Notes under the pieces: model-generated | The model's input: only the letters and a program-made list of their open reading frames with translations | What the model was told of the DNA's origin: nothing | Databases searched by the model: none | Position numbers and translations under genes: made by a program | In this document: positions 1-64,000 of the stretch, one piece after another | Layout of the letters: every line of letters begins with the position of its first letter | How positions within the stretch are numbered: position 1 is the stretch's first letter | Assembly: GCF_000315625.1 (NCBI RefSeq) | Contig: NW_005434611.1 | Coordinates: 259,698 to 323,697 of the forward strand | Origin: Guillardia theta CCMP2712 | Taxonomy: Eukaryota; Protista; Cryptophyta | Length of the DNA stretch: 64,000 bases | Reading direction: 5' to 3'

Positions 1-1298
1 GAAGACAGACCAGCTGCCACCCAAAGATCCAGACATTTTCATCAATCAGCTTTTCCCCCGGGGTCTCAGGGTAATTTAGGCCCCCCTCCCTCTTCCATCT
101 TCCTCCTTTCCTTTTCCATCCCTCCTTTCTCCTCCTCCTCCTCCTCCTCCTCCTCCTCCTCCCCTGCCTCCCTCCGCCCTCCGCCCTCCTCCGCCCTCTA
201 TTCTCCTCCACCCTCCTCCTCCTCCTCCTCCTCTCTTCCCGCTTGTTACATCGAGCCTCTCACCTCTTTCCCACTTGCTCCTTACACTCCAGCCCCGTCC
301 ATCCTTCCTCGCACTTGCAGGTTCCCTTGAGCCCGCACATGCCCTGCCGCATCATGTCAGGTCAGTAGGAGGAGAGCGCCAGTCCCTACATGTCCCGAGC
401 AGATGTTGGATGCTCCTCCTGGGCATTCCTGCATGTCTCATGAGCTAAAATATCACCAGCCCTCCTCTCTCCTTCTCCTCGTGCTGCACCTACTGCTCCA
501 GCTTCTCCTATTGCTCGTGCACCTCCTCCTCCTCCTCCTCCTCCTCCTCCTCCTCCACCTCTCCTCACCTTCTCGCACATCTCTCCCCAGTACCCTGCAT
601 CGCATCGACACTTTCCATCCCGCGTGCAGGAGCCGAACCCAGAGCAGAACATCCCTTCCTGCATTTCCAATCTCTCAGCAGCAGCAGGTAGGACCCCTCC
701 TTCACAGACCTTATTCAGGCCAGGACAAGGGGTGCTGCATGCTTGGCCAGACCACCCTGGCTCACACTTGCAAGTCTCTCCAGCCTCTCCTGACAAGCAT
801 CGCCCATGGCCAGAGCACTCGTTGTTCTCTCCACAGGGACCTCCCGACTCCCTCCTCCTTGAGCGCGACGATGAATGACTTTCACCGAAATCTTACAGGA
901 GGATGTCAGAGCGAAAAAGAAATCGAAACAGCAGCACATGTCATATGTCATACATGATACAACAAATGCTACATACAGAAGACATCTCATACAAATACCA
1001 TACACATGCCATACACATACTATACACATACTATACAACATTTCAGGCGCAGATCATGACATAGTATCGTCACATCATACTGTCGGTTGCAAGCACCATC
1101 GCAACTTTCATCGAAACTTTCACCGGAACTTTCATCGAAACTTTCAAGCACATCGATCTTGAAACAGCTCAGAATGATCCCTCTCACCTCCAACCATCTG
1201 CCTCAACTCGCAAGCTTCCCCTGAAAATCCCTTCTGGCACAAACACTTGCCGTCCTGTTCATCCGTGAGACACGGAAGAGAAGAGACCGAGTTTTGAG

Positions 1299-1332
<34 letters not shown>

Positions 1333-2412
1333 AAAGAGAAAGACGGGAAGAGGGAGCAAGGCGAAGTTGGCAGAGAGAGGAGGGAGAAGGGAGGAAAGAA
1401 CAAAGAAAGCAACCTCCAAGCAGACTCCCCGATCATTGCAGTTTCCTCCTCCAGGACTGCGATTACCGCAAGTTATGACAAGTCAAGGCAGGACAGGACA
1501 GGACAAGTCTCACCATTGTATCTCACAAAACTTGCCCACAAATCCATTCTTGCATTTACATCCCTTGTCTCCGTCAAGACAAAATCCCTTGCCGGAGCAC
1601 TCGATATTCTCCCCGGGAGCGACACACTCCCTACCCCGAGGCTGCAGCAGCATCAACCACCAGGTCGCAACCTTCACGTTGCCTCCTCCTACCTGTACGA
1701 CAGACGAAGTCGGCTGGGAGGAGGAGAGCGGAGCAGCAGGGGGAGAAGCTGACGAGGCGGACTGAGCTTGACGGGTCAAGATCGGAGCCGAGGGAGCAGA
1801 CGGAGATGCCCGCTCGTTGCTCGTCTGCTGTACGTTCTGCACCCCTTGAGCTGGGGACAGGAGAGAAGACAGGAACCCTTGAGACCTTGGAGCTCCTTCC
1901 CTGACTGGCTGCTGCGCGGCTGTAGGAGGAGGACTTTCAGGTTTGACTGTTGGGATCACATTCGGAGGCATGTGTTGAGGTCTGTTAGCAGCAGCGCTCT
2001 CCCTGCTGACAGAGCTCATGCTCTGCTCCTTGGCCTGCATTCTAGCTTGCTCCCTCGCTTGCTCCCTCGCTTGCATGATCGCCGCTTCCCGCGCCCCCAC
2101 CTGCGATGGAGAAGGTTGCAAGGAGTTCTGCAGGTGGAGCTCAGGAGGAAGGAGAGCAAGTTCGAGCACAAACCGGAGCGAGGGAGGAGCCAGCAGCAGA
2201 CGCCATGCTCTGCAGAGAGCGGATCACACCACTAGCTACCTCAGAACGCACCTCACCTCCTTGAACCCCCCTGCCACCTGCGAACTCTTTTGACCCCTGC
2301 ACTCCTCGTCACAAACACGAAGCCAGGAGCTCGGCATGGACGCAAAGCTCCTCGCTCATGTGAAGTACCAATTTGTGTCGCCGTTGGCTGATAGAAGAAC
2401 CAGGTAGACCAT
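1..2412 (-). CDS. EGF-like (tenascin-type) repeat membrane protein with a Pro/Ser/Gln-rich N-terminal region; multi-exon, 3' end runs off the window, start approximate
   Basis: Repeated EGF Cys patterns in successive exons: CSGKGFCLDGDKGCKCKNGFVGKFCE, DGKCLCQKGFSGEACE, CSGHGRC..CKCEPGWSGQAC, CSGFGSCTRDGKCRCDAGYWGEMCE, GMCGLKGTCKCEEGWTGLEC. A hydrophobic stretch VWIFGWQLVCL begins at the window edge. Exons are joined by GT-AG introns. Confidence 0.8.
1097..1146. repeat. 12-bp tandem repeat (CAYCGNAACTTT) x4, intronic
   Basis: catcgcaacttt catcgaaacttt caccggaacttt catcgaaacttt, inside an intron of the EGF gene. Confidence 0.85.
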
Positions 2413-2829
2413 GAGAGCTGTGCGATCAGATCAAACTTTCATGCACGACCGATGGAAACTCTACGAATCCGTGCAATCTTTTCTATGCATGCACGACTCT
2501 GAGAGCGCAGGGCTGATTACCCTCTAGATGTGAATTTTCTGTCTCATCAGCTTTCACATACACACGCAACTCTCATATCCATTGAGCATCGCGCCCTCTA
2601 AGATAAGGGGAAGTGCTGATAACGAACCGCTCTAGATCTGACCCTTCACCAAGCGCCATGCCCACTCTTCTACAGTGACATGGAAGGGTTGGTAGCTTTG
2701 TTCAGCTTCCTACATGCAGTACCTTTCGCCCTCTTCCTCTCCTCCTCCTCCTCCTCATTCACTCACCTCTCGCCCATGTTGCGCTTCCCCTGGCCGCCAT
2801 GCCACGCCGACACCCCCAGCACATCCTCG

Positions 2830-3407
2830 CGGATACTCACGGATAATCACTCGGATACACTATCGGATACTTTTCCGGATACCGTAAGTCCGACTCATGA
2901 GTCCGAGTCATGGCATCACATTCAACGGTCACGGTTGACTCACTGCCACGGCCCTGAGAGTTACTCCGACGTATCGCTCAGTTACTGAGAACTAACTGAT
3001 CCTTTACTAAGCAGCTTATATCTCTCTCGCCAGAATCTCTGACTAGTATACGTATGCCCAAGACAAAGATTTCCTGACTCAACGGCTTTCATTGAATGAT
3101 GATCACGGGGCCGTGGCAGCACTGGCTGCCGCGCACCGTGGCACAGCCCGATCACAGGCTTTATCGGAGGCTTCGTCATGATTCATCTCACACTGTGTTA
3201 CCGTCACCATCAGGGTCGAAATATTTCAATGTGAGCCCGGCTCAGCGGCTGCCAGCGCCGCCGCCGGGGGCGGACTTGCAGACGAAGTGATCACACTGAC
3301 CTACAAACCCGCCTCAACAGAAGTCTAGCCGAAAGGAAGAGGCAGCGAAAACCGCTAGTTACGGCTTACTCATCCCGCGGATACCGTCACGGATACCTCA
3401 CGGATAC
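2830..3407. promoter_or_regulatory. Divergent-promoter island with CGGATA(C) clusters and TGACTCA/GACTCATGAGTC motifs
   Basis: CGGATA at 2830, 2840, 2852, 2864, 2876 and at 3378, 3390, 3401; palindrome GACTCATGAGTC at 2892-2903; TGACTCA at 2936 and 3075. Lies between the starts of the EGF gene (-) and the RCC1 gene (+). Confidence 0.5.
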
Positions 3408-3958
3408 CTGGACGATGACCCCTGGTGAAAAGTGTCGCTCCGGTAGGAACTCGCCGGGTTGCCCAGTGCTGATATCCAGGGGGTCGGGTACATCTACCTA
3501 CCCTGACTTTAGTACGAGAAAAGCAGATCTCAGACCGGGTCAAGGGGTGGCCGAAGTGTAGAAGGGTACCTACAGAAGGGGTGGGTAAGCCGAAGATTGA
3601 AGCCAAATGTCGTGTTGGAGGAAATGAGAAAGGGCAGGATAACAATAGGATGGGAGCAGGGAGCGAAGTGGAATGAGGAAGGGAGTAACGAGAATCTGGG
3701 AAGGAGAAGTATCATGACTGTTTGCAAAGATGTGAAGAGTTTGAAGGCAGTGACGTGAATTGTCATTGGGTTGTTGTGCAAAGTGTTTTGCTGCTTCGAA
3801 TACTGTTTCTGGAGAGTTTGTTTGTTGCATCAGTCAGAAAAAGAACCATTCAATTCGTTGCCCAAGAAATTCAACTTCTATGTGTTCAACACTCTTGTGA
3901 TCTGATTCTGTCCTGATGATTAACTTGGCAGCCGTATCAGGCATCCTCCAAGTTTAGG

Positions 3959-6900
3959 ATGGCGGAGGAGAACTTGCTTGTCCGCCCGATCGGGTCGTCG
4001 GTGGACGTCGGTTGGGAGGATGGAGCTCCTCGCGCACTCAGCAAGGATGCCAAGAGCGTGCTGGAAGGAAGCATCTTGCGCGTGACGGAGTCAAGGCTGT
4101 CAGGAAGGCAACCCCGTCCCAGAAGCAAGAATGCTCCTAAGCCGAACCTGATCATCAATTATCAAGATGTGCCGAGAAATCAGATGGACAACATTGATCT
4201 TGATCCCGTCAATCTTGAAGAGCTTGTCTTGCAAAATGCAGAAGCTATGAAGCAGTTCGAATACCTCGAAAAGTCACTCATTAGCTTCAAGAGTCATTCC
4301 CATGATCAGGCTTTCAACTTGCGTCATACAGGTCGTATGATGTTGCAGAGCATGGAGATGTAGTCGTGACGATCTCGTTACAGGTAAATCGAAAGAGGAT
4401 GTGGCAGCTCAAGACATTGTTGTCCCCGCCAGCACGGCAGACAAGCGCAAAGAACGCCTCACGGAAAAGCATGCCAAGCAGAAGGCACCGCCGATGTATC
4501 CAGATGTCTTGAGCACTCACTCCTCTGCGATGAACCCCTTGGGTAACGTGTACGCCGAGGGAGATCCTGAGTACCAAGACAAGCACCTTCAACCGCTTGA
4601 CCCGATCATTGTTGAAGGGGACGGATATCTCTATGGCATCAAAAGTGCTCAGATTGTAGAACTCAAAGAAGAAGTGCGCGGCAATGATTTCTTTGCTATC
4701 TTCAGCGGACCCTCACATTCAGTGGCTCTCACCGCAGCAGGGCAGGTGCTGCTCCTCCTCATGCTCGCAGCATGCGCGCGTTGACTGTCGCACAGGTGTT
4801 CTCTTGGGGAGCGAACGACATGCGACAGCTGGGCTACTCCGGTGCCGAGGAGGGGATCCTCGGGATTGACATGGAGGCGAAGACGGTGCTGGACATGCAG
4901 GGGCACATCGCGATCACTGCAGCCTGCGGAAGGCATCACACCATCGTCATCACTGAGAGCGGTCAGATCTGGAGTTGGGGAGCCTTGACGCATGGCCAGC
5001 TCGGCATCGGGGAGGTCACCAAGGAGAAGTATCCCAACGGATACGTGAACACGCCCGTCAGAATATCTTCACTTGACACGCAGTCGCCACGGGCGGTGGC
5101 TTGCGGGTACTTCCACAGCGTGGTGATCGATGGCAGTGGGGACCTCTGGTCCTTCGGGTCCTCAGAGAACTTCGCGCACGGGCATGACTCCCAGTTCGAC
5201 ATCCCCCACCCCCAGATCCTCCAGTCCATTCATGGTTTGTACACCTACCCCTGCCTTCAAGCCCATGCTCTGACATCCCCGCCCTGTCACTCTAGGTCAA
5301 GATTTCAGACAAATCGCTTGCGGTGCTTCTCACACCATCGCTCTGACGGCTCAGGGTCACATGTACGTGTGGGGAAACAACAAACACGGACAGCTTGGTC
5401 TCGGAGACGTCAAGAACAGGAAGGAGCCGACCCTCAACACCAACATGTCCTCGCGAGGGATTCGAAAGATCTCCTGCGGTGAGAATCACAGCGCGTTCCT
5501 TTCAGACAGGTGAAGGACTTGAAGCTCCCCCCTCCCCCCTCTAACGTAGGCTGAACAGAGATGTCTTCACCTTCGGCGACGGCTCTGAAGGTGCTCTCGG
5601 TCACGGGAACGCTAAGTCGCAACTCGTTCCGAAGCACGTCATCAAGCTGACAGAGGAGTGTCGCCTGCGAGATCTTGAGTGCGGCCCCAAGTACACGGTA
5701 CGAGAGTCGGCAGAAGCTCTAGAGCTCAAGTGTGCTTCAGGTGGCTCTGTCGGATCTCGGTCAGATGTACTTCTGGGGGAACATGCGGTCGACATCTGGA
5801 AAGGGTCAGAAGAACGTGTTCAACATGCCCCGACGCTTCAAAGGGCTCGAGGCCATCTACGGCATCTCCTGCGGCGATCACGAGATCACCGCCCTGGTTC
5901 GGATTCCCATCCCTCCTCCTCTGGAGCACAAGTTCAAGGCAGGAATCTTCATCGAAGACACTGGTAAGTCAGCAAGTGCCTGGCCCAACAAGTCACTCCT
6001 GCTCGCCAGGCTTCGGAGTCGTCGAGGGCTACATAGGACGAGCGTGCTCGTGGGGCAGAGGCTCAGATGGCAAGCTGGGACATGGGGCCGGGGGTCTCAC
6101 CCAGTCTAACCTCGACACTCCGTTCCCAATCTACGGCCCCCTGCACAACTACTCCATCACGGTCGTGGCCTGCGGTCAAGATCACTCGGGATGCATTACA
6201 GATGACGGGAAGATATTCACTTGGGGGTCGAACAAAGAAGGTCAACTTGGGCTCAATGACTACAAGCCCAGACCTCAACCGACTCCGATTGAGACTGTAA
6301 CTCCTTTCTGAACGCTTTCATCTCACTCATGCAATCTTGTTTCCAGTGCATAGACCCTGACGTTCCGCGCCTCAAGACCGCCAAGAACAAAATCTTCGTC
6401 AACTTAATCATGGGAGACTGGCATTGCATCGCCATCACCAACAAGAAGAAGGTTGTTCCTTCGTACTTGCCTTGCGACTGTCTGAAAGCCCTTCTTCCAG
6501 GTCTACTCCTGGGGTAAGAACAAGTACGGTCAGCTGGGCCTAGGCCATACCAACAATGTTCCCCTCCCGACCGGCATCCTCTCCTTGTCCGATCCCTTGA
6601 ACCGTAAGAACGTTCGCAGCATCGGGGCCGGCAAGAGTCACTCTGCGGTCATCGCTGAGGATGGTGACGTGTACACCTGGGGAAGGGGGTGGGAAGGGCA
6701 GCTGGGGCACGACGTGGTCACGGAGATCGAGCTGGAGCCGCACATTGTGCCCAAGATGGAGAACAGAGGGTCTAGTGCTGTGGCTTGCGGGAGAAACCAC
6801 ACAGTAGTCGTCACCGACAACGGCTTGATCTATACTTGGGGTGAAAACAAAGCCGGTCAACTAGGGACGGGAGACCTCAAGTCCTCCAACTCTCCAGTCT

Positions 6901-9900
6901 TGATCGAGTCCCTAGAGGAGCAAGAGATGATCTCCATAGCGTGCGGCAGCGAGCACAGCATTGCTGTCTCCATCGCCAACGAGGTGTACGGGTGGGGCAG
7001 CGGCGTGTATGATCAACTAGGTCTTGGAACTCTGGGCATCTTCCCGAAGCCTCAGCGCATTCCAGGCCTGACGGTACCTCCCGCTTATGTCGAGCGACCC
7101 TCTGAAGTGCTTGGCAGGCTGTCCCAAGGATCAAGCAGATCGTCTGCGGCAACAGAAGCACAGCAGCCATCGGCAACGACGAGACAGCCTACCTGCTGGG
7201 AGCTTGGAAGGGCATCACCGACCACGTGCAGTCCAAGGTAGAGAAACTTGCTGGGCCCTCAGTCCGGGTGTCTACTAAAGGCACCACACCTGACGTACTC
7301 GAGATGCCCATCGGCATCGAGGCCATCAAGGGGATCGCGCTGAGTGAGAGCCATGGGATGGTGATCGGAGTGGAGCAAGACAAACAAGGGCTGATCCAAA
7401 AGCGCCTCGACTTCGAGCGAACAGAAATCATCAAGTCGACTGCAATCAATCGGCAGGAATCTGTCTCAGGCAAGTCGAGCAAGAAGTTCAAACAACGGCA
7501 GCTGGTTCAACCCTTCATCATGCATGGTCACGGCGGCGACCCCTTCCCTGATGAGCTGGAGGATCTCGACATGCACGTTGAGGTCGAGGCTGCGCAGATC
7601 AACAGCGTGTACAGCGAGTCTGTGAGAGACGCCGAGAGCAGCCGCGATGACAGGTCCGACATGCACAGCGTAGATGGTCACAGTGTCAGGAGTGGGACGA
7701 GCAAGAGAAGCGGAACGACGGGAATCAGCACAGTAGCTTCCTCCAAGGACGCTGAGTCTGCGGCAGAGGCACGCTCCGTGATTGCAACGCACGCCAACGA
7801 GTTGGGGCACTCGACCATGGGAGTGATCGTGACGTGGGGTAACAACAGCCATGGCCAGCTCGGCCTCTGCGAAAGCTCCGACTCGGAGAAATCTTTTCAG
7901 CTCCGGCACACGATGACAAAGTGGTTCAAGTCACTTGTCAGCGAGAGGGGCGACAAGGTTCCAGCTAGGGCCCCCAAGCGCAGGATCGCCATCCCCCCGA
8001 CCCCCCTGCACGGGTCCAGCTCTGCGTTGAACCTGCCTAGCGTGCTCTCGATAGCCTGCGGAGAGTTCCATACGGTAGCGATCTGTATCGAAGGCACGAT
8101 CTGGTCGTGGGGGAGGAACCAGTGCGGGCAGCTGGGGCATGGCAACACCAAGACGTGTTACTTCCCGACGCAAGTGGTGGGGATGGCGAAGAAGATCTGC
8201 ATCAGAGCTGCCTGCGGGGGCCAGCACACCCTCGTCCTCACGGATGCCAACAAGATCTACGCCTGGGGGAGCAACGCCTACGGCCAGCTGGGGTTGAACA
8301 GGAGCGACAAGGCTGTGCTGCAGCCAGACATCGTTGACCACCTCCGACGCAGCGGCGCCTGTCACGTGCTCTGTGGGTACAGTCACTCGATGGCTCTCAT
8401 GAAGAACGAGCAGATCTACACGTGGGGGCGCAACGACTGCGGGCAGCTCGGCCTCGGGCACTATACCCACTCGCCCGTGCCTGAGCTCGTGACTGCCTTG
8501 CGCTCCGTGCGCGTCCAGCAGATCGCGTGCGGGTACGATCACTGCGTCGCGTTTGTGGCGGATGAAGTGGAGCCAGGCATGCCTCCTCTGGAGCATGTCT
8601 ACTCGTGGGGCCGCGGCGAAGAAGGGCAGCTCGGTCACAACGAGCTGCTCAGTCGGTGCACCCCCAGGATCGTGGAAGCGCTGGAGGCGAGGGGCATCCG
8701 AGCGATCAACGCCGGAGGGTTCAGCAGCATCGCCCTCGACGAAGCGCGTCAGGTGAAGTTTGACAGGGCGGTTGGAGGACAGGAGGATGACGACTGTGCA
8801 GGTGTACACGTGGGGAGACAGCCGGGATGGTCAGCTGGGGCACGGGGACGAGACGTCGCTGCACACGCCGAGCATCGTGAAGGCGCCGATCTTGGAGGAC
8901 AGCATCCAGAAAGACGCCAACGAGACCTTCCGCTCGAGGTCCATCTTCGTCGGGCCCAACTACATGATCAGCCAGGTAGCCACTCCCTGCATCCTGCTCA
9001 TCCCCAGCCTCCCGATTCCCCTCAGCCTGCTGCTTCTCCCCATCCTCCTGCTGCCCTGCTACTGCTGCTGCTACTGCCTCTCCTGCTGCCTGCCCTCCCC
9101 CCCCCCCACCCCCCCAACATGCTCTTGCCTCTCCTCCTGTTCCTCTTCCTGCCCCTCAGGCTCCCGCTGCTCTCTCAAATTCGCGCAGGGTCTGGACGCG
9201 GACAAGGAGAAGATGGTAGACCCGATGAACGACAAGGTGCCTCTCGACAAGTACTCGTGGGGCTGCAACTCCCACGGGCAGGTAGGCCGCCCCTGCTGCT
9301 CGAGAGCTGGGCAGCTGACTTCTGGAGCAGCTGGGGATGCCGTTCTACAACGGGATCCGGAGGAAGAAGGGGAAGTTCCTCAACGTTCCGGAACGAGTGC
9401 CGTTCTTGAGCAAGTGGACGATCCGGGAGATGGCGGGAGGGCTGGAGCACGTGGCTACCATCTTCGAGGTGAGCACAAACCCCAAGTCAGGGCGGACGAT
9501 CGAGGACCTCAACACGGACCTCAAGAGCCTGGCGACCGGGGAGTTTGAGGAGGACCAGCACGGACACGACGAGGTGGACGTGGACGCGGACGACCTGTCA
9601 GACCACGAGCTGGGAGGTCTGAACGAGCTCAAGAACTATGGCGAAGACGACTTTGAGAGCTCCAGTGACGAGGACGAGAATGAGAAGTTGTACTTTCCGA
9701 AGCAGGCAAGCTCATCACAGAAGTTTCGGTATTTTCATGGTTCCTCTGACCTGCTCCTCTCCTCCAGATCTTTCACAGGCTGCACTCTGCTGCTCCCATC
9801 ATCAAGAGGCTGGGCCTGTCCAAGTACTCGCACCTCTTCGAGGAGCAGAACGTCTCGCTGGAGACGCTGCTGGAGCTCAGGGAGGCCGACTTGTTCGAGA

Positions 9901-10473
9901 TGGGTAAGACAGCTTGGAGCCTGCTGGGGTTGCTGAGAACAATGCAATGCAAGGGGTCAACACGCTGGGAGCTCGACGACGCATCATGCGGACCATCTAC
10001 GTGAGCGAGTCGTGGGTTCAGGGGGGGGCTGACGGGAGAGCAGGAGCTGAGAAACGCCAGGGACATTTCGCATGCAGGCTTCGAGGAGGACGTAGGGAGC
10101 GACCGAGGGTGTTGCTGCTGCTCATGGTTGGCGCAGGAGTTCGAGCCCCCGACCTTCGAGCAGTCGGAGGTGGAGGGGAGGGCCCCGCTCAAGGACATGC
10201 ACGAGTTCCATGACGCGGACTTCTTGGACGAGAGGATCAGAGCCGAGCAGCTGGCGGACGGCAACGAAAAGGCACTCGCATTGTACAACGTCCCTGTGAG
10301 TCTCCTTGTGAACTCACGGAGGGGATGCTGAGCAAGAGGCAGGAGAACGAAGTTACCAACGGGCTCCCGCTTATAGGTACCCTCAACCTCCTTGTCTTTC
10401 TCATCGTTGTGTTTGTTCCTGATCGTGTGCAGGGATGGGGAAGCTGAATGTGCCCTTCATCACCTCAGCGTGA
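3959..10473 (+). CDS. Large RCC1-repeat (multiple beta-propeller) protein with a C-terminal SAM domain; multi-exon
   Basis: Many RCC1 repeats (e.g. ACGRHHTIVITESGQIWSWG..HGQLG; ACGEFHTVAICIEGTIWSWGRNQCGQLGHG; ACGGQHTLVLTDANKIYAWGSNAYGQLG). Spliced SAM-like segment IIKRLGLSKYSHLFEEQNVSLETLLELREADLFEMGVNTLGARRRIMRTI at about 9790-10000. The last exon ends ...NVPFITSA* at 10473. Confidence 0.88.
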
Positions 10474-10555
10474 AGACGACGAGCTCGATAGTCTTCAACC
10501 TATCGGAAGGAGAATATTACCCTGTATGAATTACATTCTAGTGGGACACTGTCAA

Positions 10556-13500
10556 TCACGTCTTACACTCTCTCTCCTCATGGAATGTCTCACAAGTCAC
10601 TCCCGCCTCCGAGTTGAACACTTCGTTCTCGTTGTTGGACTTCTGCTCCTTCAGCCTCTCCTGCAGCTTCTGCTGGATCCTCTGGTGGAGCATCTGCTGG
10701 GGGCTGACTCGGTCGACAGCTGCAGCAGCCAGCGCGGCAGCAGCAACCAGGTCAGCTGCCTCCTCCGCGCTTGACAGCGACTCTCCTCTGGAGTTGCTGA
10801 GCGCGTGATACTTGGCGCGCACTTCAGTCGTGCTGGAGTAGACGTGGGGAGACTTGAGCGAGGCCTGGAGACACTGAGCCGGTGGAAGCTGGACCCCGGC
10901 AGCCAAGGCTGCGACCATGGCGCTGGCAGCAGCTGCTCGAGAGGCAAGGCTTCCCAGCTGAGGAAGGAGAGAGTGCTCGAGGCGGATGAAGCGGATCTTG
11001 CCCTCACACGCCAGGATGCAGCAGGCCTCGTTGTGGGCGCCGCAGTAGCCCGAGGACGAGAAGATTGTCACCATCTGGCTGTGCTGCTGCACCTGGAAGC
11101 CTGTCTTCCTCACCTCGTGGGCCCTCACCAGGTAGCTCAGGTTGTACGTGTGCAGGAACCTCTCCAGCGCCTCTGCAGTGAACACGTGAGCTGTGCCCCG
11201 AGTAACGTTCAGCCCGAAGCCGCTGTTGTCGACCTTCTGGGCTGGCTCGCAGGTGGGAGGGGAAGGGTCGTTCCACATGAGGTCCCATGCTAGTTTGCAG
11301 CCCTGGGGCGAGGAGGGATCGGGAATAGGCAGGTCTCGAGGGATCTTGTTGATCTCGTTGATCAGCTCCGCCTGCCCTCCTGCTCCCGCAGCGCCTGGCA
11401 TGACGTCGGACGATGGGATCCCGCCATGAGCGCAGAAGATGCTGTTGTCCACTATTGCAGCGATGGGAAACGTGTCGAAGGCAAGGTTGACACTCTCCCA
11501 CACTTGACTCCCCAGCTCCTCTCCCAGCACCATCTCACACGACTGCTTGAAGCAGGGGTTGTACGCTGAGTAAGAGTTCTGCGATCGCATCTCATGGTTC
11601 CCTCGGAGCAGGACGATCTTGCCGGGGCAGAGAGCCTTCTGAGCGAGGAGGTAGGTGATAACCTCCAGGTTGTGCGCCCCTCTGTCCACGTAGTCCCCAA
11701 GGAAGAGGAAGTTTGCGGGGGATAGCGCCGGTCCTATCCTCCACAGAGCCTTCTCGAACGCAATGAGGTCCTGGTAGTTGCCGTGGAGGTCTCCGAGGAT
11801 GTAGCAGGGAGCCCGCACGTGCACGCACCTCGGCTCGGCGAGGCAGATCTTCCTCACGTCCCGCGCCACTGACTCGATGTACCTGGCCAGGAGAGACTTC
11901 TGCATCGGCCCCTGCACCCCCCAGCTGTACGCCGGCTTCTGCTTCTCGGGTAGGGGGAGCTCAAAGAAGCGCAGAGCCTCGAGCAGCTGGTTGGGAGCTG
12001 ACTGCATCTCGAACAAGGTTCCATCGCTGTTCTTCGTCACGCTCCTCCTCTGCGTGTCTAGGCCTGATGCCGCATGCCCGATGCCGCCTGCCGCTCCTTC
12101 AGGATCGAGCACGCGAAGATGCGGCGAGTCCATGGGGACAGGCGAGGCGGTTCCTCCAGTTGGCGTGTGCGGGCGAAGAGATCGAGGGGTGTGAGGCCCG
12201 GAGTAAGTTCCCGTGCCCGTGTGCTCGTCCCCATGAGAGTTGGAGCGGTAGGACCACAAGGACTCGAAGCGCTCGACGGTTCCCTGGTAGCGGTTGAGCT
12301 TCACTGTGTGAGAGGCGAGCTTCCATGGCGCCCGACGAGCCCCGAGGGTCTGCGAGGCGTCAGTCGAAGGCTTCCGCAGCACCCGCGAGTGACAAGAGGG
12401 GCATTCCACCATGGAGCTTGAGGGGGAGTTGAAAGGGGAGGAGAAGGAGGAGGAGGAGGAGGAGGAGATTGCAGGGTCCCTCTTGACTGAAGGCTCAGAC
12501 TGAGCTGAGGAAGGAACGTGCGCCTGCTCGGCAGGTCGTGAGTCTTGATTGGGGTCAAGGTGATGTTCTTGTTTCTGTCTCTTGTCATGCTTGTCATCTC
12601 CAGCATCGCTGTCGGATAGTGCGCGCTTCCCCTGCTGCTTCCCCTGCTCCTCTGACTTGGAAAGCTCCTCCACCTGAATGCACCTTTCAGGATCAGGAGC
12701 GCCTACGGTTGTGGGCAAACCTCAGCGACTTCGACGGGCCTTGCTTCGCTCTCCTTCCCCTCGCCATCGTCATGGGGCACGACGCTGTTCAACCTCGTGA
12801 AGACAACTTGAAGTTGCTCCTTCACATCGAAGGGCCTTAACTTCAGCTCCGGCCAGCTGCACCTGCGGGGGGCAGGGAAGGGAAGCGTGAGGGAAGGAAG
12901 GGATAGGTAGGAGGGTAACCTGTGGTTGTTGTCATGCTGCAAGGTGGTGGTGTCGCAGATGTTTGACTCTGATTCGACATGGTTGTCTGTTATAATCTCC
13001 ACAAGGACCTGCTCGTCTCCATCAGACCACAAACTCCTTCTTCTCCTCTCTCGACCTTGTCCCCGCCCTTGGCCACCAAGTCTCGCAACCGCCGTCTGAG
13101 GCCAACTTCGAGGTGCGTGACCTTCGAACCCATCATTCTTCTCTCTGACACATTTCATCCCCGTCCCCTGCTCACCTTGAGAGGCCCCTTCACAACGTAT
13201 ACCCAACTTTGCCGATTCTGCGAATCGATCTTTTCTTCTGCGTTTGCCTTGAATACAATGGTATCAGATGTACAACAGAGACAAAAATCGTTTCTTTAGT
13301 GTGATGTCCTGTGTTGTGAGCGATTGAAATTTTTGTGATGCCATGTATTGGTTTCAGTCTGCAGACCTTGGGGATGATCTTTCCGTTCAGCCTGACGATA
13401 GGGTAGGAGGTCCTAGGTTGACCGGAAGAAAGGCTACAACCATCGGTCTCTTCGCTCCCTTTCGGTGGCTGCGCAAAATTTCAGAAGGCAAGCCGGGAAA

Positions 13501-14777
13501 TCTATGAACTCACCAGCTCAAGGTCTGCAACTGCATCGCAGAAGTCGGCCAAGCTCATAAAGTCTTCTGCTTTCCAACAAAGTTAGAACACGAACATCGG
13601 CATTGGGTCAAGAAACCTTGTCGTCTTCTTGCCCATCGTGTTTGCACTATTTCCTGCAATGCTCATGAATAATTTGATAAAAGAAGCATATCATACTTTT
13701 AGATCTGGCTGGCTTTTTTGATTGTTTCCGAAGAATAAAGGGACCAAGTGAACATCTCGAATGACTTGATCGAAGCAATCGAAGTCCATCTGCCGAACAG
13801 TAAAGTATCAAAGCCACTGCAGGCGTGGCAACAGCGTTGTTAGTCAACCATTCCTTCCGACGAGTTCTTATACAGTCCAAAGAGAACTCTTGTGATCCAA
13901 TCTCGGCTAAATAACTTGAAGACTTTCAAAGGCGAGGACATGCCACAACCAATCTGCCTGACCTGTACGCTGTCGCCCTCTTCATCACTGTCCATGCTCT
14001 CCCTCCTTGCCTGTTGTCTTTCAAAGCTGAAAGGAAGTCAAAACATCAGCATGCGGTCAATAAATCTTCAAACCACGCGATAGCGGCTGTCGAGAGAAAC
14101 CTGCGGAAGTCCACGGACGTCTCGTCCTGGTCTTGTAGAGCCTCAAACCACTGATTCAAACCTGAAGTGACCTAAATCAGTGCTGCTCTCTTCCCATTCT
14201 GAAATTCACATGACGGTGGCAAACCATCGATGATGGAGATCAGGTCTCGAAATGTGCTCTTGGACACCTTGAACGACTGGTGCACTTGGCTGTGAGCTGT
14301 ACATTTCTCTTGAAACTTGTTCTGTCGGAGTAGGTGAGGCCATGAAACAGATCCAAGAGGAAGAAACACGCACGTGCAGGATCTCAACATACGCAGATCC
14401 AATGGTTGTGAGCCAGTCGATCGCCTCCATCTCCTCTACTGAAGGACAAACCACACTCGAGGTGTTCTTATCCACGTCGACCTGTCAGCCGGATACGAAA
14501 TGAAACCTTGAGATGATTTGCGGGGTCCCTGCCCTTTTGGCCTCACTCTCTGTCTCCTTCTCGCTTCATACAAAGTCTGCTTTCACATGCGGTCAAGAAC
14601 GGCATATTCCAGCTTCGCTGCCCCCAAATTTTCACGTTCTGAAGACCTGCCGAAGGAGGCATTCAAACAGAACGACAGGACATCTTGGCGGTCAATCAGT
14701 GATTCTAAAACAATCAAGATGAGGTTTCGCATGCTTCTACATCATCCTTCATCACTCCTCATACCCGAGTCCAGCAT
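10556..14777 (-). CDS. PPP-family Ser/Thr protein phosphatase with a long, probably EF-hand-like N-terminal extension; start approximate
   Basis: GDLHG, GDYVDRG, RGNHE, HGG, WNDP and RAHE motifs in the long exon 10556-12860. Upstream short exons include FRDLISIIDGLPP..KRAALI and FGLYKNSSEGM|MDFDCFDQVIRDVH (degenerate EF-hand). Confidence 0.88.
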
Positions 14778-15798
14778 TACGACCACAGGGAAAGAACTTG
14801 CATATTCAATCAAGGCGCTAGACACTGAAGGGGAGGCCCCAAACTCCTCCCTCCTCCTCCCCACATCCTGATCTCGATGTAAGGTCTCCTTTCTCTTACC
14901 CTGACCTCCTCGTTCCTACCTCCCCTTGCCCTTTCCCATCCCCCTTCGCTTCCTAAACTCTCTCCACCATCGCGACCCCCAAAAACTTTTTAAGAATTAA
15001 AATCACTTTTGAGATAAGCCTCACCCGTCAACCTAAGCGGAAAAGTACCCCTACTCATATCACCCCCACCCTGGCTGCAATTCATTTTTTAGAAAATGAA
15101 CCACCCCTGAATTCTGTACCCCACCACCTTAGCATCAGGAACAAACCCCCTAGGAAGATACAAATATTACCCCCCTTTTTTTCCCTTACCCCTCTTGAAT
15201 GCTACCCCTACCCCCTCATTCGATTCTCTGCTGTACACCTCCAATCCCTTCCAAAACTACCCCACCCCCTCTACTCCTCTCTGGCACCTTTCAACTTGCA
15301 TCAAGACCACCCCACCTTGGGTAGACAATTGCTTCGGAATTGCAACCACCCGTACTTGGTTCAAAACTTTAAAAAGTACCCACCCCGTCATTCCCATCAT
15401 ATTCCAGCTCCAACCACCAGTCCCCAACTCTTTTTTATTCTTAAAAATATTATACAATCGAAGCTGGCAATTTCACATGGTAGTGCGAATTCAGAATTTT
15501 AAAAATCGTGTCGTACATGTAATCCTCGGTGTAGTACTAGAATGTAAAACAAATCCATAATTGGAAATATTTCTTGTTTTTTGGTACTGAATTGCTGATA
15601 CAACCAACTATATATGTAAATAATCTGGTACTCTTTCTTGTGGTAATCCGGTACATTTACGGGGTTCCTGATTTTAGGCGATGAATATTAGTTACTAAAA
15701 GTAACTAATAGCTTTCGTAATGACATCATTGGTACAAATATCAGGTTACCCGCCATTTATGGCTCCGCCCACTGTACAGACAGGTCAGCAAGCACAGC

Positions 15799-17760
15799 AT
15801 GGAGGAGGAGCGGGGGAGGAGGAGAGGGGGCGCGCAGGGGAACGAGAATGGAGATGGAGTAGAGTGAGTTCAAGGATGGTCGGTGAGGGCGAAAGGAGTA
15901 CTGTATTGACTAGTTGGAGAGAATCCCCTTGGTTCCAGGCGCAGGGATGATTCCTGATGAGCTTGTGGTTTAGCCCAAAAGTTGATACAGCAATACCATG
16001 CAGGAGCAGAAGTTTGTGGAGAGATCGAACGGATCCATGTCAACGATATCACACCCGAAGACTTCGAAAAGAATTACATCAGCAGGTGATGGAGCCCCCT
16101 GCTCCATTTCATTGTATCACTGAAATCTGGAATCCAGAGGGATGCCCGTGGTGTTGACAGGGGCCATGGACGGATGGCCTGCATGGAAAGTAGGATCGCG
16201 TAAAGTCTGAAACCATGATGCATCTCTGATTCATCCAAACTCACCCGAAAGTACCCAGTGGAGCCTGCAATGGTTTCGACAGACGTATGGGAACGTAGTA
16301 TGCCCTATCGATATTGGAGGTACCTGCTGGCTCAAGTATGATGCCAAATGATTTGGATGTCAGGAAAGAAAACAACCATGACACTGGATGAATACAGTAA
16401 GAAATACTTCCTATTCCTGAGCTTCAATTTTCACCGTTCGAAGAAAACTTCATTGGCATGACGCCATATACTAGTATCGAAATTCCAAGAGTACGAAAAC
16501 CTACCTGCTGGTTCTTCGACTCCCTACCTGAGAACAGTGAGAAAAATGCTGATTTGAGCAGAATGCCTGAGAGCTTCGCAGTGGTACTTCTCCGATGATA
16601 TCCCCGAACTTGTGGAAGACTTCTCGCCTCCCGATCATTTTCATGCAAACGACATGTTCGAGAACCTCTCACCCGACCTCAGGCCTCCTTTCCGAGTGAG
16701 GCAAAGATGTTGTTGGGGACTAGAGGCTGACAGATGTGCACAGTGGCTGTTCTTTGGGCCGAAGGGAACAGAATCGAAACTTCATGTTGATATTTGGGAG
16801 ACAGATGCTTGTAAGGTGGTTTTCTCAAAACACAAAACAATCACGATATTCACAGGGCTGGGCATGCTTGAAGGGGAAAAACTATTCACACTGTATCATC
16901 CTGCTCATCGCAAATACATTGAGAGGGAAGAAAATGAATGGGTGGATCTATTGTAGGCGGATCACTCTCTGGATTGTTGAACAGTGACCATTTCAATCTA
17001 GAAAACCTCCCAATAGTCACAAGTTTCCTGATCAATCAAAGGCGGTCCCTGCTCAAACCATCTTGAAAGTAAGATCTGGAACCTTCCTTCTGATGTGATT
17101 TCAGTGAACGTGGTACAGGCCGGCGAGATCATTTACATCCCTCGCAAATGGCCACATCATGCGCTGGCTCTCTCAGAATCCATCTCTCTTACTCTCAACT
17201 TTGCCCCACTGTGTGTCAGAAAAAGCATTCTCAAGCACGTGGTCCCCTACACACGGAACAGAGCAAGGTGTCAGGTCAGACCTGCAGAGACTATATGAAA
17301 CTGCAGCCCCGTCTCATACAGCCTTGTGGCAGATGGTGCTGGGAAGAAGATTGAAGGCTTCAGACAACCTCATGCAGGTCCGTATCGAATGAGAGGCAAA
17401 ATGCCGGTGTGCTTAGGGGGGATTCCGGGGGGCAAGGAGGTAGTACGGAATTGAGCAAGTTGACTGGCTTGCCTGAGTGAGAATCGTGCTTCAAATCGCT
17501 GAGTATGGAATTTTCAGCTCTGCATACATGGAGGAACAATCAAATATGGAGACATGTGCTCCGACGACGCTGCAGTAGCAAGGAACCCAATGCAAGCTGC
17601 GGATGATCCTGCCGCATCAGCATCGCCCGATGAAGATGGCGACGCGGCGCCGGTAACTTAGTAAACTTCCGTCTGTGACAGCGAGGGACTCCCGATTAAA
17701 GTGAAGTCAGAGCATAACGAGGAAAATGGCAGATCACTGAGCCAGAGAGTCAGGAGCTGA
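15799..17760 (+). CDS. JmjC-domain 2OG/Fe(II) oxygenase (JMJD6/JMJD4-like); multi-exon
   Basis: Spliced motifs IERIHVNDITPEDFEKNYI, PVVLTGAMDGWPAW, WLFFGPKGTESKLHVD (HxD), GEKLFTLYHP and AGEIIYIPRKWPHHALALSESISLTLNF (third Fe ligand His). Confidence 0.88.
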
Positions 17761-17769
17761 GCCGTGTCG

Positions 17770-18060
17770 GACCGTTGAGCACCGTGTGACTGTCAGCGGC
17801 GAGCCGCGGACTCGGCCCGGCCGGGACCGTGGGCGCCGCGGCCAGCCTCTGAGCGAGTCCGGCCCTTCCACCCGCGGCCCGGTATGATGGGCCCGGCGCC
17901 GGGGTCCCGGTATCCGGCCGCGGCGCCAGGGTGGCCCGGGGGCGTCACTGAGTTAAAAGCAGTTTCTGGACCGTGCCAATAGTGGTTGCCAAGTTGATCA
18001 CGCGCCGGTCACAAGGCGGGACCCTCGGTCACCCCTCATCTCCACCCTGACCAGTGAGCC
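17770..18060. other. GC-rich intergenic island dense in CCGG/GGCC/CCGCGG and GAGTC/TCACTG words
   Basis: e.g. ctcggcccggccgggaccgtgggcgccgcggcc, gggcccggcgccggggtcccggtatccggccgcggcgcc. Similar islands at about 3100-3300, 21270-21530, 28070-28440, 37140-37520 and 61540-61690. Confidence 0.6.
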
Positions 18061-18142
18061 ATGACGGATTTTGAGGGGATTTGAAAAGCCTCAAATAGTT
18101 TACTCATCTGCAAATTTGTACCGTGAAAGTAAAGAAGGACAA

Positions 18143-18402
18143 GAACTTGAAGCGGGCCAAAAATGAACTTTCTACCTGAATTCAGGAACTTTGGGCTCAA
18201 AGCAAGAACTTTTGAAGGGCTCTGAAATTGACACGTTAATGTAAGCTGGAACCTTTGGTCGAGCAGAGGAAGAGTAAACCAAAGAATAAGAGAATCATAG
18301 AACTTATTGAAAACCCTTTCCTACTAATTGAAGAACTTTTGAGATGATTACTGAACTAATCATCTCCAGCGTTAGAACTAATCGCATATAAACCTTGAAC
18401 TT
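18143..18402 (+). promoter_or_regulatory. Helically phased array of GAACT(T/A) motifs upstream of the Ubl-bZIP gene
   Basis: Same-strand GAACTT/GAACTA (one GAACCT) at 18143, 18165, 18186, 18206, 18249, 18300, 18333, 18353, 18375, 18397. Confidence 0.5.
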
Positions 18403-18820
18403 CTGAAGGACAATGGAGCAATCTAAAACATTATTAAATTAAAAGATATATTAAAACTTGTCCTAAAATATATTTTAAGGATCTCGAGCTCCAAATGAAA
18501 GGTTGGAAATCTGGAGATAATTGCTTTTCGGAAAACTAATATATTGTTTTTAATCAATTCATGGTAGAGATGACTGAATCTTCAGATTTATGGTACAAAT
18601 TTGATGCTATTATTGGTCTTCTTTGATGTGTAACCCCCACCCCACTCGATAACTTCTTGGTATGGGGAAAGTGTGGGTGGGTCTGGAACCCGTTGCCGTC
18701 GCTTGGGTGGGTAGTATTTGACCGGGTTTGTGCACAGTACCTGGGAAGATGGGGGTAGTGAAAGGACAAAGAAAGGGTTCAAAAGATGTAAGGGGGTGGG
18801 GGTGGCCATGAAGGAGGGGC

Positions 18821-18826
18821 TATATA
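18821..18826 (+). promoter_or_regulatory. TATA-like box of the Ubl-bZIP gene
   Basis: TATATA 37 nt upstream of the ATG at 18858, preceded by G-rich boxes (gggggtgggggtgg). Confidence 0.45.
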
Positions 18827-18857
18827 GAGGGAGAGACGGAGGATCGGAGCAACAGGC

Positions 18858-19631
18858 ATGCAGATTTTCTTAAAAAGCGCGAAGACCGTCACGACGCTAG
18901 TATCCCCCCACACCTCTATCCTCCACCTCAAGACTTTCCTGACGGACATCTCTCGGGTTCCTTCACGAAGCTTGAGGATCTCTTGCGGTGGAAAGGAGCT
19001 AGTAGACCACAAGTACCTCGTAGACTACGGCGTGAAGGACGGGCAGACTTTGGAGTGGACGATCCGACTGCTGGGAGGAAGAGGGGATATTGCCGAACTA
19101 TCAACAGAGTTCTCTCTAGAAGACTACGACCTGGAAGGCTGCCTTGAGCAAGAAATGGTTGCCGTGGACGAATGCTCGGGCTGGTTCGGATCTTCGGAGT
19201 CGACGGAAGAGTCGCCAACGGATTCAGCTGAGGAGATGATCGAGCCACCAGAGATGATCGCTGGGGTTGATGAGGGCTTCGATATCAACAAGGTGCTTGC
19301 AGCAGCCGCTGCTAGAGATCCTTCCATGGAGAGCATCGTGCTAGAAATACTTCCGAATGGTGAGAACGTTCCCATTTCGGTAAGCAAGACCAAGAAGGGT
19401 CTTCGCTATGACTTGGAATCGATCGAGGACGAGAGATTGAGAAAGAGGTTAGCGAAGAACCGTCTCTCAGCAGAGAAATCTCGACAAAGGCGGAAGAATC
19501 AGCTGCAGGAGCTCGAGCAGCGACTGGCAATGTTCGAAGAGCAGAACTTGATGCTGCTGAAGAAGAACGAAGCTCTTGAGCAGGAGAATGCGAATTTGCG
19601 GAACAGGTTGGGAGATGGAATGGGACTATAG
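18858..19631 (+). CDS. Intronless fusion of a 74-aa ubiquitin-like domain, an acidic region and a bZIP DNA-binding domain
   Basis: N-terminus MQIFLKS...LRISCGGKEL..DYGVKDGQTL..IRLLGG is a ubiquitin fold ending in diglycine at aa 73-74. C-terminus RKRLAKNRLSAEKSRQRRKNQLQELEQRLAMFEEQNLMLLKKNEALEQENANLRNRL has the N-x7-R basic region and heptad leucines. Confidence 0.93.
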   Translation: MQIFLKSAKTVTTLVSPHTSILHLKTFLTDISRVPSRSLRISCGGKELVDHKYLVDYGVKDGQTLEWTIRLLGGRGDIAELSTEFSLEDYDLEGCLEQEMVAVDECSGWFGSSESTEESPTDSAEEMIEPPEMIAGVDEGFDINKVLAAAAARDPSMESIVLEILPNGENVPISVSKTKKGLRYDLESIEDERLRKRLAKNRLSAEKSRQRRKNQLQELEQRLAMFEEQNLMLLKKNEALEQENANLRNRLGDGMGL

Positions 19632-20940
19632 TGTTGAGCGATTGAGTAATGAGCTTAACCAAATGGCCTGGTGGAGATGAAGAAATAACAAAACTTAAGA
19701 AAAAACAAGGATTATCCAGGATTTTTTTTATTCTTGTAGAAGTGATATGAAGTTGATTTTAAATGAAAATTCATTTTTTCTTCAAACGTCAAAGTTTTGG
19801 TGGGGAAATGTTTTTCTTCGCAGCGACTTGATCATCGGTAACTCTTCAGCCTACGAGGTAGAACAGATCTTATGGCTGCAGACCTGGAACCTCGAACGGT
19901 AGAGGTGGGAAGGCTTCCCATGTGATTCCATCAGTAGAGATAGTGCTCTGATGCTTCGAAGTATGATGGGCATCGAAAGTCACAATCAAGATCGCAGTAA
20001 CAATCATTTACATTCACAGTAGTTGTTTTGTATACTACCGCCCATCACTCACAAACTTGGAGCAGCAAAGTTACCCTCATCCCCCCATACTCCCATTACC
20101 ACCCACCCCCAGACTTGCCACCATATCTACCCCCTTGAAGCTGCTTGCAGCCCCGACTACCAAACTTGAAAAGCTGCATCGGCAGTCCCTCCCTATGCTG
20201 CTCGGTGCGGCAGTGGTTGGCGGGATGCTCATTCTTGGGGTTGTGCTTGTGGAGTTGAAGCTGACAGAGGCAGGATTTCAGGTTATTGATCTTTCACGTG
20301 TGATTGATGGAACTTGTGTTGTCCTTTGCGAGTGAAATCTCCTTGTTGCCAGAGGTATTCGTGCTTTCTGATGCCATTGTGACAGGGCTTGGATAATGTC
20401 GAGAGAGAAAATGTGAGACTATCTTATGTTTTCTTGCTGCATCATGATCTGATTCGATCTCTCCAGTCCAAAACCCCCTCCAGCTTTCAAAATGACCAGG
20501 CTCCTGCTCTGCGCGAAGAAATCAAGGAATTGCAGCGCCATGTCATGCCTTAGTTATTTCTATGTTGATCCATGTCCTTCTTAGTTGTGCATACCTCTCA
20601 TACTCATCAAGCGTTCTATGCTCAAGCGCAAAGATATCACGAACACCTTATATGTTGACGAGTTTCATGCTGGGATCTACAATGGAGAACGGATGCTAGG
20701 TGTGATTCGGATGGGAGCTCGACGCTCTTATGGGTTAATGCAGAGGTGCAGCAGCTAAGGAGCAGCTTGCATGGCGAGTTAGAGCTTGTTGGTACCATGT
20801 GATGCACTAATGTATATCTTTTCTTGTGGTGAGATTTCTATTCACGAATCATTGTGAAACTGATCATTACAATGGTAGAATGTTTGATGGAAAGTCAACT
20901 TGCACCTAAACCTTTGCATAAAATCAAATCAGAGTTTGCA

Positions 20941-21206
20941 TCCTACCATCTTGGAGTAATCTGAGTAGTAGTACTCCTACCATCTTGGAGTAATCTGAGT
21001 AGTAGTACTCCTACCATCCGAGGCTTGGTGGCACCCCCACGCGGGCCGCGATGATCCCCATCCGGATCTGCACGCTGGACTCGACGATGAACAACCTCTG
21101 CATCCGCGTGGCGGCTGGAGTAATCTGAGTATGAGTACTCCTACCATCTTGGAGTAATCTGAGTATTAGTACTCCTACCATCTTGGAGTAATCTGAGTAT
21201 TAGTAC
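20941..21206. repeat. Five copies of a 34-bp repeat; the third copy is interrupted by a 97-bp GC-rich insert
   Basis: Unit TCCTACCATCTTGGAGTAATCTGAGTA(GTAG/TGAG/TTAG)TAC at 20941, 20975, 21009 (split by 21019-21115), 21139 and 21173. Confidence 0.92.
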
Positions 21207-21764
21207 TAGGGAGCATTAGTTTGTACCTGACAGCCACCATGATGATCCGAGACTGTGCGCATCATCAAGTTTTCGGGCCTCGGGAGTCCAGGCTGACTCT
21301 GCAGTGAGCGCGGGAGTCACAGAGTCAGGCTGAGCCCGGCCGCTTGCGCGCCGCCAAGTCTGGTCACTCAGCTCAGCGGCTAGGCACTTCCAGGACGCCA
21401 TTGGTAGCCGCGGCGGCCCCCGCAGCCCCGCAGCCGGGTCAGGCTGAGTACGCGTACCGTACCGGCGTAGTGCCGCGTACTGACCCCGGCGGCCGCGGCG
21501 TGGGCCCGGCCGCCGGGGCCCAGGCCTCCACGTTATACATTCTGCTGCTAACTTCCCTAGGATGGCGGTAGCAACGACTACGGCGATGCTGAACCGGGAG
21601 GAGGAGGAGCGAAGGAAAGGGCCCGACGCCTTCAGCTGACTTTCTGCTCTCAGAGTCTCGTGTCACTGTCTTGACAGCATGCTGTCCCCTCGTGAGCCTC
21701 CTCCTTTCGATTAGCAAGCATCATTCCTTGGCCCTACTTTCCCATTGTAAACGGTTTTCTGGGT

Positions 21765-24424
21765 ATGGCAGCAGCCGCGAAAAAGAAGGGGGGAGGAAAG
21801 GAGGGTCCATCCAAGCACGAGCAAGACAAGGAGCGACTGACACTTGCACTGAAGTGGTCGTGGAGCTATGAAGTGGACGAGATGTTCAAAGAATCCTTTG
21901 GGATTGACGATGACTGGACTCAACGCATCTTTTTCGAAGCAGAGCCCATGTCCCACGAGGAACTGGAGGCCCATCCCGACCCGCTCCTGCTGCCTCCTCG
22001 TATCGACAACGGAGCAGGCAAACCATTCAGAGTGAACGTGCACACTGTAGGAGGAGAGACCGCGAGGAGAGCAGGATACCTGATAATCTCTTCAAAGCGC
22101 CACCCCCTGAAGCTGCGCAAGGCAAATAGGTTCGAGGATGAAGGTGAGAGTTTGCACGGCACGATGTCTTCAGTTGTTCTTGATCAGAAAGCCACGAAAC
22201 GATCTCCTGCGAGCGTGTGGGCCGTGGAGAACGAAGAGAGCGACCCCGCGACAATCTACGGGAAGATCTTGTTTGCGTCTAAGAAGAGGATGAACCCGTG
22301 TCATGAGCACCTGTACAGGACAGAGAGCACCAATCAAGGTCTGAGATGTACTGCTCAACATCAGGAGAGAAACCTCACTTGTACACATGGCAGACGAAGA
22401 CGAGGAGACCAGACCAAAAGACGAAGAGCTGAATCAAGTGTGCCCGAACCCTTCAGGCAAACTCCTTGACTTGTCGCTCGTGCCTCACAGTCCTTGTGCA
22501 TGTTACAGGTGGTCAAGGAGGAAAGAGCTACTGGGAGTAAGAGCATGCATGCGTGTACGCGCCAAGTGACTGTAACGCAGCTGGAAGCATATCCAGAACA
22601 GTCCTCTAGCAACCGAGAACACTGTTCAAGTAGTGGACAAGCTTCGCGACCAGAGCGAGAAAGCTGCGCATGACGTGCTGCCGTGAACATAGGATTGGCG
22701 GTCTGTGATGGTTCTGCAGGTGCTCCAGCAGGAGCTGTCTAGGAGAAAGGGGCAGGGGAAGACGATCTTGAAGTCGTGGCTCAGAGCAGTAGAGATGGCA
22801 GAGCTCAAGGCTGTGAACATCTCCAACAGCAAAATCCAAAGGTGCAGCAAGATTTCCATGTGTAACACTGAGAGAGTCAAACCTGCAGGTGGGGCTCAGA
22901 GTATGACCAGAGAGTTCTCCCCAACGCCAAGTTCAAGACCTTCTCGATGGTTCCGATACAACCTTGCAGGCCTTGCCGGTTACGATCCTGTACAGTTAGC
23001 AGAGGAGCTGCAACCGATCTGGGCAGCTGAGGAGGAAGAAGTGCTGGTCACCATCTACAACGCCAAGGTGCCTCTCCTCCTTGGCGTCCTTCACTGCGAT
23101 CTCACCAGCCGTAGCCTGGGGACAAAGTGCGGATCTCCAGTCTGTGCAGGTCGGATGCCTATCTTGCGCAGGTGCGAGGAGCTGCCCTGACTGTGGCTGA
23201 TGTGACATGATGGTTGTCTGCATTTCTGCAGTACGTGGACAAAGAGGGGACTCTGCTGTCAAGAGATGCTCATTTCGACTGCTGGTGGGCCGGTGACAGC
23301 AGCCTCCGAGGACCAGGATGCTCCTGACGTGTTGACACATTCCACGTAGACTTCGGGTCTGTCGAGAAGCGACAGAGGGGCATAGCAAGAAAGGTTTCTG
23401 AGAACAAGGTCAGAGGCTAGAGCTCTCGAGGCTCTCTTGCTGCCTGACTTGCTCGTGCAGTCAACGAGCGGGCAAGGGAAGAAGGTAGGAATCGTTCAGC
23501 CCCCCCCGAGCACGACGGAGGCAAGACAAGGAGCTTTATTCTGCGCTGGGTGAGCTGCATGCTGCCGTCGGCCTCACAACGGTGTTAACGGCAGGCTGCC
23601 AGGTACAAGGATGCCTTCTGGTTGTCGCATGTCCATCCCCCGGTAGCCCGCAAGCTCGAGCTCCCTCCTCCTCCTCCTCCTCCTCCTCCTCCTCCTCCTC
23701 TTCCTCTCTTCTGACTGCCACCAGCAGGAAACCCATGGGAAGTCCGTCGATCGCAAGGACGATCAGATCAACAAGAAGCTGATCCATGAGCTCAACGTCG
23801 GCTCAAGTCAGTACCTTCTCTGCAAGCTTCTGTCTCCTCCTCTCTCCCCTCCTCTCTCCCCTCCTCTCTCCCCTCCTCTCTCTCCCGTCTGGCCTTTTCA
23901 GGCCCTTCTGTACTCTTCCCTGCCCTGTCCGTCCTCGATCATCTGCACTCTCTCGTTTCTTTTCACCCACGTCATGCCAGGAATACGAAAACTGAGGCCC
24001 AACAAACTTCTTTCCAAGCTGCGAAGGCCGAGACCGCAGAGACAGGTGAGAAGAGAAGGTTGCAATGAGCATGCTGATCGTCAAACCTTGGACTAGTCCT
24101 TGTTCGATACGTCTGCTGTTGACCCGCGCCAAGAGTTCCTTGACAGCTCATACGAATTCTTCTCTACCTTCACGGATGCAGATCAAGACGACGAAAACTT
24201 GCTGCGGGCGATCCAGGAGCAGGATAGCACGTCCAGAGAGACCAAACTCAGCCACATCGTGAAGGTTGTGAAACCGTGACTTGTTCTGATGCATGTCTGT
24301 ACTAACACGTATGTTGCAGCTGCTTTCGAAGCGCTCGGAGATGACCTCAGTCCTGCTGGACACGTTTGATGACCTCGATGACGAGCAAGAGTTTGAAGAT
24401 GCATACCCAGGGGTGTGGAGATAA
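21765..24424 (+). CDS. Hypothetical multi-exon protein
   Basis: Long first ORF MAAAAKKKGGGKEG... followed by coding-like exons between GT-AG introns, ending ...DDEQEFEDAYPGVWR* at 24424. No domain recognised. Confidence 0.55.
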
Positions 24425-24464
24425 CATATCACATAGCCAATGAGATGAGATCATATATGACCAT

Positions 24465-24695
24465 TTCTCTCTCCCTCCCTGCCTCCTCTCCCACCCTGCC
24501 TCCTCTCCCACCCTGCCTCCTCTCCCTCCCTGCCTCCTCTCCCTCCCTGCCTCCTCTCCCTCCACTCCCTCCCTGCCTCCTCTCCCTGCCTCCTCTCCCT
24601 CCCTGCCTCCTCTCCTCTCCTTTCCTCTCCCTCCCTCCTCTCTCTCCCTCCTCTCCTCTCCTCTCCTCTCCCTCCGCCCTCCCTCCTGTGTCCCT
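24465..24695. repeat. Polypyrimidine low-complexity tract (CCCTGCCTCCTCTC-like)
   Basis: Degenerate C/T repeats with very few A. Confidence 0.85.
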
Positions 24696-24796
24696 CAGCC
24701 GGCCTTGATCTGGGCCTTGATCCTGCTTGATCGCAAGTTTGTGGGTATCTGGTCACCCCACATACGTGGTTCCGTACGGTCAACTGCTGAGCGGAA

Positions 24797-27030
24797 ATGG
24801 GGGGAGGGTTGGGAAAGGGGAGGAGAGGTAGAGGATGGGGGGAGGCAGAGGCTCGAAGCAGGAGGGCAAGGGAAGAGGGTAGGAGGGAGCTGAGTCTCTC
24901 TTCGCTGTCGCTCCGCACTGTCCCTGGACTCTCGCTGCTGCTGCCTCTCCTCGAGCAACTGGACCTCTCCCACAACGACCTGTCGTCGTTCCCGGATGAG
25001 CTCTGGGGCATGCAGGTTCTGCGCGTGTTGAATCTGTCAGGGAACAGGATCGAGGGCGTTGGGCGTCACTACTCGGATGCTCGCAAACAGATAGGACTCT
25101 TCCGATGTGAAAGCATAGACCTGTCTTCCAATCAACTGCAAGACTGGCCGACATTCTTATCCAAGTAAGCAACGATGCTCTAGGCTGTTGATCAGAGTTG
25201 GATTTTATGTGGCCAGGGATCCTGTATTGTCATGATTATCTCCTCTCCTAGTTATCGTCTGTGCTGACTGCTGTCTAGCCTTCCTAAACTTCATTCCCTC
25301 GTTCTTTCTGCAAATCCACTAGGAACACCCAGCGAGGGTGGTTTAGCAAAGTTCACATCTTTGACAGAGCTAGGTCTAGGAGCTGGTCTCACATCGGTAA
25401 GGATGGTCTCATCTGAGTCCATGTCGCCGCTTACGACCTCGTCCAGGAAGCGGTTCTGTCTTGCCTTCGAAGTTGTCCAGCTCTGGAGTCCTTGACTCTG
25501 GAGAACAACGGGATAGGAAGAGCAGAATGGATGGAGAGTCCTGCTAAATCAGCAACGCCCTGCCTTCTGTGACACTCTTCGATGCAGGTCGCCGCTGACC
25601 ATCTCCATCGTGAGTCACCCGAGGGACGGGGAGTGGGAGACTCGGGCGTCGCAGATTCTGAGTATCAGTATGCGCCACTGTGGGAGGGCGAGTGTCGTCT
25701 TGACCTCTGCTCTGCTTGGATAGGGGAGGTGATGATGTCGACCCGGCCCATCGGTCGACGGGAGCAGAGGCAAAGGACAGGGATCTCACAAGAAGTGCTG
25801 ACCGCCCTGAACCTGTTGACCCCAACATCGTCTTGTCTTGGAAGGCTATCGGCTCCATGTACTGGGTAAGGACTGGTGGATGCTATCGACCTGCCGCCCT
25901 CTTGACTGCTGGCAGGTGAAGACGCTGAATCTCAGCCGCAATCAGCTCAACTGCGTGCCCAAACTTTTCTCGAGGTTCACTAACTTGGAAAGTTTGAACC
26001 TCAGCAACAATGTAATCAACCGTGTCCCCGGTGTGCTTCTGAACCCTTGCAACAACGCTCCCCCTGACTCTCCTGGATGATGTAGAGCTGGAGTTGCCAG
26101 CATTGAAGAAGATCGACCTCTCGCACAACCTGATCAGTGATGTAAACTTCACCCTGAAGAAGGTTGATGCTTGACATGATTGTAACTCGGCCGTTCTCAC
26201 CAGTTGGACGGCATTGACAAGCACTTTCACGGCATCCAGGACCTCAACATAAGGTACCTTTTGACAGGAGAGTCGTCTTCGTCGTTTTCACTCTGTTGCA
26301 GCTGGAACAAACTTGTATCATTGCCTCGTTTTGAAATGCAAGATGAAGGGAGGTGAGTTTTTTAGTTTCTTTGGCTGCAGCTCATTTTGCCGCTATCTAT
26401 AGTTTTAGCAGATTGACTGCTCTTCAAGATCTTGATTTGAGCTCGAATGCGATAAAAGACATCCGAGCGGTGCGTTGCTGATCCTTGATAGTTGCTCTCA
26501 GACCTTTCGTTTCGAGCTTGCTCTAGCTCAGGATTAAGATCTTTCCGTCCGTCTAGGTTGCGATGTGTCCCGTTCTCACGAGGCTCTTTTTCAAGAACAA
26601 TCCAGGTTCCGATCACATCATGTTACCTTCATGGTCGTGGCCTTGGTAACTTCCAACAGTGTGTTCTCCTCCGAAAGATGTGTTAGAGGGAGGATTGTCG
26701 ACCATTCAGAACTGGGTATGTGTCTCAGATTGATTGGGGAACCTGATGATAATCTCTCCTGTGGTTATTCAGGTAAGGACCAACCGGCAAGCCGTCATAC
26801 AAGAGCATGATCAAAGGAGGAAGGTGCTTTGGACTCGGTTCATCGAGCTATGATTGTATTTGTTGATCCTTTACTTCTAGCAAGAAGAAGAGGAGAAGAA
26901 GAGATTGCATGATGAAGAAATGGAAGCTAGATACAAGAAGGTATGTCTGCCTTTGGGGTAAGTCAGGCAATGATAAATTCCTGTGTACAAGCTGTTACAA
27001 GAGCTGGACGACGACGATGACAAAGATTGA
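24797..27030 (+). CDS. Leucine-rich repeat protein (MG- start, possibly myristoylated) with a charged C-terminal tail; multi-exon
   Basis: LxxLxLxxN repeats: LEQLDLSHNDL, LRVLNLSGNRI, IDLSSNQL, VKTLNLSRNQL, LESLNLSNNVI, LKKIDLSHNLI, LQDLDLSSNAI. Ends ...ELDDDDDKD* at 27030. Confidence 0.85.
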
Positions 27031-28652
27031 TAACGGGGGAAGGAGCCGGAAGCAGTGATGTCAAATAGGAAAACTCATGATGTATGGAATTCAATGACTT
27101 GCCATGCTCCTAATCAACGAGCTGTTTCTAAGTATGTGCCTCCTCCCAGCCTCCCTTTCGTCCGTCACTTCTCCTCTCTGCGCCTCGTCATCTTACAACA
27201 TCTTATGTGCTTGCCTCTCTCCATCCCTTGAATTACATCTCTAGAGCGATTCAAGATGAGGTCACTTGCCTTCTACCTGCGTACATGGCTACAGCCTTTT
27301 CGTCCCACATCCTTCGTCCTTGGTCACCAAAAGGTTTAGTAAGGAGATAATTCAGCGGTATCGCAACCTGCCCGTCACCTGGTTCAAGCATGACGGGCAC
27401 TACAATCAGGCATCCACCACATTACACGGCTGAAGAGCATAGCGATGGGGAAGATGGAGTTCTGGGTTTATGTTCGAGTCTTACAATGCATTTGTAGATG
27501 ACGTGGTAGAGCAGATTCAGGCGATGACACAAATCCCTTCACCATCATCAGGTCATCGGGCAGGAAAAGTTTGTCTTCGAGCATCAGATTTCGTCCTTGT
27601 CAAGGATCCATAATCCTAGGTCCTTCCAGCAACGTTGATCAAATACCTCTACCTTTCCTCTCCTCTCCTTCCATCCACAGCGCTCTCACAACCTCCCAGT
27701 ATTTGTGAGATATTCACAGCGATGAGCTTGCGATTTCTCCCTCCCTCCCTCTGGAGCCATGGAGCTTCACAAACGTTCGTCCCTCAGCCGTATTTTCCCC
27801 TGTTGCGACGGGGAGACTTTCAGGGCTACGAGATGGGACGCGAGTTCGCAGTGTTTGAGATCCCAAATTACAAATGATTTAAAGATGTTAACGCTGTAGG
27901 GAAAGTCTGTGGTCACGCCGTCAGATACGATCCGATGGATGTAGATCGCCCCCAGCAGCCTCGAGCTCGTGGTCCTTCGGAGACGTGCGTTCGGTCGAAC
28001 TCTTCAGGCAGACAGGTGTCGCAGAGTCAAGCGGTTAAAAAGCTACTAACAGTAGCCTGTAGTCGATCAAAAGGCCAGCGGCGCCGCCCGGGCCCGCCGC
28101 CGGGAGGCGCGGCCCGCGACGGTCCGATCTGCTGCTGACTGAGCCGGGGCCCAGCCGCGGGCCCTAGTACCGCCGCATTTTGATTTCGCCGCTGCCCGCG
28201 GCCCGGCGGCCCCGGACCGCCACCCGTGTCGAGGCCCCGGCGGGGGCAAACTGCAAGACCATTGCCAGTTCCATTGCTATGACCGCGGTGCCCGGCCGCA
28301 AGCGCGGCGCCCGGCCGGGCGGCCTTCTGTCACTGACGGTTTCCGGAAGTTCAAGCAGTCGGCCGCCGCTCTCTGGCACGGCCCGGTGCCGCGGCCCGCA
28401 GTCACGGTGGCCCGCGGCCCTGGCTGACCGGGCCCCGGGTCTACACACCTACAAGTCTAGTCAAGGATGCTTCTGTTCTCTTGAGGGCTTGCAGGATCTC
28501 CAGACCGTCGAAACTTTAAAATTTATTTCGTCTCCGGGGCTATCCGGAGTTGTCTCACTCAAACTCGTGGCCTTTGTTGTGGCCAAACTCGTGGCCCAGC
28601 CTGCGTGCAGTAAAGATCGCCAGAGGAAAATTGGCGGTACCGTGACGTCGCA

Positions 28653-29778
28653 ATGGCAGACTGGAGGGAAAGGGAAAGGGAGAGTAGAAAAGCGCGAGAG
28701 GAAGTGAGTGAGAAGAAAGAGCGAAAAGGAGAGAAGAAGAGGAATGTTGTGGACAATCGAATAGTGTGGAAGAAACCAGAACAGCAAGGGGCGCGGTGAA
28801 TTGGATTGACGTGCAGAAGGGTTTGGGATCCAATCAGGTTCCTGATAATAAGAACATTGGAGACAAAGATTGAGATACGAAGGGTGAACGAGGACGAGTC
28901 AAAGAGAAGGCATGGAAGTGTTGAAATCTTTCTGCAGTAAGAACTTGACTGAGAGGAGTACCTGTAAGTCTGGGACAAACGAGGTTAATTTGTTCTTGTC
29001 AAACCGTAGAATGAGGAGTGTCAGAGAGGGCAGCCATCAACGCAAGTCAAGGGAAGGAGCGTTTCATGCAGTGTGATTTCTCTCTGCCGCACAGAGATTG
29101 TCTGAGCATCATCCCTTGCGAACCACTCACCCTCTTGCTGCAGTTGTGCCTCGACCTCTTCACTCCTGCGAAAAGAGCTGTGGCTGAAACCTGTGCTCTC
29201 TTCCCATCAAGTCAGCTTGTATGGCAAGGGGAAGAGTGTATTGACATTCTCATGACATCGAGAGTTGCTTCACAAGATCCTCATCGTGCAAGCTTCAAGG
29301 TGGGATTTCAAAGCAGATGGATGAGAGCGAAGAGACAAAGCAGTTGAAGGAGCTGGTGAAGAAGGAGCTGGTGAAGGAGGAGAAGCCAGACGAGGAGGAG
29401 GAGCTGGTGAAGGAGGAGGATTATGAGAGCCATTCTCCGATTGACCAACAGTGGATAGAGGAGTTTATGGACTATATCGATGACGAGAGTGGCGACGAAG
29501 GTAGACGGGAGAGTCAGGCAGCAAGTTCAACAAAAGCTCTATCCTTACCAGGTTCAGACCACCTCACAGCAGACGAAACGGTGGGGAGAAGAACAAAGCA
29601 CAAGAAATCGACTATGGGAGAGGAGAAGCAAGAGACGTCCGCTCGGAAGATGCTGCATGAACAACTGATCGATCAACATAGGGAAAGCGTCCGAAAGTGG
29701 CAAGAGCAGGTGGTTGAGCTCTCAACTCTCTCACAGTACTCAAGCAGCAACGTTGATAGCACGCGCACGGATTCATGA
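28653..29778 (+). CDS. Hypothetical acidic/coiled-coil protein; multi-exon, boundaries uncertain
   Basis: ATG at 28653 just after a GC island and a TGACGTC motif. Coding-like exons include MDESEETKQLKELVKKELVKEEKPDEEE...WIEEFMDYIDDES. Confidence 0.4.
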
Positions 29779-30879
29779 GAAACCAGAAACACGTGAGCTG
29801 TTGCTTGTGCAGTGCAGGCAATGTTTCAGGAATGCTTGAACTGTTGCTTGTGCAGTGATTCAAAATTCTGCATGGGGTGCCTGCATCTTGCACCGTCGGG
29901 GAAGACAACACGATGAACGTGCACCCAACTATCGTGTGAAACGATCACACAAAACCGTGGGGGCAGCAGACATGTTTCTTTACACGGATTCTGAACCAAG
30001 TTTCACCGCCTTTCCTTTCGAAGATCTCAAGATCAGAAGGACAAAGACAACAGGGTACAGCTCTATCTCACCATTTGTACAGATCCGGTCAAACCTAGCC
30101 GTTGGAAACTCTCATTTTGTTTGCATGCAAACCTTTTCTGCCACTCTTGTTTCAGGTGCCGTGAGAATTTGGCCAATCAGTTTCAGTTTCTACTTTTTTC
30201 AGTTTCTTCTCAGTTCTCGCGATTTTCTTTATTTCTGTGCAAGCATGAGAGGTGTAGTCGTGACGGTGACAAAGAAGGCAGCAGATTTCCCTTCAATCTT
30301 TTATCAAGCTGTTATGTACTCGTATCAGGTAGACAATATTACCCCATGGATGCTGAGCGCCACTGTGCTCAGGACACATTTATTTTTCTTATACATTTTT
30401 CTTATACATTTTTCTTGTACCACCAAAATTGCAAGATGCGATGGCAATAAACACAAAGACAAACTGAACTTGTGAGATGGAAATTTATGAGTTCTTTGAT
30501 GACACTGTCCGCTAAATGCCATGTAAGTGGAAACCCGTTGACCAGCATCATCTAATCAGTTGACTCAATCACATCTTTCCTCTCACTTTGCTGAACCCAT
30601 GCAGCACTGACAACCCTGACTCTCCTTGTGCTGCAAGATACCACAACCTACACACTTCGTGCAACATGTTACATCATCAGTCATTTGGCATGTGCATGCT
30701 CTCGTCACAGCTTCAACGGAGGGGGGGAGCAACTCCGATGTCATCCTCTATGCTCTCAGGACACAGTCACTTCTACTGATCAATGCTTCTCTTGCCATGT
30801 AAACATCTCTTCCTTGTCTTGCCCCTGCCATCAAGCTTCCTCTCCTCACCGACCCATTCCACCCCTCTGCCCCTACCCC

Positions 30880-31210
30880 TCCGCAACCCCATCACCCCCC
30901 TTCTCCATCTTCCTCACTCCCTCCCATCGCCTCCTCCTCATGCGCGTTGCATCCTTCCCAGCGACTTCTCCTGTCCCTCCATTCCCTCCTCTTCCCACCC
31001 CTCCCTCCCCCTCCCTCTCCCCCATCTCCCTCCCCTCCCTCCCCCTCCCTTCCCTTCCCTTCCTCTCCCTTCCCTTCCCTTTCCCTCCCTTCCCTTCCCT
31101 TCCTCCCCCTTCCCTTCCCTTCCCTTCCCTTTCCTTCCTCTCCCTCCCCCTCCCCTCCCTTCCTCTCCCTCCCCCTCCCTTCCACTCCCTTCCTCTCCCC
31201 CTCCTCTCAT
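30880..31210. repeat. Polypyrimidine (CCCTT/CCT)n tract
   Basis: About 300 bp of near-pure C/T sequence including (ttccc)n. Confidence 0.85.
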
Positions 31211-31514
31211 GCGCCTCTGCCGCATTGGGGCGGCAAGTAGGGCCATGGGAAGTGACAAGTTACGAATTCAACAAACAAAAAAAAAAACATCAACATCGAG
31301 CGAAGAAGCGAACAAGACTTGCAGGATGATGACTAGCAGCACATCAGTCTCCTCCTTCAGACAGCATGACACAGAGAACGTCGAGCACACGGGTACCGCC
31401 TCGACCTCTCCGTTGTACTCCCTGAACCCCTCGTTCCTCGTGGCACCCTGTGTATACTGGCTCGTTGCTCCATCTGTTTGACAGATCTCAACAGGGGAGA
31501 AGATTGCGAGTGTA

Positions 31515-33407
<1,893 letters not shown>

Positions 33408-33608
33408 TATGATGGCGTTGATACTGCCGGACTTTAGTAAGTCATGTATCAACCCTTCTCTGCTTGTCTCGCATCTCCCTCATCACTGCCATCCTACACT
33501 TGGCACAAAACCTCAGAAAGTTCTTGCCAAGTTTGGCAACAGCATCTGGCTTGAGATTTCTGATTGGGTGAATCAAGATCTGGGCGAGCATCGCGCTGAA
33601 AGCACTCA

Positions 33609-36600
33609 TCAATAAAGCAGAGCACAATCATCACTACCGGTCGATGGACATGAATCTCCTGTGGTCGAAGTAGTCGCATCCCTTCCACGTCAACCTCCGA
33701 GCGCCAGCTTTGCTCGCACCTGTAACACGCACTCACTCACTCCAATGGCGCAAGACCAGACTGTCATGCCGATTCCTCTATAAGTTCGGTATGGCCGATA
33801 TCTCGATTCCGATGGATGTCTTTAGAAGGCAGATAAGAGGAGCAACAATCGAAACTTTCGTCTCACTCCCAATCTGATGGGTTCGACTCCTCTCTCTCTT
33901 CTAAGAGGCATTCTTCCTGCCCATCAAAATCATCACTGTCTCATGACCGAAGTGAAACGTCTCTGCGCACCAACGTAAAGTTCTCGTCGAGGTGTCTTGC
34001 AACCCTGCTCAACTCCTGTGCAAGCGGCTCCTGCTGATGTTCAAAGGCAACAGGCGAGCTAAAGTTTGAGACCTGAGGATCATACTTCGAGTCTGAACTG
34101 TCGACGTACGGAGGGACCTGATCGTCAAGCATTAGCCGCGCACAGACTTTAGATGTGAGTCCTAACATTCAGGGCAGGGAACAGTTTGAAAGGTTTTGAC
34201 CAATCATGTCCGATCACCGTGTTGAGACCACTCCTCCCTTCTACGTCAGAGTGAGCATTCTCAAGTCAAAGTAGGCGAGTCTTTGCTACCCGCGATCGAT
34301 TCCAAGTACTCAAACACGAAGGACCGCCCTTGATAGTACGCCAAGTCCTTTACCTTCTCATCAGAAAACACCCCGTTGAGGAGATGATTGCAAACACCAA
34401 TGCGGACATTCCAAACTTGTCAGGTTGTGTAAAGTTCGGCTGCTTGCCAGATTGCTCAAACCCTTGCATGATGGACTGCTAGGTTATCAGATCAAAGTGT
34501 AGAATCCTGCAATTTACCTCCACTGTCTTCTTGTAATGGTTCTGACAGAGCGCGCAATAATGCAAGATCTGATATGACGCGACTCAGCAAGAAGAAGAGG
34601 ATTCAATGTTGGTGCGTGCCGATCGGCCATTGAGATCTTTGAGCATCCGATCGGCTCCAGCGCGTAAAAGGGCGTGAGTGATGTTGTAGTGACCGAGCTG
34701 AACGGACATCTAGACGAAAGAATGCAGGTAAGATGTGTAAGCGAAACATGAGAAGTTGAGTTGGAACCATCAGTGCAGTCTTCCCTATGTTGGCATCCTT
34801 CACATTAGTGAGAACACAAGTCGATTCTTCTCTCACAAGACCTGGAGATCGACGACTGCCGGATATTCCAAGATAAGAGCAACCACTGCATGAGCTCCTC
34901 TTAGCAAAAGCAGCACACGACACATTGTCACATTCAGATCGTCCCAGACAGACAGCTTTGTGTAAAGAGGCCTGTGCGTGTTGAACAGTTCACAAAGGAG
35001 AGGCGATGACATCTTCAAAGTCTTCACCATCCCATCAGAAGAGTCGATCGCGTTGACATCGGCCCCTCTTTGTCATCACATCAAATCCTGCTGCAAGGTA
35101 GATGAATAATTACCTTTCCAAATATTTCTTGGCATAGAATATGTCATTCTGTTCGATGGATCTCCTACAGAATCCAACAAATAAGATTCATTTCCAACAG
35201 CAATCGCAAGACGGTGAAGTAAAAGGCGCTCACCAGAGCTGTGCATTCAATCTTTCACTTTCGGTTGCAGAGTGATGGACCTGATGAACATGAGACAAGC
35301 AGCAAGTAGAGCAAAGCTCTTGTCACTTTCAGTTCTAGTTGCAGTTCTCTCAACCTCTGAGACTCCTTCTCATCGATGACAGGAGGATCGAACAGATACA
35401 AGTAACTGCAGCAACCAAGGTAAATTCAGAACTTGCAAAGTACGACTCACAACACTCACTTCTGTATCAAACTTCGGAATGGCCCTGTGCCATTCAAAAG
35501 ATCTTGAGTGTTGAGGTCTGTTGGCAGGTACAACATTCAAAATCACTCGTCAGTGAATTTCTCGATCGATCAAGAAAATTCTCAACCTCCACTGCTGTTA
35601 GATGTTGCATCCAATGTACAGCTGTGACCGGATCAGATCGAGATATGAAACAACTCTTCGTACCTGAATCCATACATTGATGCCACCCTGTCAATAATCT
35701 CTCGATCGGCTGTTGAAAACGTCTATCAGATCTGCTTCATCTGTCACAGCGCCATGAAATTACTGAAATTCGACACATCCATCCAATTCTTGTCCCAGAT
35801 TTGAATCTTGGCATTCTAGCATTCACATCAAAATTCAAATCCAAAGAAAAACCGGATGATGCATTCGCAGACTTACTTGGCCGTCTCTTCTCACTTTTGC
35901 CATGAGCTCTGAAACCTAACAACCAAGAAGACTAAGAATTGATCGAAAGAGAAGGAGGACAGAGCGGACATGCGCATCGTCGTTTCGAAGACAGGTTCTG
36001 ATGAAATACTTGCTCCAGGGGTCCCACTCTTTGAGATAATCCTTTGCAAACTTCAGCCTAACAACGCGGACTCACAAATACTATAAACATGAACGTCACC
36101 TGCAATCTCCCAATCAGATATGTAAAGGCTGGTCTGTAGGTGTTATCCGTGTAAAAGCCATCTTGGGTCGCTGAAAATCTCAGACATTCGATCAAATCCA
36201 TGGATTTGAGTTGCTCCGTGTATGGCTCTGTGTTCAAGTGCGAAGTACCATCCTCTTCGATGTCTCTAGATTTGCCAGGAGATCCCCCATTGAAGGGATC
36301 CGAACCCTCTTGCAGAGTTGATGATGACGGTGTAGCAGAGAACTCTTTTGACAGTTGAGCTCGGGAACGTTTTCCATCTGCCTCTTGCGATTTGCTATGA
36401 GCAAGTTGCTCAAATCTCTGACTATCTTCATCTAACTCCTCTCCTTCTTCATCATCGGTATGATCTTGATTGCTTCGATTGCTTTGCTCGCTCACACTCT
36501 CTGACTCATCGTTTCCTGCCTCATGTGAAGAGATCGACATGGGACTTGCCACATTTTCCTTTCCTCCCCTCACATAGATGCATGTCGGCGCCGATCTACA

Positions 36601-36780
36601 TGGCACTAGCTCACACCAGCGAGGACTGAGGGAGTCAGTGGTACCAAGAAGGAGTGAAAACCCCAGGATCCACATCAGAGCAGGCGTCAGTTGCTTGTCA
36701 TGCCGTGTCTTCGATGACGAGAACAGCGAGGAGAACGAGGAGGACCGAGGAGGACAGTCCCTTGCCGCTCCCATTCGCAT
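33609..36780 (-). CDS. Ankyrin-repeat protein with an N-terminal hydrophobic leader and an acidic region; multi-exon, ends approximate
   Basis: Ankyrin-like spliced segments AKKYLE|RGADVNAIDSSDG, GAHAVVALILEYPAVVDLQ|DANIGKTALM and FTQPDKFGMSALVFA. Long first exon 36058-36780 with MWILGFSLLLGTTDS. Confidence 0.6.
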
Positions 36781-36825
36781 CCCCTTGTGTTCTTTTTCAC
36801 TACTGGCCAGCAGTCGCATTCCTTC

Positions 36826-36848
36826 TTTACTCAAAGTTAAGTTAAAAA
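36826..36848 (+). promoter_or_regulatory. Recurrent 23-bp intergenic motif TTTACTCAAAGTTAAGTTAAAAA (copy 1)
   Basis: Identical copy at 61597-61619; variant at 37264-37288. Confidence 0.6.
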
Positions 36849-37726
36849 GCAGTACGAGGACAATCAGGAGAGTCGAGGAGGCTTGACCCTGACACTGTCG
36901 CACAGGCCAAACGGCGAGAAGAGAAAAGACAGCGAGAACCAAACCTATTCCTGCCGACTGCTGTCCCCCAAACTCCGGCGAAGGAATGAGACGCCGGCGC
37001 ATAGTACCGGAATGCCACCCCGGCGATGATCAGTGGTACTGCGGCGAAGGACAGGGAGGCCTTGAGTTGACAAAAGATCCTGGACCGGACTCCGAATGCG
37101 TTTGCACGTCGGATCACCTGAGACGTCTTGTCGGACTGGAGGCCGAGAGATCGGAGGCCAGCGCTGGGGCCTTGCAGTGCTCGCCGAGTCACTGAGTCCG
37201 TGTCCGACGGTCGCCGCGGGGGCATCCGCCACAGGCCGGGCCAAACGGCGAGAACTTCAATTCTTTACTCAAAGTTGTCAGTTAAAAATTGGCTACGCCC
37301 GGCACCCAGTATTCCTTCCCGGGCCTCGGGGGGACGGTCACCGGCCCGATTGGCCCCGGGAGCGGGAGTCAGCCTGGATCATGCCTAACTGCAACTCATT
37401 CAACGGTGATTGTCTTGGCCAGTGCGACAGTGTTTTGGCGATGATCGTGACCGGACACTGACAGGTGACTCTGTGAATCTCAGTGTGACTCGCTCGGATT
37501 GGCCCGGCCCGGCCCGGCCGACAGTTGAGTAAAGCAAAATGTCAAATTAGTCAATGTATTTTGGGCATGCGGCGAGTTTGAGCGCCGGCAAGAAACGAAC
37601 CGTGAGCTAGAGAGAGAAGAGTATGAGTGAATCCGAGCTGCGATCATGTGCAAAGGAGGGAGGAGGGGATACTGTGGCAAATTGAGATGATTTCAATCTA
37701 GCCATCCTGAGTGCGAGCAAGGCAGA

Positions 37727-38267
37727 ATGGCGTTGACGAGCGCTACTGGCGACTAGGGCAGTGGGAGACTTGCAAAGCTATACGATAGATCTATTGGATG
37801 TCCGTAGTGCCTGCAATGATCTTTGACTTGATGCTTTTCCATGTGTCAGCGTGTCACGCTTGTCTGACGCAAGAATCGATACAGCGATGTTGTTATGTTT
37901 GTTGATTTTCAATCCAACTCTTATTTAAGATTTCACGCTTATTCCTACCTTGACGTCACACGAGTTTCTGCCGTCTGTGTTGCGTCGCTCCTGACTCCTA
38001 TCATGTTTTTTTCGTAGGTAGAAACCACTGATGTTCTCTACGCTGGGTCTTTGGTACGAGATTTTCCATCCATGGCATCGCGAGTGCAATACAGACGGCA
38101 GTGATTGCCGAGTTTTCTGGCGCAGAAGCAGAACGGCTTACATGAACGAGAGCGAGCCATTGTCCAGTTTCCTCGTTTCAATCGGAGCTTGGAAGGAAAA
38201 CCAAGCAGTAGATGCAACTGCCGTTCCTGCAACTGCTGAAGCCTCGCCAGCAAGTTCAAGTGCATAA
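37727..38267 (+). CDS. Small hypothetical protein; 5' exons uncertain
   Basis: Final exon (KPL)MFSTLGLWYEIFHPWHRECNTDGSDCRVFWRRSRTAYMNE...ASSSA* follows a pyrimidine-rich acceptor. Confidence 0.35.
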
Positions 38268-38448
38268 TTGGTAGAAGCAAGGTTTGTTTGGGAATGAATG
38301 GCTTTAGATCTGTATATGTTCGTTTCACCAAGCTTTACTTCTCTTCAGGAAAACGCATCTATCTCAAATCCAGTATTATGTAAATCGTGCTTGATCCAGG
38401 ATGTTTAGAAGTATAACTTCTCCGAACGTTGATTTTCATTAGATGCCT

Positions 38449-39096
38449 CTAGTTGTGCTTTCCAGTTGGCCAAAGCTTTCTTGCCAGGATGTAGTCGCTG
38501 AGTTCAATTGAATCCTGAACAGAGCTCCTTGGTGGCTTCCTGTAACGTGCCATGGTCGCGCATTTTTTGCTCCAGAAGTCAATCAACTGTTGCTTGGTGA
38601 TAACACCGTCCCTGTGAATTTCAATCATGACTTGGTAGCTCGATCAAAATGCGACGAAGACTCACTTGCCAGCGTTGATTTCCTCCAAAGCTGCATTCAA
38701 TTCCTGCACTTCCCCATGCCCTGAATCTGCGAGAATAACAGCAAGGCTGCCAGAACGTCAACATCAGCCACTCTGTGCAACGGTTCAACATACCTATTCA
38801 AGCAGTGACGATCAATTTCCCCATTCTCATCCTCGTCAACAAGATCAAACGCCTCCTGAAGTGCAATCGTAAGAAAGAATCGTGCTTTGATGACCACTCA
38901 CTTTGATGCACATAGTTTCCTTGGAAACGCTACCACGCTCTGACTTGCGAAGCTCATTGATTTTTCTCGCGGTTTCAACTGCTGCATTTGAAAACGATCT
39001 GTTTGTATATGTCGTACTGAAATTGTGATTCGATTTAATCAGTCTTGGCGCTGCGGTAATGAGACGCCGACTAAATCCATATGCCCTCGAGAGCAT
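38449..39096 (-). CDS. Small EF-hand protein with a mitochondrial-type presequence
   Basis: Leader MLSRAYGFSRRLITAAPRLIKS (Arg-rich, no acidic residues); EF-hand EAFDLVDEDENGEIDRHCL; second degenerate hand LEEINAGK|DGVITKQQLIDFW. Confidence 0.7.
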
Positions 39097-40012
39097 CCTC
39101 CTGGATCCAAGCTTCTTCAGATTACAGCAAGGAAATGATGCTGGAAAGAGGACACCATTCAACGCATTTGTTTGAAGAAGCTCTGTGGCATGGCATTCCA
39201 AAGGAGAAAGAAATACATATAAATAACAATCAATCGGTAGGACAACGAAAGACACTTGCTCTCAAGACTTTTCTATTGAGAAAAATAAGCAGTTAAAGAC
39301 GTCGCCAACAACTTGCCTTCATGCGCTAAAGCGAGATATCTTCACTTGTCACTAATAACTCTGAAGTAAAATCACAGTGCTGAACACAAAAATGCATGAA
39401 TCACAGCTCACACACACACCACTTCAAATCCTGAACTGAAATTAGACAGAGACAGTTTGTCTGAAATCAATCGATTGAGAACATGTTAACAAAGATCACA
39501 TCAGAGAGTGTGTATGATAATTTTGAATATTCAAGCGAACTGTGAGGATGGGAGAGACTCGCAAGCCGCGCATGCAGAGCGGACGTAAAGCGGGGCGTAA
39601 GCCATAGCAAGCCGAGGCAGGTGAAGAGATTTGAGCGGGGATGAGGCATCAAACCCTTCAAAATTCATTCCCCCGTACAATGAACCTTGTACATTGTTTA
39701 CCGATGTGGTACAAAATAAAATAAATTATTTAAAATATCAATACTGTTTGTTTGGTAACTTAGCTCTGTAGACAGCCGATGTACCACGTGTATGGTACAA
39801 GCATTGCTGACTATAACCTGTTCTGTGTACCAACAAAAAATATCAATTTTATAATCAGTAAAGATTATCAAAACTCCCAATATCTTTTGATATATTTTAT
39901 CATATTAAAAGTTAGAAATTACATTATAAAACATATAACACCTGCTCTAGCTGGTAGTCACGGCACCTTCGGGCGGCCCGATCGGATCCAGCAGCCTGCT
40001 GAGCGGCTTCTC

Positions 40013-42740
40013 ATGCCCTCGATGGGGCGGAGCGGACGAGGAGGGGAGGGAGGGAGCATGAGCGCGTGAGAGCAACAGAGATCCGACTCGCCCCCTCCTC
40101 ATGGACGGTGTGACTCCGAGGCCGGAGGCTGCTGACTTGTGCTGAGCGGCGGCCCGGGTGCGGCTGTTCCACGACGGTCGGCACAAACACAGTCGTTGAT
40201 CGAATGCTGAGTTGCACTGACTGGGAAATTGATTGAGAAAGTCGATGCCATTCAGTAGCTGACTGTGAGGGACTCCGGATGTGATTGTGCTGTCGGATAT
40301 CATAGTAGTGAGACGCTCACGAGCCTTGCACTGTTCACGGTTGAAATCCCAATCCGATCATCATGATCGCGTGATCCTCTGCTGCAGCTAGTCCGATTCA
40401 ACTCTACCAGCAGCAGTCTGTGGTCTTGCTCTTAGAGGGATGGAGGTACACAACACCTTGCACTTCCAGGTGCGCGCTTGTTTGCTCTCGAGACCGTACC
40501 ATTGACCAGGCTGCGCCTCAAGGAAGCTTCTTTCATGTACACAGCCGTCCGCACACTGGCAAGGCTCATGCTGTCGCAAGACTTTGCAGTTGCGGCTCTC
40601 GCAGAGAAGCTGCTTCAAAGCGAGGAGGGGGACATGAGGGAGGCCATGGTGAAGGAGTTGGGTAACAGATCGATTGATACATGCTGGTGGTATTCAGATG
40701 TGATACAGGAGAGGCCTGCTTGCAGGGATGGTATATCACGCATGCCATCCAAGACTTCGATGATGCAGATTACAAGGGCAGCTCGATTGCATCGGTGAGA
40801 GCAGGTCAAAAGGTTGTTGTTGAGTTCCATGGTGAGACCTGTAGGTCAACAAGAATCTTATGTGTAACTTCAAGCACATCAGGTCGTCGAGGTTGGGTAT
40901 TTGCTTCCATTCTACCACGAGACCATGGCGGGGGCAAGCTGCATGAAGGTTGTTGTCGTGATAGAGGTGAGGCACATGACATCGGAGCAGGATGGCTTCC
41001 GGCAGACTGTGTGGGCCCAAGAGAGTCGATGCCCCCCGTTCAACGAGACCGGATGCCCATGGCCTTTGCTTCTGCCATCGTTTGCAACGAGACGAGAGAT
41101 TCCACAGAAGGATTTTCATTGTTGAGGTTTGATCCTCAGGACATCATTGCTGTTTGGCGAGAGGGAACGGGTGAGACAGACATGAAATCGAGGTTATTGG
41201 AACCTGTCTAACAGCCTTCAGATGGCTGGATGGAGGGAAGTGTAGTCATGCGCCAAGGGGACACCATTGTCCATGAGAGGATAAGAGGCGATGAAAAGAA
41301 GTTCGCGCAGTGCTCAGCTGAGGCTTTCAGCAGGATGGTTCAAGTCTGGTTGCGTTACGGAATTTCCCCCCAGCTTTACTTTCTCGAAAGGGAAGAACGA
41401 ACGGTGAAGAAATCTTTGTGATACAAAGACGGCAGTTGATAAGAGCGTTTGATGCAGTCATTCATCTAATGCACCTGTGCTCATTCAACATGAAATCACG
41501 AATCACGCAAGGGTGCAAGACGTGCCGGTTGAACTCTCAGAGCATCTGAATTCTCATGCATTGGAGCAAATCATTCGAACTCCCAGTCGAGATGGAGACT
41601 CAAGGAGTTTCAGCTGGAAGGTGACGATGACGGCAGCCTGCTCGTACGCTCACCCCTCAGCAGGATGACCCGTGCTTTCCTCCCTCCCCTGAGAACGAAA
41701 ACATCGTTTTTCTACAGGTACACCTGCACATGTTGGACCCGCATGGAGAGGATGAAGAAGAAGAACCGGAAGTTGAAGTGGGAATCACTTCTGCAAACTT
41801 TGTCTTGAGATTATCTCGTCACCTCGGGGTGTCTTCTCGTAGATTACAAGTCAGCAAGATTCTTGGGCAGGACACATTCATCTTGAAGATTTTGCCCTAC
41901 TACGTCGTGCCTCCCTCTCAAGCAGGTGAGAGCGATGCTATTTCTTGTTGCTGAAGATCTCAACACAAATCAGGCAACATCGTCTCTGCCAGGAGGCTGG
42001 AAGATATGATCACAGAGCTCTCTCACCAGACCTCTGAATGGAGCGTGAGTCCCGTTCAAGACTTGTCCTCGGACTCAATCTCCAGCAAGTCAAGCAGATC
42101 TTCCTTTCTCGCTGAGCGGCGTCAGGTCGGAGCGAGTCAGATCAGGATCGAGGTCATGGAGGCAGGCAACCTTCCTTTGCCGGCAGACTCGAGGACTCGT
42201 TCGCTCTTCCTTGCCCTGACCTTGAGGGACGACGAGATGCTCTATCAGACGTTCTCAACCCGGGCAGTCCCCATCGAAGTTGGGCTGCGGAGCGAAGAGC
42301 CAGCGCTGACTGGCATGGATCGTGGAGACTCCCTGAGCGCGAAGGCGAGGTGGGGCGAGCACTTCACATTCTCTATGGATGGCAGCGAGCTCGGCAGGAT
42401 GACTGTTTCCTTGGAGCTGTTCGAGGACATGGAAGACGCTCCTGGGCGATGCGTTGCTACTGTGAAGCCAGCCTTGCGGTTGTCCAGCCTGACAAGATAC
42501 AACGACTTGAGCATGAAGCTCCACATGAAGATGAGTTGGCAGGACCTGGACGACAGGCGAGAGCCGAGGCTCAAGGTTCGTTTCAGATTCGGCAGCAGCC
42601 TCGTGGACAGCAGCACGAGCAGTGGGGCCGCCAACGCGGACGATCTCACGTCAATGATGAGCTCTCTTGGTCGGTATCGAGCCAGAGAGTCTACAACCAA
42701 GTTCGTCACCAATCAGGAGGGAGAACATCGCTGGGTTTGA
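40013..42740 (+). CDS. Protein with two SH3-like segments and a C-terminal C2 domain; multi-exon, start approximate
   Basis: SH3-like AIQDFDDADYKGSSIASVRAGQKVVV and LRFDPQDIIAVWREGT|DGWMEG. C2-like IRIEVMEAGNLP...FLALTL...QTFSTRAV...ARWGEHFTF...VSLELFED...GRCVATV. Confidence 0.6.
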
Positions 42741-42975
42741 AGTGGGTGAGAATTTCGAGGATGGACAAGAAGATGTCGAGCATGGAACTTGAGAGATCAA
42801 CTTGGTTGTTGTCGAATCAGCAACGAAAGAGGGAAGGTTGGTGTTTTAAGATTTGTTATTACGAGAGATTCAATGTTGATTCTTGTCCTCCACGTAATCA
42901 AGATTCTTGTATCTCTGTGTATCCCTCCACCCAGATTCTGGTATTCTCCTCCTCCTCCTCATAACATTTTTTTTG

Positions 42976-43009
<34 letters not shown>

Positions 43010-43593
43010 GAAGATTCTCGGAACCTCCTTCTCCTCCTCCTCCTCCTCCTTTTATTCTCCCCTTCATCCACATGATCGTCACTCTGTCACGATCATGACG
43101 TACATACCCTCTACGTCTCATCGGCGCAGTTACACATAAGAACAGAACTTTATCTCCTGCACGCAAGCTGTAGAAACTGAGCAAACTACCTGTGTCGGGG
43201 AGGGCAAAGAGGTATGGGTCAAGGTTATTGAAAGTATAATTCAGCTACAATAAAAAATCAGGAAGGTCTTGGGGGTGGAGGAATAAAGGCGGGAGCCTTC
43301 TTCAGGAGTAAAAGGGTACCCAACAAGGAGTAAGCCAATCTAACGCGAGCGATAACGAGGAGAGAGGAGGGAGCGAGAGAAAGGAGGGAGAGAAAGGAGG
43401 GGGAGAGGAAAGAAGGTAGAGGATAGAGGACGTAGAACAGAGGACATTGAGTAGCAGTGCAGAGGCAGGGCATACCAGTCGGGATCAGAGAGCTGCGGGA
43501 ACTCAAGGGAGAGGGTGAGGGGTGAAGGGGGGGGAGGAAGAGTGAAAAGGAGGGCCAGAGGAAGGTTCCAGACGCAACATACAAGTCTCAACC

Positions 43594-44802
43594 ATGGGCG
43601 AGTTTGAGCTCGAAGATCCAGAGAGCGTGGAGGGAACAAACTGGCTTAACATAGCATGGAATCTCCCCAAGGGAAGAGATCTGCGAGAAAAGATCACAAC
43701 GCTGCGACGAGAGATTCATGAAAGAGAAAAATCTCTGCAATCATGCCGGGAGATGCTAGACCAGGCGCGTGCAGACATCATCTTCAACAGGGAGGAGTAC
43801 AAGGCTGCAACAAACAACATCGCTCTGCTGCAAACTGAGACCAAGGGGATGGAGAAGGTCTTGCGAGGTAAGAGTCTGTTCCCTGAGCTTCCGGTCGGCT
43901 CACGTTGGGCGCGCAGAGAGCGAGAGGCTCGTCGCTGAGATCAGGCCCATCATACAGCAGCTCGGCAAATCAGATTTGGATAAACTCCGTCGAATGCCAG
44001 ACCCAGGTGCGGCCTCCCTCCTCTCTCGCTCCTCGTCCTCAACGACTTGCTTGCAGCCCCGACGATCAGGCGGACAGTGGAGCTGCTGCACCTGATCGTG
44101 AACGCGGAGAGCGTGGACCACAGGCGGCAGATCGACTGGGAGAGGCAGTGCAAGAAGACGCTGTCCAAGAGCGACCTCATCTCCTTCATCATGGACTTCG
44201 ACCCTGCTCCCTTGATGGCGAAGCCTCAGCTCCTGGCCCACATCGACCTGCACTACCTCGGGGGGAAGGCGTGCGAGGGGCTCCCTGAAGCTCCTGACGT
44301 CAGCCCGCAGCGAAACTCGGGGGGGCTGGAGAAACGAACTCCCCCTCCTCCTCTGATCCGGCGGTCCTCCTCCACCCCAGTGCAGCCGCTGCGGAGGTTG
44401 GAGAAGAGGTCGTCGATGAGCGTGCTGGAGGAGCCGAGCAAGTGCCTGACGGAGGAGATGGTGTGTCACTCCAGTCAGACTCTCGTCTCCATCTTCAGGT
44501 GGTGCGTGTGTCAGGTCAGGCTCAGCGTGATCCGACGGTCCATGGATCCCGTGCTCAACGCGTCTCAGTGCTTGCAGAACAAGCTGCAGAACGAGATGGA
44601 GAGGCAGAAGAGAGCGAGGGGGAATGAACTTCTCGCCGTTGAGAACGAGAGGGTCTTTGAGCAAGGTTGCAAGCAGAAAGAAGCTGACCTTGCGGAGCTG
44701 ATGAAGAAGATGGAGGAGCTCACAAAACAGGTGCACCAGCTAGTCAAGAAGGCTGCGGACTTTAAGGAAGATGAAGATCGCGAACGAGCGCGTCAAGCAT
44801 GA
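43594..44802 (+). CDS. Stand-alone dynein stalk / microtubule-binding-domain-like protein, 369 aa (exons 43594-43867, 43917-44006, 44057-44802)
   Basis: Coiled coil, then IRPIIQQLGKSDLDKLRRMPDPAPTIRRTVELLHLIV...IDWERQCKKTLSKSDLISFIMDFDP...LLAHIDLHYL...LTEEMVCHSSQTLVSIFRWCVCQVRLSVIRRSMDPVL, then a second coiled coil. This follows the dynein MTBD helix pattern. Two GT-AG introns (49 and 50 nt) keep the frame. Confidence 0.75.
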
Positions 44803-44849
44803 TACAAGTTTCCTTTATGTTCCCATCATGTTTTCTTGAGCATGTGAAG

Positions 44850-56929
<12,080 letters not shown>

Positions 56930-56983
56930 CGGCCCCCGAAAAGTTGTTTGCGTCCGTTTCAAAACGTTGCAAGGGTGTGAGCG

Positions 56984-57041
56984 ATGGCGATGGCTAGCAC
57001 GTTGAGGATCCCTGTGATCCGCGCGATGAGCATGGGAAGGA

Positions 57042-57108
<67 letters not shown>

Positions 57109-58381
57109 GAGAGCGTGGATGCACCGGATCTGCTACATGAGGCGATGGAGTGGAGCATGCAGCTCCTCTGAGGTCTTGAGGAGGGGTAGAGGGATGAGCA
57201 CCGGATCACTGCCGTCAGGAGCTCAGCAGCACTTGTACGTGCACGAGAGCTCGAGGGTCAGCGACTCTGCTCGCATCGGCTCCTTCTGCTCGATCCTCGA
57301 GAATGTGATCGTAAGAGCTGCTCCTCCCCCCCCCCCCCGCTGCCTCTCACCGCGACCCGGCAGATTGAGGATGGTGTGGTTATTGGCAGCTCGTCTGTTA
57401 TAGGACCGCATGTTGGTATTTCCTGCTTGCTGTGAATGAGACGTTCGCTCAACTATTTGACTCAGTGATTAAGAAGAACTCTACAGTTCACAGCAACGTG
57501 AACATCTCCAACTGCACTCTCGGAGAGGAAGTGGTGATCTGGCCTGGAGTTTGCATCGGCCAGGTTGCTTCTCACACGTTGAGAGGATGGTATGTTCTGA
57601 ACCATCAAGTAGGATGGGTTTGGCTTCAACATTTCTCAATCAGGGTAATGCTGTACTCCGTTCCTTCTAACAACCTGACACCTTGCCAAGTGACCCGACC
57701 AAGAAGCCTCAGACGCTGAGGGTAGAAGTTCATGACCATGTTGAGATCGGCGCAAACTGTAAAGAGGATGTTGGCTGAGATGAGCTGAGCTCACAAGACG
57801 TGCTGCAGGCACAATAGACCGTGGAAGCTGGAGACAAACAGTCATTGGGTCCAACACCAAGTTAGACAATATGGTGTTCTTTCTTCTCAACAGAGAGCCA
57901 ACGTGTGTGGAGAATTGATGAAGATCAGGTTCACATAGCTCACAATGTTCAGATTGGGAAAGGAGTCATGATCGCAGCACAAACAGGCATTGCTGGTAGT
58001 TGTTGTTCTCTCCGACAGCACAGAGTGAAGAGCTTTCCTGAAGGAAGCTGCGATATCGGCGACTATGTTCTTATAGGAGGACAAGTAGGGATCGCTCAAC
58101 ACCTCAAAGTTGGATCCAAAGCCAAGGTTGCGATGGTGAAGAGGTCGTGGACGGTAGTTGATGAATGATCTACAGATCGCTGCGAGGAGTGCTGTGATGG
58201 GAAATGTTGGAGATGGAGAGACTGTTGGAGGTTCGCCTGCCGTTCCGATCAGGTGAAGGAGGAAAAAGAGGAGGAGGAAGTGGAGGAGGATGACTGATAG
58301 TGTGGAAGGCAATGGCATAAGCAAACTATCTTCCTTGCAAGGGCGACCGCGAGACAACCGATGGATTCGAAGACAGATTGA
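56984..58381 (+). CDS. lpxD: UDP-3-O-acyl-glucosamine N-acyltransferase (LpxD, similar to plant mitochondrial LpxD2); multi-exon
   Basis: Hexapeptide repeats plus diagnostic spliced motifs IGQ|[25 protein letters not shown]|[21 protein letters not shown]|[28 protein letters not shown] and [10 protein letters not shown]. Arg-rich N-terminal presequence. Confidence 0.92.
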
Positions 58382-58478
58382 GATTGAGAATACAAGTTGT
58401 AATCGGAACAGTTTGGTCTACTCGCTTCAATTCGGTCTCATGCTCATCCTTCCAGCACTCGCTCACAGCTGACCTTGA

Positions 58479-60647
58479 TCAAAAATGTGCAGCGACGCAG
58501 CAGGTACGTTGGTCAAGTACATCTCCTTCCTCGTCTCTCAACTTGTCGCTCAGACTAGTGGCTATTGCTATTTCGTTGCCCATCGTGGTCTTTGTTCCAG
58601 CCTGACACTGACCTGCCGTCAGTCGTGCCCTCTGTCTCCGCTCTCTCAAACAACGTACAATGACGTTCATGGCCTCCAAGGGTCGGCTGATGCGACTGCA
58701 CTTCGTACACTTCGGGCATGCCCTGGAGCTTGTCAGATCGAGTGAGAGACGATAGATCCCTTACCTCGTGGCTTCGTCGCACGTCCATGCTCTCACGCTC
58801 AGCTATGCGCTCTCCATGCAGATACTGAGCAACGAAGGTCAAGACAATGGTCAAGGAAGTGTTGAGAGGAGGAGGGAAGAGAAGGGGAGGAGCGAGGGAA
58901 ACAAGAGAAGGAGCAAAGAGGAGGAAGGAAAGGAGGGAGCGCCGTAGAAGGAGAGGGAAGGAGAGAAAGGAAGAATCAACATACCTCGCCATGGCAGACG
59001 ATGTCGAGGCCCATGAGTTCCTCCTCCACGGCCACCCGCAGCCCCCAGACCGCATCGATGAGCTTGAGAAGCACGAGGGACCCGATGCAGGACCAGCCGA
59101 TGGCGAACAAGATCCCGTAGAGCTGCAGGTAGAGCTGCTCCGGCTTCCCATAGAACGCTCCCTTGTGCCCCGATCCCTTCCCTGTGATGTCCTCCGTAGC
59201 GAAAAGACCCGTCATGATGCCTCCAACCACCCCCCCTGGCCCATGGATCCCGAAGGCATCGAGCGCATCGTCGTACCCCAGGCGGTGTTTGAGCTGGCAG
59301 ACGAAGTAGCAGACGGGACCCGCGAGAAGTCCGAAAAAGAAGGCTCCTGTGCAGTCAACATAGCCTGCTCCCGGCGTTATGGCCACTAGACCAGCAACGG
59401 CTCCACTGATGATGCCCAGCACACTGCCAGCAGGGCGTTATCCGAGGAAGAAGAGCAAGGAATGGGGAGAGGCACCTGGGGCGTTTGCGCATGATCCACT
59501 CTGTGCACATCCAGGCGAGGGCGGAGACGGCGGTCGAGATCTGAGTCACCGCCATTGCCATGGCCGTCTGCAGCTCACCAAGTCAGAAGCTCCGTCAGGT
59601 CGACAGCCGCTCCCTCACCATCTTGTGCGCAGAGAGATACGAGCCAGCGTTGAAACCGAACCATCCGACCCACAGCAGGGATGCTCCAAGGACTGACACG
59701 AGGATGTTGTGTGGGCTGAAGTTCTCCTTGCCGTAACCTGTCCTGCTCCCGATGACAAGGCTGGGGGGGAGAGAGGTCAGTGAACGAGCAGCAAGCTCCT
59801 CCTCCCATGCTCACCTTGCCATGAGGCCTGAGCAGCCTGCTGCAACGTGCACTACGTTGCCTCCGGCGAAATCGAGGATGCCTTCGTCCTTGAGAAACCC
59901 GTCTGTCATCCAGTGGGCGTGAGCGATGGGGCAGTAGACGAGCAAGTGCCATAGCGCCATGAAGAGAAGCATTGGTGAGAAGCGCATCCGGTCCGCAAAC
60001 GCTCCGCAGATGAGAGCCGGGGTGATGATAGCGAACATCAGCTCGTAAACCATGAAGAGAGGCTCTGGGATGGTGGGCGCGAGGACATGGCCGGTGTCGT
60101 ACGACATTCCCAGAAGCCAGAACCTGGTGTGCCCTCCAAATAAAGGAGAGCCTGTCGTGAAGGAAAGGCTGTAACCAAAGCACATCCAAAGGACTGTGAT
60201 CAAGCATACGATACTGAAGCTCTGCATCACCGTCGACAGCACGTTGTTCACTCTGACCATACCTCCGTAAAACAGAGCAAGGCCTGGAATCGTCATCATC
60301 AGCACCAGGGCAGAAGACGTGAGGACCCAGGCGCTGTCCCCGGCACTAAGAGGGTTGGAAAGTTTGACCTGGATATCGCTGACATTCACTGCTAGTTGCC
60401 TCACATTGACGCCATCCAAGAGCTTCTCAACAGTTTGCAACCTGGTGCTCAAGGGGTCGGTGCTCTGCCTGAGACCCGGGGATCTCTCCTTTTCGAGTTG
60501 GGATATTCTTGCTTCCAACGATTTGATGACGTTGGCCTGATTCTCCACGATCTTCTTGAAGGAATCGTTGCTAGCGTCAATCTGACCTGAAAGGATCTCT
60601 CCGACCATTATCATAAACATAATCACATGATAGATAACTCTCGCCAT
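58479..60647 (-). CDS. amt: Ammonium transporter (AmtB/Mep/AMT2 type) with a signal peptide and N-terminal coiled coil; 3' end approximate
   Basis: [83 protein letters not shown] and [11 protein letters not shown]; both pore histidines are present. Confidence 0.95.
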
Positions 60648-61596
60648 GCTGTTCAAAGACTTTGTCTTTCTTCAAAGAATGATTTTCTCTAAATGTTTGC
60701 CCGATTGTGTGCAGCTGCTCCTACGTCAGTACGGGCGAGCATTCTGCCGGGGATGCTGATATCGAAGGAGTCTTATGATTAAGAAGTTGGCAAAGAGACG
60801 AGACAACAAACATCGCCATGCTCTGAGAAACTGTGCACGTCTGTACCCGATGAATGTACGTGAAACAATGGGAGAAGCGACGAGGTCGTCAGTGATACCC
60901 AAGAGAGCACGCACGGTGTGCCTTACAACGAGAGCATGGCATGTGCTTGTGGGTACGACAGAGAGGAACAAGAAGGGGACAGGAAGAGGTTAGAGAGGAG
61001 GAGGAGAGTCTGTTGCACAACAAGGGAAGAGGGAGAAGTCAGTTAGGATGCGACGAGGAGGGATGGGGAGAGGAGGAGAGGTTGATGGAGGGAGAGCTCA
61101 GTTCCTTGTGAGCATCGATCGGGAGAGTGAACTGAACGTTGGCGGAAGCAATTATTGTTTAAAACTCTTTGTACAAAATTGAACTCTGGCATTGAGTACA
61201 ATTGACATGATTTATTGGTACAGAATATGAACTAAATTCAAAAAGTTCTGTAAAACATACTTTGGGTCCTATATGGATACTTAGGAAGCCCTATGCTCCA
61301 TCAATATTTTTTTTAGAGCCGCAAGGTCGTGGCCCTTATGTGTACTGAGTTTCGACTCAAAAACAATTTTTATGATTAAACCCATACAAACTAAAACATA
61401 ATTAAAACTTAAAACTACTTATGCAATGCGCCAACCTATTTGGATTTCCGCCTCCTATAAGATTGGGGATGAGCGGGCCACACAAGGCGCCAGATAGCGA
61501 CCAATGAAAATCCGGCAATACCTGAAAAAAACTCAGTGCCAGGCCACCGGGAATCCACCTTGGACCGGGCCCCGGTGATACCAGCATCTAGTTATG

Positions 61597-61619
61597 TTTA
61601 CTCAAAGTTAAGTTAAAAA
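61597..61619 (+). promoter_or_regulatory. Recurrent 23-bp intergenic motif (copy identical to 36826-36848)
   Basis: TTTACTCAAAGTTAAGTTAAAAA inside a CCGG/GGCC island. Confidence 0.6.
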
Positions 61620-61793
61620 TCAGTAACTAGCCCGGGCCTGTTACTTCGGCAGTCCGTCCGGTCGCAGTGCCGCCGGGGCCCGCCGGAACTCAAAACCTAC
61701 AATAGGCTATGAGCCTCTTTGGCGGAGCGAGGGAGGGCGGCACATGGCAAGGCCCCCCCCCCTTCCCCTCCCTTCAACTCCCTTCAGGTCGAG

Positions 61794-62250
61794 ATGTCCT
61801 GCCTGGCGTCTCCTGGAGCCTTGCTGTCTCGTTCGAGAGACATAGGACAGACGTGGTTCTTCTCCTTGTTGTCCTCCTTGCTTCCTCCACTGCCCCTTGC
61901 CCCTCTCACGTCTCCCTTACAAAGTCTCCCCATCAACATGTCTGTGTTGATTGACGACGCCGCCTCCTTGGCCTTCGTCCTGATGGCAACAGTCTTGGTA
62001 TCCATGTTGATCTATCTCCTACTCCTGGATCAGGATAAGCCGCCACTTCGCGACCGACTTCTGGCTGTGCTCGTCTCGTGCTACTTGCTCGACACTAACG
62101 GATGTCACAGGCCATCAAAGCTTTGGATAGAGACAAGTACGTGAGGGGAGGCGCGTTGTCATCCAGAATCCATGATGCTCAGCATGCACGAAAAGTTCAG
62201 TGAACCGCAACAACATCTGTTTACTCTTGAACATAACAACATTCTAATGG
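61794..62250 (+). CDS. Small hypothetical membrane protein; boundaries uncertain
   Basis: Hydrophobic helix AASLAFVLMATVLVSMLIYLLLLD followed by short exons. Confidence 0.3.
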
Positions 62251-62385
62251 TACAGTTCCCGTAGTAGGATCAGACAACGATAACGGACGGCTCTTGCTCT
62301 TCTATCTCAGGTTGCAGAAGGCTCAACTATGATCAGTGCGTCAAGAAAGACAATGTGCGAACAAGCGAGCAAGAAACCGCATGTC

Positions 62386-64000
62386 TCATTGGACTTGGGA
62401 TTTCTTCATGAACATCTTGGTTGTCCATCGGAACAAACACAGGGCTTGGCTAGAGCAACACGTGAGAAAATACGCGAGGATGGTGAAGAGACAAACTTCA
62501 TCGGTTGTGGGCAATGCTCTGGACTGCAACAGCAGCTGCATACTCCTCAGTGTTTTGTTCTGCTGCTCGACAAGCGATCGAAGTTCTGCCACCTGACCAG
62601 GTTCTGTTGAGGTCTCGTTCGCAGAGAGAAGAACGGAGGGAGCGAAGGCGAGAGGGAGAGAGGAAGCAAGCAAGCTCTCTGGTCAGACCTCGTTGTCCAT
62701 GTTGGTGCTTCTCTGCTCTATCGATCGAACCTTCGCGTAGAAAGTGTCGTCCAACTGACCGAAAAGTCTCAGACGTCACGTCACAGTCTGCAATGCAGGC
62801 ATGCTCGAGAAATCAGCCACCTGCTTCCTGCTCTGCTCGAGCTGGCTTCCTAGCCTGCGGGCATGTTAGATGACGTTTGTCTTCGAGTCCATCAATCTCC
62901 GCATCCTCTGTCTTCACCTCAAAGTCATGCTGTAGAGAATGTTTGCCTGAGCTTCTATCTGACTCTCTTTGGAGATGAACTTCTTCGATCTTGAGGAGAG
63001 ACAGAGTCAGCAGCAGGAGAGAAATGAAAGCAACATGCTTCGTCCGTCGGTAGTCGTGCAGCCTCTCCACCAGACGTGAAAAACTCTCTCTCCTGTATCG
63101 ATGAGGATTTGCCTGGGCGCTTCCATGGGTTGTCAGGCGGTACAACGGGGTCTAGAGCCTCTCACCTGTAACAAGCCCCCTTCTTCTTGGCTCGGACGTT
63201 GATCACTCCCGGAAGATTCTTCGAGGAGGTTCAGTTTGTACAGGAACGTGGAGGAACAGAGCAAGGAGGGCGAGAAGGGCAAGGAATTGAGAGAGAGTTC
63301 AGCACCAGGATCTGACTCAAAGTCGATTCTGGCGAGAAATCAGCCTGTGCAGGAGGTGAGCTCAGGAGAAGGAGCGAAAGAAGACGATAGACTGTTGGGG
63401 AGCAGAGCAGGTCGGAGGAAGTCAAGTGAAGCGCTAGAAGAGTGAGTCCAAAGAATACCATCTTGTAGTCATCAGACGGGATGACAATGAAAGTGCTCGT
63501 CTTGTTGGCGACTCCTGTGGCCTTCAAAACTCTCCCTCCGAACCTTCAACAACAGCATGTCATCGACTACGTCGCAATCTACTTCATCTCCACCTCTGCG
63601 CGAGTTGGGATGGCAGAGTTCTGTTCTCCTGCAGAAGGAACGCGTCAAGGTGGGTCTATACTTTGCCCTCCCTCCCGCCGTTACATCGAGCTCGACGATG
63701 AGTCCTGACATGTTCCATAGAATTGGCCTGCCTGCCGTCAAGGCGGAAAGAGAAGGAGCGAGCAGACCCGTTGCCAAAGTGAGTGTAATACCTCCACCAT
63801 GCCTGGGAGGAAGTGAACACAATGAAGTAAGGAAGACAGTCAGTCAAAGACATGGGGAGATGTAAGACGCGGTGAAGTGGTTGGATGCAGGGGCAAGTAG
63901 AAGGGTAAGAGCAGTGTTGAGAAAAGGAGACGCAAAGGAGGGATGTTGAGTAGATGTAGGACGACAAATCCGATTATCAAGACCTGATGGAAGAACACCC
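62386..64000 (-). CDS. 3' part of a hypothetical multi-exon protein with a short C-terminal coiled coil
   Basis: Coding-like exons between GT-AG introns, e.g. LIVELDVTAGGRAK, TFIVIPSDDYKM and QVAELRSLVEQQNKTLRSMQLLL. Confidence 0.4.

What the first reader, a model, noticed from the sequence alone, without database searches (positions are those of the whole stretch)
18858..19631. Natural ubiquitin-fusion transcription factor: Ubl-GG|Arg-acidic-bZIP, a possible built-in N-degron timer
Seen: an intronless ORF in an otherwise intron-rich region. It encodes a 74-aa ubiquitin-fold domain ending RLLGG (nt 18858-19079), followed immediately by Arg75, an acidic region and an intact bZIP. Established: Ub/Ubl fusions such as Ub-ribosomal proteins and the 74-aa FUBI (ending RMLGG) are cleaved after GG by deubiquitylases, and N-terminal Arg is a primary destabilising residue of the Arg/N-degron pathway. 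Inference: cleavage would release an R-G-D-I... bZIP factor that is short-lived from birth, suited to pulse or immediate-early expression, plus a free divergent Ubl with a conjugatable GG. If uncleaved, the domain could act as a UFD-type degron. I do not recognise this architecture as characterised, although other ubiquitin fusions are known in algae.
Basis: partly seen in the sequence, partly recalled or inferred. Interest (0 to 1): 0.85.

Follow-up and report, generated by a model that had tools for sequence, protein, structure and literature searches.

The report
Ubiquitin-capped bZIP with conserved arginine degron
Cryptophyte algae make one transcription factor as a fusion behind ubiquitin (or a decayed ubiquitin), and all 44 intact relatives have arginine or lysine at the cut site, so trimming probably releases a protein that is marked for destruction from birth.

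Summary
Confirmed and extended. It belongs to a cryptophyte family (Hanusia, Baffinella, Proteomonas, Rhodomonas, Hemiselmis, Cryptomonas, metagenomes). Of 44 homologues with an intact di-Gly, 24 carry near-canonical ubiquitin and 19 a Ubl under 50/76 identical. The residue after GG is Arg in 40 and Lys in 4: three Arg/Lys switches on the tree and none to a non-basic residue, against 21-28 changes at each position from P3' on. Other Ub fusions have R/K there in 1 of 24. The two copies lacking GG|R have damaged Ub starts. A sister clade has Ubl(s) without GG. The genome encodes UBR1-like N-recognins and SDE2. Best reading: a DUB-cleaved precursor exposing a type-1 Arg/N-degron on a bZIP activator, a natural Ub-Arg reporter. 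It works like SDE2 (GG|K) but is ubiquitin-derived and unrelated. Cleavage and half-life are untested; the nearest lysine is far away (71st residue), and the free Arg could be a binding handle. Not in the 2019 survey of this alga's Ub fusions; the scan's word search found no earlier report.

The parts
18821..18826 (+). TATA-like box (TATATA), about 37 nt before the ATG
   Evidence: read from the sequence; function not tested
18858..19079 (+). Ubiquitin-derived Ubl, residues 1-74; 27/76 identical to this genome's ubiquitin; 2-residue deletion in the Leu8 loop; Ile44 patch lost; Arg42, Lys48 and Arg72 equivalents kept
19074..19079 (+). Di-glycine G73-G74, predicted DUB cleavage site
   Evidence: present in 44 of 46 homologues of the clade with a junction
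19080..19082 (+). Arg75 (AGA), P1' residue, predicted type-1 N-degron after cleavage
   Evidence: R 40 / K 4 of 44; codons AGA, CGT, CGC, AAG
19083..19379 (+). Acidic, lysine-poor, mostly disordered spacer (25% D+E) with aromatic and Leu residues; probable activation domain (inferred); first Lys is K145
   Evidence: no Pfam match
19380..19430 (+). Family-specific extension before the basic region (KKGLxYDL motif), predicted beta-hairpin plus short helix
   Evidence: no structural match
19431..19619 (+). bZIP basic region (N201-x7-R209) and leucine zipper
   Evidence: best solved relatives TGA3, ATF-2, CREB
19632..19786 (+). 3' UTR ending at a poly(A) site at 19786; no AUUUA pentamer

Best explanation
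The protein is a ubiquitin-type precursor. A deubiquitylase cuts after Gly74 and releases Arg75-acidic-bZIP. A start Met is not removed before Arg or Lys (established knowledge), so a fusion is the way to give a newly made protein a free basic N-terminus. UBR1/PRT6-type N-recognins bind that residue, and the bZIP activator is turned over by the Arg/N-degron pathway, so its level tracks its mRNA closely. The fusion arose once in cryptophytes from real ubiquitin. Some lineages kept canonical Ub; others, including Guillardia/Hanusia, let it decay to a pro-domain that keeps the fold and the R-L-x-G-G tail but not the ubiquitin-signalling surface. Shown: architecture, expression, family, selection on GG|R/K, reader ligases in the genome. 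Inferred: cleavage (near-certain for the canonical-Ub members, about 0.85 for this divergent copy), degradation, and a pulse-like role.
For: 44/44 basic P1' across 16 spacer clusters with median spacer identity 21% and 2.7% R+K background; parsimony changes: P1' 3 (all R/K), P2' 6, P3'-P15' 21-28. Lys arose in three separate clades. Four different codons, so the constraint is on the amino acid. Controls: R/K in 1 of 24 other Ub junctions (Fisher p about 5e-17, ignoring relatedness); other G. theta Ub fusions start with A, I, H, M or C. 24 homologues carry 68-76/76 canonical Ub, identical to G. theta Ub in many. The 18 divergent Ubls aligned keep G75/G76 18/18 and R72 17/18 but I44 0/18 and V70 2/18, with dN/dS about 0.14-0.37 in the Baffinella-like clade. 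The two copies without GG|R have a frameshifted or degenerate Ub start. The genome has a UBR-box+ClpS protein with the Asp residues that bind basic N-termini (PMC6486553) and SDE2 with GG|K. SDE2 (Lys-Gly-Gly) is a proven UBR1/2 substrate (PMC6486553).
Against: No protein-level data. An N-degron also needs a reachable lysine: the first is 71 residues in here, median 95 in the family, and 30 of 43 are beyond 60, whereas SDE2 uses a Lys 16 residues away. The acidic context may weaken the degron (own knowledge). The G. theta Ubl is only 36% identical to Ub and needs a cross-reactive DUB. In Sde2 the free N-terminal Lys is also needed for activity (PMC9508853), so conservation alone does not prove degradation. 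Positions after P2' were compared without alignment, so indels inflate their change counts.
Confidence: 0.68

Rival explanations
1. The fusion is cleaved, but the free N-terminal Arg/Lys is kept mainly as a functional handle (binding a co-activator, a UBR-box or other partner, or licensing activity), with turnover secondary.
For: S. pombe Sde2 needs its free N-terminal Lys for splicing (PMC9508853). The spacer is strikingly lysine-poor, which a pure degron would not favour. P2' is also fairly conserved (Gly 30/44).
Against: Arg/Lys interchange three times and nothing after P2' is conserved, which matches a UBR-box pocket that ignores the third side chain (PMC12304086) more than a dedicated interface. 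Not exclusive of the degron model.
Confidence: 0.17
2. This particular diverged Ubl is not cleaved and acts as an integral UBL or UFD-type degron, or a proteasome-targeting domain, as in the sister clade.
For: The Ile44 patch and Leu8 loop are lost. A sister clade with the same bZIP subfamily has one or two Ubls and no GG, including a paralogue in this genome.
Against: Residues 59-77 across the junction are identical between Guillardia and Hanusia, while the Ubl overall is 59/74. All 19 divergent Ubls keep GG|R/K. Equally divergent FUBI and SDE2 Ubls are cleaved by USP36/USP16 and USP5 (PMC10611586, PMC13572447). The Ile44 patch that proteasome receptors need is gone.
Confidence: 0.1
3. The Ub moiety is a folding or expression aid or a ubiquitin source (as for ribosomal fusions), and GG|R is a frozen accident, an RGG-like methylation motif or a splice-related signal.
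For: The fusion probably has a single origin. Ub fusions are common in this alga (PMC6332867). GGRG resembles an RGG motif.
Against: Neighbouring positions are scrambled while P1' never leaves R/K. Lys, and P2' Asp/Val/Cys/His, break a methylation motif. Codons CGT/CGC/AGA/AAG exclude a DNA-level signal. The divergent Ubls cannot supply ubiquitin, yet they keep the junction.
Confidence: 0.05

Closest known systems
SDE2/Sde2 (Ubl-GG|Lys precursor; PMC6486553, PMC9508853, PMC13572447)
   Same: N-terminal ubiquitin fold ending in di-Gly, DUB cleavage, basic P1' usually followed by Gly, and a product that is a UBR1/2 Arg/N-degron substrate (shown for SDE2, inferred here).
   Different: The partner is a bZIP transcription factor, not a splicing or replication factor. 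The leader is ubiquitin itself or derived from it (divergent-Ubl profile scores 94.6 bits on Ub against 12.8 on G. theta SDE2 Ubl). Arg predominates, there is no KGGFG motif, and it was found only in cryptophytes.
FUBI-eS30 (FAU; PMC10611586)
   Different: FUBI leads a ribosomal protein and is animal-lineage. The resemblance is convergent: a similar deletion and R74L recur independently in homologue P0192.
Algal ubiquitin fusions: Ub-NiSOD, Ub-HMG, Ub-zinc finger, Ub-L40/S27a (Sibbald 2019, PMC6332867)
   Same: Same organism and the same kind of Ub-leader precursor.
   Different: No bZIP partner is listed, and their P1' residues are His, Ala or Ile rather than R/K.
Engineered Ub-Arg-X reporters of the ubiquitin fusion technique (PMC11441550)
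   Same: Identical design: ubiquitin, GG, destabilising residue, cargo.
   Different: This is a natural, selected version on a transcription factor, and it lacks the nearby Lys-bearing linker of the reporters (own knowledge).
Cryptophyte/Goniomonas tandem-Ubl bZIP sister clade (this work)
   Same: Same bZIP subfamily with the YDL extension in the cryptophyte members, and N-terminal ubiquitin folds.
   Different: One or two Ubls ending without GG, so not cleavable in this way; the G. theta paralogue has an intron.

Membership tests
Cleavable ubiquitin/Ubl fusion precursor | N-terminal ubiquitin fold | tested here: met
   Pfam PF00240 above cut-off; model TM 0.94 to ubiquitin
Cleavable ubiquitin/Ubl fusion precursor | Conserved di-Gly exactly at the Ub G75-G76 position | tested here: met
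   two decayed exceptions among 46
Cleavable ubiquitin/Ubl fusion precursor | Actual cleavage by a DUB | not testable with these tools
   no protein data
Canonical ubiquitin (conjugatable, read by ubiquitin-binding domains) | Leu8/Ile44/His68/Val70 patch and near-invariant sequence | tested here: not met
   27/76 identity; I44S, H68E, V70T, Leu8 loop shortened. Met by 24 homologues, not by this copy.
Arg/N-degron type-1 substrate | Basic residue exposed at the new N-terminus | tested here: met
   R75; R/K in 44/44; conditional on cleavage
Arg/N-degron type-1 substrate | Accessible, unstructured N-terminal region | tested here: met
   pLDDT below 50 for residues 75-138; a prediction only
Arg/N-degron type-1 substrate | Reachable internal lysine | tested here: inconclusive
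   first Lys is the 71st residue of the fragment; family median 95
Arg/N-degron type-1 substrate | Cognate N-recognin in the organism | tested here: met
   three UBR-box genes, one with UBR box + ClpS-like domain and the DPT / CDCGD acids
Arg/N-degron type-1 substrate | P1'- and UBR-dependent short half-life | not testable with these tools
   needs chase experiments
SDE2 family | GG|KGGFG motif and SDE2 C-terminal domain | tested here: not met
   absent; the true SDE2 lies elsewhere in the genome; the Ubl is Ub-derived
bZIP transcription factor | Basic region N-x7-R followed by a leucine zipper | tested here: met
   N201...R209, Pfam PF00170, continuous helix 192-254
bZIP transcription factor | Sequence-specific DNA binding and transactivation | not testable with these tools
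   inferred from domain content

The most novel reading that the evidence does not exclude
A cryptophyte-wide transcription factor whose lifetime is hard-wired by a ubiquitin fusion that exposes an Arg/Lys N-degron, i.e. a natural Ub-Arg reporter. Its ubiquitin has decayed in many lineages, more than once, into a cleavage-only pro-domain, and it coexists with an uncleavable tandem-Ubl sister bZIP, giving two ubiquitin-fold solutions for controlling one bZIP subfamily.
Probability: 0.6. Interest if true: 0.8.

Novelty: new variant of a known kind. Interest (0 to 1): 0.72.

Why it matters
The ubiquitin fusion was invented as a laboratory device to expose chosen N-terminal residues. Natural ubiquitin fusions are usually read as ubiquitin sources or folding aids, and SDE2 is the main natural Ubl leader known to expose a basic N-degron (USP1 and TUG expose N-degrons by related di-Gly cuts, PMC8013793). 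Here real ubiquitin leads a transcription factor, and the comparative signal says the exposed basic residue is what selection keeps. The family gives a ready series, from identical-to-Ub down to about 30%-identical leaders, for asking which ubiquitin surfaces a DUB needs and how FUBI/SDE2-like leaders evolve from ubiquitin. It is also a candidate physiological Arg/N-degron substrate in a lineage where I found none described. The canonical-Ub members can be tested directly in yeast.

Tried and rejected
Full-length searches were swamped by polyubiquitin or found only Hanusia; the family appeared only with profiles of the post-Ub part (top 8000 candidates, length-limited, so counts are lower bounds). 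Origin from the SDE2 Ubl was rejected. A DNA-level or splice-signal reason for the Arg codon was rejected. A viral source was not supported: no hits in viral contigs. The ESM Atlas gave only generic bZIPs below 0.8. Foldseek on the bZIP plus extension gave nothing. The Pfam Sde2 model found nothing in the genome, but a DNA pattern did. No AUUUA elements in the 3' UTR and no full CRE or AP-1 site upstream. Four literature searches found no description of a Ub-bZIP fusion; the library lacks most subscription journals. The bZIP and Ubl trees do not resolve whether the divergent Ubls are one clade. In one search, P0167 was mis-anchored (tandem Ub) and P0124 was missed; both were corrected. The spliced paralogue on contig C31 was read exon by exon and not joined. 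Contig depth was not used as an expression measure.

Full report
Observation. Window 18858-19631 is a 257-codon frame in an 87,145,349-base, 669-contig genome. That size and an 82%-identical Hanusia phi protein point to the cryptophyte Guillardia theta; earlier scan notes name the same species. Pfam finds ubiquitin at 3-70 and bZIP at 193-249. The model shows a ubiquitin fold for 1-70, low confidence over 75-138, a small hairpin at 175-184 and a long helix at 192-254; Foldseek gives TM 0.94 to ubiquitin. The domain aligns end to end with ubiquitin, placing G73-G74 on G75-G76. Contigs from three probable RNA runs cover most of the ORF, junction included, without joints; raw RNA reads end in poly(A) at 19786; the flanking genes are spliced. 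There is no upstream in-frame ATG, and the protein starts directly with the Ub-like first strand, so it has no leader peptide.

The family. A search of 50%-identity representatives gave a few full-length relatives with true ubiquitin at the N-terminus. Profiles of the part after ubiquitin then found about 100 proteins of one bZIP subfamily, marked by a K-G-L-x-Y-D-L extension. Named sources are all cryptophytes (Hanusia, Baffinella, Proteomonas, Rhodomonas, Hemiselmis, Cryptomonas paramecium) plus Goniomonas; the rest are metagenomic, and many carry a ubiquitin identical to this genome's. The bZIP tree shows a GG-junction group of 47 rows (support 92/66, so not firm) apart from the proteins whose one or two Ubls lack GG; the Goniomonas protein is of the GG-less type. 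G. theta has one gene of each kind: this one and a tandem-Ubl paralogue on contig C31. The paralogue may be the '1.5 Ub, 409 aa hypothetical' of Sibbald et al. (its Hanusia orthologue is 406 aa); I could not verify this. No bZIP fusion is listed in that survey (PMC6332867).

The junction. Among 44 non-redundant homologues with di-Gly, P1' is Arg in 40 and Lys in 4. They fall into 16 clusters at 35% spacer identity (median pairwise identity 21%), and R+K make up 2.7% of the next 30 residues. On a tree built from the bZIP alone, P1' changes three times, always between Arg and Lys; P2' changes six times (Gly 30, Asp 8, Val 3, Cys 2, His 1); each of P3'-P15' changes 21-28 times (these columns are anchored, not aligned, so indels count). 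GG itself was part of the selection pattern, but only two full-length members of the group lack it. P0172 (GE|L) has a 13-nt duplication that shifts the frame at the start of the Ubl, and P0173 (NG|W) has a degenerate start and a 52/76 ubiquitin. P1' codons are AGA, CGT, CGC and AAG. Controls: 1 of 24 unrelated Ub junctions has R/K, and the other G. theta fusions begin with Ala, Ile, His, Met or Cys. A further 51 within-cluster variants all have Arg (not independent).

The leader. 24 members have 68-76/76 canonical ubiquitin, 19 have under 50/76 (one of these and one intermediate case are N-terminally truncated records). The 18 aligned divergent leaders keep core residues, R72 (17/18) and GG (18/18) but lose I44 (0/18), V70 (2/18) and L8 (1/18), mostly with a two-residue deletion in the Leu8 loop, the same deletion described for FUBI (PMC10611586). 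They remain under purifying selection (dN/dS about 0.14-0.37 in the Baffinella-like pairs) and derive from ubiquitin, not from SDE2's Ubl. Inference: what is kept is a folded, cleavable leader, not a ubiquitin signal.

The genome has three UBR-box genes. One has a UBR box plus ClpS-like domain like UBR1/2 and keeps the equivalents of Asp118, Asp150 and Asp153, the residues that bind the basic N-terminus of SDE2 (PMC6486553). A second scores about equally with UBR1 and plant PRT6; PRT6 binds Arg-Asp-Gly peptides (bioRxiv 2022.08.19.504472), a start seen in several homologues. SDE2 with GG|K is present, so the alga should own a DUB for diverged leaders (inference).

Mechanism. Most likely (0.68): DUB cleavage after Gly74, exposure of Arg75, UBR-dependent turnover of an acidic-activator bZIP whose basic region is closest to TGA, ATF-2 and CREB among solved structures. 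The weak point is the distance to the first lysine (71 residues here, median 95). Looping of the disordered spacer to the lysine-rich bZIP, or targeting of the dimer partner in trans, could solve this (own knowledge; Johnson 1990 is cited in PMC11441550), or the degron may be weak or conditional. The main rival (0.17) is that the free basic end is a binding handle, as the Sde2 lysine also is (PMC9508853). Non-cleavage of this copy (0.10) and a frozen accident (0.05) are less likely. Pulse or immediate-early expression is not shown.

Comparison and novelty. It works like SDE2 and is built like the laboratory Ub-Arg reporters, but it is a member of neither the SDE2 nor the FUBI family. USP1 and TUG are other di-Gly-cleaved proteins with N-degron products (PMC8013793). 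I found no paper on a ubiquitin-bZIP fusion or on a natural true-ubiquitin fusion selected for a destabilising P1' residue, within a library that lacks most subscription journals. Verdict: new variant of a known kind with strong comparative support; interest 0.72.

Noticed in passing
G000:C31:482951-484406 (L038, ATG at 966): Paralogue with two Ubl domains lacking GG, one intron and the same bZIP subfamily; conserved in Hanusia, Hemiselmis and Baffinella, with a similar protein in Goniomonas. Candidate integral-UBL transcription factor and possible dimer partner.
   Followed up: partly
L112 (G000:C37:503549): G. theta SDE2 with a Ubl ending CLGG followed by KGGFG.
   Followed up: partly
L067 (G000:C68:406232), L066 (C98:214124), L068 (C68:340372): Three UBR-box N-recognin candidates; L067 has a ClpS-like N-domain.
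   Followed up: partly
L032 (G000:C12:1038182), L028, L029, L042, L046: Other Ub/Ubl fusions in this genome: DRC4-like (GG|M), HMG (GG|A), NiSOD (GG|H), and a long frame with a Ubl ending SLGG followed by GCG.
   Followed up: partly
L106/L107 (P0172) 55-110: Expressed Rhodomonas-like copy, on 21 contigs, with a 13-nt duplication frameshifting the Ubl start and GG|R replaced by GE|L.
   Followed up: yes
P0192 and P0167: P0192: near-canonical Ub with an independent 2-residue Leu8-loop deletion and R74L. P0167: tandem Ub before the Arg junction in one record.
   Followed up: partly
L095, L096, L098, L099: A third related bZIP subgroup in metagenomes with no ubiquitin in frame.
   Followed up: no
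L103 266-600: AT-rich metagenomic contig with a related bZIP next to a helicase-like ORF; possibly giant-virus-like, not checked.
   Followed up: no
window 16612-17660 and 17780-17950: Upstream spliced gene that looks like a JmjC protein, followed by a very GC-rich block in the intergenic region.
   Followed up: no
L113 (G000:C116:33785): Leader-bearing ClpS-like protein containing GGKGGFG, probably a chance match to the SDE2 motif.
   Followed up: no

Follow-up and report, generated by a model that had tools for sequence, protein, structure and literature searches.

The window analysed here is a stretch of 64,000 nucleotides from the genome of the cryptophyte alga Guillardia theta CCMP2712 (positions 259,698-323,697 of contig C63), to which all coordinates refer. 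On its plus strand lies a gene of three exons (43594-43867, 43917-44006 and 44057-44802, the last ending in the stop codon at 44800-44802), which are separated by two short introns with GT..AG borders, one of 49 nt (43868-43916) and one of 50 nt (44007-44056). Exon 1 encodes residues 1-91 together with the first base of codon 92, the full codons of exon 2 specify residues 93-121, and the codons split at the two junctions encode E and A; the coding sequence of 1110 nt yields 369 amino acids and a stop. The gene is present in the Guillardia genome as a single copy. Both splice joints, 43867>43917 and 44006>44057, are found in contigs from the Guillardia locus that were assembled from three RNA runs in three studies, and because these assembled contigs carry the exact joints, with both introns removed, they derive from spliced RNA. 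The exon borders as first read from the DNA, which implied a three-exon gene for a protein of 369 residues, are matched exactly by the contigs. Independent support for the splice model is provided by an environmental relative of the protein, P0004, which reads continuously through both of the Guillardia exon junctions.

The transcript spans only the interval from about 43323 to about 44950. Its 5' untranslated region (43323-43593, plus strand) is a purine-rich leader that contains no ATG and has an in-frame TGA at 43543, the starts of the RNA contigs lying at 43323, 43345 and 43350; its 3' untranslated region (44803-44950, plus strand, the end being approximate) meets or extends into the 3' end of a convergent gene on the minus strand. 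The interval 42938-43322 is covered by none of the assembled RNA contigs, which indicates that the gene is separate from the gene upstream. In a run from 2026 the raw RNA reads accumulate over 44546-45081, and raw-read coverage declines after about 44947-45081. The first-pass annotation had placed the gene between other genes and had treated it as independent of any larger transcription unit; the uncovered gap upstream and the convergent gene downstream bear out the first statement, and the spliced contigs of the three studies, which contain no AAA+ exons, bear out the second by representing a separate transcript. The gene is complete and free-standing, with a start and a stop of its own.

Beyond about 44921, the contigs of this gene also carry CT..AC joints, which are the introns of the convergent minus-strand gene (44921-45702), a gene whose exons are tiny (about 48-120 nt) and whose introns measure 45-131 nt; since the 3' ends of the two genes meet or overlap, the assemblers have fused both transcripts in three runs. 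On the other side, TCA and CTC trinucleotide microsatellites lie between the upstream gene and the present one (42936-43062 and 43350-43560), and a long purine-rich GA/GGA tract occupies the 5' untranslated and promoter region.

Comparison with a strain contig that is about 97% identical (L001) reveals 17 synonymous and 3 non-synonymous changes among 307 codons, while the divergence amounts to 10% in intron 2 and 2.4% in the coding sequence of exon 3. This excess of synonymous changes, together with an intron that has diverged further than the coding sequence, identifies a working gene under purifying selection and not a relic. L001, a Logan contig, was rejected as a cDNA; it retains the introns and is genomic.

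Architecture of the encoded protein

The protein consists of two heptad-patterned arms on either side of a globular region, all of its parts being encoded on the plus strand. An acidic N-terminus (residues 1-27) contains the motif NIAWNLP at residues 19-25 (43648-43668), which is common to the Guillardia protein and P0004, and is followed by the first arm, CC1 (residues ~28-101, exons 1 and 2). Exon 2 then supplies an IRP proline (Pro102, 43946-43948) and the helix H1 (residues ~107-118, ~43961-43996), and exon 3 supplies the remaining parts: helices H2-H5 (residues 123-198, 44057-44286, exon-3 residues 1-76), which end in a YLGG motif; a disordered insert in the H5-H6 loop (residues 199-247, 44287-44433, exon-3 residues 77-125) with a predicted pLDDT below 50; a short helix and H6 (residues ~252-285, 44446-44547, exon-3 residues 130-163; pLDDT 87-93) with a conserved Trp in the sequence FRW; an MDP proline (Pro286, 44548-44550, exon-3 residue 164); and the second arm, CC2 (residues 287-369, 83 residues, 44551-44802 including the stop). 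Pfam detected no AAA or DHC domain on any exon.

The coiled coils of about 70 residues that had been proposed on both sides of the head are upheld by their periodicity. The power at a period of 3.5 residues exceeded that of all 500 shuffled sequences for exon 1 residues 26-91, and that of 498 of the 500 for the 83 residues following MDP, and the two arms match in length, at about 70-80 amino acids each. They are predicted to pair as an antiparallel hairpin, as they do in the model of a dinoflagellate relative, P0014, and residue counts would give this hairpin a length of about 10-11 nm.

The first-pass annotation had compared the centre of the protein with the head of the dynein heavy-chain stalk, the MTBD, by means of a list of motifs, and every motif listed is present, column for column with the MTBDs of Guillardia's own dyneins. 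The two prolines cited as marking the junctions of the head with the arms fared differently. Exon-3 residue 161 aligns with residue 132 of a dynein reference (L002), and by counting on, Pro164 corresponds to Pro135, so that the MDP proline occupies exactly the CC2-Pro column of dynein. The IRP proline does not occupy the CC1-Pro column: it is displaced from it by one heptad, lying 7 residues towards the MTBD, and it is lacking in P0004 and in the dinoflagellate relatives.

Two basophilic serine motifs, RRSSS (44359-44373) and KRSSMS (44404-44421), lie in the loop insert. A motif of the RR[ST] type recurs in this otherwise variable loop in the Guillardia, Hanusia and dinoflagellate members of the family (alignment A6), which suggests a putative phosphorylation site.

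Homology to the dynein MTBD

Protein searches, alignments and folding were all run exon by exon, and the principal comparison set, A2, consisted of the MTBDs cut from 19 of Guillardia's own dyneins. A phmmer search of the PDB with exon 3 returned only coiled-coil noise. The Pfam model of the dynein stalk (PF12777, MT; gathering cut-off 24 bits), by which the proposed identity was to be checked with HMMER, gave no match on any exon at E values up to 10, none at this locus in a six-frame search of the genome, and none on the relatives or the neighbouring open reading frame, and to this extent the expectation of a Pfam match was disappointed. The same six-frame search did find the dynein stalks of the genome, with 34 matches, of which 31 exceeded the cut-off and 30 were kept as loci.

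In hhalign comparisons with A2, exon 2 alone matched at the H1 columns (9-32) with E 5.8e-4, while a shallow alignment of exon 3 matched weakly, with E 0.029, at the columns of H3-H4, which means that intermediate relatives are needed to make the connection. Two profiles were built from members of the family only, with all dynein rows excluded: A6, with exon 3 as its first row, and A5, which includes CC1 and H1. A6 matched A2 with a probability of 96.3 and E 1.8e-9 over 101 columns, from H2 to H6 across the loop insert, with H2-H5 at dynein columns 30-94 and the short helix and H6 at columns 95-130; A5 did so with a probability of 97.3 and E 2.7e-11. Controls in which A2 was reversed, or had its columns shuffled 20 times, gave probabilities of at most 0.6 and E values of at least 0.1. 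The proposal of a stalk head was thus sustained by profile-profile comparison, at an E value (1.8e-9 for A6 against the 19 dynein MTBDs) well separated from the shuffled controls.

The signal is also almost confined to dyneins when the whole PDB is the background. When A5 was compared with 177,635 PDB sequences, 21 of the 22 matches were dynein heavy chains, the best being the MTBD of yeast cytoplasmic dynein (E 1.2e-9). The yeast dynein MTBD was likewise ranked first by a profile restricted to cryptophytes (A7; E 7.7e-4), and residues 1-200 of P0004 alone matched the Dictyostelium dynein MTBD (E 0.0014). A separate marginal match at C112:149505-149693 (L035; E 0.009) contains two internal stops, involves the low-complexity loop part of the family profile, and is probably due to chance.

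The predicted fold leads to the same identification. AlphaFold2 was applied to exon 3 with a family alignment of 14 rows that contained no dynein and with no templates. The model has a mean pLDDT of 80, with values above 90 outside exon-3 residues 77-125, values of 86-93 for H2-H5, and values of 90-97 for exon-3 residues 140-246, which form a single continuous helix. Foldseek matches of this model to the PDB were weak (E 0.45-4), and seven of the top ten were dynein MTBD or stalk entries. Direct superposition with VIA-align gave Z 11.7 and an rmsd of 2.1 Å over 122 residues with 3ERR, Z 11.1 with 5AYH, and Z 9.7 with the DNAH7 MTBD; superposition on the mouse dynein MTBD, from dynein residue 3313 on, gave Z 11.2-11.7 and an rmsd of 2.1-2.3 Å.

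When 48,161 representative chains were searched exhaustively and independently of Foldseek, the six best were all dynein MTBDs or stalks (Z 11.2-8.3), each match extending over the globular part, while the background of long single helices reached a Z of at most 7.7. A feature search of the ESM Atlas with exon 3 gave no usable match. The model of residues 20-345 of the dinoflagellate relative P0014 (pLDDT 87, pTM 0.69) is a long hairpin with a helical head at its tip; it matches the entire mouse stalk 5AYH with a Foldseek E of 5.5e-7 and a TM score of 0.70, and its top 50 Foldseek matches are all dynein stalks.

The centre of the Guillardia protein is genuinely homologous to the dynein MTBD. 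Independent lines of evidence, from sequence, profiles, fold and transcripts, support a free-standing protein in which an MTBD homologue lies between two coiled coils and which has no AAA+ ring.

Relatives and origin

No protein search returned the full-length spliced Guillardia protein, and a word-index search with exon 3 identified only two close relatives: P0001, a strain variant with 98% identity, and P0002, a fragment from the cryptophyte Hanusia phi, which at 71% identity is the best foreign relative. A search of 1.84 billion representative proteins added P0004 (E 6e-9), P0005 (a short fragment) and P0006 (E 9e-4), and a profile search of metagenome contigs for loci of the family found no confirmed relative. 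P0004, the closest full relative, is encoded on an environmental JGI contig (sample 3300042316, L032:38-1746) and has the layout NIAWNLP, CC1, H1-H5, a long insert, an unspliced intron and the H6 block. The unspliced intron of this contig sits inside H6. The insert is rich in Ser, Ala, Gly and Pro and comprises about 290 residues, compared with about 50 at the same site in Guillardia, which makes the H5-H6 loop an insertion hot spot in this family.

P0006 led to P0008-P0014, dinoflagellate proteins of 521-611 amino acids from Symbiodinium microadriaticum, Effrenium voratum and transcriptome contigs. In P0006 and in P0008-P0014 the stalk module continues into a C-terminal region with a match to Pfam OmpA (PF00691), and these sequences bear the database names "omp16, partial" in S. 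microadriaticum and "OmpA-like domain-containing protein" in E. voratum. An hhalign comparison of the exon 3 alignment (A1) with the dinoflagellate family (A3) gave a probability of 96.8 and E 3e-10, with 40% identity over 68 columns covering H2-H5. Blocks in H2-H5 and H6 are shared across the family (RRT, DW-RQC/RC, FD, YLG and W), with the loop insert following YLG. The dinoflagellate proteins thus resemble the Guillardia protein in having a homologous stalk and MTBD and a loop insert at the same place with RR[ST], but differ from it in their OmpA-like C-terminus, in 8 extra residues between H2 and H3, and in that most of them lack the CC2 proline. These proteins constitute a small, previously unnamed family, which comprises cryptophyte members and dinoflagellate members fused to OmpA-like domains. 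The joining of a microtubule-binding-type head to a peptidoglycan-binding-type domain in dinoflagellates is odd, and no description of it was found.

Other candidates were noticed in the ESM Atlas. One cluster of 324-residue proteins has 83 members, mainly from haptophytes, 25% of which carry PF12777, and two mollusc clusters, of 214 and 751 amino acids, resemble the stalk-MTBD model in shape; an EF-hand domain is present in 16% of the members of the 751-residue cluster. The haptophyte and mollusc clusters may be further motorless stalk proteins, or they may be dynein fragments.

A maximum-likelihood tree of MTBD cores places the stalk family in one group (95/90), which joins the pair formed by cytoplasmic dynein-1 (L024) and dynein-2 (L023) with support 95/94 on long branches; the identity of the two dyneins was checked against the PDB, and the PDB ranking of the family profile also favours cytoplasmic dynein-1. 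An MTBD closest to those of the cytoplasmic dyneins is therefore supported, with the qualification that the branches are long and that long-branch attraction is possible. The domesticated origin suggested for the gene is supported by this placement beside the dynein-1 and dynein-2 MTBDs.

Proposed mode of action and known systems

In dynein, helices H2, H3, H4 and H6 form the binding-primed face towards the microtubule, and whether binding is strong or weak depends on the position of H1 and CC1, which is set via the stalk; in SRS-MTBD constructs the register that is chosen fixes the affinity for microtubules (PMC6629372). In an alignment of the family with dyneins made with MAFFT, from which the loop insert was cut out, the family retains the K/R pair of H1, the Trp of H3 followed by K/R-K/R, and the Trp of H6 (RW), and the net charge of its MTBD core falls inside the dynein range. 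These conserved basic and aromatic columns in H1, H3 and H6 point to a putative microtubule-binding activity of the Guillardia protein. If the two arms zip together as predicted, the MTBD at the tip of the hairpin would dock on the tubulin dimer as it does in dynein, through the basic positions retained in H1 and H3 together with the region of the H6 Trp, which would make the protein a passive microtubule-associated protein with no motor activity, set on a rigid spacer. Since it contains no ATPase that could shift CC1 relative to CC2, the register built into the arms would determine its affinity; a partner at the base of the stalk, where the conserved NIAWNLP and the C-terminus lie, might tune this affinity, as might phosphorylation at the conserved RRSS-type motifs of the disordered loop. 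Because there is no ATPase able to move CC1, a passive microtubule binder is the most likely reading, and we regard a free-standing dynein stalk head that acts as a passive, register-set binder as probable, though by no means assured. As regards its putative role in the cell, a tether, a cross-linker or a dynein competitor is plausible, with a registry that would be either fixed or controlled by a partner, and the competitor would be a special case of the passive binder.

The principal alternative is that the MTBD fold has been kept but repurposed, in such a way that the tip binds some other partner and the protein serves as a coiled-coil adaptor unrelated to the cytoskeleton. Such a change of function would accord with a sequence too diverged for the Pfam MT model, with the large insert in the H5-H6 loop, and with dinoflagellate relatives that are joined to OmpA-like domains and present no cytoskeletal context. 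It would not, however, lead one to expect that conservation between family and dynein should be highest in columns of H1, H3 and H6, which are part of the reported interface (with H2 and H4; PMC6629372), or that the net charge of the core should stay within the dynein range, and we consider this alternative unlikely, while taking it seriously. A second alternative accepts microtubule binding and supposes that the protein serves mainly to compete with dynein or to regulate it by occupying its footprint, and not to tether. The closeness of the MTBD to those of cytoplasmic dyneins would suit a competitor, as would the lack of any cargo-type domain in a protein whose only other conserved element is a short N-terminal motif, but the second domain of the dinoflagellate relatives suggests a linking role, and competition as the main function appears improbable. 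Finally, the gene could be a decaying fragment of a dynein heavy chain, a set of stray exons, or a generic coiled coil with a chance motif match, a view to which the lack of a Pfam match and the weak direct pairwise signal lend some colour, but these pseudogene, gene-fragment and chance readings are rejected as far as the analyses used here reach, with hardly any probability left to them, in view of a transcript that is complete, spliced and furnished with a start and a stop of its own, synonymous changes that outnumber non-synonymous ones by 17 to 3, conservation in another genus, profile matches that across a whole database are almost exclusively dyneins, structural top matches that are all dyneins, and the failure of the shuffled controls.

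If the passive, register-set binder is the correct reading, a natural motorless stalk would represent a new class of microtubule-associated protein, a natural experiment in which register sets affinity in the absence of an ATPase, and a compact module in which microtubule binding could be studied. The OmpA-like fusions of dinoflagellates hint at the use of a portable microtubule anchor, and the failure of the Pfam MT model to recognize diverged MTBDs implies that more proteins of this kind may be hidden among those annotated as hypothetical. In its broadest form the proposal is that the dynein stalk and MTBD have here given rise to a natural family without a motor, the first of its kind: a passive tether of about 10 nm whose affinity is set by register and perhaps switched by phosphorylation of the conserved loop motif. 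The module would have been exapted in at least two architectures, as a protein of its own in cryptophytes and as a fusion with OmpA-like anchors in dinoflagellates, and in view of the haptophyte and mollusc clusters it may be more widespread; we judge the arguments for and against this composite claim to be evenly balanced. No description of the dynein MTBD other than as a part of dynein heavy chains is known to us, and full-text literature searches for a dynein MTBD outside these chains found no description of one.

Among known systems the closest is the dynein stalk itself, with its MTBD (3ERR, 5AYH, 6RZB and 6KIO), with which the Guillardia protein shares the six-helix fold (Z 11.2-11.7, rmsd 2.1-2.9 Å), the order CC1, H1 to H6, CC2, the CC2-Pro column, the basic residues of H1, the Trp and basic pair of H3, and the Trp of H6. 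Unlike a dynein heavy chain, it has no AAA+ ring, linker or tail, and it comprises 369 amino acids where the heavy chain comprises more than 4000; its CC1 proline is shifted by one heptad, PF12777 is blind to it, and the short H5-H6 loop of dynein is replaced by a disordered, Ser-rich insert of about 50 residues. The arms of the dynein stalk are about 100 residues long, compared with about 70-80 in the Guillardia protein. The SRS-MTBD chimeras, in which a dynein MTBD is carried by the coiled coil of seryl-tRNA synthetase (3ERR and 3J1T), are similar in presenting a motorless MTBD on a coiled coil, which is antiparallel in the chimeras and predicted to be so in Guillardia; they are, however, laboratory constructs with a foreign base, whereas the Guillardia protein is the product of a natural gene and has arms of its own, with a conserved motif at their base. 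Non-motor microtubule-associated proteins of the NDC80 type also place a globular head on a coiled coil, but there the heads are CH domains and the coiled coils are parallel, and they have no homology to the Guillardia protein.
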